NCBI RefSeq assembly: GCF_009914755.1
Contig: NC_060929.1
Reading direction: 5' to 3' (one strand)
DNA from: the human T2T-CHM13v2.0 reference genome, Homo sapiens
Length of the DNA: 64,000 nucleotides
In this document: one piece after another, positions 1-64,000 of the stretch
Layout: the number at the start of each line of letters is the position of its first letter
Numbering within the stretch: position 1 is the stretch's first letter
Notes under the pieces: model-generated
What the model was told of the DNA's origin: nothing
Seen by the model: the letters and a program-made list of their open reading frames with translations, nothing else
The model's database searches: none
Program-made: the position numbers and the translations under genes

Positions 1-2700
1 ATCGCCCCTTCCCCTATTACACTGGGAACATAGGAGGGCTGGGTAATACATTTAGTCCTGGCCCAGGTCTAGTTTATATTGAGTCCACTGGGTCCACAGG
101 TCCACCTCATGGTTATTATGTTTTCCTTATCCTCGAATATATCTAACTGGTATGAGTGTTTGGTAAAACCTTACAGTGGTTCCCCAGTCTGTGGGATAAA
201 AGATACAGTAGAAAGGAATACTAAGTGGAATCTTTGAAACTGCCCCTACACCACTCTTAGCCAGGATAATAAGTAAATGACAATATTGTAACTTGGGGGC
301 AAGGGCAGAGATTAATGCCATGTTTAAAGACCTAAAAGGATTCAGGAATGGGTCTCCATCATGTCCCACTTAATTGACCAGTCTGCTCCCTACAGATGGA
401 TCCTTGAGGATGACAGTGGACTACTGCAAATTGGCCAATTATACCTGCTGTGGCAGATGTATTATCTTTGTTAGGGCAGATTAATAAGGCCCTCAGATAG
501 TTGGTATGTGGCCATTGATCTGGGAAATGCCTTCTTTCCCATCCCTTATAGGAGGGAAGTCTAGAAAGTTCACATTCACTTTGGATGCACAACTGTCAAC
601 TATAAATGTTAATTCATCTGCCCGTCGTCATAATATAGTCAAAGGATCTGGATCCTCTGGACATTATATCACATTAGTCCACAGATTGATAAAATTGTGT
701 GATTTGGACTGCATGAACAAGAAATTACAAACATATCAAAGGCCTCGGTAAGATACATGCCCACAGTGGTTGAAAGAGAAACCCTATAAAGATTCAGGGG
801 TCTGGGATCCAAAGGTCTATGATATCCCTGTCAAAGGAATATTGTATTTCATAACTTCCCCACTCAGAAGTAAGCACAGTGGTTGGTAGGCCCCTTCAGA
901 TTCTGGAGGCAGCATATGTCATACAGAGAACACTATTCCAACCCATTTACACAAATAGCATCCAGCTCCGAATGAGTCTCAGAACAAAAAAGGGCTCTGC
1001 AGTAGGTCCAGGCTACGAGGCAAATGATTCTTCCTCTTGGACCATACTACCTAACAAACCCAATGATATTAGAGCTGTCAGTGATGGGAAAGGGTGTCAT
1101 GTGGTGTTTCTGGGCATGTTCCAGTTGGAGAATAACAACATAGGCCCCCTAGAATTCTGCAACCAAGCCATGACCCCCATAGTAGAAAATTATAGACCAT
1201 TTGAAAAACAATTCCTTGGGTGCTACTGCGCCCTGGTTGACACAAGTGATCATGCTTCCAGAACTGACCTGAGATCTGTCCAGCCCACAAAATCATAAGG
1301 CTAGGCAGACCCAGCAAAGATCTCTGCTAAGATGGAAGTGGTGTACATGGGAAAGAATGGGGCCAGAGTGCACACGTTAGCTGCACAAGTCCTGGCCCCA
1401 GTTTCGTTTTCCACTGTTGACCAATGCCTTTCCCTCAGCTCCTGGGTAAGACAATGGTGAGGAGAAACGCTTCCAATGGGCAGAACATTTGAGTTGTGCA
1501 CATGGGCATCCACTGGGTATGAAAGTAAAAGTGGCCCAAGGTAAGAGTACTTATGGAAGCATAGGCAATAGCTAATGGCTTGGCTGGTTAGTTAATGGAT
1601 CAGAAGATCAGGAACAAGGAGGTTTGGATAGGAGGCATGTGGGTGAATCTATGGGAATAAGCATGAAAATACAATCTTTCTTTTTGTTTGGTATCTGAAA
1701 AGTCTGAATCGTATGTTACCTGACAGAGAGCATCTATCACAAAGAGGTGCTTACACAATCAAATAGACAGAAAGACTCACTAGAATGTCACTCTGCCTCT
1801 GTTATTGGCCACTGCAGTGTTGGCACAATAGGAACTTGAGTAGAGAAGCCATAGTGACAGGGATGGAGGCTGCACATGGTCCTAACAGCAGGGGCTTCTG
1901 CTCACCAAGGCTGATTGAGCTACTGCTTGTGTCAAATATCCCATCTACCAGTAACAGAGAGCAAGGCTCAGCCCCTGATTCAGCACCTTCGCTTGAGGAA
2001 ACCAGCCACTTGGTGGCAAGTAACTTTGGATGCCTTCCATCTTGAATAGGGAGCAAATTAATTCTGACTGGAATTGATACATATTCTGGATATGAACTTT
2101 CCTTTCCTGGCTGCATGGCCTCAGCCAACAACACTATCCAAGGACCTACAAAGGGTTTGATCCACCTACCTAGGATCCTACATAACCTCACAAAGGACCA
2201 AGGAATTCACTTTACAACAAAGGAGGTACAGCAGTGAATACAGATCAATGAGACTGATTGACTGGTCTTGTCACAAGCCCCGAAACCTAGAAGCTGCTAG
2301 ATTGATAGAGTAATGAAATGGCCTTTTAAAGGGACACCTGAACACCAGCTTGGAGATGATACCTTGTGAAGAGGGACATATTCTATAGGATGTAACATAT
2401 ACCCTAATTATAACAAATATATGGTGCTGTGTCTCCAGTAGGTAGACTCCGTAAGTCGAGGCATCAAGAGGTAAAAGTAGGAGCGGCCCCACTTCTCCCA
2501 GTGATCCACTTGGGAAATTTGTGCTTCTGGTCCTCACAAGTCTAGGATCTATGGGTATAGAAGTCTTGGTTCCCAAAAAGGAAATGCTGCTTTCAAGCAG
2601 AACGAGAGTCACATTAGCTTTTAGTCTGCAGCTGCCTTCTAGTCCTTCTGGCTCCTCAAATCAGGAGACCAGTAGGCAAAGAAAGGAGTTTGCATCCACC
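1..2700 (+). mobile_element. Degenerate ERVL-class internal sequence (pol RT, integrase and dUTPase remnants), truncated by the window start
   Basis: About 440-545 reads across frameshifts as IIPAVADVLSLLGQIN...WYVAIDLGNAFFPIP (ERVL RT). About 2010-2110 gives WQV...LTGIDTYSGY (integrase). About 2500-2660 gives DPLGKFVL...GIEVLVPK (ERVL dUTPase-like). Many stops and frameshifts. Confidence 0.85.
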
Positions 2701-2930
2701 GTTACTCCACAGCTCATTGAAGTCTGACCAAAAGAGTGTCTTTCAGAGTACCATAAATAGTAGCTATAATGGCTCATCTAGTGGAAATCACAGCCATTTT
2801 GGAGACAGATTTCATTAGGACTCTGCTACTACTGACAATACAGCTCACTCAGTGAGATGCCAAAACCAAAACATTTAACATACTCTGCCTCCTCACACTA
2901 TATATATATATAGCCTATCAAGTTACCCAC

Positions 2931-2933
<3 letters not shown>

Positions 2934-2974
<41 letters not shown>
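2934..2974. repeat. (TA)n microsatellite, about 20 units, with a shorter TA run at 2899-2912
   Basis: Read directly from the sequence. Confidence 0.95.
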
Positions 2975-2975
<1 letters not shown>

Positions 2976-3115
2976 CCTATTATATACTAGGTAACTTGCC
3001 TGTGTAAGATCACAGGATTTGGGAAATATAATTTCTATGTTATAACTAGCTTCTATAATAGATTGCTTAGTAAAATGAATAGGATTGGGAAAAAGATAAA
3101 AAGGAACTTACTGAT

Positions 3116-3480
<365 letters not shown>

Positions 3481-5049
3481 TTACTTTGAGCCCATCATAA
3501 AATAAACCATTGTCAGTGTTTGAAAGAATTCCATGTCCTGCATATCCGAGGGTGATTAATTACATGGCTTCTAGAGTCAAAACACGATTTCCAAACCTAG
3601 TTTGGTCTTTTAATTAAACCAAATAATCTCTGTAAGTCTGTTTTCTCATCTGTAAATAGGAATGCCAGTGGTACTTACCTCATAGAACTATTGTGATGAT
3701 TACATGCCATATAGAGTGCTTAGCATGTGCCAAACACAAAGAAGTTCAGCATTTCATAAAATTGTGGCTTTTTTTTTTTTTAACTTACATGCCTTTGCCT
3801 CAGCAGTAAGACCATACAAATACAGAAGGAACAAGTCACTGGTTAGTAAATAGTTTTTCACTTTCAAGTGTTTGTTCCTTGGAACGTGCTCATCTGGAAC
3901 CTTCTCTCTCTGATACCGTTCTTAACTACTCAAGCTCCCGAATTTTGGTGTGCTAAGACCTTTCCTCACCACTACGCCAGTCTCTCTTAGGGTTGGGGAG
4001 AGACTGCATATTGCAGCACAGAAATTAAGATCAGAGTATTTTCCACAGTGAAGCTGTTTTAGTTTGAAGGGGCAGAGGTTCTAATTTTTACATTTAAAAC
4101 TCCCTTTGTAGTTTACCTTCCACTTCCTGGAGTTTATTTTTATAGGTACTTTTCATGTTCCAATGAAACCAGAAGAGATACTATACACAAACCTAAAAAA
4201 CCTTTATTCTAGAATTATTAGCAATACATATTCATGTTTTTCAAAGACCTCTCCCCCCAATATGGAGGCTAAAATAGATTATTTTCATATTCCATCCTTT
4301 GACACTAACCGCCACCACCACTCTATCCCTACCCCCACTCCAATGAGCTGGCCCTGTGAATGTGGCCTGGGCCTCCCAGAAAGTTGTCCCATGTTGGCTT
4401 TAATTAGATATTATTTCCCATACATGTGGTATATTTTATGCTAGTTATTTGTAGAAACAACAGACGCTGGTTACTGACTATTCCTTCTACCTTTAAGCTG
4501 CTTTCTAGTGCCCTACAATGGACCACATAGGATTAGAGACACTGGTAAAATTATTTTTTGCACAAAAAGGGCTTCTAAACAGCTTTATAATGTGGAAGTC
4601 ATTATCTTTTCAGTTTTCACTGGACCAGTACTACCTATGCCCTGTTCAAATGATCTTTAAATGTACTTTAAATGTGATTGCAGTAAAATCTACCAAACTA
4701 AAATGCATGTTTAGATGACAGAAATTAGCTACCCTGTAGTTCTGGAGATTTGAAACAATTTGCAGATTTGCTTGTTTAGTAGTCTGGCAGTGGCAACCTG
4801 GAATAGGCCACCGTGTGCCAAGATGATCTTTTGCACATATCCACAATCACCACTTTCAGATTCACTATATAATACACTCTTTTTAATGCAGCCATCACTT
4901 ATCAAAAGCCTAATTCATAAGAGCTTGTGATGTTTTACACCAGGTAGGAGAGGCATAGTTTTGGAGCACAGGGAGGACACAGCTGGGGAAGGATTTCAAA
5001 AGAGATTGAACTGCTGGACACAACTGACTGAGAGAAGATCCAGCCAGAG

Positions 5050-5593
5050 CAGGATCTTTCAACCTCTCCACTTACATTTTGGGCTGGATAATTCATCGTT
5101 GTTGGGGGGGTGTCCTGTGCATTGCAGGATGATTAGCAGCAGCATCCCTGGTTTCTACCCACTAGATGCCAACAACAGCCCCCCCTCCAAGTCGTAACAG
5201 CAAAAATATCTCCAGACACTGCCCAACATTATTATGACACCTATGAGTCAGGGTGCATCAGGTAATCGGAATGAGTCAGGGTGGAGCAGGTAATCGGAAT
5301 GAGTCAGGGTGCATCAGGTAATCGGAATGAGTCAGGGTGCATCAGGTAATCGGAATGAGTCAGGGTGGAGCAGGTAATCGGAATGAGTCAGGGTGCATCA
5401 GGTAATCGGAATGAGTCAGGGTGGAGCAGGTAATCGGAATGAGTCAGGGTGGAGCAGGTAATCGGAATGAGTCAGGGTGGAGCAGGTAATCGGAATGAAT
5501 CAGGGTGGAGCAGGTAATTGGGAATGAGTCAGGGTGCAGCAGGTAATTTGAATGAGTCTGGGTTGCAAAGCCAACCTCAGTTGAGAACTACTG
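5050..5593 (-). mobile_element. MER20 hAT-Charlie DNA transposon, split by a minisatellite insertion
   Basis: 5050-5230 matches the MER20 reverse complement (ttttgggctggataattc...ctacccactagatgcc...tccagacactgcc). The MER20 terminus (gcaaa...gttgagaactactg) resumes at about 5558-5593. Confidence 0.85.
5243..5560. repeat. 28-bp minisatellite, 11 units plus a partial unit, of LTR10 VNTR type (ATGAGTCAGGGTG[GAG/CAT]CAGGTAATCGGA)
   Basis: Units start at 5243, 5271, 5299 and so on to 5495, then 5524, with a partial unit at 5552. Ten perfect TGAGTCA sites. Confidence 0.97.
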
Positions 5594-6333
5594 ACAGAGA
5601 GAATTCAGAGTTCTAGGGAAACACTTGGTATATAGTCTGTACTTTGTTAGGGCCCTGATGGCAGTGGCACCAACTATGAACTACTAAGAGGCATTTATCA
5701 TATGCTGTCAAGAGGCTGACATTTAAAGCCCCTTTCAGTTGGATCCCAGTCTACACTTCTCAGAGTCTACTCTCTTCCTTGAATGCCAGTGTTAGATACT
5801 GATTAAGGGATTATGCAATCTATTTAGTGGGTCCTAACCAATATTTTTTAAAAAATGAAATAATGGAATAGAATAAAATAATACAGAAAATATCAATACA
5901 TTTTGTGGAATAATACTGATTTGCAAGATTTTTTATTCTGTGTGTGTGCACAGCTGTATGTTTAGTCATATTGTTACCAGAAAGGAGTCCCGATCCAGAC
6001 CCCAAGAGAGGGTTCTTGGATCTCGTGCAAGAATGAATTCAGGGCTAGTCCGTGGTGCAAAGTGAAAGAAAGTTTATTAAGAAAGTAAAGGAATAAAAGA
6101 ATGGCTACTCTATAGACAAAGCAGCCCCGGGAGCTGCTGGTTGTCCATTTTTATGGTTATTTGGGGTGGATTATTCATGCCTCCCCTTTTTAAACCATAT
6201 AGGGTAACTTCCTGATGTTGCCATGGCATTTGTAAACTGTCATGGTGCTGGTGGGAATGTAGCAGTGAGGAAGAGCAGAAGTCACTCTCGTTGCCATTTT
6301 GGTTTTGGTGGGTTTTGGCTGGCTCTTTTACTG

Positions 6334-7056
6334 TGTTATAAAGTTTCAGTGCCACAAAAGAAATAGTACTCGAAAATAAATGTTTGTTTTTAATTCTCAG
6401 CAAGGCAAGGTACTTCTATAGAAGGGTGCACCCTTACAGATGGAGCAACGATGAGCGCACACTTGGACAAGGGAGGGGAAGGGGTTCTTATCCCTGACGC
6501 ACGTGGCCCCCGTTGTTGTGTCTTTCTGCTATTGGCCAGGGTTAGACCGTGCAGGCTAAACTAATTCTGATTGGCTAATTTAAAGAGATCGACGGGGTGA
6601 GTGGTGTGGCGGGAAAAATGGTTATGACAGAGCAAGTAATTGGAATGAGTCAGGGTGCATCAGGTAATCGGAATGACTTACGGTGGAGCCGGTAATTGGA
6701 ATGAATCAGGGTGGAGCAGGTAATCGGAATGAGTCAGGGTGCGTCAGGTAATCGGAATGAGTCAGGGTGGAGTAGGTAATTGGAATTAGTCAGGGTGCAT
6801 CAGGTAACAGGAATGAGTCAGGGTGGAGCCGGTAATCGGAATGAATCAGGGTGGAGCAGGTAATCGGAATGAGTCAGGGTGCGTCAGGTAATCGGAATGA
6901 GTCAGGGTGGAGTAGGTAATCGGAATTAGTCAGGATGGGGCAGGTGATCGAAAAAGGTTGCTTTACGAGGAAGTTAAGTTTAAAAGTAGAAGGCAAAAAA
7001 TTGAACATACTGACATATTGATTCTTTGAAAAGAAATTTAGAACTCATATCTAACA
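6334..7056 (-). mobile_element. LTR10 solo LTR (LTR10A/F-like, HERV-I group) nested in MER41
   Basis: Reverse complement begins TGTTAGATATGAGTTCTAAATTTCTTTTCAAAGAATCAATATG. TG...CA ends. TSD actg/attg (6330-6333, 7057-7060). MER41 sequence is continuous across the insertion. Confidence 0.88.
6630..6951. repeat. LTR10 internal 28-bp VNTR, 11 units, 6 perfect AP-1 motifs
   Basis: Units at 6645, 6673 and so on to 6925. TGAGTCA is intact in units 1, 4, 5, 7, 9 and 10. Confidence 0.95.
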
Positions 7057-7349
7057 ATTGCAACCTGTTTTATCATCAAGGTCTTTATGACCTGTATTTT
7101 GTGCTGACCTCCTATCTCATCCTGTGACTTAGAATGCCTTCACCGTCTGGGAATGCAGCCCAGTAGGATTCAGCCTCATTTTACCCAGCTCCTGTTTAAG
7201 ATGGAGTTGCTCTGGTTCACACGCCTCTGACAATATTGGATATTGATGTAAAATGTATTCCTTATCAAAAGTTGCAGTCAAAAAAGTTTGAGAATCCCTG
7301 TTCTATTTTAACATATCCCCTGGACATACACTTCTCTCCTAATGCCTAA

Positions 7350-7815
7350 CATATCAGTGTCCTATTGCCGAAACAGATTATTACAAGTTTAGCAGCTCGA
7401 AACAAGACAAGTTTATTCTCTTGCAGGAGGTTAGAAATCTAAAATCAGTTTCACTGCTCTAAAGGCAAAGTGAAAGGCTGGTTCCTGGAGGCTCCAGGAG
7501 AGAATATTTTCCTTGTCTTTTCCAGTTTCTAGAGCTGCATTCCTTACATTCCCTGGCTTATGGCCCCTTTCTCCATGTCCCAAGTCAGGAGTATAGCATC
7601 TTCAAATCTCTCTCTGCTCCTCTTCATATTGCCTTCTTTTTCTCTGATCTTCTGCCTCCCTCTTCTAGGGCCTCCTGTGATTACATAGAACCCCCCAGGA
7701 TAACCCAAGGTAATCTCCCCATTTGAAGATCCTTCACTGAATCACTTTTGCCAAGCACCTTTTAGCATATAAAACAACACTTACAAATTCTAAGAATTAA
7801 GACACGGACATCTTC
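7350..7815 (-). mobile_element. MLT1 (ERVL-MaLR) LTR
   Basis: Typical MLT1C/D motifs (aagtttattctc...ggaggctccaggagagaat...ccagtttctagagctgc). Boundaries are approximate. Confidence 0.75.
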
Positions 7816-8391
7816 ACACGTAATGTGTGCTTTACTTTTGTGAGAAGCCCATTGTTCTCTGTACTGACTCAAATCAACCCCTCAATTAAGGCTTTCATCT
7901 CACTTCCCAGAATTGGACATGTTGAGTAAGAAAGGTCCTTATATTTCTAATCCATAAGATGAGGCTAGGCTAAATCCTTGGTGTTCAAGCTCCTTTTCTG
8001 AAGCTCTTGAAATTTTGGTTCACACAAAATTTTACTTGGTATGACAATATGTGAATAAGATGAAAGTTGAACTGCTCTGTTCCCCCATAGTGACCTGCCC
8101 AGTTTCTCACCGCAGAGCCATCCCACTTGCATCTATAGCTGTTAGAGCCAGGGAGACCTGAGAAATTTTCACATTAAACTCCTACCTTTGCTATGCAGAA
8201 AGTAATGGCTACAGAGGTGAAATAACTCTGTGGTACTGGCTCTGCTGTTAATCAGTGGAGTCATTGTCATATACTCTCTGAGACTCAATTTTGTTAGCTA
8301 CGAAAATGAGCATTGAAAGACTTTGTAAAGAAGTGGGATGTGAGAGAGATTTTGAGAAGCATTTAAATTGGTAGGAAGGAGTAGGATATTA

Positions 8392-9050
8392 TGATACGTA
8401 GAATGTTTAAGATAGTCCCCCAGATCCGTGCATCCTAGTGTACAAACCCTGAATAATCCCCTCCCCGTTGTGTGGGCAATGTGTGGGAATATGATACGAC
8501 TTTACTTCTGTGACTAGATTACATTATGTGGCAAAGGTAAAGCGACTTTTGTAGATGTCATTAAGGTTCCTACCCAGTTGACTTTGAATTAACAAAGAGG
8601 AATATTTTCCTGGGTGGATCCAGTCTAATCAGGCAAGCTTTTAAAAAGAGGGTAGGGTCCAAGCATTTGGGGCAGGGAGAGATTTGAAGCAAGAGAGACA
8701 TACTTTTGCTAGCCTCGGAGAAGCAAATAGCTATATTGTAGAGTGGGCCACATGGCAGGAAGCAGCAGCCTGAGATAGCTGAGGAGCTGAGAGAGATGCT
8801 CAGCTGACAGCCAGCAAGACAACAGAGGCCTTGGTCCTACAGCGGAATTCTGCCAACAGCCAATGAGCTTAGAAGAGGACCATGAGCCTCAGGTGAGATT
8901 GTAGCCCTGGACAACATTGGTCGCAACTTGGTGAGACCTTAGACAGAGGATGGATTCCAGACCCATGGAAAATTTGAGGTTATAATGGGAATTGTTTTAA
9001 GCCTGTAAGTTTATGGTAATTTGTTATACTGCAATAAAAAAGCTAATAAC
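8392..9050 (+). mobile_element. MLT1 (MLT1E-like) LTR
   Basis: Ends with the MaLR 3' signature tgttttaagcc...ggtaatttgttatactgcaataaaaaagctaata. Confidence 0.75.
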
Positions 9051-9129
9051 AGTATTCAAGGGATTCACCAGAGCAGAATCTAAACTATGCAGGTGTGGTA
9101 TATGAATATGAATATTAAGTGATTTTATC

Positions 9130-9390
9130 CAACAACATGGAGGAATCTCAAATGCATATTTGCTCATTGAAATAAACCAGACCCCAAAGGCTGCATACCG
9201 TATGAGTCCTTTTAGATGACATTCTGGAGAAGACAAAACTATAGGGATGAAGAACAGTGGTTATCAAAGGTTGGGAATAAGGGAAGGAGCTGACTACAAA
9301 GGGCAGCATGTGCAAACTAAGGTAAGTGACCTGTTCTGTATTATGACTGTATGTTCTGTATTATAATAACATACAGGCTTATTAGAAACA
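9130..9390 (+). mobile_element. Old L1M 3' fragment
   Basis: caacatggaggaatctcaaatgcat...tgacattctggagaagacaaaactataggga resembles the L1MC/ME 3' end. Confidence 0.6.
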
Positions 9391-11559
9391 TGACATGCTG
9401 CTTTGACCAGCGTCACAGCTGCATATGGCGATCTGGATCCTTCATGTGGCATGCATGCAAGTTCAGACTGACTGTGTTCCACTGATGGCCAAGGAGTCAC
9501 CGGCATCACACACAGTTATCCAGTGTTCCTTAAGATAATATGACCCAATAGGGTAAATAAACGGGAAAAATGGTGTTAGTCATTCCTAACAGTGCGGTCA
9601 TGTTAATCACGACTGGTTATTCTTTTGAGATGGGAAGAGTAAAGTATGGAAGCTAAAATCTGTGAGCCAAGGTCAAGTTTATGCAATGTTTAGCCACAAA
9701 GCTTATCTTTGAATGGCCTGTAAAGCAATAGTACTTACTCTCCAACAGTAAATGCCATGTCTTTTGACCTAGCACTTGCATGCTTGCTTTTATTCACCCC
9801 AAGTAAAAAATCCCAAAGAATTCCATCTTCTTTTAAAATTAAATTTAAATTATTCTGCAAAAACCTTAAAATGTTTTCCTAAAGCTTGTCTGCTTTGTAG
9901 ATCCCTCCACTACTTTTCAGTACCACTAAATATAGTAGAACAAAGTTCTTAATGTGCAACTTCAAAGCTTATTTATGCCATGATGATACAAGTGCTTACT
10001 ATTAAGACATTTCCTTTTTATTCAATAAACTTCTGACTTATATACAAAGGATTCATTGCTCAATAAAAATCACATTACCAAATAAAAGTGAAACGATTTA
10101 TTGTATTCTGTGGGCTGCATCTACAAAGATGAAAGTATCCTCAATAGAGGGTTTATTAATTTATAAAGAATGTAGACTATCCATGAGAGTTCCCTGTACA
10201 TTAACAGTCCGGCAGGAATATTAAAAATCCAGGGATTCAATTTCCATTTGCAAAGCGGGGAGGATGCTGCCCTACCTATCTCTGGTTTGATGATCATCAA
10301 AGTTTTCAATGCAGGAATCCCAGAGTTTGCAGCCAAATAGAAACAATTTTGTGGTAACCTTTACAATAGGCTTTTCCCCTCACTTAATCCACTTTCATCA
10401 AGTGAATGTAAAAAATAACTAACAAGCTAAATCACCATACTTATTTCAGGGCTGGTCATATATATTAGATCACCTGGCATTATGTAAGCAAGAGTACAGG
10501 AGCTGGAATGAATTGGCTTATTAAAGGAAGTAAAGATCAGGCTTTCAGGAGTGGAGGGCTGCAGAGAGGGAGTGGTGGGTGTGTTGTTTGAGAAGCAAAC
10601 TAGGCCTTGAAAATTAGGCTGAGGAGTTCTGATGTTATTCCCTGAAAACTTTTAAGCACATTGACAATTTTTTTTGATAAATGCACATTCAACCAGTGTT
10701 TGAAATATCTAGCTTCATCAATTTGGAAAAGAAATACTTAAGAAATAATTATGTGTTCCAGTTAAACATAATTGAATAAGCGTTCTTAGTACACCATTCT
10801 CCTCAAAACTGACTCAAAAATCTAACAATAATAGGACAGAAACAAAAAGATCTTCCCACCGCTGCAAACCAAAACCAAAACAAAACAAAAAACCCTCTAT
10901 CTTCAATAAAATAACGAAATGGTCTTAAGTCCAGGCCACAAACTGAAAGCATACTTGAAATATTGTGAAAGCAAAGTGAGGGAGAAAAGTGAAAATTCAA
11001 CCTACCTTCTAAGATCTTTAGCTGGAAACATTTCCTTGCAAGGAATTGTTATATTGTAGAAAAGTTTATCTTAAAAAAATCTTTTAGCGTGGTCATGCCT
11101 AAGGATGTAGATGGTCCAGCGGAGAAGCAGGGAATCCCTCGAGACAGTTTAGGAACCACAGGACGCCGGGCCGTGGGGCTGAAGGAGAGCTTTGCTGATG
11201 TGCCACCCTCACCCACATCAAGCCTCCTTGTCTGGGGAGATCACGTGAATCCACATTTGAAGACCTGCTCTTCGGATACCAGCACACAGAGCCTGGGTCT
11301 TAAAGCTTGGGGTGCCACATTGCCTCTTGAATGGTAACATCTAAAAATTAAAAAAAGACATGCTTCCAAAAGAAATAAGATATTACTGAAATAATCTGAG
11401 ACAAAGAAGACAGCTGCCCTAGTTCACTCTCTTACCCCTCCTCACACTATTTTTTGACCCTGGTTGACAATATAAGCAACGATTTTAAATGAATAACATG
11501 GCACATATACATAGATACCACCAAAAAAAGGAGTGAGAGAGGAAAACAGCAAAATACGC

Positions 11560-12210
11560 TCAAAGACATAGGAATTAATTAAGCCCTGTAGAGTTTCAAA
11601 GAAATGTTAGATAGCATGATTTCTCTAAAAAGAGAACTCGAAGAACAGATGTGAGAATTTAAAGAACATAAGAGAGAAGAAAATAAAAAGACCTGGATAA
11701 CTCAAAAAGAAATAAAAGAAAAAATAATTATACTTTAGAAGAGATGCAGGAAGGAAGGGAGGAATGGAAGAAAGAAAGATTAGGAAGAAAGAAAGAAAAA
11801 ACGAGCTTAAGAAAAATCATACCATGAGACAGAAAAAAACAAAGGACATAAAAATTGATTCTAGAGAATGTGATAGTTATGGAAGATAGATAAAGGAACT
11901 TCAACAGTCACACACTTAGTATTTCTAAAGTACAGAACTGAATAAATAGAACCCCAAACATATTTAAGAATATGATTTTTTAAATAAACTTTGTAGATGT
12001 AAACAAAATCTTGAGTCTGCAGGCTGAAAGGGCCCAGGAGATGCAAGAAAAAAATACATAAGTCCATATGTACACAAATTCACTCCAATATAGGGTCTGC
12101 TGGAGTTGCTAAATTTCAAGATAAGAAAATTGATAGGAAAAGTGAGTTACGTAGAAAAGGGGAAAATCAGATTCTCTTTATACTTCTCCATAGTTGTATT
12201 ATCTACAAAA
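11560..12210 (+). mobile_element. Ancient HAL1 or L1 ORF1-like fragment
   Basis: A-rich with ORF1-like remnants (gagtctgcaggctgaaagggcc, aaaggggaaaatcagatt). Highly diverged. Confidence 0.45.
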
Positions 12211-12224
12211 CATGTGGTAATGGA

Positions 12225-14505
12225 TTAGAATTGGAGACATCTGCGGGAACTCATGTTTAGCTGAATATAGATACAGCTGGATATATATAGAAATATTTAT
12301 ACATATGCTTATTGTGATACTATGATTATGTATAGTCATAATATATATTATGTATGTGTATATATATAATCATCATACATGTATGAAATAGGCTTTTGTC
12401 CGAAGTTCCTGGCTCATAACTCCCATAGCCCTTGTTACACTTGTTACAGTCTTTTGTTATAATCTTGGGGCACTTCAGGCCTCAGAAAACTGAATCTCTC
12501 TCTCTCTCCCCTTTTCCTGTCCTCCTCTTGCCTGCTGAAGGCAGGACTCTAATCTGGTTGTGGATCAAAAGGCCCTGCTTCCAGAGAGGCTCCTGCCCCA
12601 TACTCTGGAGGAAGGAATGCTGCACAGAGAGACCAAGAAGAATCTGAACAGGTCTGGCCTCCCTGGCTTTCCTCGTCAGTGTATGAACTCACATATGAGA
12701 TCACACCCTTTTTGTCCAATCACCTTTCTACGTGGTTGTCAATTTTGCCTATAATGAAGGTTCCATTAAAAACCCCAAAGGATAGGGTTTGGGGAGCTTC
12801 CAGAGAGCTGAACACCTAGAGGCCAATAGAAAGGTGAAGAACTCATCCATGTGCTGAGAGGGTGGTGCACCCCAACTCCACGGGGACAAAACCTCCTACA
12901 TTCAGGGCCCTTCCAGACCTCGCCCTTTGTATCTCTTCCTCTAGCTGTTTATTTAAATACTTTAAAATATTCTTTGTAATAAACTGGTAAACATACGTGT
13001 TTCCCTGAGTTCTGTGAGCCAGCCTAGCAAATTAGTCAAAACCAGAAGGGGTCATGGGAACCCCAACTTGAAGCCAGTTGGTCAGATGTTCTAGAGGCCC
13101 CAGACTTGCACCTCAAAGGGAAGGATTAGGGCAGTGTTGGGACTGAGCCCTCACCCTGTGGGATCTGATGCTGTCTCTGTGTAGACAGTGTCAGAACTGA
13201 ATTGGAGGATACCCAGCTGGTGTCCACTGCTTGGTGTGTGAGGGAAACCCGCACACATTTGGTCACAGACATCTTCATCTCTGTTGGTGATTGTTGTGGT
13301 GATGTGAGAACAGAGGAAGAACATGGTTTGAGAATTTTCCCTATACACATATATACACTGGTTAGTACACACACATGTTTCTTTGCTCTGCCAGCTGAGA
13401 GGGTCTAGAAGAAGCAAAACAAGAAGAAGTGCTACCCTATAGGGCAATAAGGACACCCAGCACACAGATCTTGTATTCCAAATGCCATTCTACAATAAAG
13501 GGAAACAAGGCTCCCTGGAGAAGTAGCTGATACTAGAGCTGGGGCAGGGCTGAGCCTGCAGCGTCCCATGGTGCCAGAAAGTAAGGAGATGCTCAAATAA
13601 CAAAACAAAGGATATATGTCACCTGGACTCGGAAGCCAACCGAAAGAGCTCCTCATGGCCAAAGCTGAAACAATTTGAGCAACAAAATAAATAACAGTAT
13701 TGGATTATAACCAAAATAATAAAATACATATCCTTGTGTCCATACTGACACAAATAAATATATTGAGTAAATAAATAAATAAATACATAAATAAGAATAG
13801 GCAAATCTGTACAAAAGAATTCCAAGTAATGTATGTATGCACTGTCCCCCTCAAGTAGGTAAAGCATAACATCCTGTCCCTTAAGTCCAGGCTGCACACA
13901 GTGACTTCCATCCGATAAGTACAGTATAGAAAGGGGAACAAAGAGTGGAGAAACCTGACAAACACTGCCTTAGCCCTGGAATCAAGCCCAGCATTGGTGA
14001 TAAGTTGTGTTCATGGCATGCACCCTTGATATGATAAGATGAGAATGATGCTTTACCTCTGTTCTCTTCCTCCCACGAATCCATAACCCCAAATATAATC
14101 ATGGCAATAACATAGACAAATTGAGGGCCAGTCTCCAAAGTACCCTGATTTGTACTCCTAAAAACTGTCAAGGTCATCAAACACAAGGAAAGTCTGAGAA
14201 ACTGTCACAGCCCAGGGAAGTCCAAGGATACACAATGATTAATATGATGTGGTATCCTGGATAGAATCCTGGATCAGAAAAAGAAAAGCAGGTGAAAAGA
14301 AATTCAAATTAAGTGTGGACTTTAGTTAATTATAGTATATCAATATTTATTCAGTAGTTTTAACTGACTAATGTATTTAATATACTAATGTGAGACATTA
14401 ACAATAGGAGAAACTGTGAGGGTTCCCTTACGCCCTTGGTACTATCTCTGTGACTTTTCTGTAAGTGTAAAACTATTTAAAAATTAGAAAATATTTAAAA
14501 ACAAA
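12225..14505 (+). mobile_element. L1MC/L1MD 3' region, interrupted by a MER21 LTR
   Basis: Characteristic 3' UTR motifs (aaatgccattctacaataaaggga, gaaagtctgagaaactgtcacag) and an A-rich end at about 14500. Confidence 0.7.
12313..13346 (+). mobile_element. MER21-family LTR
   Basis: Starts tgtgatactatgatt. Internal taataaactggtaaac...tgagttctgtgagcc and ggaccccagacttg-like motifs. Ends ...gtgagaacagaggaagaacatggtttg. Confidence 0.75.
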
Positions 14506-15379
14506 ATTTTTCAACCCAGAACACATATATGGCATGAGTTTCTTTCCTTCCTACTTTTTTCTATCCATCCATATCTCCATCTCTCCTTCCATCCATTTTT
14601 CTGTCGTATATACATGGAGAAATGTCTGTCACACAGTCCACCACAGTTAAGGGCCACTACACCTAAACAGTGGATTTTGTAGGCATTTTCTGAACTGTTC
14701 GACTTATGTTTTAAAATCATGCTATTTCTATTAAAGCATTAAAGTCACTGTGCTTTTTAAATGAAGAAGTTGGAGACAGAGATGTTAATTATCAAGAATT
14801 TTTGTCCTGACAATATGCTAGCTGTAATAGGAGTCAACATACTGTTTCATTTTATAAAGGTATGCACGATATTTGGTCTAAGAGAAGGTTTGCTGAATGA
14901 CCACAATCCATCAGTACATTTGATTGCAGTTAATTACATAATCAAAACCAAAAAACAATCAATCTGAGAGGGCTGATTTAAAAAAAAAAAAAAAGAAAAA
15001 ACAAAAACAAGAAAGCATGTGCTTGATTTTTTTTTTCCTGTGGGAACACATACACACTCAGTGCCTTAATTGTGTGATTTCGCTATTAAGATACATCATG
15101 TCTTTTACAGTCAGCCCCCACAGGAAGGAGAAATACTCAATTGATCCTATTTCTATCCAGGAGAGCTCAGTTAGTTTCTAGTTAAGAATTAAACATATCT
15201 AAAACGAACAATACACTACTGACTTCACAGTAGAACTCTGCCTAATATCAGAGGTGGTTCTGACTTGATACAAATAATTGTTGTTTCAGGATAATATAAT
15301 TGCAATAAGGAGTTTGTTATGAATAAATGGAAAGAATACAAATCTTGAGAAGAGTCACTGCCTTTTCTCCCTATCCCTT

Positions 15380-15917
15380 TGTGGAAAACCAGAATATCTC
15401 ACCCTAAAATATGAAGGATTGAGCTGAAGGCAATGAAGAAGAAGCAGATTCAGGAAAGCTCTTTGCTCTTCCTCTATTTGCCTAAAAGCAGGATATAGAC
15501 TCACAAAGACAAAAGATATCCTGCCTGCTTCTCTACCAGGGAGAATAAATGTTAAGCACTGGAGACGGTTTTAGAACCTTATGAACCCGAATATGGATGA
15601 GCTTTACTAACTGGCCTTTATCTGCCATTCATTTGCCTTCCAGGCATTGCCACCCCTGGAGGCTTAAAATCCTTTCACTTTGTCTTGTCACTACTTAAAA
15701 ATGTACTATTCTTTGTTGACGATGCTATTTAGCTGGAATTCAAAGCCACCTTTTTGAAAACTACTCGTTCCCTGGGAGTCTCCCATGTATATATGAAATA
15801 TATATATAAATAAACATCTGCTTGTTTTTCTCTTGTTAATCTGCCTTTTGTTACAGGGAGCTGTTCTAACTAAGAACCTATGAGGGTTGAAGAAAAATTT
15901 ATTTGTCTTCTCCTACA
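15380..15917 (+). mobile_element. MER34-family LTR
   Basis: tgtggaaaaccagaatatctcaccctaaaatatg...gagctgaaggcaat...ctcctaca. TG...CA ends and an internal AATAAA. Confidence 0.75.
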
Positions 15918-16085
15918 CCTCAAAGCAGCAAAGGTGGCCAGATCTCTCACCTTTCAAAATTTTGTGTTAATTGGAGTTAGATTTTTAAACTGCAGAATTT
16001 TAGTACTGGTAGAAATAATCAAGATCAATCCAAGAGTCTAAGCCCTTCATGTTGCAGATGAGGAACAAAGGATTTTCATACTCAC

Positions 16086-16383
16086 TTTTTGTTTTTGTTT
16101 TTTGAGACAGTCTCCCTCTGTCACCCAGGCCGGAGTACAGAGGAGCAATCGCAGCTTACTGCAACTTCTGCCTCCAGGGTTCAAGGGATTCTTTTGCCTC
16201 AGCCACCTCAATAGCTGGGATTACAGTCGTGCACCACCACACCTGGCTAATTTTTGTATTTTTAGTAGAGATGTGGTTTCACCATGTTGGCCAGGCTGGT
16301 CTCGAACTCCTGGCCTCAAGAGATCCACCCACCTCAGACTCCCAAAATGCTAGGATTACAGGCATGAGCCACTGCACACATCC
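16086..16383 (-). mobile_element. Alu (older, AluJ/S)
   Basis: Full dimer in antisense orientation. Confidence 0.93.
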
Positions 16384-17166
16384 TTCAGCTCAGTTTTTAG
16401 GAAAACTGATAAACCTAATTCTGCTGGCAAAATAGATAAATTGAGGTAGATATTCATTTTACAAAATGATCCAATGCAGTATTCTTTTAAACATGCCCCC
16501 CATATGTTTTAAAAGTATTATTCAATTTATAAAAATGGAATTCACACACAACTTTCAGGAATTCACCTACAATTAGCAAATACACATTTCTGTAATGTCT
16601 CCTGTGTACAAAGCTCTGTGTTAGGCACCACAGGGATTGCAGAACCCCAGCTCCACTATGAAGTAATATATGACCTTGAAGAAAACTTTATTCGTCCTGC
16701 CTCCCAAAGCTACCGTCTTCCAGGCTCACAGAATCGGTGGTGGCAGCATTTTTCTTTTTGAGGTGTGTCCAAGGTCAAGGTTTGAAGTAGTTAGGAAGAA
16801 AATCTGATAAGAAGAAAAACAAAACCCAATAATGAAAACAACATATGGAATAGGGAGAAAAGTCAAGGAGAATTTACATTTCTAAAGATGCTATGTTTCT
16901 GGCCAGGGGAAATAATACATTTTGCCAGTTGGCTTCATGGTGTCCCAATCTGGGCCCAGACACAGATGGAACAGATGTTGGAGCTTCTTCCTGGAACTGT
17001 ATGGCCAGACTCTTATCCCTTAAGATTCTCTGACTTAATCCTTGAAGAGACTGGAACTTCCTGGTCTCTGAATTCATGCATGTTCTTATCCAGAGGTAAC
17101 AATGCTGAGGCTGTGCTCTGCTCCTATGGGACTAACAAGTGCACCATGTTCTTGGCAGTCCCTCTT

Positions 17167-17493
<327 letters not shown>

Positions 17494-18144
17494 TGGCAGT
17501 CCCTCTTCCTTAATGCATTCCTTAGACACTGCCGCTCCTAGGAAGTTGCTTATGTTTCAGCTTCACCCTTTCCCTCCCTCTTCCTGTCAGTAGGACATGC
17601 CTTTCTCACCACATTGGAAATTCCCCTTGAATTTTGTTAGAGTCAGTGTACAGTCAACATTTGTGGGCCTGGCCATATCTACATGTCCTTAGCAAACTAG
17701 AAATCTCCATAGGCTTGAGGGGAAGTTAATGAAACATGAACTGACCACACTAACATTTCACAACCAGGAAAGTCTTACAGAAATGAAATGGAAAATGAAT
17801 TAAAATATCAAGATCGAGGCTTAAAAAAATGTGAGAAGAGCACTGATATCCCATGTGGAAAACATAGGGGACTGTTCTAGTTATTTTAGGAAGAATCGGC
17901 TCACAGCTGAGAGATGCTCACAGCTGAGCGTTCTGAGCAACTTGCACACTGGGGCAGGGGGAGGAAGGGCAGAAGGAGAAGATGTGAACTGTCGGCCCGA
18001 GCGTTTCATGGACACTCCTCTCATAGCAGAGCTCCTGAGCTGCTAGGAATCTTTACTTCAGGTTGAGTCATCTGAGCTCATACTTAAAATAATAATGATA
18101 ATAATAATAGCAACCTATATGAATCATATTGTACTTAAGTTTCA

Positions 18145-20669
<2,525 letters not shown>

Positions 20670-21491
20670 TTTTTGTTGCAGAAGATCCAGAGGATGAGAA
20701 AATATTTTAAGAAGAAAGTGAAACACAGGCTTAATTTCTATACTCCAGTGATAAGCAGATATTTTATATGCATTGAATCTTTCCATTTTAACATATTTAA
20801 ATGCTGCTTTTTTAAATAACATGTTATGGATATATACCACGCAAATAAATAGAGCTTATCATTATAATTTTAGTGTCTATATATATTCTACTATATGGCT
20901 GCATGACCAGTTACTTAATCTTCCATTAATGGGTATGTGAGTTATTTTCAGTGTTTTGATATTGAAACAATGATATGTGGTGTGCATGAACCTTCTCTCC
21001 AGGGCCCCGCCATTAATGCCTCTCTGCTTCGATACCCCCCATTCACAAGTGTTTCCACTACAATTTACACATTCCAGAGTAGGAAATTGGATTGCATCAG
21101 CTTGGGTTGAGTGTCAACACTGGATCAATTGCGTTTGATGAAAGGGCCCCACTGTGCATCAAAGCTATTCCCACAGTAAAAGGAATCCATGTGACTGGGA
21201 AGCCCATCCATGAGGTATCTGCTCAGCTGGCTGTAGCCCTTGAGGTCAATTATTAATGTCTCAATCTCCAGCACTTAACACAGTGCCTGGCACAGAATAG
21301 ATGCTCCATAAATCCTTACTTGCTGGATGGATGGATAAACGTTAGTGGCAAGCTCAGTCTTGCTGCCTAACTTGTAAAGGCGCTCATGTCTGCAATTCTG
21401 ACTTCCTTTTCAAGAGATGAGATTAAAAGACTTGAATGGGACGAGGAATAAAGAGGCATTCCTCCCTCCTTGGTGTGGACTAACCCGTCAG

Positions 21492-21909
21492 TGTGGTAGA
21501 CACAGGTATGAACCGTTGAGATCCCCCTTCAAGGAAGGATTTGCTGACAAGCAGTGATAGTGCAATCAGAAACAGTCTACAGCTGTTAGCTTCTTCTAGT
21601 TTTGCCTCAGCTGCAGAGACTCACTTTGCCCAAAGTCATGCCCATCCTGGGCACTGTGCATCTGGTGACTGAACAAGGCCTGGCCATTTGTTTCAGGAAT
21701 ATAAAGCCCTGGATATTTGTTTTGGGACAACTCTGAAGGACCATACCCACTCTAGAGCTCCCTGCTGGGTTGACCTACATTGCTGTTGACTTCTCCCTCT
21801 ACCTAATCCTGCTTTAACCCCCTCCCGTCATAGGTATTGATCCCTAATAAACATCTTGCAACCCAAACTCCATCTCAGCATCTGTTTCTGGAGAACCAAT
21901 CCTACAACA
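21492..21909 (+). mobile_element. LTR16-like ERVL LTR
   Basis: Ends ccctaataaacatcttgca...aaactccatctcagcatctgtttctggagaacc...aca. Confidence 0.65.
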
Positions 21910-22020
21910 TTTAGCTTACTGTACTGCATGCCCTGCATTTATCAAATATGTATAATAAATTGGAAAAGTTGGGCCGTTCAAGAATGTACAACTTCTGCAC
22001 CTAACCCTGGCCCTCACTAG

Positions 22021-22383
<363 letters not shown>

Positions 22384-23409
22384 TGATGACAGTAAATTTC
22401 TAATTCATGTTGACAACATCACTAGGAAGATATCTAGGGCCACAGAACCCCTGGACAGAAAACACTGGAATTTCTGCTAGTAAGTGGGCAAAGTGGTATC
22501 TTTGGGGCATTACCATACATGTGACCTCATTTATGTACAAAACCTGGATATATTCAAAGGCCAGTACATATAGATAGCTTTAAGGTCATCATTTGGTGGT
22601 AGCAGAATTCCTGAGCCTTCAGACTTCCACTCTGGGTTACTTGCCACTGCTCTTGGCTTCCATGTTTGTTAGGCCAGATAGAAAGCACAGAGCCTCATTG
22701 TCCTTGTTTCCGGCCCACTCTCTGCTCTTTCAGGGTGGCCCCGCCTGGCATTACAGTAGCAGTAGGGAGTTTTCGCGGTACAGGCTGAGGTGACAGGCAG
22801 TGATGGGATAATTTTCTTGCTGATCTCTAATTCTGTTTGCTCACAACATTGGACAATGTGAGGTAGCATCATAGGCATATACCTTGTGCAGCATTGCAGC
22901 CCAACTTCTTGCATGAATGAGGCATACAGAATATGTGGCACATGCTTATGTACTCCTGCATCCACACGTTCCTGCACATCATCCTCAGGGGGTTTATTTT
23001 TCCTTCCATTAAGTCGTACCTGAAATCTCTTTGCCAGGCTTCTCTTCCAGTAAAAAGAATATATCCTTCTTTAAAGGAAAATGGAAAAGGTGATTGAGAA
23101 TTGAGCATCTGTTGGAACCATTTTTCTCAATTTCCATGTTACCTGATCCAGAGACGATGTAAATGATGCAGAGACACTGAGAGGAAGCTCTCTGTTTGCT
23201 CCACGTCATTACAGCTCAAGCCTGAGGTGGTGTGTATTGTGTGGTGGACTTCTAGTACTGCAGTCCTTCCATGACCTCCCTCAATTGTTGACTCATTTTG
23301 TGGAGTTGGGAACTGTTGAGACATACCAGACCTAATTCAATGAATTAGCAGGAAATGACACCAAGGAGGCCTAAAGAAAGTCAAAGTACAGGCACAGATA
23401 GGTAGGTGC

Positions 23410-23660
23410 TTATGGCAGAACCAGCCAGGGATCACCAATTGTCCATGAGCTTGTCTACATTTCCCAGTCTCCTTTGCAGTTAAGATGGGACATGTGACTA
23501 GTTCTGGCCCACAGACTATGAGCAGAAGTCATGTATGGCACCTCTGGGCTGAGGAACTTAAGAGTGTGGGCTTCCTCCACAATCTCTCTTCTCCTATTCC
23601 AATGTACTTGAGGACCACAGGTTCAAAGTGATGAAGCAACAAAATGGATAAACACCATTC
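23410..23660 (+). mobile_element. Old MLT1 LTR fragment
   Basis: ctacatttcccagtctcctttgcagttaag...catgtgactagttctggcc motif. Confidence 0.55.
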
Positions 23661-25333
23661 AAGCTGCATTAAATATCTTTTCTCTTCCTGCCTTCCTCGG
23701 TTCCTAGAGCCTCCTTGAGCTTTCTCTTCTTTGTGCACCCCAACTCCCTCTTCCTCACCTTACATCTTTCCTTGGTAAAGAGGCCAGGAGTAGCACTTTA
23801 CAAAACAATATATGTGAGTAATATAAGACTCAGAGGCATACCGCCCCATGTGGAATTTGTCTATGCCACAATAATTTCATGTTTGCCTATGTTGCCTGTG
23901 TCTCTGTGAGGCTCATGATGTCACAGCAGAACCCCATCATGCATATTTTTATTATTGCTTCTACAACTAATGCTTTAACATGATTCTTTTAACTAGGACT
24001 CATCTAATTTTAACTTTTCTCCAGGAGAATGCCCACTTGGTCGGATTTCATACATACTTAGTCTTTACTCTTTATTATCTGCAATTAACAATAGGATATA
24101 TTTACATGTCAATGATTTTAAGAACAATTTATTTACTCTTGTTTTTTTCAAGCTAATAAAATTTTATTTCCATTTGATGATGTTTATTGTAACTGAGCAA
24201 ATACTCAATCTTTTCTAAATCAGGATAAAAATAAACACAGTAAGTTACTACATTATATAGGTATCATCAAAAGAGTTACTGTTTAATCCACTGACTATGA
24301 AAAATCAGCTTTTCATACTCTTTTATCAATATTCCAGATTGAAATTCTGTCACAGGCTAGCAAAAGTAGAGACCTTTATATATGACATCTGAACAAATAA
24401 GAGCCTCAGGGCCCAGCTGCAGATATTCAGTGTTATATAAAATATGGATCTAAGTCCTAGCTCTGTTTCCAACATGAATTCCCTCATGGAGCCTGGTGTA
24501 TTCTTCTGGCTGCTTCTGCCCCTGCTGACTCCACAACAAGGACATCAGGACTCCAAGGACACCATGCCTCCTGGATTCGACAAAGGACCCTGCAGAGCCT
24601 GGCTTCCCCATGGTGTTCACATCAGTCATTGTCCTCTTCTCTCATTCCACCCCACCCCCTTTTCCAGCTGTCATGTATGAATACTTGCCAGCTCCTTGTT
24701 ATTATTGCTTTTTGGAGTCTTTTCGGTTTAAGGATTGGGCAAGTTTGCAATTTAAACCTTATGGGTTTGAATTTTCAAGTGTGAACTTTGGTGATAACTC
24801 TTGTCCAAATGCAGCTTCCTGCCCTCTCGGAAAAAAAAAGTCTCCAGAGACATTTGGACATCTATTGCAAAAGATATTTGGACACCTATTGCAAAAGAAC
24901 ATATTGCTGATGATCTAAGTATAATGGAACCAGAAGTATATGGATTATATTTCCTCTTAAATGAGCATGATTTTCAAAATGAAGGAAGTGAGTGAATTAT
25001 TTGGCAATATTGAGTTTGGAGATGGTCAATTTTTAAGTATTGGAAAAGTGAGACAGAAAACCAGGCCTGCTTTTAGGATTCTTCCTCCTTGGGTGGCAGG
25101 GAGTTACTATATTTGGTTCTGTTGCGGCCACTCCCCAGCTGTGAGAACTGTTGCACAGCCATCTCCTAGCATGGATTGGAGACTGCCACCATTCAAGGGC
25201 ATTATTAAGTGATGGCCCATCACTCAAATGCATTTAACACTTGTAAATAAGTGGTTCATAAATGTAGGATATAACACTAATGGGAGTATTAAGCAGTTGA
25301 AGCCTTTGTAACAGATCAGCTACCAGCCTAGTC

Positions 25334-25745
25334 TTTTTTTTTTTTTTTAAATAGATTTCATTTTTTGGAACAATTTTAAGTTCATAGCAAAGTTGAGTGG
25401 AAGGTATGGAGATTTCTCATATACCCCCTACCTCCATTTGTAGCTTCTATCATTATGAACCTAACATTGACACACCACGATCATCCAAAGTTCATAGTTT
25501 ATATCAGGGTTCACACTTGGTATGGTCTGTTCCATGGGTTTGGACAAACGTATAATGCTGTGTGTCCACCAATATAGTATCATACAGAGTTGTTTCACTG
25601 CCCTAAAATTTTTCTGTGCTCCACCTATTCATCTATCCCTCCCCACATCCCCTAGAAACCACTGATCTTTTTACTGTCTCCATGGTTTTGCCCTTTCCAG
25701 GATGTCATCAAATTGGAATGAGAGTATGTAGCCTTTTCAGATTTA
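25334..25745 (-). mobile_element. L1MA/MB 3' end fragment
   Basis: Poly-T followed by ttttaagttcatagcaaagttgagtggaaggta...aaccactgatctttttactgtctccatgg. Confidence 0.75.
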
Positions 25746-26936
25746 GTCAAGTCTTTGTAAACAGGAAGATCTGGTTTCAAATCCTGGCTAAGTGACCTTG
25801 GACAAGTTCTTTTGCTTTTCTGAGACTGTTTCCTTATCTCTGAGAATTAAATAAGACAATGTTTATCAAGTGCCAGGTTCAGACCTTGAAACATTCATTA
25901 CTGTGCAGATTTACTTGATTCCTCAATAGAGAGAGAGGTGATTTTTTTGATTAAGGAGCACAACTATAGTAGGAAAAATCATTATAGCACTCCTTATGTC
26001 GGACCCAATATGACATAGATGTGTGTTTCCAAAATTTACACAATATGTAGAGATTGGTCAATGACCTGATTTAACAAGCATCTTCAGATCACCAAGTGGG
26101 GCTTCCCGCCTTTTCTCTTTAGGCACCATTAATTATTGGTTTCCCTTGGAATTTTGTCACAAAGAAGGAAAACCAGATAGAAGAAGGCCAGAAATGCCGC
26201 AAACACACAGGATGAAGTCATCCAATATGTGTGATATTGTTCCACAAATATAAATGTCTTAGAATTAACAAGAACAATTATACAGATCGTGCAAAGTCAC
26301 AAAAAAGCAAGCTAAATGTCTGTGCAGAGTTGTAGGGCAATGCTGATGGGGCTGGGTAGGCATGAACTGATGGTACAACTATCTTTGTGTTTCAAACATT
26401 TGGTAAAATAGTAAAAGTGAAAATCTACATTTGAAATTACTACAAGAATTATTGAGCAGAACTTATGTGCAACACAGGGAGTTAACTCGGTGGGAATGCA
26501 GATATTGAGGTGAGCCAGCCGGGACCTGCATTCAACAGACAGAAGCCAAGAAAGTCCTGCAGCAACAAAAACATCATATTATAAATAAACTGCCATTTAG
26601 CCCTCTGAGGAAAGTGGAAACTTTCCTTCTACTTCTAAATTTCTGTGGAGTTGTAGCAGCCTCTGAAATCTGGTCCCTGATGTGTTCTGTCATTCTAAAA
26701 TAAGCCCAGGTCCCCAAGAAGCAGGGACCCCACCTGGCCTTCTGTGGGAAGAGCAGTCTCACATCACTGTTTTCTGATCACTTCATTAAACATGTGTCTC
26801 CTTCACTGTCACTAAAGAGACAACACGTTTAAAGCTGCCTTCTCCCACTGGCCCAAATAGGTTGCCTTGGAAATATCTTGGACCCATTCCTTTACTTCAT
26901 TTCCCATTGCACCAAACTGCCACACCTTGTTAACTT

Positions 26937-27260
26937 TTTTTTTTTTTTTTTTTTTTGAGACAGAGTCTTGCTCCCATCCATGTTGGAATGCAGTGGTGTG
27001 ATTACAGCTCACTGTAATCACAGTAATCACAGCTCACTGTAATCACAGTAATCACAGCTCAAGAGATCCTCCCACCTCAGCCTCCCAAGAAGCTGAGATT
27101 ACAGGCACATGCCACCATGCCCAGCTAATTTTTAAATGTTTTGCAGAGACAGTGTCTCATTATGTTGCCCATGCTGGTCTCAAACTCCTGGGCTGAAGAG
27201 ATTCTCCTGCCTCGGCTTCCCAAAGTGCTGGGATTACAGATGTAAGCCACTGCGCACAGC
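26937..27260 (-). mobile_element. AluJ with an internal 25-bp tandem duplication
   Basis: Antisense dimer. TSD cttgttaactt / cctgttgactt. Confidence 0.9.
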
Positions 27261-27284
27261 CCTGTTGACTTAAAAAAAAAAAAA

Positions 27285-27985
27285 AAACTTTATTGAGATA
27301 TAATTTATGTATCCTACAACTCCCCCATTTAAGTTATACAGTTTAACAGTTTTTAGTATAATCACAGATAGGTGCGATCATCACCATAGTTAATTTTACA
27401 ACATTTTCATCACCTCAAAAAAAAAACCTCCATATTTTTAGCTCTATGCTCTCCTGTCCCCTATATCCCAGCCTAAGCAACAACTAACCTATGTGCTGTA
27501 TCTATAATTTGCCTATTCTGAATTTTCATATGAATGTAATTATGCAATGTGTGGTGTTTCATAACTGGCCTCTTTCACTTGGCCTAATGTTTTTGAGGTT
27601 CGTCCATGTTATAGAACATATCAGTACTCATTTCTTTCTATGGCCAAATAATATTCCATCGTATAGATACACCACATTTTGTCTATTCATGCATCAGTTG
27701 ATGGACATTTGGGTTGTTTCCAATTTTTGGCTATCATAAATAATGCTGCCATAAACACTAGTGTACAAATTTGTGTGTGGATATATGTTTTTATTTTTCT
27801 TGCGCATATACCTAGGGGTGGCATTGCTGGATCATATAGTAACTCTAAGTTTAATCATTTGAGGAACTACCTGTTTTCCAAGGCAGCTGCACCATTTTAC
27901 ATTCCCATGAATAGTGTATGAGAGTTCCAATTTCTCCACATCTTCTTCAACACTTGTTATTGTTTGATATTTTGATTCTGTCTAT
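27285..27985 (-). mobile_element. L1MB 3' fragment
   Basis: ctttattgagatataattt...gatggacatttgggttgtttcc...ccattttacattccc. Confidence 0.8.
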
Positions 27986-28674
27986 GCTGTTGCCTTTTAC
28001 AAAATTATTTTCCTCTGAAAAAAGGCAACATCTCTCTTACCTAGACAGTTTTCTCCTTTCCTGATGTCGTTACCTCAGTCTAGCTCTTCATCATCTCACA
28101 CAGAATTCTGAAGTCAAATCTGCTTTTTATTTTTCCCCTTTCCAGGTCATGTTGCAGCCCTGCCAAACTCTATATGAGAAATATATTTTCATCTCCATTT
28201 AGTCTTCCTCAGATCTCTCCAGTGGCTTCTAACTTGTTATCACTCCATCACTGAACAACTCTTGTTAGCTTTCCAGGTACCCCTGGAAAATTTGCCCCCA
28301 CTCATCCTACTCAGCACAGATCCTCCTCCCTGACGAATCTTCCAGATGGCGCTCACCCTCCTCACTTTTTCCTGCTCACTTTTGCAGTGATGCTGCCTGT
28401 TTACTTTTGCCTCTTCAGCATTAGACTCCTCAACCATGAATGTCCCGTTTTCTGTTTCCCTTGATCAGAAAACACCACAGCATTCGAGAAGATTTCTCTG
28501 ACTTTTTGCCCCTTCCTTTCCATGTCCAAGGGGTGGATATAGCCAATCATGTGTTAAAGGTGTAGGCCAATCTTGTACTTTTTCCCCGGATTGTAAATCT
28601 GAGACAAGTGATACAGGATTGAAAAGTGGTGACATTGGTCTCCCAAAGAGACTCCCCATTAATTTTATATATAT

Positions 28675-28933
28675 GTACAAGGACATCTGCCCAGCAACTG
28701 CCTGTCCAACCTCAGACTGGCATCACCCTTGTTATTGATCTTCGTAGACAAGGATAATTATTTTAAAACAATTGTGTAATCCTTCTCATTTTTTCCTTTA
28801 AAAATCTTTGTCTTCCTTTACCTTCCTAAATATGCACATGGTTTCTTATGGCATGCATATTCCCATTACAACGCTCTATTCCCAAATAAATATCTTTTCT
28901 ATTAGAAAGCCCCTCTCTGTTATTTGGTTGACA
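28675..28933 (+). mobile_element. MER39-like LTR, 3' portion
   Basis: ctgcccagcaactgcctgtccaacc...ggataattat...tattcccaaataaa...ttatttggttgaca. Confidence 0.6.
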
Positions 28934-30699
28934 GTACCAATCAATTCCTTTTTATTTGATTGTTTGCTTATATTAGCCAAAGTCAGTCTCTATTGATTAA
29001 ACCAGATAATCCTAACAGATACATCAAGCTCAGTAATACTAGTAGGACTATTTCTTTAGCACTGCTGTGGACAAGGCACCATCTAGATTATTTTAGTTAA
29101 TCTTCATAAGCACCCTGTGAAGTAAGCAGCATTTTGTCTCCCTTTTATGAATGAGGCAATTATATCTTTGAGAAGGCAATAAACCTGTCCCAGACAACAC
29201 AACTGATTAATGGCAGACAGGTTGAATCCAGGTTTGCCCAGTTCCCAGGTCTATGTGCTTAGCTATTATGCAGTGAGGCCTCCCCTGGCATCTGTCTGAC
29301 AGCCAGTGAAGGTTCCTTTCTAGAGAGTGCCTCGTACTTCTTGGTATTGTAATTCAATACCGAGAGTTATATTCTTGGTATTGAATATAGCTCACAGTCT
29401 TCTGATCACAATTGCATTTCATCATGTATTATAATTATTTGTGTACATGTCTCAACTTCCCTAGCCCAGAATCTGGCATATATATAACAAATATTTTGGA
29501 ATAGATAATTGTGTCTAAAGAAAACCAAATGAAATTCCAATTATAATTGAAGTAAGTTGCTTTGTCGGAGCAAGTAGAGGGAACTCACGGTGGCAAATAT
29601 GGCAGCAGGTACCCTTTTCCCATGAATGCTTTTATTGTTTCTTTTTTAAAAAGCTTGTCATGGTTATTAGAAAATACAGATCTCATTTCCAGTGCTTTTC
29701 ACACAAACATTTAATAGTGGATTGTGGTTTTGGTCAACAAGGCTACTTTAATTAAATTCAGTACTTAGCAAATACTTGCGGCAAAATTTTCCCCAAGCTA
29801 CATCATTGGCCAGTGTAGCAAACTGCTTTTCACCAGCATCTCTCTGCTGGGAGGTTTTCCTCCTTTGTTTCGTCATTTAATTTTCTTTCTTTTCGTCTTG
29901 CTTCTCCTGGACTTTTATGATGACCCAGCTGAACTAGCTGCTTCTGTCTTCATAACTTTAATGTTGAACCCTGGAGGGATTGAAGGAGAAACAGTTCCCC
30001 AAGTGACTATTGGTAAACATACTAATAAATGAAGGGGAGTGGCCCTGTTGGAATGAGTGATGCCAGGCTAGCTGGCTAGTCCTAGGTGGAATTAAGCAAG
30101 GTGGCACAGGCCAGCACAGATGATGTCAGTAATAACATTGTAATGTTTCCACAAAGTGCATGAGTTGTCTAACTGAGGTGATTTTTTAAAACTTCCATGG
30201 AAAACATGCAAAATCTAACTTTTCCTTTTACATTTCCCCAGCTGCTACTATTTATTCTTCAGGCTTTGGTGTTTTAGGGATTTATGTCCCTCTTATTAAG
30301 GCCATGGGATACAACATTTGTGTTTCATAACCCCTTTGGTAATATAGAATGCTTTAAACTGCTCCATCAGATTAACTGTGTGATACAAAACCAATATAGA
30401 ATGCTGCCGTTATGAGAAAGTGGAACTGATAGTGTAACTGGAGATGGAGATTGGCTGAGGCAGAGCCTGGAATCAGGTAACTTCAAGGAAAAAGGAAGCC
30501 AGTCAAAGAAGGTCAATAAGAATAATGAAACTTGAAGATATCGAAAAATTTCCTTTCTTTTTTAATAAATATATTCTGCACATTTTAAATGTTTCTTTTT
30601 GCTTCATTTAAATGCCATTTTCAAACATTAGTGAATAAACAGAAAGATTCTTAAGATTAGTGAATAAACAGAAAGATTCTAAACATCACACATGCTGAG

Positions 30700-30960
30700 T
30701 GATGGAAGTAGCATGGACTTCAGGCAGGGCTCAGAGACCTGGGTTTAAATGCTGACTCTGCCTGTTATCAGCTCTGTATTTTTAAGCAAATTGCTGAAGC
30801 TCATTGAGCCCCAGTTTCCATTCTTGTTCAATGGAGATAAAAACAAAGGCCTGTAGAACTGTTTTAAGGAGTAAATGAAATGCATATACATTAAAGTGCT
30901 TGCTAGAGTGAGTGGCACATAAGAGCTCCACATGAGATAGCAATATATATGCTCTTCTGC
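30700..30960 (+). mobile_element. MIR
   Basis: MIR core gacctgggtttaaat...gagccccagtttcc...taaagtgcttg. Other MIR fragments lie at about 25770-25880, 29040-29280, 32210-32390 and 41390-41560. Confidence 0.65.
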
Positions 30961-32529
30961 TACATACATTGGTAGAACCAGCACATTGGTTACAATTTGT
31001 CAAGCTGATCACCAGCCTCTTTTTCCATGATTAATGAAGTGGGCACGATAGATTTAGCATTTCTTCTGCAAAGAAAGGAAGAAAGTTAAAAGATTAGGTA
31101 GAAACGCTTCTGTAACAAAGAACATTTTTAAGAACATATTTTTCTAGTTTATAATGTTCATGGCACTATAGAAGTGTCCAAACATCTCTTATGTAGCAAT
31201 TGATGCAATTGCACCTTTCGAGCAGAACTGCAGACTAAGTAGATCAAGTAAAGTGGAGCTGCCTAGTTTGTAGGGACTTTATGACCTCAATATAGTTGTA
31301 ACAATTATAATTCTTGCTAATTCAAGCCTGTGTGAACACTTAGAAAAGCTAACCTGAGTCCTAGGAAGAAAAAAAATGTATGAAGCAGTGGTGTTGTGCT
31401 GAAAATAAAAACAGTGGGGTAAAATTAGCCATATATATATATGGGTATATATATAAATATACATGCTTTAATAACCCGTGATATAAATCAACAATCAGCC
31501 TTATGAGTTATAAAGCCATTGGATAATAATTGGAAAATGGATTACATAATCACAGCCAAAAAGCACGGGAAATCATAGACCTTTTGATTTTATCTTCGAA
31601 GATAGATTTAATTTGGATTTAAACATTTTAATTATATGCATTAATCTTATCTTCTCCAGTCCTCTAGTTTTTGAAAGTGATTCTTGGCCTTAGTAATAAC
31701 ATTCTTGAAGCTGAATCTATGCTAGTAGATATAACTTCCATGGTAATAAATAGAGTTGGAACAAAGAGGAGAAAGTGGACTGTCAAAACTTGTTCATTGA
31801 ATTTGTAACTTTTTCCATTAAACAATAACTTGTAGTTTATCAGGTATTCCCAGGAAAAATGAACTGCTCTACCTAAATAAATTTTGTAGGCAAGAACCCT
31901 ACCCCACCTCCAATTTTTTATGTTAACTATTTCTGTGAGAAAATCTTACATTTTTCATTCTCCTAAAACAGGGTAGGCAGAATATAACCAAATACCTCTG
32001 TTGATTTTATCCTGGACAACTCAGGGTAACCTCATTACTACTCAGTGTGCTAGTTTCTACTCCCACTTCTACCTGTTTATAGCCTGCTGCTCCTGGTGAA
32101 TGATAGTTATAACCTAGGCAGAATTCCAGGATTTCCAGGGGAAGCTAAATAAAGTTCTTAGGACAGTAAGATTAATTTTGTGTATATTGCTGCATTAATA
32201 GGTCCTATCTGTGACAATGAGGGAAAAAGGGACTGGAATGGGAGCGGGAAGCCTGGAGTTCTAGATACTACTCTTCCACCAAACAGCTGTGTGATAGGAG
32301 CAAGCAACATGATTTCCCCATCCATATCCCTCCTGTGCTCCAAGGTTCTGAAGATATCTTCATAGGACTGCAGTAATGCAAAGTACATAAATTTGTGACA
32401 TCTTTTGCTCTCATTATTGGGAAGATTTTTTTCTTGCTTTTGGATTTGGGGCTAAGTAAAAGATGTGTTCGCTTAAAGTGAAATCGTAGTTAATTGGAAT
32501 TCAGGAATCTTATATTCTTTCCCAAATTT

Positions 32530-33560
32530 TATAAAAGACTAATTAGGCATATACTATGCCAAGCAGTGTAACAGGAACAGTAAATAAAGTGATGAATAGG
32601 ACAGCCCTTATCTTTGCCTTCATGGAGTAAACAGTCCTGTTGATAAGATGGGCCTCGAAATTAGCAATCCTATATCAGGAGAAAAGTTAAGAGGCTTCTG
32701 CAGGGCACGAAGTCAGGGGTGATGTTAGCGTGGCAGGGGAGTGTGTTGAGGCACTGAGGGGAGAGAATATTAAAGAGATATCTTGGAGGTAAAACTGATA
32801 AACTTGGCAATTGATTCCATGTGAGGAGTGAAGAAGAGGGAGGAAACATGGCTAACTCCCAACTTTCTGGCTTGAGCAATTGGGGGTGGGAAGGGAGATA
32901 CCATTTCCCAAGAAAGAAAATATTGGAGGAATTGGAAGAGCAGCAGATATTGCGGGGTGAAAGGTTGAGAGAAAGAACTGAGTCCAGTTCAGACCGAGGA
33001 GCCTGTGACACAGTCAACACCAATGCCAAGGAGCCAGTGGATACAGGGGTTGAGGTTGCAGACATAAACACAGGATTCATCAGCATATGTGTGGTTTCTG
33101 AACCTATGGGACAGGATGGCATCACTCAGGGAAAGAGCACAGAGTCAGAAGAAAATATGACCCAAGACCAGGCCTTGAAGAACTCCGATATTTAATGTTT
33201 GGGTAGAAGAAAAGGCAAACGAAAGTATCTGAAAAGATGGGCCAGAGAAGAGAGAATCAACCAAGGGGAGATGGTCCCAGAAGTCAAACAGAAGGGAGTG
33301 ATTCGCTGTGATGAATGCTGCAGAGGCCAAATAAGGTGGGAACTTTGGCTTTAGACATGTGGACATTATAGTGATCTTAGACTGAGAAGTTTTAAGAGAT
33401 GATAGGGTTGGAATTTCATTGGGAATAATTTGAAGAGTAACAGGGGAGAAAATAGAGACAACAAAAGCACATACTCTTTAAAGAAGTTTTGCTATACAGG
33501 AGATAGAATAATGGATGGGCAGGCATAGGAGATCAAGGAAGCATCTTTTTAAAAACTACA
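32530..33560 (-). mobile_element. L2 fragments
   Basis: Purine-rich L2 motifs (tactatgccaagc, tgccttcatggag, ttctggcttgagcaattggg). Continues at about 34070-34330. Confidence 0.65.
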
Positions 33561-33664
33561 GACGTCAGCATGTTTAAACAAGAAGAGAGAGTGTGACAGA
33601 GAGGGAGAGGAAAGAAAGTTGGAGTAAGAGTGAGAAAGAGTAAGATTAATAGATAGCAAAATAT

Positions 33665-33977
33665 AGCTGGGCGAGGTGGCTCATGCCTGTAATCTCAGCA
33701 CTTTGGGAGGCCGGGCGGGGGGAAAATGTTTCACGAGGTCAGGAGTTCGAGACCACCCTGGCCAACATGGTGAAACCCCGTCTGTACTAAAAATACAAAA
33801 ATTAGCCGAGTGTGGTGGCTCATGCCTGTAATCTCAGCTACTTGGCTGGCTGAGACAGGAGAAGAATCCCTTGAACCTAGGGAGGCAGAGGTTGTAGTGA
33901 GCCAAGATCGTGCCACTGCACTCTAGCCTGGGTGACAGAGAGAGACTCCGTCTCAAAAAAGAAGAAGAAGAAAAAAA
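33665..33977 (+). mobile_element. Alu (AluS)
   Basis: Full dimer with an A/GAA tail. Confidence 0.93.
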
Positions 33978-34387
33978 GCATAAGATATCCAAGAAAATTA
34001 GAGAGAATAAGATTCAGAACCTAAGTGAGTGAACTGACCTTGGACAAGAAGCACATGTTATTTGTTGTGTCCAGAGAGAAGAAAAGATGGGTGTGGATGA
34101 AGATAGGTCTGGTATGGAAAGTTGAAGTGGTTCCCAATTACTGACTTCTGTGTGCTCTGTGAAGTAGGAGGCAAGGGGGAAGGAGGAGGAAATTATAAGT
34201 GAGGAAGGTGGTGAAGGTGTGAAAATAGTGGCAGATAGTGAAAAAGCAAGACATTAGAGAAAAGTGGTAGGACTGGAGGCACAGCAGGGGCTGGTCACTG
34301 GTCATTATGAATCCATGGCGTTACCAGCCTGCCTTCTGGACTTATGGGTTTGAAACTGCAACTGGACTTACTAGTAATTTCACCTTT

Positions 34388-35120
34388 TGATACTGCCTTT
34401 GCAAAAATTATAACAGTGGGAAAATTATGACAGTGAAAGCGATCTGACCTAACCAACTCCATCTTGCTTCTAACCTCCAATCTGTCCTTGTTTATTCCAG
34501 AGCATAGGCCAAACTAGCTTTGAGAGAAACTTAGTTTATAGGTTAACATTGAAACAAAGATGATAATAACTCCCTCATGAAATAAACCTCCTTCTTACCT
34601 AGAGAGCACACTGTCTTTGTAAGACTAACAAATTAGCCATAATACAAGAAATTCTGGTTTAGGGAGTCATGGAGCTAGAGGCCATAAGATTCTGAACCTC
34701 CCCAGTTGCTCCTAGGCATAACATCACTATTGTAACATCTAAAATTGGTGCTTGAGATGTTTTTTGGACCCTGAGTTCTGATATACCAGCTGGTGCCACC
34801 CAGACTGATAATCTGGCCTAACCAGTTTTGCAATCCCACCCAGGAAAAGAAGACAGCAAGAAGAAGCCACTTTGAGCCCCTATGATTTCATCTTTGATCC
34901 ACTCATCCAGCACTCCATACTCCTTGATCCCTACCCACCAAATTCTCCTTAAAAGCCCTGGTCTCCAAATGTTCAAGGCGACCGATTTGAGTAATAAAAC
35001 TCTAGTCTCCCATTTAGCTGGCTGTCTGTGAATTAAATTCTTTCTCCATAGCAGTTCTCCTGTCTTGATACATTAGCTGTATCTGGGCAGTGGGCAAGGC
35101 GAACCCGTTGGGCCATTTCA
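34388..35120 (+). mobile_element. LTR8-family solo LTR (LTR8A/B-like)
   Basis: Starts tgatactgcctttgcaaaaattataacagtgggaaaattatgacagtgaaag. AATAAA at about 34993. Ends ...gaacccgttgggccatttca. Near-TSD cttt/ctat. Confidence 0.85.
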
Positions 35121-35670
35121 CTATAACGTCTTTCTAGAAAAGATTTCTCTCACAGACATCAGTAGCTCAAGCTGGTGACACAGCATGGCCATTTGTGCAA
35201 ATAAAGGCTCTTCTTTCTTTGCACATTGGATGTCTCTCTGACCTCCAGTGCCCGCCTGTACTCTCTTTCTCTTGCTATACCATATCCTTTGCCTTTAAGT
35301 AAATGCCTATATGAATATACTCTGTGGAATCTGGTGAATCCATGCAAATAACCAAACTGGGGAAGTCTTTGCAATGGTGTAACTATACAATATAATACTA
35401 TACAGCTGCAGAAAAGTATGTGAAATGTATCTGTGGACTGATATGAAAAGATATCTAGAATATATTGTTAAATGAAAATGCAGGTGAGGAACTGCAATAT
35501 AGTATACTGTTTTTCTTGTACAAAAGAGAGAAATACAAGGGCATATAATTGTATTCACTTGATTTGCATGAGGAAACACTGGAAGGTTACACACACAAAA
35601 AACTATTTAAAATGATTAACTATGGAAGTGATGGAAGCAAGATATCTTAACATATAAATTTTCATATTGA

Positions 35671-36180
35671 AGATACTTGCACACACATGTTTATAGCAGC
35701 ACAATTCACAGTTGCAAAATCATGGAAGCAACCCAAATGCCAATCAATCAACGAGTGGATAAAGAAACTGTGGTGTATATATACAATGGAATACTACTCA
35801 GCCATAAAAAGGAATGAACTAACAGCATTTGGAATGACCTGGATGAGATTGGAGGCTATTATTCTAGTGAAGGAACTCAGGAATGGAAAACCAAACATCA
35901 TATGTTCCCACTGATACGTGGGAGCTAAGCTATGAGGATGCAAAGGCATAAGAACGATATAATGGACTCTGGGAACTTGGGGGGAAGAGTGGGAGGGAGT
36001 GAGGCATAAAAGAGTGGAAGGGAGCAAGGAATAAAACAAATATGGTGCAGTGTATACCACTTGGGTGATAGGTGCACCAGGATCTCACAAATCACCACCA
36101 AAGAACTACCCATGTAACCAAATACCACCTGTACCCCCAATAATTTATGGAAAAATAATAATTAAAAAGTAAAAAAAAAA
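35671..36180 (+). mobile_element. L1PB 3' end inserted in an older L1ME fragment
   Basis: ORF2 C-terminal remnant (MFIAAQFTVAKSWKQPKC), 3' UTR and A-tail. TSD ttcatattg on both sides. Confidence 0.85.
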
Positions 36181-36452
36181 ATTCATATTGTTTTGATTTT
36201 TGAAACAAATTACCCACTCAAAAAATTAAAATTTCAGGGTAAACAAAAAAGAAAAGAAAAATCAAGTTATGTGGTCTAAGAGATATAATAAAATATTATA
36301 GGGTTTTATACTAAGTACCAAGAAATTAAGATGGAAAAATAATAGACATGCCAAAGTATAAACATAAACAACAAAAATAAATAGCAGCACAAGATACAAA
36401 GCTGAAGTTCTACCTGGGTAGCATGTAAAAAACTGGGATTGTTGCTTTAGTT

Positions 36453-36700
36453 CAGGATTTCTGAACAGCAGCACTAATGACATTTTTGGCAGGATACTTC
36501 TTTGTTGTGGCAGGATACTTCTTTGTTGTGGCAGGCTGTCCAGTGCATTGTTGGAGGACAGCTTGCCTCTACCCACTTAATACCAGTAGTACTTGCTTCC
36601 TTGAGTTGTGACAACCAAAAATATGTCCAAACATTGTCAAATGAGGTGCTGGTCATGGCAAGGGCACAAAAATTATGCCCAGTTGAGAATCACCGCTTCC
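36453..36700 (-). mobile_element. MER20 with an internal 21-bp tandem duplication
   Basis: MER20 reverse complement. tggcaggatacttctttgttg occurs twice at 36487-36528. Confidence 0.8.
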
Positions 36701-37714
36701 ATTGCTCTGAATAAGCAGATTTTCTGAGCAGCTCTAGAAAATGTTTTCCTAGCAACTGGTCTATATTCCCGAACTACTTTTTCATTGAGATGTCAAATAT
36801 TTCATATAATACTTTTCCAGTTCTTTATTATTAAAATCTTGACTCAGCCAGTATGTTATTTTGCAACGTCTTTGGAGTGACATTAATGATTTATCAGAAA
36901 TATTTTCCCTTTAATAAGATACTTAAATTGCTGAATCATTTGGTGTGACTTTATTACTTTGAAACTTTTTGTGTGGAAGCCAATCTCTGTTTCTTTAATC
37001 ATATTAGAAAAATGGAATTAAATGCTAGTGTCCATATATGTACTTAACTGAGGGGAGGAATACCTTTAATATGTTTGAAATAATCATGTTACTGACTTCC
37101 TTTCATTTTTACCTTTCCTTGAGTGTCTGGAAATCCTTCGAAATCCTTCAAGAAATTGCCCACGGGTTGTTAAGGCCAGTAATTAGTTAATTAGTGCCAC
37201 AGCTGTCCCAATCCCAAGCTGAATATGACCTAAACTGAGATGCCCCTGCTAGCGCAGTAGCTCAAATTCTGACAGCACAACTTGTGGTAGGTATATGGAA
37301 ATAGACAGAGCTTCTCCCTCAGCTCTATCTATGATCTTCTGAGAGTGATGCATGTGGTCATAATTATTTTTAAATATAATCCTTAAGTTTCTGAACAAAG
37401 CAAATCCAGAAAAATAAGTCATATGGTCTTAATGTGGACTGGTTCACAGATTATAGCACAACTATCTGCGTGAGCTTAATATATCTCCTTCCACTTTCCT
37501 GTCTTATTCCAGAGGGTGATGGTGGTGGTGTTCATTTGATTCACTTCAGTTCAAGGAACAAGAAAGCACTCATTTCCCAGGAGAATCACCGTGGTCTACC
37601 CCATCTCTGAACCCAGGCGAAAGGGTTTCCTCATTGGAAGTGAGATACAGCCAAAGCAGTAGTAAAGCGAACACCGTTTTATAGCTGCTATGGAAAAATT
37701 ATTATATTTTCGCT

Positions 37715-37717
<3 letters not shown>

Positions 37718-37771
<54 letters not shown>

Positions 37772-37774
37772 GCG
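37718..37774. repeat. (AC)26 microsatellite followed by GCGCG
   Basis: Read directly. Uninterrupted purine-pyrimidine alternation. Confidence 0.97.
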
Positions 37775-37879
37775 AGTCTCAAGACGGGATAGTTTAAAAT
37801 CTTCAGCCTGCAGTGGGATCTAACTACCTTCCCTTCCGTCCCCAGTGCCTCCTGATGCTTGCAATCTCATTCCCAATTC

Positions 37880-39850
37880 ACCAGCGTGCGTGAATGCAGA
37901 CTCCAGATCCAGCGCAGACGCCAAGAATTCGCTCAGGGGCACCAGCTAAATAGCAAACAGATGCCATGTCAAACATGTGAAAGCCTCAGCGACTAGGGTA
38001 CCGCCGGGAAAACCAGTTCCAGCCCAGGAATTTCTGGGTGGAAACACTGGCCGCCGAATTGTTTTATTCTCTTTGCTTGATTCGAGTCGGTTCTGAAAGC
38101 AGGTGTCCCCTCTCCCCCGGCTTCAGGAAGGGAAACCCCGGCCCCAGGCAGTTGCAGAGCTAAGAAAAACCATCCCGCCAGGCCCCTTCTTGTGGTAACG
38201 CGGTCCTAACCCTGCTCTGCCCCACAACCCCATTTCACCCGGGAGACGCAGACGCCAGGCTCCCTAGCACTTTGTCGCCTCTTCCTCCAGCCTGGCTTCC
38301 TGAGCTCTGGAAAAGTTCCGGGCCTCCGGACGTTGTTTCCATCTTCGCCTTCGCTGCCTGGGCCGCATGCCTCCTGGGCTTATTTAGGAAGCGAAGTTAG
38401 CGCCACACATTTGGCTCCAGAAATTTGTTCTGACGGCGCGGCCGACGCCCTGCAGGGTCATTTCTGAACGCATTCCCAAATATCCTGGTCCTCAAGCCCT
38501 TACCACCCCCTAGCACACGAAGCCCCAGCTGGCGGTGGAGCAGGTGTGTTGCTGGTAGCTCATCGCTGGCTTGGAGATAGAGGTGCTTGGTACCTGTCCC
38601 CTTTCCGACAACACCTGAAACCGTATCGGGGCACACCCCTCATCCAAATATCCACGTTTAAGGTGTCCGGATTCGTTTGGCTTGACCACCCCCTCCCCGC
38701 GCCAACCCTGGAGGCATCTTCCGTGGGGTCTGTCTCTTCGAACCCAAAGGGGTACGCGTCTGGGTGAGCCAGGTCCGCCTCTTCCCTGGCGCTGGCCGGG
38801 GGCGGGGGTGGGTAGGCTGGGACCTGTGTCTGATTAGCTGGGAGGGGGAAGCCATGGTCCCAACCGCTGTCTGCTGAGCTCCAGTCCGTCCAGGCTCTTC
38901 CAGGAGGAAGAGGCACGATACAAGAGAGGAGGGGCAGGGGTCCCAGCACTGAACACCCTGGCCGGGGTTTTGACAGCTGCCACAGTCTCTGAGCTCCAGC
39001 CTCGCGCCTGAACCCGGTCCCTGCCATGGGGCCCCCTTCCAGCTCAGGCTTCTATGTGAGCCGCGCAGTGGCCCTGCTGCTGGCTGGGTTGGTAGCCGCC
39101 CTCCTGCTGGCGCTGGCCGTACTCGCCGCCTTGTACGGCCACTGCGAGCGCGTCCCACCGTCGGAGCTGCCTGGACTCAGGGACTCGGAAGCCGAGTCTT
39201 CCCCTCCCCTCAGGCAGAAGCCGACGCCGACCCCGAAACCCAGCAGTGCACGCGAGCTAGCGGTGACGACCACCCCGAGCAACTGGCGACCCCCGGGGCC
39301 CTGGGACCAGCTACGCCTGCCGCCCTGGCTCGTGCCGCTGCACTACGATCTGGAGCTGTGGCCGCAGCTGAGGCCCGACGAGCTTCCGGCCGGGTCTTTG
39401 CCCTTCACTGGCCGCGTGAACATCACGGTGCGCTGCACGGTGGCCACCTCTCGACTGCTGCTGCATAGCCTCTTCCAGGACTGCGAGCGCGCCGAGGTGC
39501 GGGGACCCCTTTCCCCGGGCACTGGGAACGCCACAGTGGGCCGCGTGCCCGTGGACGACGTGTGGTTCGCGCTGGACACGGAATACATGGTGCTGGAGCT
39601 CAGTGAGCCCCTGAAACCTGGTAGCAGCTACGAGCTGCAGCTTAGCTTCTCGGGCCTGGTGAAGGAAGACCTCAGGGAGGGACTCTTTCTCAACGTCTAC
39701 ACCGACCAGGGCGAGCGCAGGTAAGGGCTGTACAGCCCGGGGCCCCTCTCGGCCCCCGCCCCTGCGTCCCGGTGCAGGCTGCGGGTCCAGCTGACTACCG
39801 TGTCCAGGTGCGCGTCTGCTGCCCTTTCCAAAGAATCCCCTTGCGACGTT
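37880..39850 (+). promoter_or_regulatory. CpG-island promoter of LVRN with a GC box / G-rich tract at about 38794-38821
   Basis: Sharp rise in GC and CpG content spanning exon 1. ggggcgggggtggg is an Sp/KLF-type motif. No obvious TATA box. The TSS cannot be determined from sequence alone. Confidence 0.85.
39026..39720 (+). CDS. LVRN: Laeverin / aminopeptidase Q, coding exon 1 (type II signal anchor, Pro/Thr-rich stalk, start of the M1 N-terminal domain)
   Basis: Kozak GCCATGG. MGPPSSSGFYVSRAVALLLAGL... hydrophobic anchor. RLP..LVPLHYDLEL M1 motif. Donor CAG|GTAAGG at 39720/39721, phase 2. Confidence 0.97.
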
Positions 39851-39856
39851 TTCTTT

Positions 39857-40104
39857 TTTCTTTTTATTTATTTATTTTATTATACTTTAAGTTCTAGGGT
39901 ACATGTGCACAACGTGCAGGTTTGTTACATATGTATACGTGTGCCATATTGGTGTGCTGCACCCATTAAGAAATATACCCATTAGGTATATCTCCCAATG
40001 CAAACTATCGCAAGGACAAAAAACCAAACAGCGCATGTTCTCACCCATAGGTGGGAATTGAACAATGAGAACACTTGGACACAGGAAGGGGAACATCACA
40101 CACC
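39857..40104 (-). mobile_element. Short 5'-inverted (twin-primed) young L1PA insertion
   Basis: Antisense 3' end 39857-40001 joined to a sense piece 40000-40104. Perfect 14-bp TSD gcgacgttttcttt at 39843-39856 and 40105-40118. Confidence 0.93.
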
Positions 40105-41981
40105 GCGACGTTTTCTTTCAAAGCCAGACAGAGTGCGAGCGCCTCCTTTCTCCCTTTTCCTATAACCTTGCTCCGAATAAAGAGACGGCGGAGACCGCGG
40201 TCCTTCCTCTGGCCAGTTTTCAACCCTGTATCTGCTCATCCCGTTTGTTTCTATTGCTGCCCCTTTTTAGGTCGCTGGTACCCCTGAAGCTTATCGTTCT
40301 CTTCAGAAAGCACCTTTCCTCTCTAGCCGGAAATTTCTTCACCCCATTCAACAAACCGCTTGCCCCTCAAAGGTTGGTCCTTGGGCCAGCAGCAGCTGTA
40401 ACCTGGGCGCTTGTTAGAAATGCAGACATGTGTTCTTTTTACACTCATTTGAGATAATATCTCCTACACGGAATGTTTCCTGCCCCTGCACAAGAATTGT
40501 CTCTTTCCACGCTCTGAGACCACAATACTGTCCTCCGGCGAACTCCAGGGAAATAGCTTAAGTGGGAGATATCAAAATTTATTTTTTTTCCAACCGGCGA
40601 TCTCTTTGTCCACTCACACACTGGTGGAGCATTTGCGCCGTACACAACTGCATGTACTTTGCCCTTTATTATTAGAGAAAATGTTCTCAGATGTTCTCTG
40701 AGGGAAAGAATCCCACTAAATTACACCCTGCACCATCTCCTGCACTACTTTCAAAATTTCAAAGGTTTCTAAATAAGTTTAAAGAGTTGCTCTAGTGGAT
40801 GTATAATCTGTAACTTTTGTTTTTAAGGGCAGCGTGCTTGGTTTTTCTTTAAAAAATACATCAATGCTTGAAAAAATAGTTTTGAAATTTTCTTATTTAG
40901 ATGATGTGTTACTCAACTTGTGAAGAAATCTTTTGAAATTACTGTGTAGGTCAGGGTGCAAAATATTTCAGAGGAAAAAATAGAAACACTTCACCTACAT
41001 ATCTGACTTTTTTTTTTTCTTGCTGTAGGTCAGTAAATCCTCCTCTGTTCACCTACCTCTTCCTTGGTCCTGTTTCAGTGGGGCTGTGGCCCAGTCAAGC
41101 TTGCAAAGGTGGGAAAGGGAAGTCCCGTTCAATTTTTCTATTGTGTTGCTAACTCTAGTGTTAACTAGAAACCATATTTTCAGAACATTAAAATTCAAGC
41201 AAGAAGAAATCTTAATAAAGTTCTACAGATGTTCATAAACCAAGGTAGAGCTCCAAAATTGTGATGTTTTGGAAGAGTTGTTACCCTTTGGGTCTCTGCT
41301 TCTGAAACCACAAGGAAAAGACACCTAAGGTTAAGCTTGAAGCCAGGGTCATGAAGAACCTGCAACAGAAGGATGGCTTGTGGTACGCCAGATTCTGGGA
41401 GCCCAGCAGGCCTGAGTTTGAACCTGAGCTGTGTGAATTGAGCTAGTCTCTTAACCTCTCTGAGTCTGTTTCCTCATTCACGGAATAGATATAATAACTG
41501 TCAACTATTAGAGTACTGTGAGAATTAAATGAAAAAGGGAGTACACAGTGACACATACAGCCTGGATAGTGGTAACTGCTATCCTTAGGTTGGATTATCA
41601 TTATGATCAGCTTCCTTGTTATCTAAACGCAGAACCTGCCAAGTTCCTGGTATATATGAGTCTAAGAAGATTCCCAGAGGAGAAGAAGGCAGAAGCTGGG
41701 GAGTGGGGAGTTATTGCTTAATGGGTATAGATTTTAGTTTTGTAAGGTGATAAGAGTTCTGGAGATAGGTTGACAACAATGTGAATGTTCTTAACACTAC
41801 TGAACTATTATACACTTAAAAATGGTTAAAGTGGTAAACTTTATGTTATGTGTATTTTACTAGAATTAAAAATTTTTAATGAGCAAAAATAAATTATAGA
41901 TCAGGGAGTTTAGAATGGAGTTTAGAAATTTATACGTTTTGACGATTGTCTCAGATAATTCTGATGCCTACTATTGGCACC

Positions 41982-42348
41982 TCATATGGTTTTGTTGTGT
42001 CCCCACGCAAATCTCATCTTGAATTGTAGTTCCCATAACCCAGTGGGAGGTAATTGGAACATGGGGGTGGTTTCCCCCATGCTGTTCTCCTGATAGTGAG
42101 TGAATCTCATGAGATCTGATGGTTTTATGAGCCTCTGGCATTTCCCCTGCTTGCATTCACTCTGTCTTGCTGCCCTGTGAAGAAAGTACCTTTCTTCCCC
42201 TTTCTTCCCCTTCATCTCCTGCCATGACTATAAGTTTCCTGAGGCCTTCCCAGCCATGCAGAACTGTGAGTCAATTAAACTCCTTTTCTTTATAAATTAC
42301 CCAGTCTTGGGTATTTCTTCATAGCAGCATGAGTACGGACTAATATGG
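41982..42348 (+). mobile_element. THE1/MST (MaLR) solo LTR
   Basis: atatggtttt...tgtgtcccca..caaatctcatcttgaattgtag...aactgtgagtcaattaaac...ggactaata. Confidence 0.88.
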
Positions 42349-42359
42349 TATCTCATACT

Positions 42360-44830
42360 TTTTTCTAACTTTTTATTTTGAAATAATTATAGATTCACCA
42401 GAAGTTGCAAAGATAATATAGAGAGGTCCTAGGTACCCTTCATCTAGTTTATCTTACATAATTATAGTACAATATCAAAATCAAGAATTTGACATTGGTA
42501 CTATGCATATATATGTCTTTGTGTCATTTATCATATGCGTACATTTGCGCAAAAACTACCACAATAAAGATACAGAACTGTTCCACCTTAAAGATCATTC
42601 CCATACTTCTCCTTTTTATGCACTCATACCACTCCTAATCATCTCTAACCCCTGACAACCACTAATCCGTTCCATCTTTGTAATTTTGTCATTTTGAGAA
42701 TGTTCTATAAATGGAATTATATCCTTTAGACCTTTCTGACTCAGCATAATGCCCTTGCGATCCATCCAAGTATGCATCAATAGTTTGAGTCTTTTTATTG
42801 CTAAGTACTATTCCATGGTATGGATGTATGAAAGTTTATTTAGTCATTCATCGATTGAGGGTTATTTTAGTTGTTTCCAGTTTTTGGTTTTACAAATAAA
42901 TCTTCTATGAATAATTGTGTACAAGTTTTTCTCTTTAAGAGGCGGGGTCCCTCTATGTTGCCCAGGCTAGCCTCATACTTCTGGCCCCAAGGGATCCTCC
43001 TACCTTTGCCTCCCAAAGCACTTGTACAGGTTTTTGTGTGAACACAGTATTTATTTCACTGGGACAAATGTTCACAAGTGTCATTGCTGCGTCATATGGT
43101 AGTTGCATGTTTAGTCCTTAAGAAATTGCCAAATTGTTTTTCAAAGTGGCTATACCATTTTATACTCCTACCAGCAATATATGAGTGATAGATGTTCTCT
43201 GTATCATGGCCATAATTTGGTATTGTCACTATATTTTAGCTGTCCTGATAGGTGTATGGTAATATCTCATTGTGGTTTTAATTTGCATGTCTCCAATGAC
43301 TAATGATGTTAAACATTTTTTTGTGTGCTTATTTGCCATCTGTGTATCAGTCAGTGAAATGTCTCTTCACGTCTTTTCTTATTTTCTAATAGATTTTATT
43401 TTTTACTGTTGAATTCTGGAAGTTCTTTATATATTCTAGATCTAAGTCTTTTGTGAGATATATATGGTTTGAAAATATGTTCTCCCAGCCTATAGCTTGT
43501 CTTTTCATCATCTTAGTAAGGTCTTTCAGAGAATAAAAGTTTTAAATAAAAGTTTTACTTTAATTTTGATGAAGTCCAATTTGTCTATTTTTTAATGGAT
43601 CATGCTGTTGGTGTCATGCCTGAGAACTCTTCACCAAGCCCTAGGTTCTGCAGATTTTCTATGTTGTCTTCCGAAAGTGTTTTACATTTAAATCTATAAT
43701 CCACTTTGAGATGATTTTTTAAGATGTTATGTTTAGGTTGAGGTTAATTCTTTTGCCTATGGATATCCATTTTTTCCAGCATCATTTGTTGAAAAGAGTA
43801 TCCTCCCACTATTGAATTGCTTTTGCACCTTTGTCAAAAATCAGTTGGCCCCACTATTACTGGATTCTCTATTCTGTTCCATCAACATAGGTGTTGATTC
43901 CTGTGCCAGTACTACATAGTCTTGCTTACTGCAGCTATACAATAAGTCTTGAAATTGTCTTTTTTTAGAATTGTTTTAACTATTTTAGTTCCTTTGCCTT
44001 TCTTTATATATTTTATGATATTCTTATATATAGCTACTAAAAATCTTATTAGGATTTTGATAGGACCTATGTTAAACCTTTATGTAAATTTAGGGAGAAT
44101 TGATAGCTTTGCTATCCTTAATATTCCATTCTATGAGCATTAAATGTCCATTTATTTAGATCTTTGATTTCATCAGAATTTTATCATTTTTAGCATACAA
44201 ATCCTACACATTTTGTTAGATTCACACTTAAATATTTAAGTTTATTTCAGAAATAGTAAATGGTATTATATGTTTAATTTTGGTTTTCTACATGTCTGTT
44301 GCTACTATATAGAAATGCTGCTTTGTATGTTGATCTTGTATCCTGTTCTCTTGCTGAACTCATGAGATCTAGAGCTTTGTGTGTTTTATTTTGTAGAGCC
44401 CTTGGAATTGTCTACATAGATCATCATGTTGTCAACAAACGGAGACAGTTTTATTTCTTCAATTTCAATCTATCTGCCATTTATTTTCTTTTCCTGCCTG
44501 ATTGTGTTGGGTAAAACTTCCAGCACTGTGTTAAACATGAGTGGTAAGAATGAACATTCTTGCTTTTTTCTCCTCATCTTAGTGGGAAAGTTTTTAGCCT
44601 TTACAACTGAGCATAATATTAAATGTAGGTTTCTGTATATGTTTTTTATCAAGTTGAGAAAGTTGTCTTCTATTCATATTTTTTCTGAGAGTTTCTTTTG
44701 CATGAATGCATGTTGAATTTTTCTAACACTTTTTCTGCATAAATTGATATAATCATGTGATATTTTTTCTTCTTGAGCCTGTTAATATGGGTATTATATT
44801 GATTGATTTTTGAAAATATTGAGCCAGCCT
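42360..44830 (-). mobile_element. Old L1M (MB/MC-like) fragment containing a small Alu monomer at about 42935-43020
   Basis: T-rich antisense L1 3' UTR and ORF2 remnants. ORF 44470-44652 (QECSFLPLMFNTVLEVL) is decayed RT. Confidence 0.8.
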
Positions 44831-45919
44831 TAGTTCCCCACCCTTTTTTTTTTTTTTTCAGAGATGGGATCTCACTCTGTCACTGAGGCTGGAATGCAGG
44901 GGCACAATCATAGCTCACTGCAGTCCCAAACTCTCAGGCCCAAGTGATCCTCTTGTCTCAGCCTCCTGACTAGCTAGAAGGACAGTTGCCCATCTGGTCC
45001 CCCACCCTTTTTGATAAGAGCCCTTGCTGTATAGTAGAGGAGAGTGGACAGTCCTTCTAATGCAGGGAGGAAGGTGGGGGAAGACAGAGAAAAGAACAAA
45101 TGGAGAAAGCCAGAGTCTTTACTTTCTACCCTCCTCCTTCTGACGGTATAACCCTCAGACAAATTTTTCTATGAAAGTAATTTTTCAGTAAGTATTCCCA
45201 GGAAAAATCAGCTGGAGAATGGGCAAGAGTGACTGAGAAAGGAAGGAGGCTAAGCTGGGATATGCAATTAAACAAAGTCCCATGGAGGAAAGTTCTGTAG
45301 AGTGTGAGTGGTTATCCAAGATGTGACTTTGAAAGGAATTGCAGCCGGGCTCAGAGGACTGGCCATTCAAGCAATAGCCCAGATGAGGGCCCCCATCCCC
45401 AATGGAAACCACTGAGCCTTGACTGTTATGAAGGAATGGTTTACAAGTCATACCATCTGATGAATTCAAAAAGTCTTCTCCTTTCAAGAGGTCTCCTCTT
45501 TCTCTCCTCTTTCTCAATATAGCCTTTGTGTACAGGAGGAAGCGTCTTAGTTCTCATGTCTTAAGGAAATAAAAGAGCCCTGGTTTATCCTGTTTTGGGA
45601 TTCACTGAGCTTCTTGTATCTGCTGGTTTAAGGTTTTCTTCACATTTGGAAAAACTTTCAACCATTATTAATTTTTTTTTCCTGTTTTGTACTTTTTTTC
45701 TCCTCTTCTCTGGGACTCCAATTACCTATTAGGCGGCCTGACATTACAGGCAGGTCCTGAGGTTCTTTTCATTGTTTTTTAGTATGTTTTCTCTGTGTGT
45801 TTCATTTTGGATAGTTCCCATTGTTTTGTTTTCAATTTCATTAATTATTTTCATCTGCAGTGTTTAGTTTGCTTTTAGTCTCATCCAGTGAAATTGTCAT
45901 TTAAGATATTGTAATTTTT

Positions 45920-46410
<491 letters not shown>

Positions 46411-46752
46411 TTATCATGCACATTTTGTTGCTTCTTTATATTTCTAATGATTTTTAAAACAGCTTTATTAAAGTATAACTGACATACAATATACTGCACA
46501 TATTTAAAGTACAAAACTTGATAAGTTTTGGCATACATATACATATGTGGTGGTGAAACCATCACTACAATCAATATTAATAAACATATTCATCACATCC
46601 AAAAGTTTCTTCTGCTCTTTATAATCTCTCCTTTCTACATCACTGTAACCTTCTTATCTTCAGGCAATTATGGGTCTGCTTTCTGTAGATTAATTTGCGT
46701 TTTGTAGTGTTTTATATGAATAAAATCATACAATATGTACTCTCGTGTCTAA

Positions 46753-47088
<336 letters not shown>

Positions 47089-49331
47089 TGAAATACATGC
47101 TTTTTGTATCAGTTATTTTGTATTACTGATAGCATTTCATTGTATTGATATAACACAATTTGTTTATCCAACAAATTACCAAGACATTTGGGTTGTTTTC
47201 AGTTTTGAGCTGTTTACAAATAAAGCTTCCAGGAATACTCATATACAAGTCTTTTTATCAATTCATTTTTCTTGAGTAAATACCTAAGAGTGGAGTGGTT
47301 AGATCATATGAATATTTAGTTTTTTAAGAAACTGCAAAACTGTTTTCCAAGGAGTTTGGTCATTTAAAATTTTTATCAACGTATGGCAGAATTCTAGTTG
47401 TTCCAAATCCTTACCAGCAGTTGGTATTGCCAGACTTTTTCATTTCAGCCATTCTAATAGGTGTATAGTGTTCTTCATTACAGTTTTAATTTATATTTTC
47501 CCAATGACTAAAAATGTTGTGCATCATTTTCTGTAACTATTTGTCATCCATCTATTTTAACAAAATGTCTGATAAAATCTTCAGTCCATTTTTCTCTTGG
47601 GCTGTTTGTTTTCCTATTGTTGAATTTAGAGAGGATCTTTTCTCAAATACATGATTTGCAAATAATTTTTCAGTTGTGGCTTGTCTTGTATTCTTTTAAT
47701 AGTGTCTTTCAAAGAGCAGAAGTTTTACATTTTAATGAAGTTCAGTTTATCAATGTTTCCTTATATATATCAAGCTTTTGTTGTTGTATCTATGAAGACA
47801 TTGTCTATCCTAAGCTCATAAAAACTTTCTTCTATGCCTTCTTTCAGAAGTTTTATAGTTAGGTGTATGATCCATTTTGAGTTAATTTTTGCATATGGTG
47901 TGAGGTATGGATTAAAGAGTTTTTTTGCCTATGGACATTCAACTGTACCACTGCCATTTGTTAAAGAGCCTATGCTATCTGTACTGAATTGTGTCTGCAC
48001 TTCTGTAAAAAAATCAGTTTTTCATATATATATGTGGGTATATTTTTTGATTGTCTAGTCTGTTCTATTGATCCATTTGTGTATTTTTATGCCAATTCTG
48101 TATTGTCTTGATTCCTGTAGCTTTGTAATACATCTTGAAACTAGGTGTTATTCATCTACCAACTTTTTTCCAGTTATTTAGGATATTCTAGGTCCTTTGC
48201 ATTTCCATATTAATTTTAGAATTAGCTTGTTAATATCTATTAAATAAAGAAAAAAAAGCACCTGCTGGGATTTTGACTGAGATTATGTTGACTCTATAGA
48301 AAAATTTGAGGAGAATTCAAATGTTAAAAATATTGAAGCTTCTAACCCATAAACATGGTATATCTCTCTACTTATTTAGGTCTTCTTTACTCAGTTTTGA
48401 GCTGTTACAAATAAAGCTTCCAGGAATATTCGTGTATAAGCCTTTTTATGAATTCAGTTGTAAATTCAAGTATTTTTATGAATTCAGTTGAAAATTTGTA
48501 TGAGCTTGGGATAGACAATGTTTTCATAGATACACCACCAAAAGTTTGATATATATAAGGAAACATTGATAAACGAGCTTCATTAAAATGTAAAACTTCT
48601 GCTCTTTGAAAGACACTGTTAAAAGAATACAAAGACAAGCCACAACTGAAAAATAGGTTCGCAACTGTTTTATGAATTCAGGTTTTATATGTTTCACTGT
48701 ATATATCTTGCACATATTTTGTCAGATTCATTCCTAGGTATTTTATATTTTAAATATCTATTGTTAATGATATTTTTAGAAATTCCAATTTCTAATTGTT
48801 GCTAATTAATTTTTGCTTGTTGATCTTGTATGCTACAACTTTGCTAAATCACTTCTTCATTTAGCATCTTTTTATTTAAAAAAAAGCTTTTAATTTTCCA
48901 TTAAATTCTCTACATAGGTTGTCATACTGTCTTGAATAAAGACAGTTTTACTTCTACTTTAGTTTCAACGCCTTTTATTTATTTTTCTTGCCTTATTTCA
49001 ATGACTAGAGCTTCTAATACAACACTGAATAGAAAAAGTAAGTAAAGATATTCTAGTCTCATTTCTTATTGTAGGGTGAAAGCATTCAGTCTTCCATCAT
49101 TAATTATTAATTATGATTTTTCCTATAAGGTTTTTCTTGGTAGATTCTTTTCATTAGGTTGAAAACGTTTCCTTTTATTTATAATTTTCCAAGAGCTATG
49201 ATCAGGAATGGATGTCATATTTTATCAAATGTGTATTCTGCATCTTTTGAGATGATTATATAGTTTTTATTATTTAATTTGTTAATATGGTAAATTACAT
49301 TGATTTTCTAATGATAAACTAGCCTTGCATT

Positions 49332-49627
49332 TTTTTTTTTTTCCAGACAGGGTCTCACTTCTGGTGCCCAGGCTGGAGTGCAGTGGTGCAATCACAGCTC
49401 ACTACAGCCTTGACTTCCAGGGCTCAGGTGATTCTCCCACCTCAGCCTCCTGAGTAGCTGAGACTACAGACACATGCTGCCATGCCTAGCTGATTTTTTG
49501 TATTTTTAGTAGGGATAGGGTTTTGCCATGTTGCCCAGGCTGGTCTCAAACTCCTGAGCTCAAGGAATCCATCTCCCTTGGCCTCCCAAAGTGTTGGAAT
49601 TACAGGCATGAGCCACTGCACCCAGTC
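49332..49627 (-). mobile_element. AluJ
   Basis: Antisense dimer with cacagctcactacagccttgac diagnostics. Degenerate TSD. Confidence 0.92.
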
Positions 49628-50318
49628 AACCTTGAATTCTTGAAATAAATTCCAGTTGTTCTTGATGCATTAGCCTTTTAATATATTATTAGATTTGATT
49701 TGCTCAAATTTTGCTTAGAATTTTTGCTCTATGTTCATGAGAGTTATTGACTTGTAGTTGTAGTTTTCTTGCAATGTATTTGTCCAATTTTGATGTCAAA
49801 GTAACACTGGCTTCAAATAATGCATTCAGAAGTATTCCCTTTTCCTTGATTTTCAGAAAAATTTATATAAAATTGGTAATATTTCTTCTTTAACCGTCTG
49901 ATTGAATTTCACCCATGAGGCTATCTGGGCCTAGAAATTCTTTGTGGGATGGTTTTTAACTATGACTTAAATTTATCTAATAGATACAGGGCTATTTAGG
50001 TTATCTATTTCTTCATGAGTAAACTGTGGCAGTTTGTGTCTTTCTAGGAACTTATCCATTTAATCAAAGTTGCCAAATGTGTAAGTACAAAATTGTTCAA
50101 AATATTTCGTTATTATTTTAAACATCTATAAAATCTGTAGTGACATCACCTTTTATTCCTGATATTGGAAATTTGTGTCTTCTCTCTTTGGGAGCTGGAG
50201 CCCTTATCTAGTACCACTCTACCACTTACTAGTTGTCTAACCAGTTTCTTCAGCTTTCATAGGTTTCTTCTACTTCTAATATTCAATAAGTTTATTTAGT
50301 CTGCCTTGAGATTTATCT

Positions 50319-52753
<2,435 letters not shown>

Positions 52754-55700
52754 AGATTTATCTATTTTACTAATCTTCTTGTAGAACCAGTTTTTGGCTT
52801 CATTGATTTTCTCTATTGATTTTCTGTTTTTTATTTCACCGATTTATATTTTGATCTTTATTATCCACTTTCTTCTTACTTTGGGCTTTATTTTTACTTT
52901 TTCTATACTATGGTTGACACAAACTTATTACTTTAAGACCCTTTTATTTCTCATATAGGCATTTAATATTATAAATTTCCCACTAACTATTGCTTTAATG
53001 CCATGCCACAAATGATGTTATGTTGTTTTTATCTTTTTTTTGGAAGTTCAGAATACTTTCTAATTTCCATTTGGATTTTATCTTTGACTCCTGTGTTATT
53101 TAGAACTGCATTATTTGCTTTCCAAATGTTTCAGCATCTTCTCATTTTTTATTGAATGCCTGACATTTAAATTTTTATGTTGTTGGATGCTGGATTTGGT
53201 TATATTGCTTAGAGAATGCTGGCCCTTTTGGATAGTAACTGAAGTTACTTGGTGATCCTGTTGATCCTTGTTTGATTCTCTTGAGCCATGTTTTTAAGCT
53301 CTTTGAGAGTGACTCTAAAGAAGCCTTTACTCTAGGGCTACTTTAGGCCACTACTCAGGCATCACCCATCTGGTCTCCCTCTGTTGAATAATCTATATAT
53401 TCTGAAGATTTCAATACTCTGGCTTGAGAAAATTCCAACAACTCCAAACAGTATGTGAACTCTGGGAAGTGTTCAGCTTACCATTCCCTGGTACTTATTC
53501 TTTCCCCAGCAGCTTCTCTTTGCCTGACCTCATGATGATTACTATTTGTCCAAAGACTTGAGGGGAATCCTATACAGATTTCTGGAAGTCTTTCTTTGCA
53601 TAGTTACCTCTTCTCTTATACTCTACTCGGCAAATTCTAGCTGTCTAGGTGTCCCTGAACTCTAACGTCTGTCTCTTCAACTCAGTGAGACCACCGAATT
53701 GTTTCAGTTTCCCTTTCCTGTGCTGCAGTTTAGAAACTGCTTCGAGGCAGAAAAACAGGGTAATTGTAGCATTTGCTTTGCTTGTTTCTCTTCTCTTGAG
53801 GATCACAGTCCTGTGCTTCTGGTTGTCTTATGTCTGAAATAGTTGTTTTATATATTTTGTCAGGTTTTAAAACTGTTTTCAGCAGAAGGCTGATTTGAGC
53901 CTATGTTATTCCCTGTGGTGGCAAACAGAAGTCTCATTATCTTTAGATTTGGGAATGCTATTAATTATAAAGTTAATCTCTAGTCGTCTTCATGACATCT
54001 CAGTTTAGTTTAGTTTTAGTATTTATTACGTTATGTACTTCAAAGCAGTCAGTGCATTGGAAAGGACCCCAGGCTTGGGACCTGGAGCCCTGATTCTGGT
54101 ACCACTGTGCACTTGCTGGTCGTCTAATCAGTTGCATAAACTCCTGGGGAGTCAGTTTTCACATCTGTCAATTAAGATGGTGGGACTCTTTAAGGTCTCT
54201 TCACTTTTGTAATTTAATGAGAGAACTCATACACTCCCACTTTTGTTCAAAGATTCCCAGAATACTTCTTGCATTTTTGATTCTAGCATTCCCTTGATTA
54301 AAGAAAAGAAGGAACTGAAAGATATTTAAAGAAATGAAAATAGAAAGATCAAGATCAAATAAGGAAAGTGTGAAATAGTTGGTGAAAATTAGGATATTTT
54401 GGGGGGCCAAATAAAGGTGAAAGCAGCATGATTAAAATCAATGAATTTGTGCAGGTTTAGACAGAGTGAACAGAGAATAGAAACAGACTTTCTTGCAGTT
54501 GCTGTTTATGCTAGGAAATCTGGCATGGTGATTAGGGTATGACACACAAGAGAGAAATTTGAGCAGTATCAGGAAAAGAATTTGTAAGTCTCAAAACGAG
54601 GTCAGAGAACTTAAGTGCCAGACACATGATGCTGGTGTCACAGAGGAAAATGTCATTTCATTATCCTATAAAGGTGTCAAACCCATATATTTCATGTGGC
54701 TGAGCAGTCCTCTCTGGGAGATGGTTTTGCACAGCAAAGATTCAGATCCTGTGTCTTTTGAAAATACGTATAGCTAGCATATTGAAAAAGCATAGCTTAC
54801 AGATTAGTAAAAACACAACTTTGTTTTTCCATTGTCCTTTTACAGTGGGAAATTTAGTCTGTGGGGTAACTTTTCTGCTCTGCATGAGGACCCCAGCAGC
54901 CTATAAGTTCCTGCTTATTCTTAAGTGACAGGTGATCTACAGTAACTAAGTCACAAGTAAGTTAGATGAGAAAATTAGAAAATCCAGTCCTGTGTAATAT
55001 TCAAACCTTTGAACTTAATTTACTGTTAAACCTCTTTCTCTCCCACCTCCATTTTTCTCCCATCTTCCACTCCCTACTCTTGGGCTAGTTTTTAGGATGG
55101 AAGCCTGCATTAAGGTACAGGGTGGTAGTCCTTCTTCTTTTCTTTACCTCACGTTTCTGCTCTTCTTTGCCTATCTTGATAGCTGCTATTTTGATTCCAC
55201 GGGAGTCCATGGGGCTGGGGGTGACAGGGAGAGGTGACACATAGGACTTCTTACTTGAGCTGGCACTGTTGTCATTTGGTCTCATTCTGGTCTTACAGAT
55301 GCATTTTCCCCTTGAGATGTCATTTTCCTGGATTCTTCAGTGTTTTTCCTCTTTTTTTCTACAATTTCCTTGACTCAGCAACTTCTATTTCTTTGTTCTG
55401 ATAGTCATCATGACTTCTTCCTCAGCCCCTAGACACCAAGCAGCGTATCTCAAAGCTCCTCCAGCCTCCTCCAGGTGGCTCTACTGGACTAAATCAAGAC
55501 AGTCCCCATATTGGCTCACTTTGTATGGTAGGGGACACAGCTCTTGCAAGGAATGCTCATGCTTCCCTGGCCTGGGACTGGCATGAGTCCCAAGGCAGCA
55601 GCACTCCAAAGAAGTCAGCCATTCTCATGCCTTTTAGATCCCCACCTGGTAGGAGTTAGACCTTGGCCATACCATCAATTTCATCTTTCTCAAAAGTGAG

Positions 55701-57827
55701 TTGGGCTTCTAAGCCTCTCAGCCTCAGGAAACACTTTCACTGCTCTCTGAGGGATTCTCTCCTCCAAGCCCATAGTTAGAAGGTTGCCCCTCCTCCCAAC
55801 TCCCTGAGAGCGTGGAAAGCTTGGCAAAATAATGCTTCCCCCTCCCCTCCATCAAGAGATAGCTTCTCCAATCTCTTTTGTCTCCATTCTCTGACCCTTC
55901 TTCTGGGGCCCTCATGTAGCTGAGAAGCCCAACAGGCATACCCAGGTTCTCAAGGCCATTTATTTTGAAAATCTTCATAACATGTTTTGGCACCTTTCTC
56001 TGGAATTTTATATCTATTATGTTTTGTTGCCTGGTGAAAACTTCAGTTTTCAGATTCTATTACACAAGTAATAAACAAACGTGATTCATAAGCCAACCCT
56101 TGAACCACAGTCCAGTAGTGTAACATCTGGCTCTACTAAACATTTTGATTTCTGAGTGTGTTATTGTGTAAAAAAACTGTGGGAGGACAACTTGCCTAAG
56201 AGTTTTATTTAATACTTGACCGGCTATGCTATTCAGCACTTGTTAAGTAGAGCTGTAGACATACAAAGTTCATAAAATAATTTGGAATGAAATAGCTTAC
56301 TGAGTGGATGTAGTAGATTTTTGTTTATGTTGTAGTAGGTTTATTCTCCAAGGGTGTCATGTGGTTCTTGACCACAAAGAAAGCAGTGAGTCCATGATCC
56401 ACTTCCAGCACAAGAAAACAGTGAGTCCATGATTCTCTTTCCAGACAAGAGGGCAGGAAAGTTGCTCTGCAATACTGACCCACAAGGAGACAAATTCTCC
56501 CAAATTAACTCCCTCACCAGCTGACCATTCTAAACACAGACTTAATGGACACCATAATAGCATGTTTCAGTGAGATTTGAAGGGAGGAGAGGGTGGTGGA
56601 TGGTTCTATTTTCTGAAGTCAAAATATCGTTACAGGGTAGCTTGAGTCCAAAGCACAGAGAAAAGGGAAGGAAACACCACTGTGAGGTTCTCAGAGGTGG
56701 CATAACTAGATCATATGTGCTGCTGGTTAGACTTGACTTTTGCAGTTAAGGTTGAGAGCCAAAGGCTGTGTGTCGTAGGGATTTTCCCCTAACTTTTGGT
56801 TTGTTTGCATAAAACTAGGGAGGGAAATAGTTGAATTAAATTTGAGAGACTTTATTTTACTTATTTGGAGACCTGAATCATGGAATTGGAAGATGCTTGC
56901 TTGATGTTTGATTTGCTGAAGTGGTGACTCTTTAAGCTGGCGTCTCCACCTGCTTTTACACTCCAGGTTCACTTTTGGAACCTGTAAAATAAAAGTTTCC
57001 CACTTCCTTAAGGAGTATAATTTTCTCTCCGCTCCCCACCTTGCAGTCTCTTTGAGATTCATAAGCTTTGTGAGGTCATGGCAGCTGAGAACGTATGATC
57101 AAGCTTTACTTCCTATAGTTTCTGTTACAAAGACAATAGGCATTTGTTGGCTTTTAAAAAATACATGAGCATGTATTTTTTAATATGCCACCAGTTGTAC
57201 AAAATATCCTATAATTTCAGAGGGCTCAAAGACCTCCTGAAGGCCATGCATGAACCTGGAAGGGGGTTGTTTCTCCCAACTTTAGATGACTCATGGGCTC
57301 TTTTTCCATCCTGCTGGATATCTTAATCTCTCTTAGAATCACAGTTTTAGAGTTCTGAGTGGCCTTAGAGATCATCTACATTTCATAGAAAATTTAAGTG
57401 GTATATTAAGCAACTTTCCCAAAGTTACACAACAGTCTTTACAGATTCCGAGCAAGAATTCAGGTGGCTGAATTTCCTCTTCACGCCTGTTCTTTCCACT
57501 ATATTGTCAATGGCTTGAATTTTCTCTACTTTGTCCAATCCCCTTAAAGACAGTAACCAAAACCATAAAACAAATGCCATTATAACAAACTCTGCCAAAG
57601 TACTTTATATTCTTTTGCATATACTGATATCATGCTGCTTTTATTTTATATTATTTCTTGGCTAAACAAATACTTATACAATTGCTATGAACCCAGATTT
57701 TTGCCAACTATTATAAATGATACAGAAGAAAAAGATACATAACCTCTCATTTCTAGCAGTTTCAAATTTACTAGGGCGACGAATATGACTCATGTTTAAT
57801 CTGTGGTCAGCTGTAGCCCCTAGAACA

Positions 57828-58130
57828 CTTTTTTTCAATTTTTAATTTTTGTGGGTATAATAGTAGGTGTATATATGTGTGGGGGTACATGAGATACTTT
57901 GATATAGGCATGGAATGCATAATAATCACATCATGGAGAATGGGGTATCCATCCCCTCAAGCATTTATCCTTTATGTGACAAACTAATTATACCCTAGTT
58001 ATTTTTAAAAGTACAATTAAATTATTTTGTCTGTAGTCACCCTGTTGTGCTATTAAATACTAGTTATTATTCATTCTTTCTAACTGTTTTTCTTTTGGAA
58101 CCCATTAACCATCCCCACCTCCCCCAACCC
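57828..58130 (-). mobile_element. L1MA 3' end
   Basis: ggggtacatgagatactttgatataggcat...aatggggtatccatcccctcaagcatttatcc. Confidence 0.85.
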
Positions 58131-59684
58131 TGGGACTTTTAAAGATGCATCTGTAACTAGTGATTTCCAAGCATCCATTCCATCCTGTAACTTATCCCTC
58201 TTTGAGTTCTTCTATAGTTCATCTGTATCAAGAATGATTTGTGAGATCGGAAGGGATATAGGAGAATTCAAAGGTGATTTATTGGTAAATGTAATTACCA
58301 ATAATTTAAAAGTTCAAACAGCAGTACAAGGTAAATAGTGTCATTATTTTCTAGGTGGGGAAACTGGGGCTTAACAAGATTGTGTGACTGTCCTGCATTG
58401 CTCAGTTGGTAGTAGATGGAGTGGAGTAGGGTCTTACAGAGAAAGTAGCTGGTGCCAGAGCCCACAGGGCTCGTTCCAGTCTATGCCAGTAAGCATATAA
58501 TAATGTGGGCAAGAGCAAGTAAGCCAAAACAGGCCTTACTATAAATTATTGTTTTTGTCAATACAATGAGGTTATGACACCTCAAAATAGCTGACTGAGA
58601 GTTGTTTGCACGTGCCAACCGTCCTATGTGTCCTTCCTAAAGCTGTGTGAATTCTTATGCAAGCAGCAGCCTTATGATGGTGAAGGAGGGATCACAAGGG
58701 TAAGTAATGGATGGCATATACTCTTGAGATATCTTTGTTGAATTCACCTCTTATTTATCCAAGAATTGGGCCTGATGCAAAAACAAATGTATCAGAGACT
58801 TTAAGTCTCAGGATCTTGGTTGAAAAAGGAATTTAGCATCCACAGTTGTCATCTAAAGACGGGTTCCCAGGTAAGCAAGTCTTGGCAAATGGGATAATGA
58901 GACTGCAGGGTTTTTTTGTTTTGTTTGTTTTGAGAAGAAAGTTGTTTGCTGGGACCTGTGCTGTCATCAGACTCAGGCAGTGTTTGCAGGGGGTAAACCT
59001 GACATCTTCTCGTCTGCTCGGGGTATTCTTGTCCCTAAGCTTTTCCCTGTAAGTCACCAGTGTGTGGTGGGATAATGTCACTCTTTGTATTTTGCCATGG
59101 AGATGGAGGAAGAATCAGTAGGGATTTGATACCTTTACCCATATATAATTGAAAGTTGTTTTGTTCAATCAGCATGTACCCATATTGTTTACTCCCAAGA
59201 GTGTCCAAAATAAAACTTTTTGTAAGTTTTTAGCTAGGAAGAAGAGGAGGCATGTGAGAAAAAGAAAAAAAATAGACATTCTTCCCCTGACTTTTACTTT
59301 AGTGGAAGATGAAAGCAATGGACCATTCTCAAAGAAGTAATCCTAGCTTTATAAAGAGCTGGTTCTCAAAAGACTGATGTTGCATATTCGCTATATTTGT
59401 TTCTATTCTGTTTGTAAAAGGTTTTAAAGGTTTACGATGTAATAAAACAAATATTATTTTGTGGTTTAAAAGTAAAGGGTGTGCTTGTATTTTAGGTCTT
59501 AGGAGAATTCTAAGGTGCCATGATAATTGGAGTGTGTTGGTGTGATGGGATGGGCAGTGAGGAAGATGAGAGGAAATTTCCTCTAACACACCAGGCTAAC
59601 TTACAAGCCATCATCTCTCAATGTTTTTTTATTCCACTGGGTTGAAATAAAAATAAATAAAAATTTCCCCAAAATGTATTTCAG

Positions 59685-59827
59685 GGCCCTGTTAGCGTCC
59701 CAGCTGGAACCAACATTTGCCAGGTATGTTTTCCCTTGTTTTGATGAGCCAGCTCTGAAGGCAACTTTTAATATTACAATGATTCATCATCCAAGTTATG
59801 TGGCCCTTTCCAACATGCCAAAGCTAG
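59685..59827 (+). CDS. LVRN: LVRN coding exon 2 (143 nt)
   Basis: tttcag| acceptor and |gtaagt donor. Encodes (R)ALLASQLEPTFARYVFPCFDEPALKATFNITMIHHPSYVALSNMPKL(G), with the M1 motifs FPCFDEP and LSNM. Phase fits exons 1 and 3. Not captured in the ORF track. Confidence 0.97.
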
Positions 59828-60967
59828 GTAAGTAATGCTTTCTGTCTATATCTAGCTGTCTATCTATATAAGCTTTGTAATCACATTTATACCAGTAGCT
59901 TTTCTAGGCAGTGTATTATGGTGTATTATAATTACAGTCTACTATAATTAGGTAGAGCAGTCACCTGGGATATGTGTCAGCATCCACACCTTGGAGATGG
60001 TAAATCCTGATTCCTTTGGTATAAGAAGCTGAGGATATTACACTGTTCTTATAAATGGGCAGTCTGCCTGCCACTTAGTTTGGGCTTCAACTGTTGATCA
60101 TTAGTGATAACAAGCTGGTGGGCTTAGTCTGAATCTGGTGCACAGCTGTGTTTCAGTTGGCTCATGTGCCTTTTTTTCTTTTGATTAAATCAGTTTCCAA
60201 CTTAAAAATATCCAGAGATTTTACATAAAAATTTAAATGTGAAAACTTAGAAGTTCTAACAACACTGGACCTACAGCTCTTACGTGGCAGTGATCAGTGA
60301 CATTTGAGAAGAGCCTTTAAGTCTCAGGACTTTAGTTGAAAAGGGAATTTAGCCTCCACAATTGTCATCTAAAGGCAGGTTCCCAGGTCAACAAGTCTTG
60401 CTGTCTCCAGCAGGAGGTTGGCTGCCTCCTGCAGCCGCTTCTCAGATGATCCTCACCACTCCCTATTAGGTACACCAACCCATTTCACATCGAGTGCCTG
60501 GCCCTTGTAGGCATTTGAGTTTGTGATTTCAGCTTTAAAGGCCCCAGATTGCTTCCACTAAAGTCTTAGTTTGAAACCTGAGAGGAGTAGAATTGCACCT
60601 TGTTGACCTACCGTGGGGCCTAGGCAGCTCTAGATTAAGTGTTGTGAGAAATGGGCTGGACTAGAAAACAATAGAATTAGGTGGGAGAGAAAGGAGGCAG
60701 ATTGGGGGCTAAGTTTATAGTGCTCGTGGATTTGGCCCTCAATCAAGTCTATATTATTCAAAATGCTGATTCAGGCCCAAGATGCTGTTCTGAGATTTTC
60801 CTAATGTAGTTTTGGATAGCTTAGGAGTAGGTGGAGAAATCTGAACTGCTAGACTATGAGGAATAGCTGGAAAGGAGTAGCTGGGTGACAATTGACTTGA
60901 CAAATTATTTCAAAGACATGTAATTGCTTAGATTTGCTGTGATTTGAACTAAAATAAAATTCTCTAG

Positions 60968-61107
60968 GTCAGTCTGAAAAAGAAGATGTGAATGGAAGCA
61001 AATGGACTGTTACAACCTTTTCCACTACGCCCCACATGCCAACTTACTTAGTCGCATTTGTTATATGTGACTATGACCACGTCAACAGAACAGAAAGGGG
61101 CAAGGAG
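60968..61107 (+). CDS. LVRN: LVRN coding exon 3 (140 nt)
   Basis: tctctag| acceptor and GAG|gtgagt donor. Encodes (G)QSEKEDVNGSKWTVTTFSTTPHMPTYLVAFVICDYDHVNRTERGKE, with the M1 TP.M.TYLVAF motif. Confidence 0.97.
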
Positions 61108-61608
61108 GTGAGTGAGGAAGATTCTGTAGGTAAGGGAGATTGTACTGGCTGCAGATTATTCATCTATTCTTTCTGCATCCAGTGGTTATGGCTGCATATC
61201 CCCAAATCGCTTCCTAGTTCTCTCTCCCAAGCCCTGTAAAAGTTCTTAGTGTGGCTTTGCAGAATGGGACATAACATTTCCTACTGCCATTCTTTGGATA
61301 GGTTTTCACGGAAAGAGTCCATATTAAGCCCACTCATCAAGGCAAGGTCTGTGCCCCCTCTTCCCAGTGTGTTTCTGCTTTTGCAGAAGACAGGAGAGAA
61401 TGGGGAGCACTGCTGCACTGGCACCTTGATGTTTGCGTTTAGTATGTGATGTGTACTTAGCCCAGGGTTAATGGTGTCTTGAAGCTTGGGTGATACTCAA
61501 AACAGTTAGCAACCAGCATGGCCAGGCATCAACGAGTCAAAACGGACACCAGCCAGGAACAACTGCTATGGCTGAAATGGTGCATGCAGGTTAAAATATT
61601 ATCCCTAT

Positions 61609-62035
61609 TGTTCTGTGAAATGGCCATATAAACAAAGCGACCCCCAAATGCAGAAGGAGCTGAGAAACTGAGGAAGGAGGCAGACAAATCTAGTTTGTTG
61701 GTTTGGAATGTTTTATTAAGGGAACTTAAAGACAGAAGCATGGTCTTGGGTGGCCACAAGACAAGTAGATCTTTGCTCTGTAACTCTCCAGACCCAGGGC
61801 TTATATCTTGGGGGAAAAGCATACATGCCCCGGAAGGAATTTGTAGTTGGCCACATCACAGCCTATGATTTCCAGAACAACAAGGGTGGTTTTGAAGGAA
61901 ACTTACAATGAATAGGTGTTTCTACATAATGAGTTAACACATTAACTAGACATTTAGAGGCACTCTCAGACTCAAGGTTAGTCAGAAGTTACATAGTGGA
62001 TTAGCATTTAAAATAAAGTCACTCTTGTCCCCATA
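61609..62035 (-). mobile_element. Solo LTR, family not confidently assigned
   Basis: Antisense AATAAA (tttatt at about 61712) and TATA-like cttata at about 61800. Flanked by a 5-bp direct repeat CCTAT (61604-61608, 62036-62040). Confidence 0.6.
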
Positions 62036-64000
62036 CCTATCCAGAAGCTGAACTGCCATGTTCTTCAGTTCTGGAGCATGCAACACTTTTTCTGAGTTGT
62101 GTAAAGTCAGCACTCTGTCCTGAAATAGCTGGTTTTCACCCAATTACCCCCTTTATAATAATCCTTTAGGAAAATATGGAGGTCATGCTGGCAGTGCTTT
62201 ATATGCTTGTTCACTCCCTATTATAGCGGGCCTTAGGCCCAGTTCTTTCTAGACACGTAGACTTCATCAAGCTGAGAAAAATCAGGCCCTATAGCTCGCT
62301 AACATACTCTCCTGGGCCCAAGGGGCCCAAGGTCTTCCAGGCTTGCACCATTGACATGTGGAGAAAAGGAAGCTGTGGGTGAGCCAAGCCCCTCATCAGG
62401 GGAGAATTACTCAAAGCTACTCCTCCTTTACAACTCCTAACCTAGTGATGAATTAGTAATATTGTGTTGGCTGAGCGATTCTCAAAGCTCCTCCTAACTT
62501 AATGAATTAATAATACCGTTTTAGATGCAAATGACAGCTTGTTATCTTCCTAGGCTGTTGGCTCCAGTCTGATTTTCCTATTGAATAATTACTAGTAGAA
62601 CCTTGTCATCTACAAATATAACACTGGCCAAGTTAAACGTGCATGGCTTATATTTTTAAATCTGCTCAGGCATGATTTGGAAGCACGTGCTTTGAGCTTG
62701 GTAAGGAGGAATGGGCTCCCATAGGTAATGACAGACCAAAGGTGATTCCTTGGCATCCATTATCTCAAGTGCCTTGCTGTGGTCAGTGCTGCTGCACAGT
62801 CAACCATTCTTGTAGCGGGATGATATCGATTTATCTGTGAAAGATCACCCCGAAAATGATGCCAGCTGCCATAGAAACAACAAGGAAATGGAGCATACCT
62901 AAGAAAGTCATGTTCTTAGCCAGCACACTGAAGTTTGGCATGAGTCTATCAGTGGAATGTGAACATTTGGCTACAGCTCAGCTTTACAAAGTTAATGGGT
63001 CCATTATATACTCTGCAGAGGAACAAAAATGTACACTTGGAATAGAGTCCAGCCCATTTACAAATTTCTCATTAAGTAACAGATAAAGATTTCATGAAAT
63101 GGAAAGTGTGGTTAATGTGTGGCATGAGAATAAACATAAGAAACATGTAAGTAGTTCAGAATTTACATAATTCTAGAAATACTTTTAAGCAGAAATAAAA
63201 GCAAAGTAAGACGAATATGTTCTTGGAGGGCACAAATCTGTAAATACTGTGATTCTTTCATTTCCTTAGCATTTTCTCTAATGTTTTGCAGAGCGTTCTT
63301 TCTTAAATTAACGGCATTCACAACAGGACAAATATTTTAATTATCTCACTTGGTAACTTTCATTCCAAGATCTTTAAGTTTTATGCATGTTCTTTAACAT
63401 TAATGCTGGCAATTCTATTAAAAATTACTTACTTTTTTTTTTTAGAGTTTACAATACTTTCAATTTATAGTAATAATTAATGTTAAAACAATAGGATATT
63501 ACTCACAAAATCACACAAATAAACTCCAATTACACAAACAATAGTGTGGTCACACAAAACGGACAAAACATGGCAGAGATTTCCTTTTACTTGCTAAAGT
63601 GGAAGTGTCATTTGGCAATAGAAAAACAAGAGAATTATAATTCACTTGCTTTGACAGTTTTAAAATTATGAGACATTTGATGAACTTTTTTAAATTAGGA
63701 GAATTAACCTTATTTCAAATTTTGTAAGTAAAGTAGGACTATTAATGTTCTAACTGCTAAACAATTTTAAATGTGCATGATTTAAATATGCTTAATATGT
63801 ACCATACTATATAACCCCCACTCACAGTGCAATTCTGTTTTGGATCATTAGTAATATATCCTGAAATGGGAAGCAAGGGCCCAAAGTGCACAAAATGCCT
63901 ATAGAATCTACACTTACTGTAGGGGTAGATGCTGGTACAACCCATTCCAGGGGTTGTTTTATGATTCCAGATTGTACATGCTATTGTCAAAGATTGAAAT

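What the first reader, a model, noticed from the sequence alone, without database searches (positions are those of the whole stretch)
5050..7232. Composite MER20/VNTR/MER41/LTR10 module as a candidate distal trophoblast enhancer of LVRN
Seen: 16 perfect AP-1 heptamers plus several near matches within 1.7 kb, and a CArG-like ccatataggg (6195-6204), about 32 kb upstream of the LVRN ATG with no recognisable coding gene in between. Established: LVRN is expressed in human extravillous trophoblast, and the LTR10 and MER41 families are enriched among trophoblast enhancers. Inference: this primate-specific stack may drive or tune LVRN expression, with VNTR length acting as a dosage variant.
Basis: inference. 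Interest (0 to 1): 0.7.

Follow-up and report, generated by a model that had tools for sequence, protein, structure and literature searches.

The report
Known enhancer with copied AP-1 repeat
This stretch is very likely the published cancer enhancer LTR10.ATG12; it consists of one retroviral end-repeat carrying an array of AP-1 sites plus a second, bare array inside an older transposon 1 kb away that was likely copied from the first, and any control of the placental gene LVRN is untested.

Summary
The anatomy is real: 16 exact AP-1 heptamers in two 28-bp minisatellite arrays. One array lies in a solo LTR10F-type LTR nested in a MER41-type LTR; the other sits inside a MER20-type element. The locus matches the published LTR10.ATG12 enhancer (PMC466953: two LTR10F elements, 87 kb from ATG12/AP3S1; here 87.3 and 86.9 kb). 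In HCT116 cells CRISPRi of it lowers ATG12, AP3S1 and eight other genes, and repeat-length variants are already reported, so enhancer activity and the VNTR idea are in print. LVRN is not named in that paper's main text and no trophoblast data for this locus could be read; the LVRN link stays a hypothesis (about 0.2). One detail I did not find in print: the first 'LTR10F element' has no LTR. It is a net 325-bp insertion into an otherwise complete MER20, and shares with the neighbouring array a unit variant found 8 times in the genome, all 8 here (4+4). None of 34 other arrays tested lacked LTR flanks. It was likely copied locally by templated repair, adding 10 AP-1 sites to the LTR's 6. The CArG-like site is a family-wide MER41 feature.

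The parts
5050..5593 (+). MER20-type DNA transposon copy (name recalled), interrupted by array 1; degenerate terminal inverted repeats (10 of 15 match) and 8-bp flanks (5 of 8 match)
5232..5558 (-). LTR-less insertion, net 325 bp: an 8-base match (5232-5239) to the LTR stretch just before array 2, three unmatched bases, then array 1 (11 full 28-bp units and a part unit, 10 exact AP-1 sites); ends uncertain by about 2 bases
5972..6333 (-). MER41-type LTR, left piece (name and strand recalled); 4-bp target duplication at 5968-5971
6195..6204 (+). CArG-like 10-mer, one mismatch from canonical; family-wide feature of the MER41-type LTR
6334..7056 (-). solo LTR10F-type LTR nested in the MER41-type LTR; 4-bp flanks at 6330-6333 and 7057-7060 match at 3 of 4
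6630..6950 (-). array 2: the LTR's internal 28-bp repeat, 11 units, 6 exact AP-1 sites, with a 5-unit higher-order duplication
7057..7232 (-). MER41-type LTR, right piece; 4-bp target duplication at 7233-7236 identical to 5968-5971
6339..7538 (.). RefSeq functional element 'enhancer'; covers the LTR and array 2, not array 1
   Evidence: hub annotation; its assay and cell type were not seen

Best explanation
The module is very likely the published LTR10.ATG12 enhancer: a solo LTR10F-type LTR with 6 AP-1 sites in a 28-bp repeat, plus a bare 10-site array of the same repeat inside a MER20-type element that was likely copied from that LTR. Shown by sequence: the order of nesting (MER41-type LTR first, LTR10F into it) and the LTR-less insertion in MER20. 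[quoted passage not shown] Inferred: a break in the MER20 was patched by synthesis that used the neighbouring LTR's repeat as template (templated insertion), after which array 1 expanded by slippage; the two arrays then act as one homotypic AP-1 cluster that is switched on by MAPK signalling where KRAB-zinc-finger/ZEB repression is weak and that acts on several promoters of the domain. LVRN would be one possible target only where its promoter is competent.
For: Distance 87.3 kb to the ATG12 start and 86.9 kb to the AP3S1 start against '87 kb', 'two LTR10F elements on chromosome 5'; no LTR10 match in 10 kb at the mirror position beyond ATG12 or in the 10 kb left of the window; paper's LTR10F motif context 15 times, LTR10A context 0 times. 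Array 1 has no LTR flank (scores 18 and 19, random maximum 24 and 28) while 0 of 34 other loci lacked both flanks. Insertion absent from 15 of 15 MER20 paralogues; anchor distance 366 here against 41 in 8 of 15 (range 37-54). Variant unit: 8 exact matches in the genome, 4 in each array against 196 for the common unit. Second variant: 3 of 5 genome matches here, 1 in array 1 and 2 in array 2 against 83 common. 4 of 11 array-1 units are identical to unit 1 of array 2, and the left junction carries an 8-base match to the LTR just before array 2. 3 of 3 MER41-type paralogues run straight from 6333 to about 7059.
Against: The paper's coordinates and guide positions are in supplements that could not be read, so the identity rests on distance and description. 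BLAST of array 1 ranks arrays on contigs 6 and 1 (456 and 427 bits) above the neighbour (421 bits), and array 2 holds no exact common unit whereas array 1 holds 5. One-step intermediates of the variant occur on contigs 6, 12, 13 and 18. The junctions show no clean microhomology and three unexplained bases. The template is 1.1-1.4 kb away, further than the within-100-bp templates searched in PMC8421209. The orphan test covered only 34 loci, 19 of them chosen for LTR likeness. The RefSeq enhancer does not cover array 1. No primate genome was available to order or date the events.
Confidence: 0.85

Rival explanations
1. One reading: in extravillous trophoblast the module is an active enhancer that drives or tunes LVRN.
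For: LTR10A/F are enriched for JUN/JUND and several copies are proven trophoblast enhancers (PMC10113160 passages). LVRN is the nearest coding gene, 31.9 kb away. ARL14EPL, beyond LVRN, is plotted with ATG12 and AP3S1 in the CRISPRi figure (legend only; direction not stated), which suggests reach across LVRN. LVRN is inducible in epithelial cancer lines, colorectal included, in spheroid culture (PMC12713063 passages). The locus has 16 exact AP-1 sites; the 15 arrays picked by unit alone have 1-3.
Against: JUN/JUND binding is much stronger at LTR10A than at LTR10F in trophoblast stem cells, and one of the MER41B deletions had no effect. LVRN occurs 0 times in the main texts of PMC466953 and PMC10113160 and the readable supplements searched. 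Mouse Lvrn is expressed in placenta and other tissues without these primate elements (PMC6584185 abstract). The hub lists two other RefSeq enhancers within the LVRN gene (39105-39364, 53567-53856). The CArG-like site is generic and the MER41 pieces have no perfect GAS site.
Confidence: 0.2
2. Only the LTR10F (array 2 with its CCAAT, E-box and other LTR motifs) is the working enhancer; array 1 is a passenger that binds AP-1 but adds little.
For: The RefSeq enhancer covers 6339-7538 only (hub annotation). Array 1 lacks the LTR body. PMC466953 says the effect of repeat number on expression was not tested.
Against: Array 1 has more exact sites (10 against 6); motif number correlates with FOSL1 and H3K27ac signal across LTR10 copies; the paper describes the enhancer as formed by both elements.
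Confidence: 0.3
3. Array 1 came from a distant LTR10F (or is the remnant of a second LTR insertion trimmed on both sides) and later exchanged units with its neighbour by gene conversion.
For: BLAST ranks contig 6 and contig 1 arrays above the neighbour; the contig 6 LTRs carry the one-step intermediate also seen in array-1 unit 11; array 1 keeps common units that array 2 has lost.
Against: Needs two rare events. The MER20 resumes with at most about one base lost, hard to get by two trimming deletions. Two variants tie the arrays together, one of them genome-unique.
Confidence: 0.1
4. The published LTR10.ATG12 is another locus and this module is uncharacterised.
For: Coordinates were not seen.
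Against: Distance, chromosome, subfamily and the count of two all fit; the mirror position is empty; the nearest other listed common unit on the contig is about 590 kb from ATG12.
Confidence: 0.04

Closest known systems
LTR10.ATG12 enhancer (Ivancevic et al. 2024, PMC466953)
   Same: Chromosome 5, 87 kb from ATG12/AP3S1, two LTR10F-type AP-1 clusters, 28-30 bp repeat with reported indels; very likely the same locus.
   Different: The paper calls both parts LTR10F elements; here one is shown to be only the repeat, inside a MER20-type element. Its main text does not mention LVRN, and the preprint does not mention MER20.
LTR10A/LTR10F trophoblast enhancers (Frost et al. 2023, PMC10113160: LTR10A at ENG and CSF1R)
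   Same: AP-1 motifs in an LTR10 LTR near a trophoblast gene.
   Different: The proven copies are LTR10A and intronic; LTR10F binds JUN/JUND more weakly; this locus is not among the excisions found on chr5.
Germline templated insertions (MMBIR / polymerase-theta type; PMC8421209, PMC7615360)
   Same: A local sequence copied into a new site with little loss at the target and a patchwork junction.
   Different: Template 1.1-1.4 kb away, the copied piece is a minisatellite that can go on expanding, and no clean microhomology was found; the pathway is inferred.

Membership tests
LTR10F (6334-7056) | AP-1 motif in the LTR10F context given in PMC466953, not the LTR10A context | tested here: met
   15 matches on the minus strand (6 in this LTR, 9 in array 1), LTR10A context 0
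LTR10F (6334-7056) | internal 28-30 bp tandem repeat holding the AP-1 motif | tested here: met
LTR10F (6334-7056) | LTR termini shared with dispersed copies and a 4-bp target duplication | tested here: met
   paralogue alignments stop at 7055-7060 in 19 of 19 (one with a negligible score) and start at 6332-6339 in 17 of 19; flanks match at 3 of 4
LTR10F (6334-7056) | match to the Dfam/Repbase subfamily model | not testable with these tools
   no repeat library held
LTR10F as a complete LTR (array 1) | LTR body on both sides of the repeat | tested here: not met
   flank scores at random level; LTR pieces match once in the window
LTR10.ATG12 enhancer | two LTR10F-type elements 87 kb from ATG12 and AP3S1 on chromosome 5 | tested here: met
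LTR10.ATG12 enhancer | published coordinates or guide sites fall in this stretch | not testable with these tools
   supplements too large to read
MER41-type LTR | dispersed LTR with TG...CA ends and 4-bp duplication, continuous across the nested insert | tested here: met
   39 other copies among 40 scored at 81-85%; duplication exact; 3 of 3 paralogues continuous; name recalled
MER41B as interferon/STAT enhancer | intact STAT (GAS) sites | tested here: not met
   no perfect GAS 9-mer in either piece, nor in 3 of 3 paralogues fetched; three one-mismatch sites; GAS pattern recalled
MER20 (hAT-Charlie) | about 220-bp dispersed element with terminal inverted repeats and 8-bp duplication | tested here: inconclusive
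   39 other copies among 40 scored at 74-86%; inverted repeats 10 of 15, flanks 5 of 8; name and size recalled
trophoblast enhancer of LVRN | open, H3K27ac-marked, JUN-bound in trophoblast; contacts and affects LVRN | not testable with these tools
   peak and loop tables not readable; no mention in texts searched

The most novel reading that the evidence does not exclude
A retroviral AP-1 minisatellite escaped its LTR by local templated repair, seeded a second, faster-turning-over array in a DNA transposon, and the resulting 16-site cluster is the primate-specific enhancer that gives LVRN its extravillous-trophoblast expression and reawakens it in floating cancer cells, with array length as a dosage variant: one element linking ATG12/AP3S1 in tumours and LVRN in placenta.
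Probability: 0.12. Interest if true: 0.65.

Novelty: already known. Interest (0 to 1): 0.3.

Why it matters
As an enhancer the locus is already a worked example of a retroviral LTR co-opted in cancer. The added detail, if confirmed in primates, shows a route by which a transcription-factor-site repeat leaves its transposon and multiplies nearby, which repeat annotation hides by calling the bare array a second LTR. It also makes a clean experiment possible: array 1 is AP-1 sites without any LTR context, so deleting each array separately tests whether site number alone sets enhancer strength, a point PMC466953 lists as untested. The LVRN question can be asked with existing CRISPRi lines.

Tried and rejected
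Mirror position 87 kb beyond ATG12 as the published locus: no LTR10 match in 10 kb. The two arrays as the two LTRs of one provirus or two full LTRs: array 1 has no LTR flank. Assembly artefact: the hg38-based paper also counts two elements. CArG site as a special feature: 641 genome matches of its context. MER41 as an intact STAT enhancer: no perfect GAS site. TEAD sites in the unit: the core is in most units but overlaps the AP-1 site and only 3 units (all in array 2) have the stronger flank (motif recalled); not pursued. A strict recalled CTCF-like pattern gave 0 matches in the window; too strict to say anything about insulation. Using CpG decay to give the direction of copying: rejected, the two forms of the variant can be ordered either way. 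Literature searches for an LVRN enhancer, for LTR10F with trophoblast/AP3S1 and for LTR10F/MER20/tandem repeat/nested listed no paper on LVRN control by this element or on the bare array. The source study of the RefSeq enhancer that I guessed from memory was not in the library. PMC10474299 does not mention ATG12, AP3S1 or LVRN. A wider survey for other bare arrays was not completed: 15 of about 66 further places listed were examined, and 96 matches were not listed.

Full report
Observation. The exact AP-1 heptamer occurs 27 times in the window (shuffles 11.8 +/- 3.6), 16 of them between 5244 and 6904. They lie in two tandem arrays of 28-bp period, 5243-5563 and 6630-6950, 10 and 6 sites, with nine further one-mismatch sites inside the arrays. 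Outside the module the density predicts about 0.3 per 1.7 kb. The excess is real but comes from copying one unit. The CArG-like 10-mer at 6195 has one mismatch; the window has 92 such sites and its 21-base context recurs 641 times in the genome at up to one mismatch, so it is a family trait.

Anatomy. 6334-7056 is a dispersed LTR: 40 candidates of 726 were scored, with other copies at 73-88% over most of its length. Paralogue alignments end at its right boundary and, in 17 of 19, begin within 5 bases of its left one; the 4-bp flanks match at 3 of 4. The motif context that PMC466953 gives for LTR10F occurs 15 times on the minus strand and the LTR10A context never. This LTR splits an older LTR, 5972-7232, with an exact 4-bp duplication; 3 of 3 paralogues fetched run straight from 6333 to about 7059. 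I call it MER41-type from memory; it has no perfect GAS site. 5050-5593 is a third dispersed element, MER20-type from memory.

Array 1. Aligned with 15 of the 24 paralogues fetched, the MER20-type copy is complete on both sides of one insertion, absent from 15 of 15; the distance between two anchors is 366 here and 41 in 8 of 15 (range 37-54), a net gain of 325 bases. Array 1 has no LTR on either side (scores 18 and 19; random maxima 24 and 28), whereas 0 of 34 other loci lacked both flanks; 33 had both and one could be tested on one side only. Nineteen of these were chosen for LTR likeness, 15 only for holding the unit (the first 15 of about 66 further places listed, which left 96 matches unlisted), so bare arrays are uncommon but their number is not known.

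Where array 1 came from. A two-change variant of the unit has 8 exact matches in the whole genome, 4 in each array of this locus; the common unit has 196; none of 19 paralogous arrays carries the variant. A second variant has 5 matches, 3 here, in both arrays, against 83 common. Four array-1 units are identical to the first unit of array 2, and the left junction begins with 8 bases that also precede array 2 in the LTR. Array 1 is more uniform (mean 1.9 differences between units against 4.5), and its first nine units are of just two types, which points to recent turnover (inference). Against: BLAST ranks arrays on contigs 6 and 1 just above the neighbour, array 2 has lost the exact common unit that array 1 keeps five times, one-step intermediates occur at five places on four other contigs, and the junctions have no clean microhomology. 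Since the repeat's home is the LTR, the simplest history is a local templated insertion followed by slippage; the repair pathway is inferred. Germline templated insertions are described (PMC8421209 and PMC7615360, passages), with nearer templates than the 1.1-1.4 kb here.

What is known. PMC466953 (abstract, sections 12 part 1 and 13, passages; supplements not readable) describes LTR10.ATG12 as two LTR10F elements on chromosome 5, 87 kb from ATG12 and AP3S1. Array 1 starts 87.3 and 86.9 kb from those starts (hub annotation); the mirror position beyond ATG12 has no LTR10 match. [quoted passage not shown] LTR10A/F are enriched for KRAB-zinc-finger, TRIM28 and ZEB binding; the arrays hold 11 and 7 E-box-type hexamers of the kind I recall as ZEB sites. 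The preprint (passages) says the same and names neither LVRN nor MER20.

LVRN. For: it is the nearest coding gene (31.9 kb); ARL14EPL, beyond it, is plotted in the CRISPRi figure (legend only); LTR10A/F bind JUN/JUND in trophoblast stem cells (PMC10113160, passages); LVRN is inducible in cancer spheroids, colorectal included (PMC12713063, passages). Against: LTR10F binds much more weakly than LTR10A there; LVRN is absent from the main texts and readable supplements searched (one scanned file and the large tables unseen); mouse Lvrn is expressed in placenta without these elements (PMC6584185, abstract); two other RefSeq enhancers lie within LVRN (hub). Four searches listed no paper on an LVRN enhancer (listings only). 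I put it at about 0.2.

Verdict. An already published enhancer whose repeat polymorphism is also in print. The addition is anatomical: one of its 'two LTR10F elements' is a bare, likely locally copied AP-1 minisatellite in a DNA transposon; searches (listings only) did not show this, but the library lacks most subscription journals and figures and supplements of PMC466953 may show it. Interest 0.3.

Noticed in passing
L012, L050-L069 (G000:C15:23495459-23499454): A greatly expanded LTR10-type array, over 3 kb; 66-67 units in the part held, with 0 exact AP-1 heptamers because the dominant unit has a change in the site: an expansion of dead sites.
   Followed up: partly
window 6646-6925: Array 2 has a 5-unit (140 bp) higher-order duplication: units 3-5 match units 8-10 with 0, 0 and 1 differences.
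   Followed up: yes
window 6740-6746 and 6880-6886: The local unit variant creates a second, one-mismatch AP-1/CRE-like heptamer 10 bases after the main site in two units of array 2.
   Followed up: no
L003 (G000:C1:73025393) and L002 (G000:C6:162673609): Single LTRs with 17 and 13 units (15 and 10 exact AP-1 sites), comparable in site number to this locus.
   Followed up: no
window 27004-27061, 36487-36535, 24848-24898, 35985-36036, 56377-56450: Short two-copy tandem duplications of 21-35 bases.
   Followed up: no
window 32986-35016: The lncRNA LINCADL lies between the module and LVRN, 26 kb from array 2, and is a nearer candidate target (hub annotation).
   Followed up: no

What the first reader, a model, noticed from the sequence alone, without database searches (positions are those of the whole stretch)
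5231..5562. Orphan LTR10 AP-1 minisatellite inserted into a MER20, with no LTR around it
Seen: 11 units of the same 28-bp motif as the LTR10 VNTR 1.1 kb downstream, in the same orientation, split a MER20. There is no flanking LTR sequence, TSD or poly-A. The left junction has a short filler containing ttatgaca, which also precedes the LTR10 array at about 6622. The right junction merges via gagtc/tggg. The orphan is purer than the donor candidate (10 versus 6 intact TGAGTCA) and lacks its gcgtc, ggagt and ttagtca variants. Established: LTR10 VNTRs carry AP-1 sites and can act as MAPK/AP-1 enhancers. Inference: a break-repair templated copy of only the enhancer module, followed by independent expansion, i.e. 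enhancer spread without retrotransposition.
Basis: partly seen in the sequence, partly recalled or inferred. Interest (0 to 1): 0.8.

Follow-up and report, generated by a model that had tools for sequence, protein, structure and literature searches.

The report
Flankless local copy of LTR10 enhancer repeat
A block of eleven AP-1 binding-site repeats sitting inside an old MER20 transposon is a local copy of the repeat array of the retroviral LTR 0.8 kb away, made without retrotransposition and later expanded, and it forms half of an already published cancer enhancer of ATG12.

Summary
Window 5243-5558 carries 11 full 28-bp units plus 7 bp, with 10 TGAGTCA sites. It splits a MER20-type repeat cleanly and has no LTR flanks, target-site duplication or A-tail.

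The array comes from the LTR10F solo LTR at 6334-7056. One unit variant occurs 8 times in the whole 3.1-Gb genome, 4 in each array and nowhere else. Both arrays are preceded by TTATGACA, and their first full units are identical.

Units 1-9 of the orphan are perfect copies of only two unit types, while its edge units are decayed. This fits an old short founder copy followed by later expansion.

None of 98 other LTR10-type arrays examined lacks both LTR flanks. One other locus (chr2) has a 35-37-nt piece of the repeat inserted in an Alu about 1.2 kb upstream of its LTR10F, in the same orientation.

The locus matches the published CRISPRi-validated "LTR10.ATG12" enhancer, "formed by two LTR10F elements". 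The enhancer function is therefore known. What is new is that one "element" is a repeat-only copy.

The mechanism, a microhomology-primed templated copy, is inferred. No primate orthologues or other human haplotypes could be examined.

The parts
5050..5231 (.). Left part of the host repeat (MER20-type DNA transposon copy), ending ...CCAACAT
   Evidence: the 113-nt query 5120-5232 gives 40 scored matches at 77-86% identity elsewhere in the genome; aligned with 8 copies. The start at 5050 was read by eye. The family name is recalled, not given by a tool.
5232..5242 (+). Left junction: TTATGACA (identical to LTR10 6622-6629, the 8 nt just before its array) followed by CCT, which stands in place of the 15-nt partial unit of the LTR10
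   Evidence: TTATGACA only at 5232 and 6622 within window 1-12000; the 21-nt junction word is unique in the genome.
5243..5551 (+). Eleven full 28/29-bp units with 10 TGAGTCA (AP-1 TRE) sites and 1 TGAATCA. Units 1-9 are perfect copies of two types (CATCA x4, GAGCA x5). Units 10-11 are decayed edge units.
5552..5558 (+). Partial twelfth unit ATGAGTC. It overlaps in sequence with the host repeat's ATGTC...TGGG at the break (possible microhomology).
5559..5593 (.). Right part of the host MER20-type repeat, resuming TGGGTTGCAAAGCC... and ending ...GAGAACTACTG
6334..7056 (+). LTR10F solo LTR (TGTT...AACA). Candidate 4-bp duplication ACTG (6330-6333) / ATTG (7057-7060). Inserted in an older LTR-like repeat (about 5971-6333 and 7057-7231, bounds by eye).
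   Evidence: its 5' part (6337-6629) matches 71 of 72, and its 3' part (6951-7049) 72 of 72, other array-bearing loci. The subfamily name comes from the paper. Its quoted LTR10F motif context cctgactcatt is the reverse complement of the unit's AATGAGTCAGG.
6622..6950 (+). Donor region: TTATGACA, a 15-nt partial unit, then 10 full units and a decayed eleventh. Six TGAGTCA sites. Built as a 5-unit (140-bp) higher-order duplication.
   Evidence: the two halves differ at 8 of 140 positions.

Best explanation
The array at 5232-5558 is a retrotransposition-independent copy of the 5' part of the tandem-repeat (VNTR) region of the LTR10F solo LTR, which starts 775 bp downstream on the same strand.

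Most likely sequence of events (inferred): a break or stalled fork inside the MER20-type repeat was repaired by microhomology-primed DNA synthesis that switched to the downstream LTR10 array as template. Synthesis began just before TTATGACA, ran through a few units (a founder of roughly 4 units, about 140 bp), and returned to the MER20 at an ATG(A)GTC...GGG microhomology. This left no duplication, no A-tail and almost no loss of target DNA. Replication slippage or unequal exchange then expanded the interior to 11 units.

Functionally the array supplies 10 of the locus's 16 perfect AP-1 sites. Together with the LTR10F it forms the MAPK/AP-1-dependent LTR10.ATG12 enhancer that others validated by CRISPRi.

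Shown here: local origin, the flankless anatomy, and the purity of the interior units. Inferred: the repair pathway, the founder size, and the array's own share of enhancer activity.
For: 1) Private variant. TCAGGGTGC[A/G]TCAGGTAA occurs 8 times in the 3.1-Gb genome, 4 in the orphan and 4 in the neighbouring LTR10, with 0 in the reversed control. None of 115 units parsed in 72 other LTR10F-type loci has it.

2) Collinear edges. Both arrays have TTATGACA directly 5'. Orphan unit 1 is 28/28 identical to neighbour unit 1. Orphan unit 10 carries TGAATCA+GAGCA like neighbour units 3 and 8. That unit type occurs 9 times genome-wide, 3 of them here.

3) No LTR flanks. Flank-versus-LTR10 alignments do not exceed shuffles. 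No other LTR10 piece lies in the window.

4) Clean split of the host repeat with at most about 6 bp missing. No target-site duplication or A/T run.

5) Exceptional anatomy. All 98 other arrays examined have at least the 3' LTR10 flank and 97 of 98 also the 5' flank: 72 loci (L027 lacks the 5' flank) and 26 loci.

6) Later expansion. Units 1-9 are two unit types with no substitutions, while units 10-11 differ by 2-3 changes from the nearest donor unit.

7) A second, smaller case with the same geometry. In L002 (chr2) a 35-37-nt unit piece sits in an Alu, absent from 4 of 4 other Alu copies aligned. It lies about 1.15-1.23 kb upstream of an LTR10F array in the same orientation.

8) Function. The paper describes LTR10.ATG12 as 'formed by two LTR10F elements on chromosome 5, located 87 kb from ATG12 and AP3S1', silenced by CRISPRi with loss of ATG12/AP3S1 expression (passages read). 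By the hub's gene table, the orphan lies 87.3 kb from the ATG12 start and 86.9 kb from the AP3S1 start.
Against: The 8-nt TTATGACA match is not significant as a free local alignment (64 of 300 shuffles score as well). Its weight rests only on its position.

The 15-nt partial unit of the donor is replaced by CCT in the orphan, and the two bases before TTATGACA differ (TA versus GG). The left junction is therefore not a simple copy.

The unit order of the orphan interior does not match the donor, so the founder size is a model, not an observation.

Canonical polymerase-theta templated insertions are 3-30 bp, with synthesis tracts rarely above 10 bp, copied from DNA right next to the break (passages read). 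A roughly 140-nt copy from 1.4 kb away does not fit that pathway as described.

The identification with LTR10.ATG12 rests on chromosome, distance, subfamily, element count and neighbouring genes. The paper's coordinates are in supplements that could not be read.

Only one human haplotype was examined.
Confidence: 0.7

Rival explanations
1. Two-step origin. A tandem duplication of about 1.5 kb, running from the MER20 break point to inside the LTR10 array, created the right junction (ATGAGTC|TGGG). A later 1.39-kb deletion in the first copy then joined the MER20 left half to TTATGACA.
For: It gives the same final sequence and the same two junctions. Tandem duplications and deletions at microhomology are both common events (general knowledge).
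Against: It needs two independent events whose end points happen to restore a nearly intact MER20. No remnant of the duplicated intervening 1.39 kb is present: no second copy of the LTR10 5' part lies in the window.
Confidence: 0.12
2. Capture of a free DNA fragment. A piece excised from the LTR10 array, for example during a repeat contraction, was ligated into a nearby double-strand break by end joining.
For: No target duplication and little target loss. The short untemplated-looking filler CCT. The inferred founder (about 140 bp) equals the 140-bp higher-order period of the donor.
Against: The fragment would have to include 8 nt of non-repeat LTR sequence, which a within-array excision would not release. 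The same-orientation, same-side geometry is seen twice (window and L002). Capture does not predict this, though two cases prove little.
Confidence: 0.1
3. An independent flankless fragment from a distant LTR10F landed here by chance and later exchanged unit variants with the neighbour by gene conversion.
For: Gene conversion between nearby similar arrays is plausible and could spread the CATCA variant (inference).
Against: About 990 LTR10A/F/C elements are reported. A random site therefore lies within 1.5 kb of one with a probability of about 0.001 (my arithmetic). The shared TTATGACA plus identical first unit sit at the array edge, where conversion is least expected. A non-retrotranspositional insertion mechanism is still needed.
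Confidence: 0.03
4. An ordinary LTR10F integration whose two flanks were later deleted, or an assembly artefact.
For: RepeatMasker-type annotation evidently calls it an LTR10F element: the paper speaks of 'two LTR10F elements'.
Against: The host repeat is continuous to within about 6 bp on both sides of the array. Two deletions would have had to end exactly at the integration site. There is no flank similarity. The paper aligned reads to hg38 (methods passage) and describes two LTR10F elements at the locus, so a second assembly appears to carry both.
Confidence: 0.02

Closest known systems
LTR10A/LTR10F internal VNTR acting as an AP-1/MAPK-dependent enhancer (Ivancevic et al., Sci Adv 2024, PMC466953). 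This locus matches their LTR10.ATG12.
   Same: Same 28-bp unit with an AP-1 site, and the same locus. The enhancer was validated by CRISPRi, and indels with 28-30-bp periodicity are reported at the locus (passages read).
   Different: The paper's main text treats both parts as 'LTR10F elements'. A word search of the main text found no 'truncated' or 'MER20', and 'fragment' appears only in method contexts. Here one of the two has no LTR sequence beyond 8 nt and was not made by integration. Supplements could not be read and may show the annotation.
Locally templated insertions of polymerase-theta end joining (TINS; Carvajal-Garcia et al., PNAS 2020, PMC7165422)
   Same: Direct-repeat insertion copied from DNA on the other side of a break, microhomology at the switch points, short filler, no target duplication.
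   Different: TINS are 3-30 bp with tracts rarely above 10 bp, and the template is immediately next to the break. Here the contiguous tract is at least 35 nt (L002) or about 140 nt (window model), and the template lies 1.2-1.4 kb away.
Replication-based template switching (FoSTeS / microhomology-mediated break-induced replication). Recalled from general knowledge; no paper was read here.
   Same: Forward and return switches at short microhomologies, a template within kilobases on the same or the sister chromatid, and small complex fillers at the junctions.
   Different: It is usually invoked for kilobase-to-megabase rearrangements. No experimental link to this locus exists. The pathway cannot be told from sequence alone.
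Minisatellites derived from transposable elements (general knowledge; no paper was read here)
   Same: A tandem array whose unit comes from a mobile element.
   Different: Such arrays normally sit inside the element that bore them. This one has left its element and sits in a different, unrelated repeat.

Membership tests
LTR10F solo LTR (integration product) | LTR sequence 5' and 3' of the repeat region | tested here: not met
   Orphan flanks versus LTR10 do not exceed shuffles. In contrast, 97 of 98 other arrays have both flanks.
LTR10F solo LTR (integration product) | Short target-site duplication and TG...CA ends | tested here: not met
   No duplication at the junctions. The host repeat is continuous across the insert.
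LTR10F VNTR sequence | 28-bp unit with AATGAGTCAGG (the paper's LTR10F motif context, reverse complement) | tested here: met
   The motif is quoted. The unit-junction word is found in LTR10 loci genome-wide.
L1-mediated retrocopy | A-tail and 7-20-bp target-site duplication | tested here: not met
   No A/T run of 6 or more in 5200-5620 and no flanking duplication.
Polymerase-theta templated insertion (TINS) | Insert 3-30 bp, copied from DNA adjoining the break | tested here: not met
   The insert is now 327 bp, the founder model is about 140 bp, and the template is 1.4 kb away.
Polymerase-theta templated insertion (TINS) | Microhomology at the switch points | tested here: inconclusive
   Possible ATG(A)GTC/GGG overlap at the right junction and AAATG at the left, judged against other MER20 copies. 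The pre-insertion allele is not available.
AP-1-dependent enhancer | Clustered TGAGTCA sites | tested here: met
   10 perfect sites at 28-bp spacing.
AP-1-dependent enhancer | AP-1 occupancy and effect on target genes | not testable with these tools
   Published for the locus as a whole. Not resolved between the two arrays.

The most novel reading that the evidence does not exclude
The repeat module of LTR10 (and perhaps of other VNTR-bearing mobile elements) can seed new AP-1 site arrays in nearby unrelated DNA by templated repair, without retrotransposition, and such seeds can then grow into enhancer-sized arrays. On this reading the chr2 case (35-37 nt in an Alu) is the seed stage. The chr5 case is the grown stage, and it now carries more perfect AP-1 sites than its parent within a validated enhancer. 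This would be a recurrent, local route of enhancer spread.
Probability: 0.25. Interest if true: 0.65.

Novelty: new variant of a known kind. Interest (0 to 1): 0.45.

Why it matters
LTR10.ATG12 is one of the few ERV-derived enhancers with functional validation in cancer cells. If most of its perfect AP-1 sites (10 of 16) lie in a repeat-only copy outside the LTR, three things follow.

1. Deletion, reporter and variant studies of 'the LTR10' need to treat the two arrays separately.
2. Repeat annotation overstates the number of integration events.
3. There is a concrete, datable example of a regulatory module spreading locally by DNA repair and then expanding.

The private unit variants give unique markers for assigning reads to each array.

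Tried and rejected
Supplementary tables of PMC466953 (element coordinates, motif counts, guide RNAs) could not be read. The identification of the locus and the paper's annotation of the orphan are therefore indirect.

Earlier findings of this scan were not open.

The junction word with up to 2 mismatches gave 4 other hits, against 3 in the control. The three I fetched (L071-L073) have no LTR10 similarity, so they are chance matches.

No other MER20 copy lay in the window or in the first 75 loci, so copies were found with a genome search.

Hairpin-driven fork stalling was considered. Single-strand DNA folds of three-unit stretches of both arrays, on both strands, are no more stable than shuffles (z 0.11 to 1.26). 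No support.

A search for further unit pieces outside the LTR10s found only L002 in 178 kb across 72 loci. The best reversed-control hit scored 26 bits, against 54 for L002. Nothing further was found in the window.

The genome BLAST scored only 40 of 339 candidates, and pattern listings stop at 100 rows. The survey of arrays is therefore a large sample, not a census: 223 one-mismatch matches were never seen.

Literature searches: 'LTR10F'+'ATG12' returned one listed paper. 'LTR10'+'VNTR' found 16 papers, 15 listed; of these, two were read in passages (PMC466953; PMC5753468) and the rest were seen only as listings. 'Templated insertion'+'minisatellite'+'microhomology' found 10 papers, 9 listed (listing only). 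None of the titles, abstract starts or passages seen describes a flankless LTR10 array.

Full report
**What is there**

Tandem Repeats Finder reports two period-28 arrays 1.07 kb apart on the same strand.
- 5243-5563: 11.4 copies, 93% matches.
- 6630-6950: 11.5 copies, 82% matches.

Split into units, the first array has 11 full units plus a 7-nt ATGAGTC, with 10 perfect TGAGTCA sites and one TGAATCA. The second has 10 full units and a decayed eleventh, with 6 TGAGTCA, 2 TGAATCA and 2 TTAGTCA.

The second array lies inside a complete solo LTR, 6334-7056. This LTR has TG...CA ends and a candidate 4-bp duplication, ACTG/ATTG. It is itself inserted in an older LTR-like repeat. Its 5' part matches 71 of 72 other loci that carry the same unit, and its 3' part matches 72 of 72.

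The first array has no such flanks. Local alignments of its flanks against the LTR score no better than shuffles, and the only shared word is TTATGACA.

**The host repeat is split cleanly**

I used the left flank as a query to find other copies of the host repeat (40 scored matches at 77-86% identity). I then aligned eight of them across the site.
- The window's left half stops at ...CCAACAT.
- The right half resumes at (GTC)TGGGTTGCAAAGCC.
- The other copies read straight through, so at most about 6 bp are missing.
- There is no flanking duplication and no A/T run of 6 or more.

This excludes an ordinary LTR integration that later lost its flanks, and it excludes an L1-type retrocopy.

**Where the array came from**

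The orphan alternates two unit types, one with GGAGCA and one with GCATCA after CAGGGT.
- None of 115 units parsed from 72 other LTR10F-type loci has the GCATCA type.
- A whole-genome pattern search for TCAGGGTGC[A/G]TCAGGTAA gives exactly 8 matches in 3.1 Gb, with 0 in the control. Four are in the orphan and four in the neighbouring LTR10.
- Both arrays are immediately preceded by TTATGACA, which occurs nowhere else in window 1-12000.
- The first full unit is identical in the two arrays, 28/28.
- The orphan's tenth unit carries TGAATCA+GAGCA like neighbour units 3 and 8. That unit type occurs 9 times in the genome, 3 of them here.

The two arrays therefore share history that no other LTR10 copy in this genome shares. 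I treat derivation of the orphan from its neighbour as close to settled. The residual alternative is a foreign fragment that later exchanged variants with the neighbour. That requires an insertion to fall by chance within 1.5 kb of one of roughly a thousand elements (count), which is about 1 in 1000 by my arithmetic.

**Founder and expansion**

Units 1-9 of the orphan are perfect copies of just two sequences. Units 10 and 11 differ by 2 and 3 changes from the nearest donor unit and have lost the unit's CpG.

Read from the edges, the order is: TTATGACA, CATCA unit, GAGCA unit, ..., TGAATCA unit, a C-type unit, ATGAGTC. This is collinear with neighbour units 1-4 plus the start of unit 5.

My model is a founder copy of about 140 bp, followed by interior expansion of about seven units. 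The interior order itself does not match the donor, so the founder size is an inference.

The decayed edges suggest the founder is old, but with about five informative changes I make no numerical claim. The donor array is itself a 5-unit duplication whose halves differ at 8 of 140 positions.

**How unusual it is**

- I fetched 72 other loci holding the unit-junction word: 70 exact-match loci and 2 one-mismatch loci, taken from the first 100 rows of 323 matches.
- I also fetched 26 further loci from the best genome BLAST matches to the orphan.
- All 98 arrays have the LTR10 3' flank, and 97 also have the 5' flank. L027 is 5'-truncated. In a few loci a flank is displaced by an insertion.
- None is flankless.
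- This is a sample, not a census: 223 one-mismatch matches were not listed, and only 40 of 339 BLAST candidates were scored.

By BLAST extent, both arrays of this locus are among the longest of their type in the genome.

**A second, smaller case**

In L002 (chr2, LTR10F on the minus strand) a 35-37-nt piece of the unit (1.25 units) sits inside an Alu. It is absent from 4 of 4 other Alu copies aligned. It lies in the same orientation as the LTR10F and about 1.15-1.23 kb upstream of that LTR10F's array.

It was the only such hit in 178 kb of non-LTR sequence around the 72 loci. It scored 54 bits, against a best reversed-control hit of 26 bits.

The geometry matches the window, where the orphan lies upstream, in the same orientation, 1.4 kb from donor start to copy start. 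Two cases cannot establish a rule, but they suggest the chr5 array began as a similar short seed.

**Mechanism**

The anatomy is that of a templated copy made during repair:
- direct orientation;
- a template within about 1.4 kb on the same side;
- the donor left intact;
- almost no loss at the target;
- a small filler, with CCT replacing the donor's 15-nt partial unit;
- possible microhomologies. Other copies of the host repeat read AAATGTCCCCTGGGG at the site. This resembles both the LTR's AAAATGG before TTATGACA and the unit's ATGAGTCAGGG.

It works like the direct-repeat class of polymerase-theta templated insertions. It does not meet their description: 3-30 bp, tracts rarely above 10 bp, template adjoining the break (passages read). 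A more processive template switch, or synthesis-dependent repair on the resected other end or the sister chromatid, fits better. The pathway cannot be decided from sequence.

Three alternatives give the same or nearly the same product, and I list them as rivals: a tandem duplication followed by a 1.39-kb deletion, capture of an excised fragment, and a foreign fragment followed by gene conversion.

The repeat shows no tendency to form hairpins.

**Function and what is already known**

Ivancevic et al. [quoted passage not shown]
- CRISPRi silencing lowers ATG12, AP3S1 and eight other genes.
- LTR10A/F elements carry a 28-30-bp VNTR with the AP-1 motif.
- Motif number correlates with FOSL1 binding and H3K27ac.
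- Indels are seen at this locus in short- and long-read data.

By the hub's gene table, the orphan lies 87.3 kb from the ATG12 start and 86.9 kb from the AP3S1 start. ARL14EPL, also named in the paper's figure legend, is the next gene downstream. I therefore identify the window's pair with LTR10.ATG12. The paper's coordinates are in supplements I could not open.

The enhancer role is thus already in print. The main text does not say that one of the two 'elements' is a repeat-only copy in another transposon. Its word search found no 'MER20' or 'truncated', and the searches showed no other paper on it, judged by listing. RefSeq's enhancer feature (6339-7538, hub annotation) covers only the true LTR.

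That the orphan contributes most of the AP-1 binding is my inference from its 10 of 16 perfect sites.

**Verdict**

The repair mechanism is plausible but inferred.

The finding is a new anatomical and evolutionary variant within a known system, at a locus of proven function. It is of moderate interest. It would rise if primate orthologues show the empty site and the founder, and if a census shows that such seeding recurs.

Noticed in passing
L002 2702-2738 (G000:C2:23800747-23803747, minus strand): A 35-37-nt piece (1.25 units) of the LTR10F repeat is inserted in an Alu. It lies about 1.15-1.23 kb upstream of an LTR10F array, in the same orientation as that array. It is absent from 4 of 4 other Alu copies aligned.
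   Followed up: yes
G000:C15:23495567-23499158 (edges held as L085, L086): An LTR10-type repeat array of about 3.6 kb (roughly 128 units), bounded by the LTR10 5' and 3' parts. This is far above the 'up to 33 copies of the AP1 motif' the paper reports for the reference it used. Only the edges were fetched.
   Followed up: partly
window 5243-5563 and 6630-6950: Tandem Repeats Finder gives both arrays the same length (321 bp), although their unit orders differ. I take this as coincidence but did not test it. By BLAST extent, both are among the longest arrays of this unit type in the genome.
   Followed up: no
window 6645-6924: The LTR10F array is a 5-unit (140-bp) higher-order duplication. Its halves differ at 8 of 140 positions, so its own expansion is old.
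   Followed up: partly
window about 5971-6333 and 7057-7231: The LTR10F is nested in an older LTR-like repeat (TGTT...GACA). The flanking 4-mers are ACTG and ATTG. The family was not named by any tool.
   Followed up: no
L054 (G000:C18:9037726-9040726) 1389-1820 and 2056-2543: Two LTR10F copies lie head-to-head in inverted orientation, about 235 bp apart.
   Followed up: no
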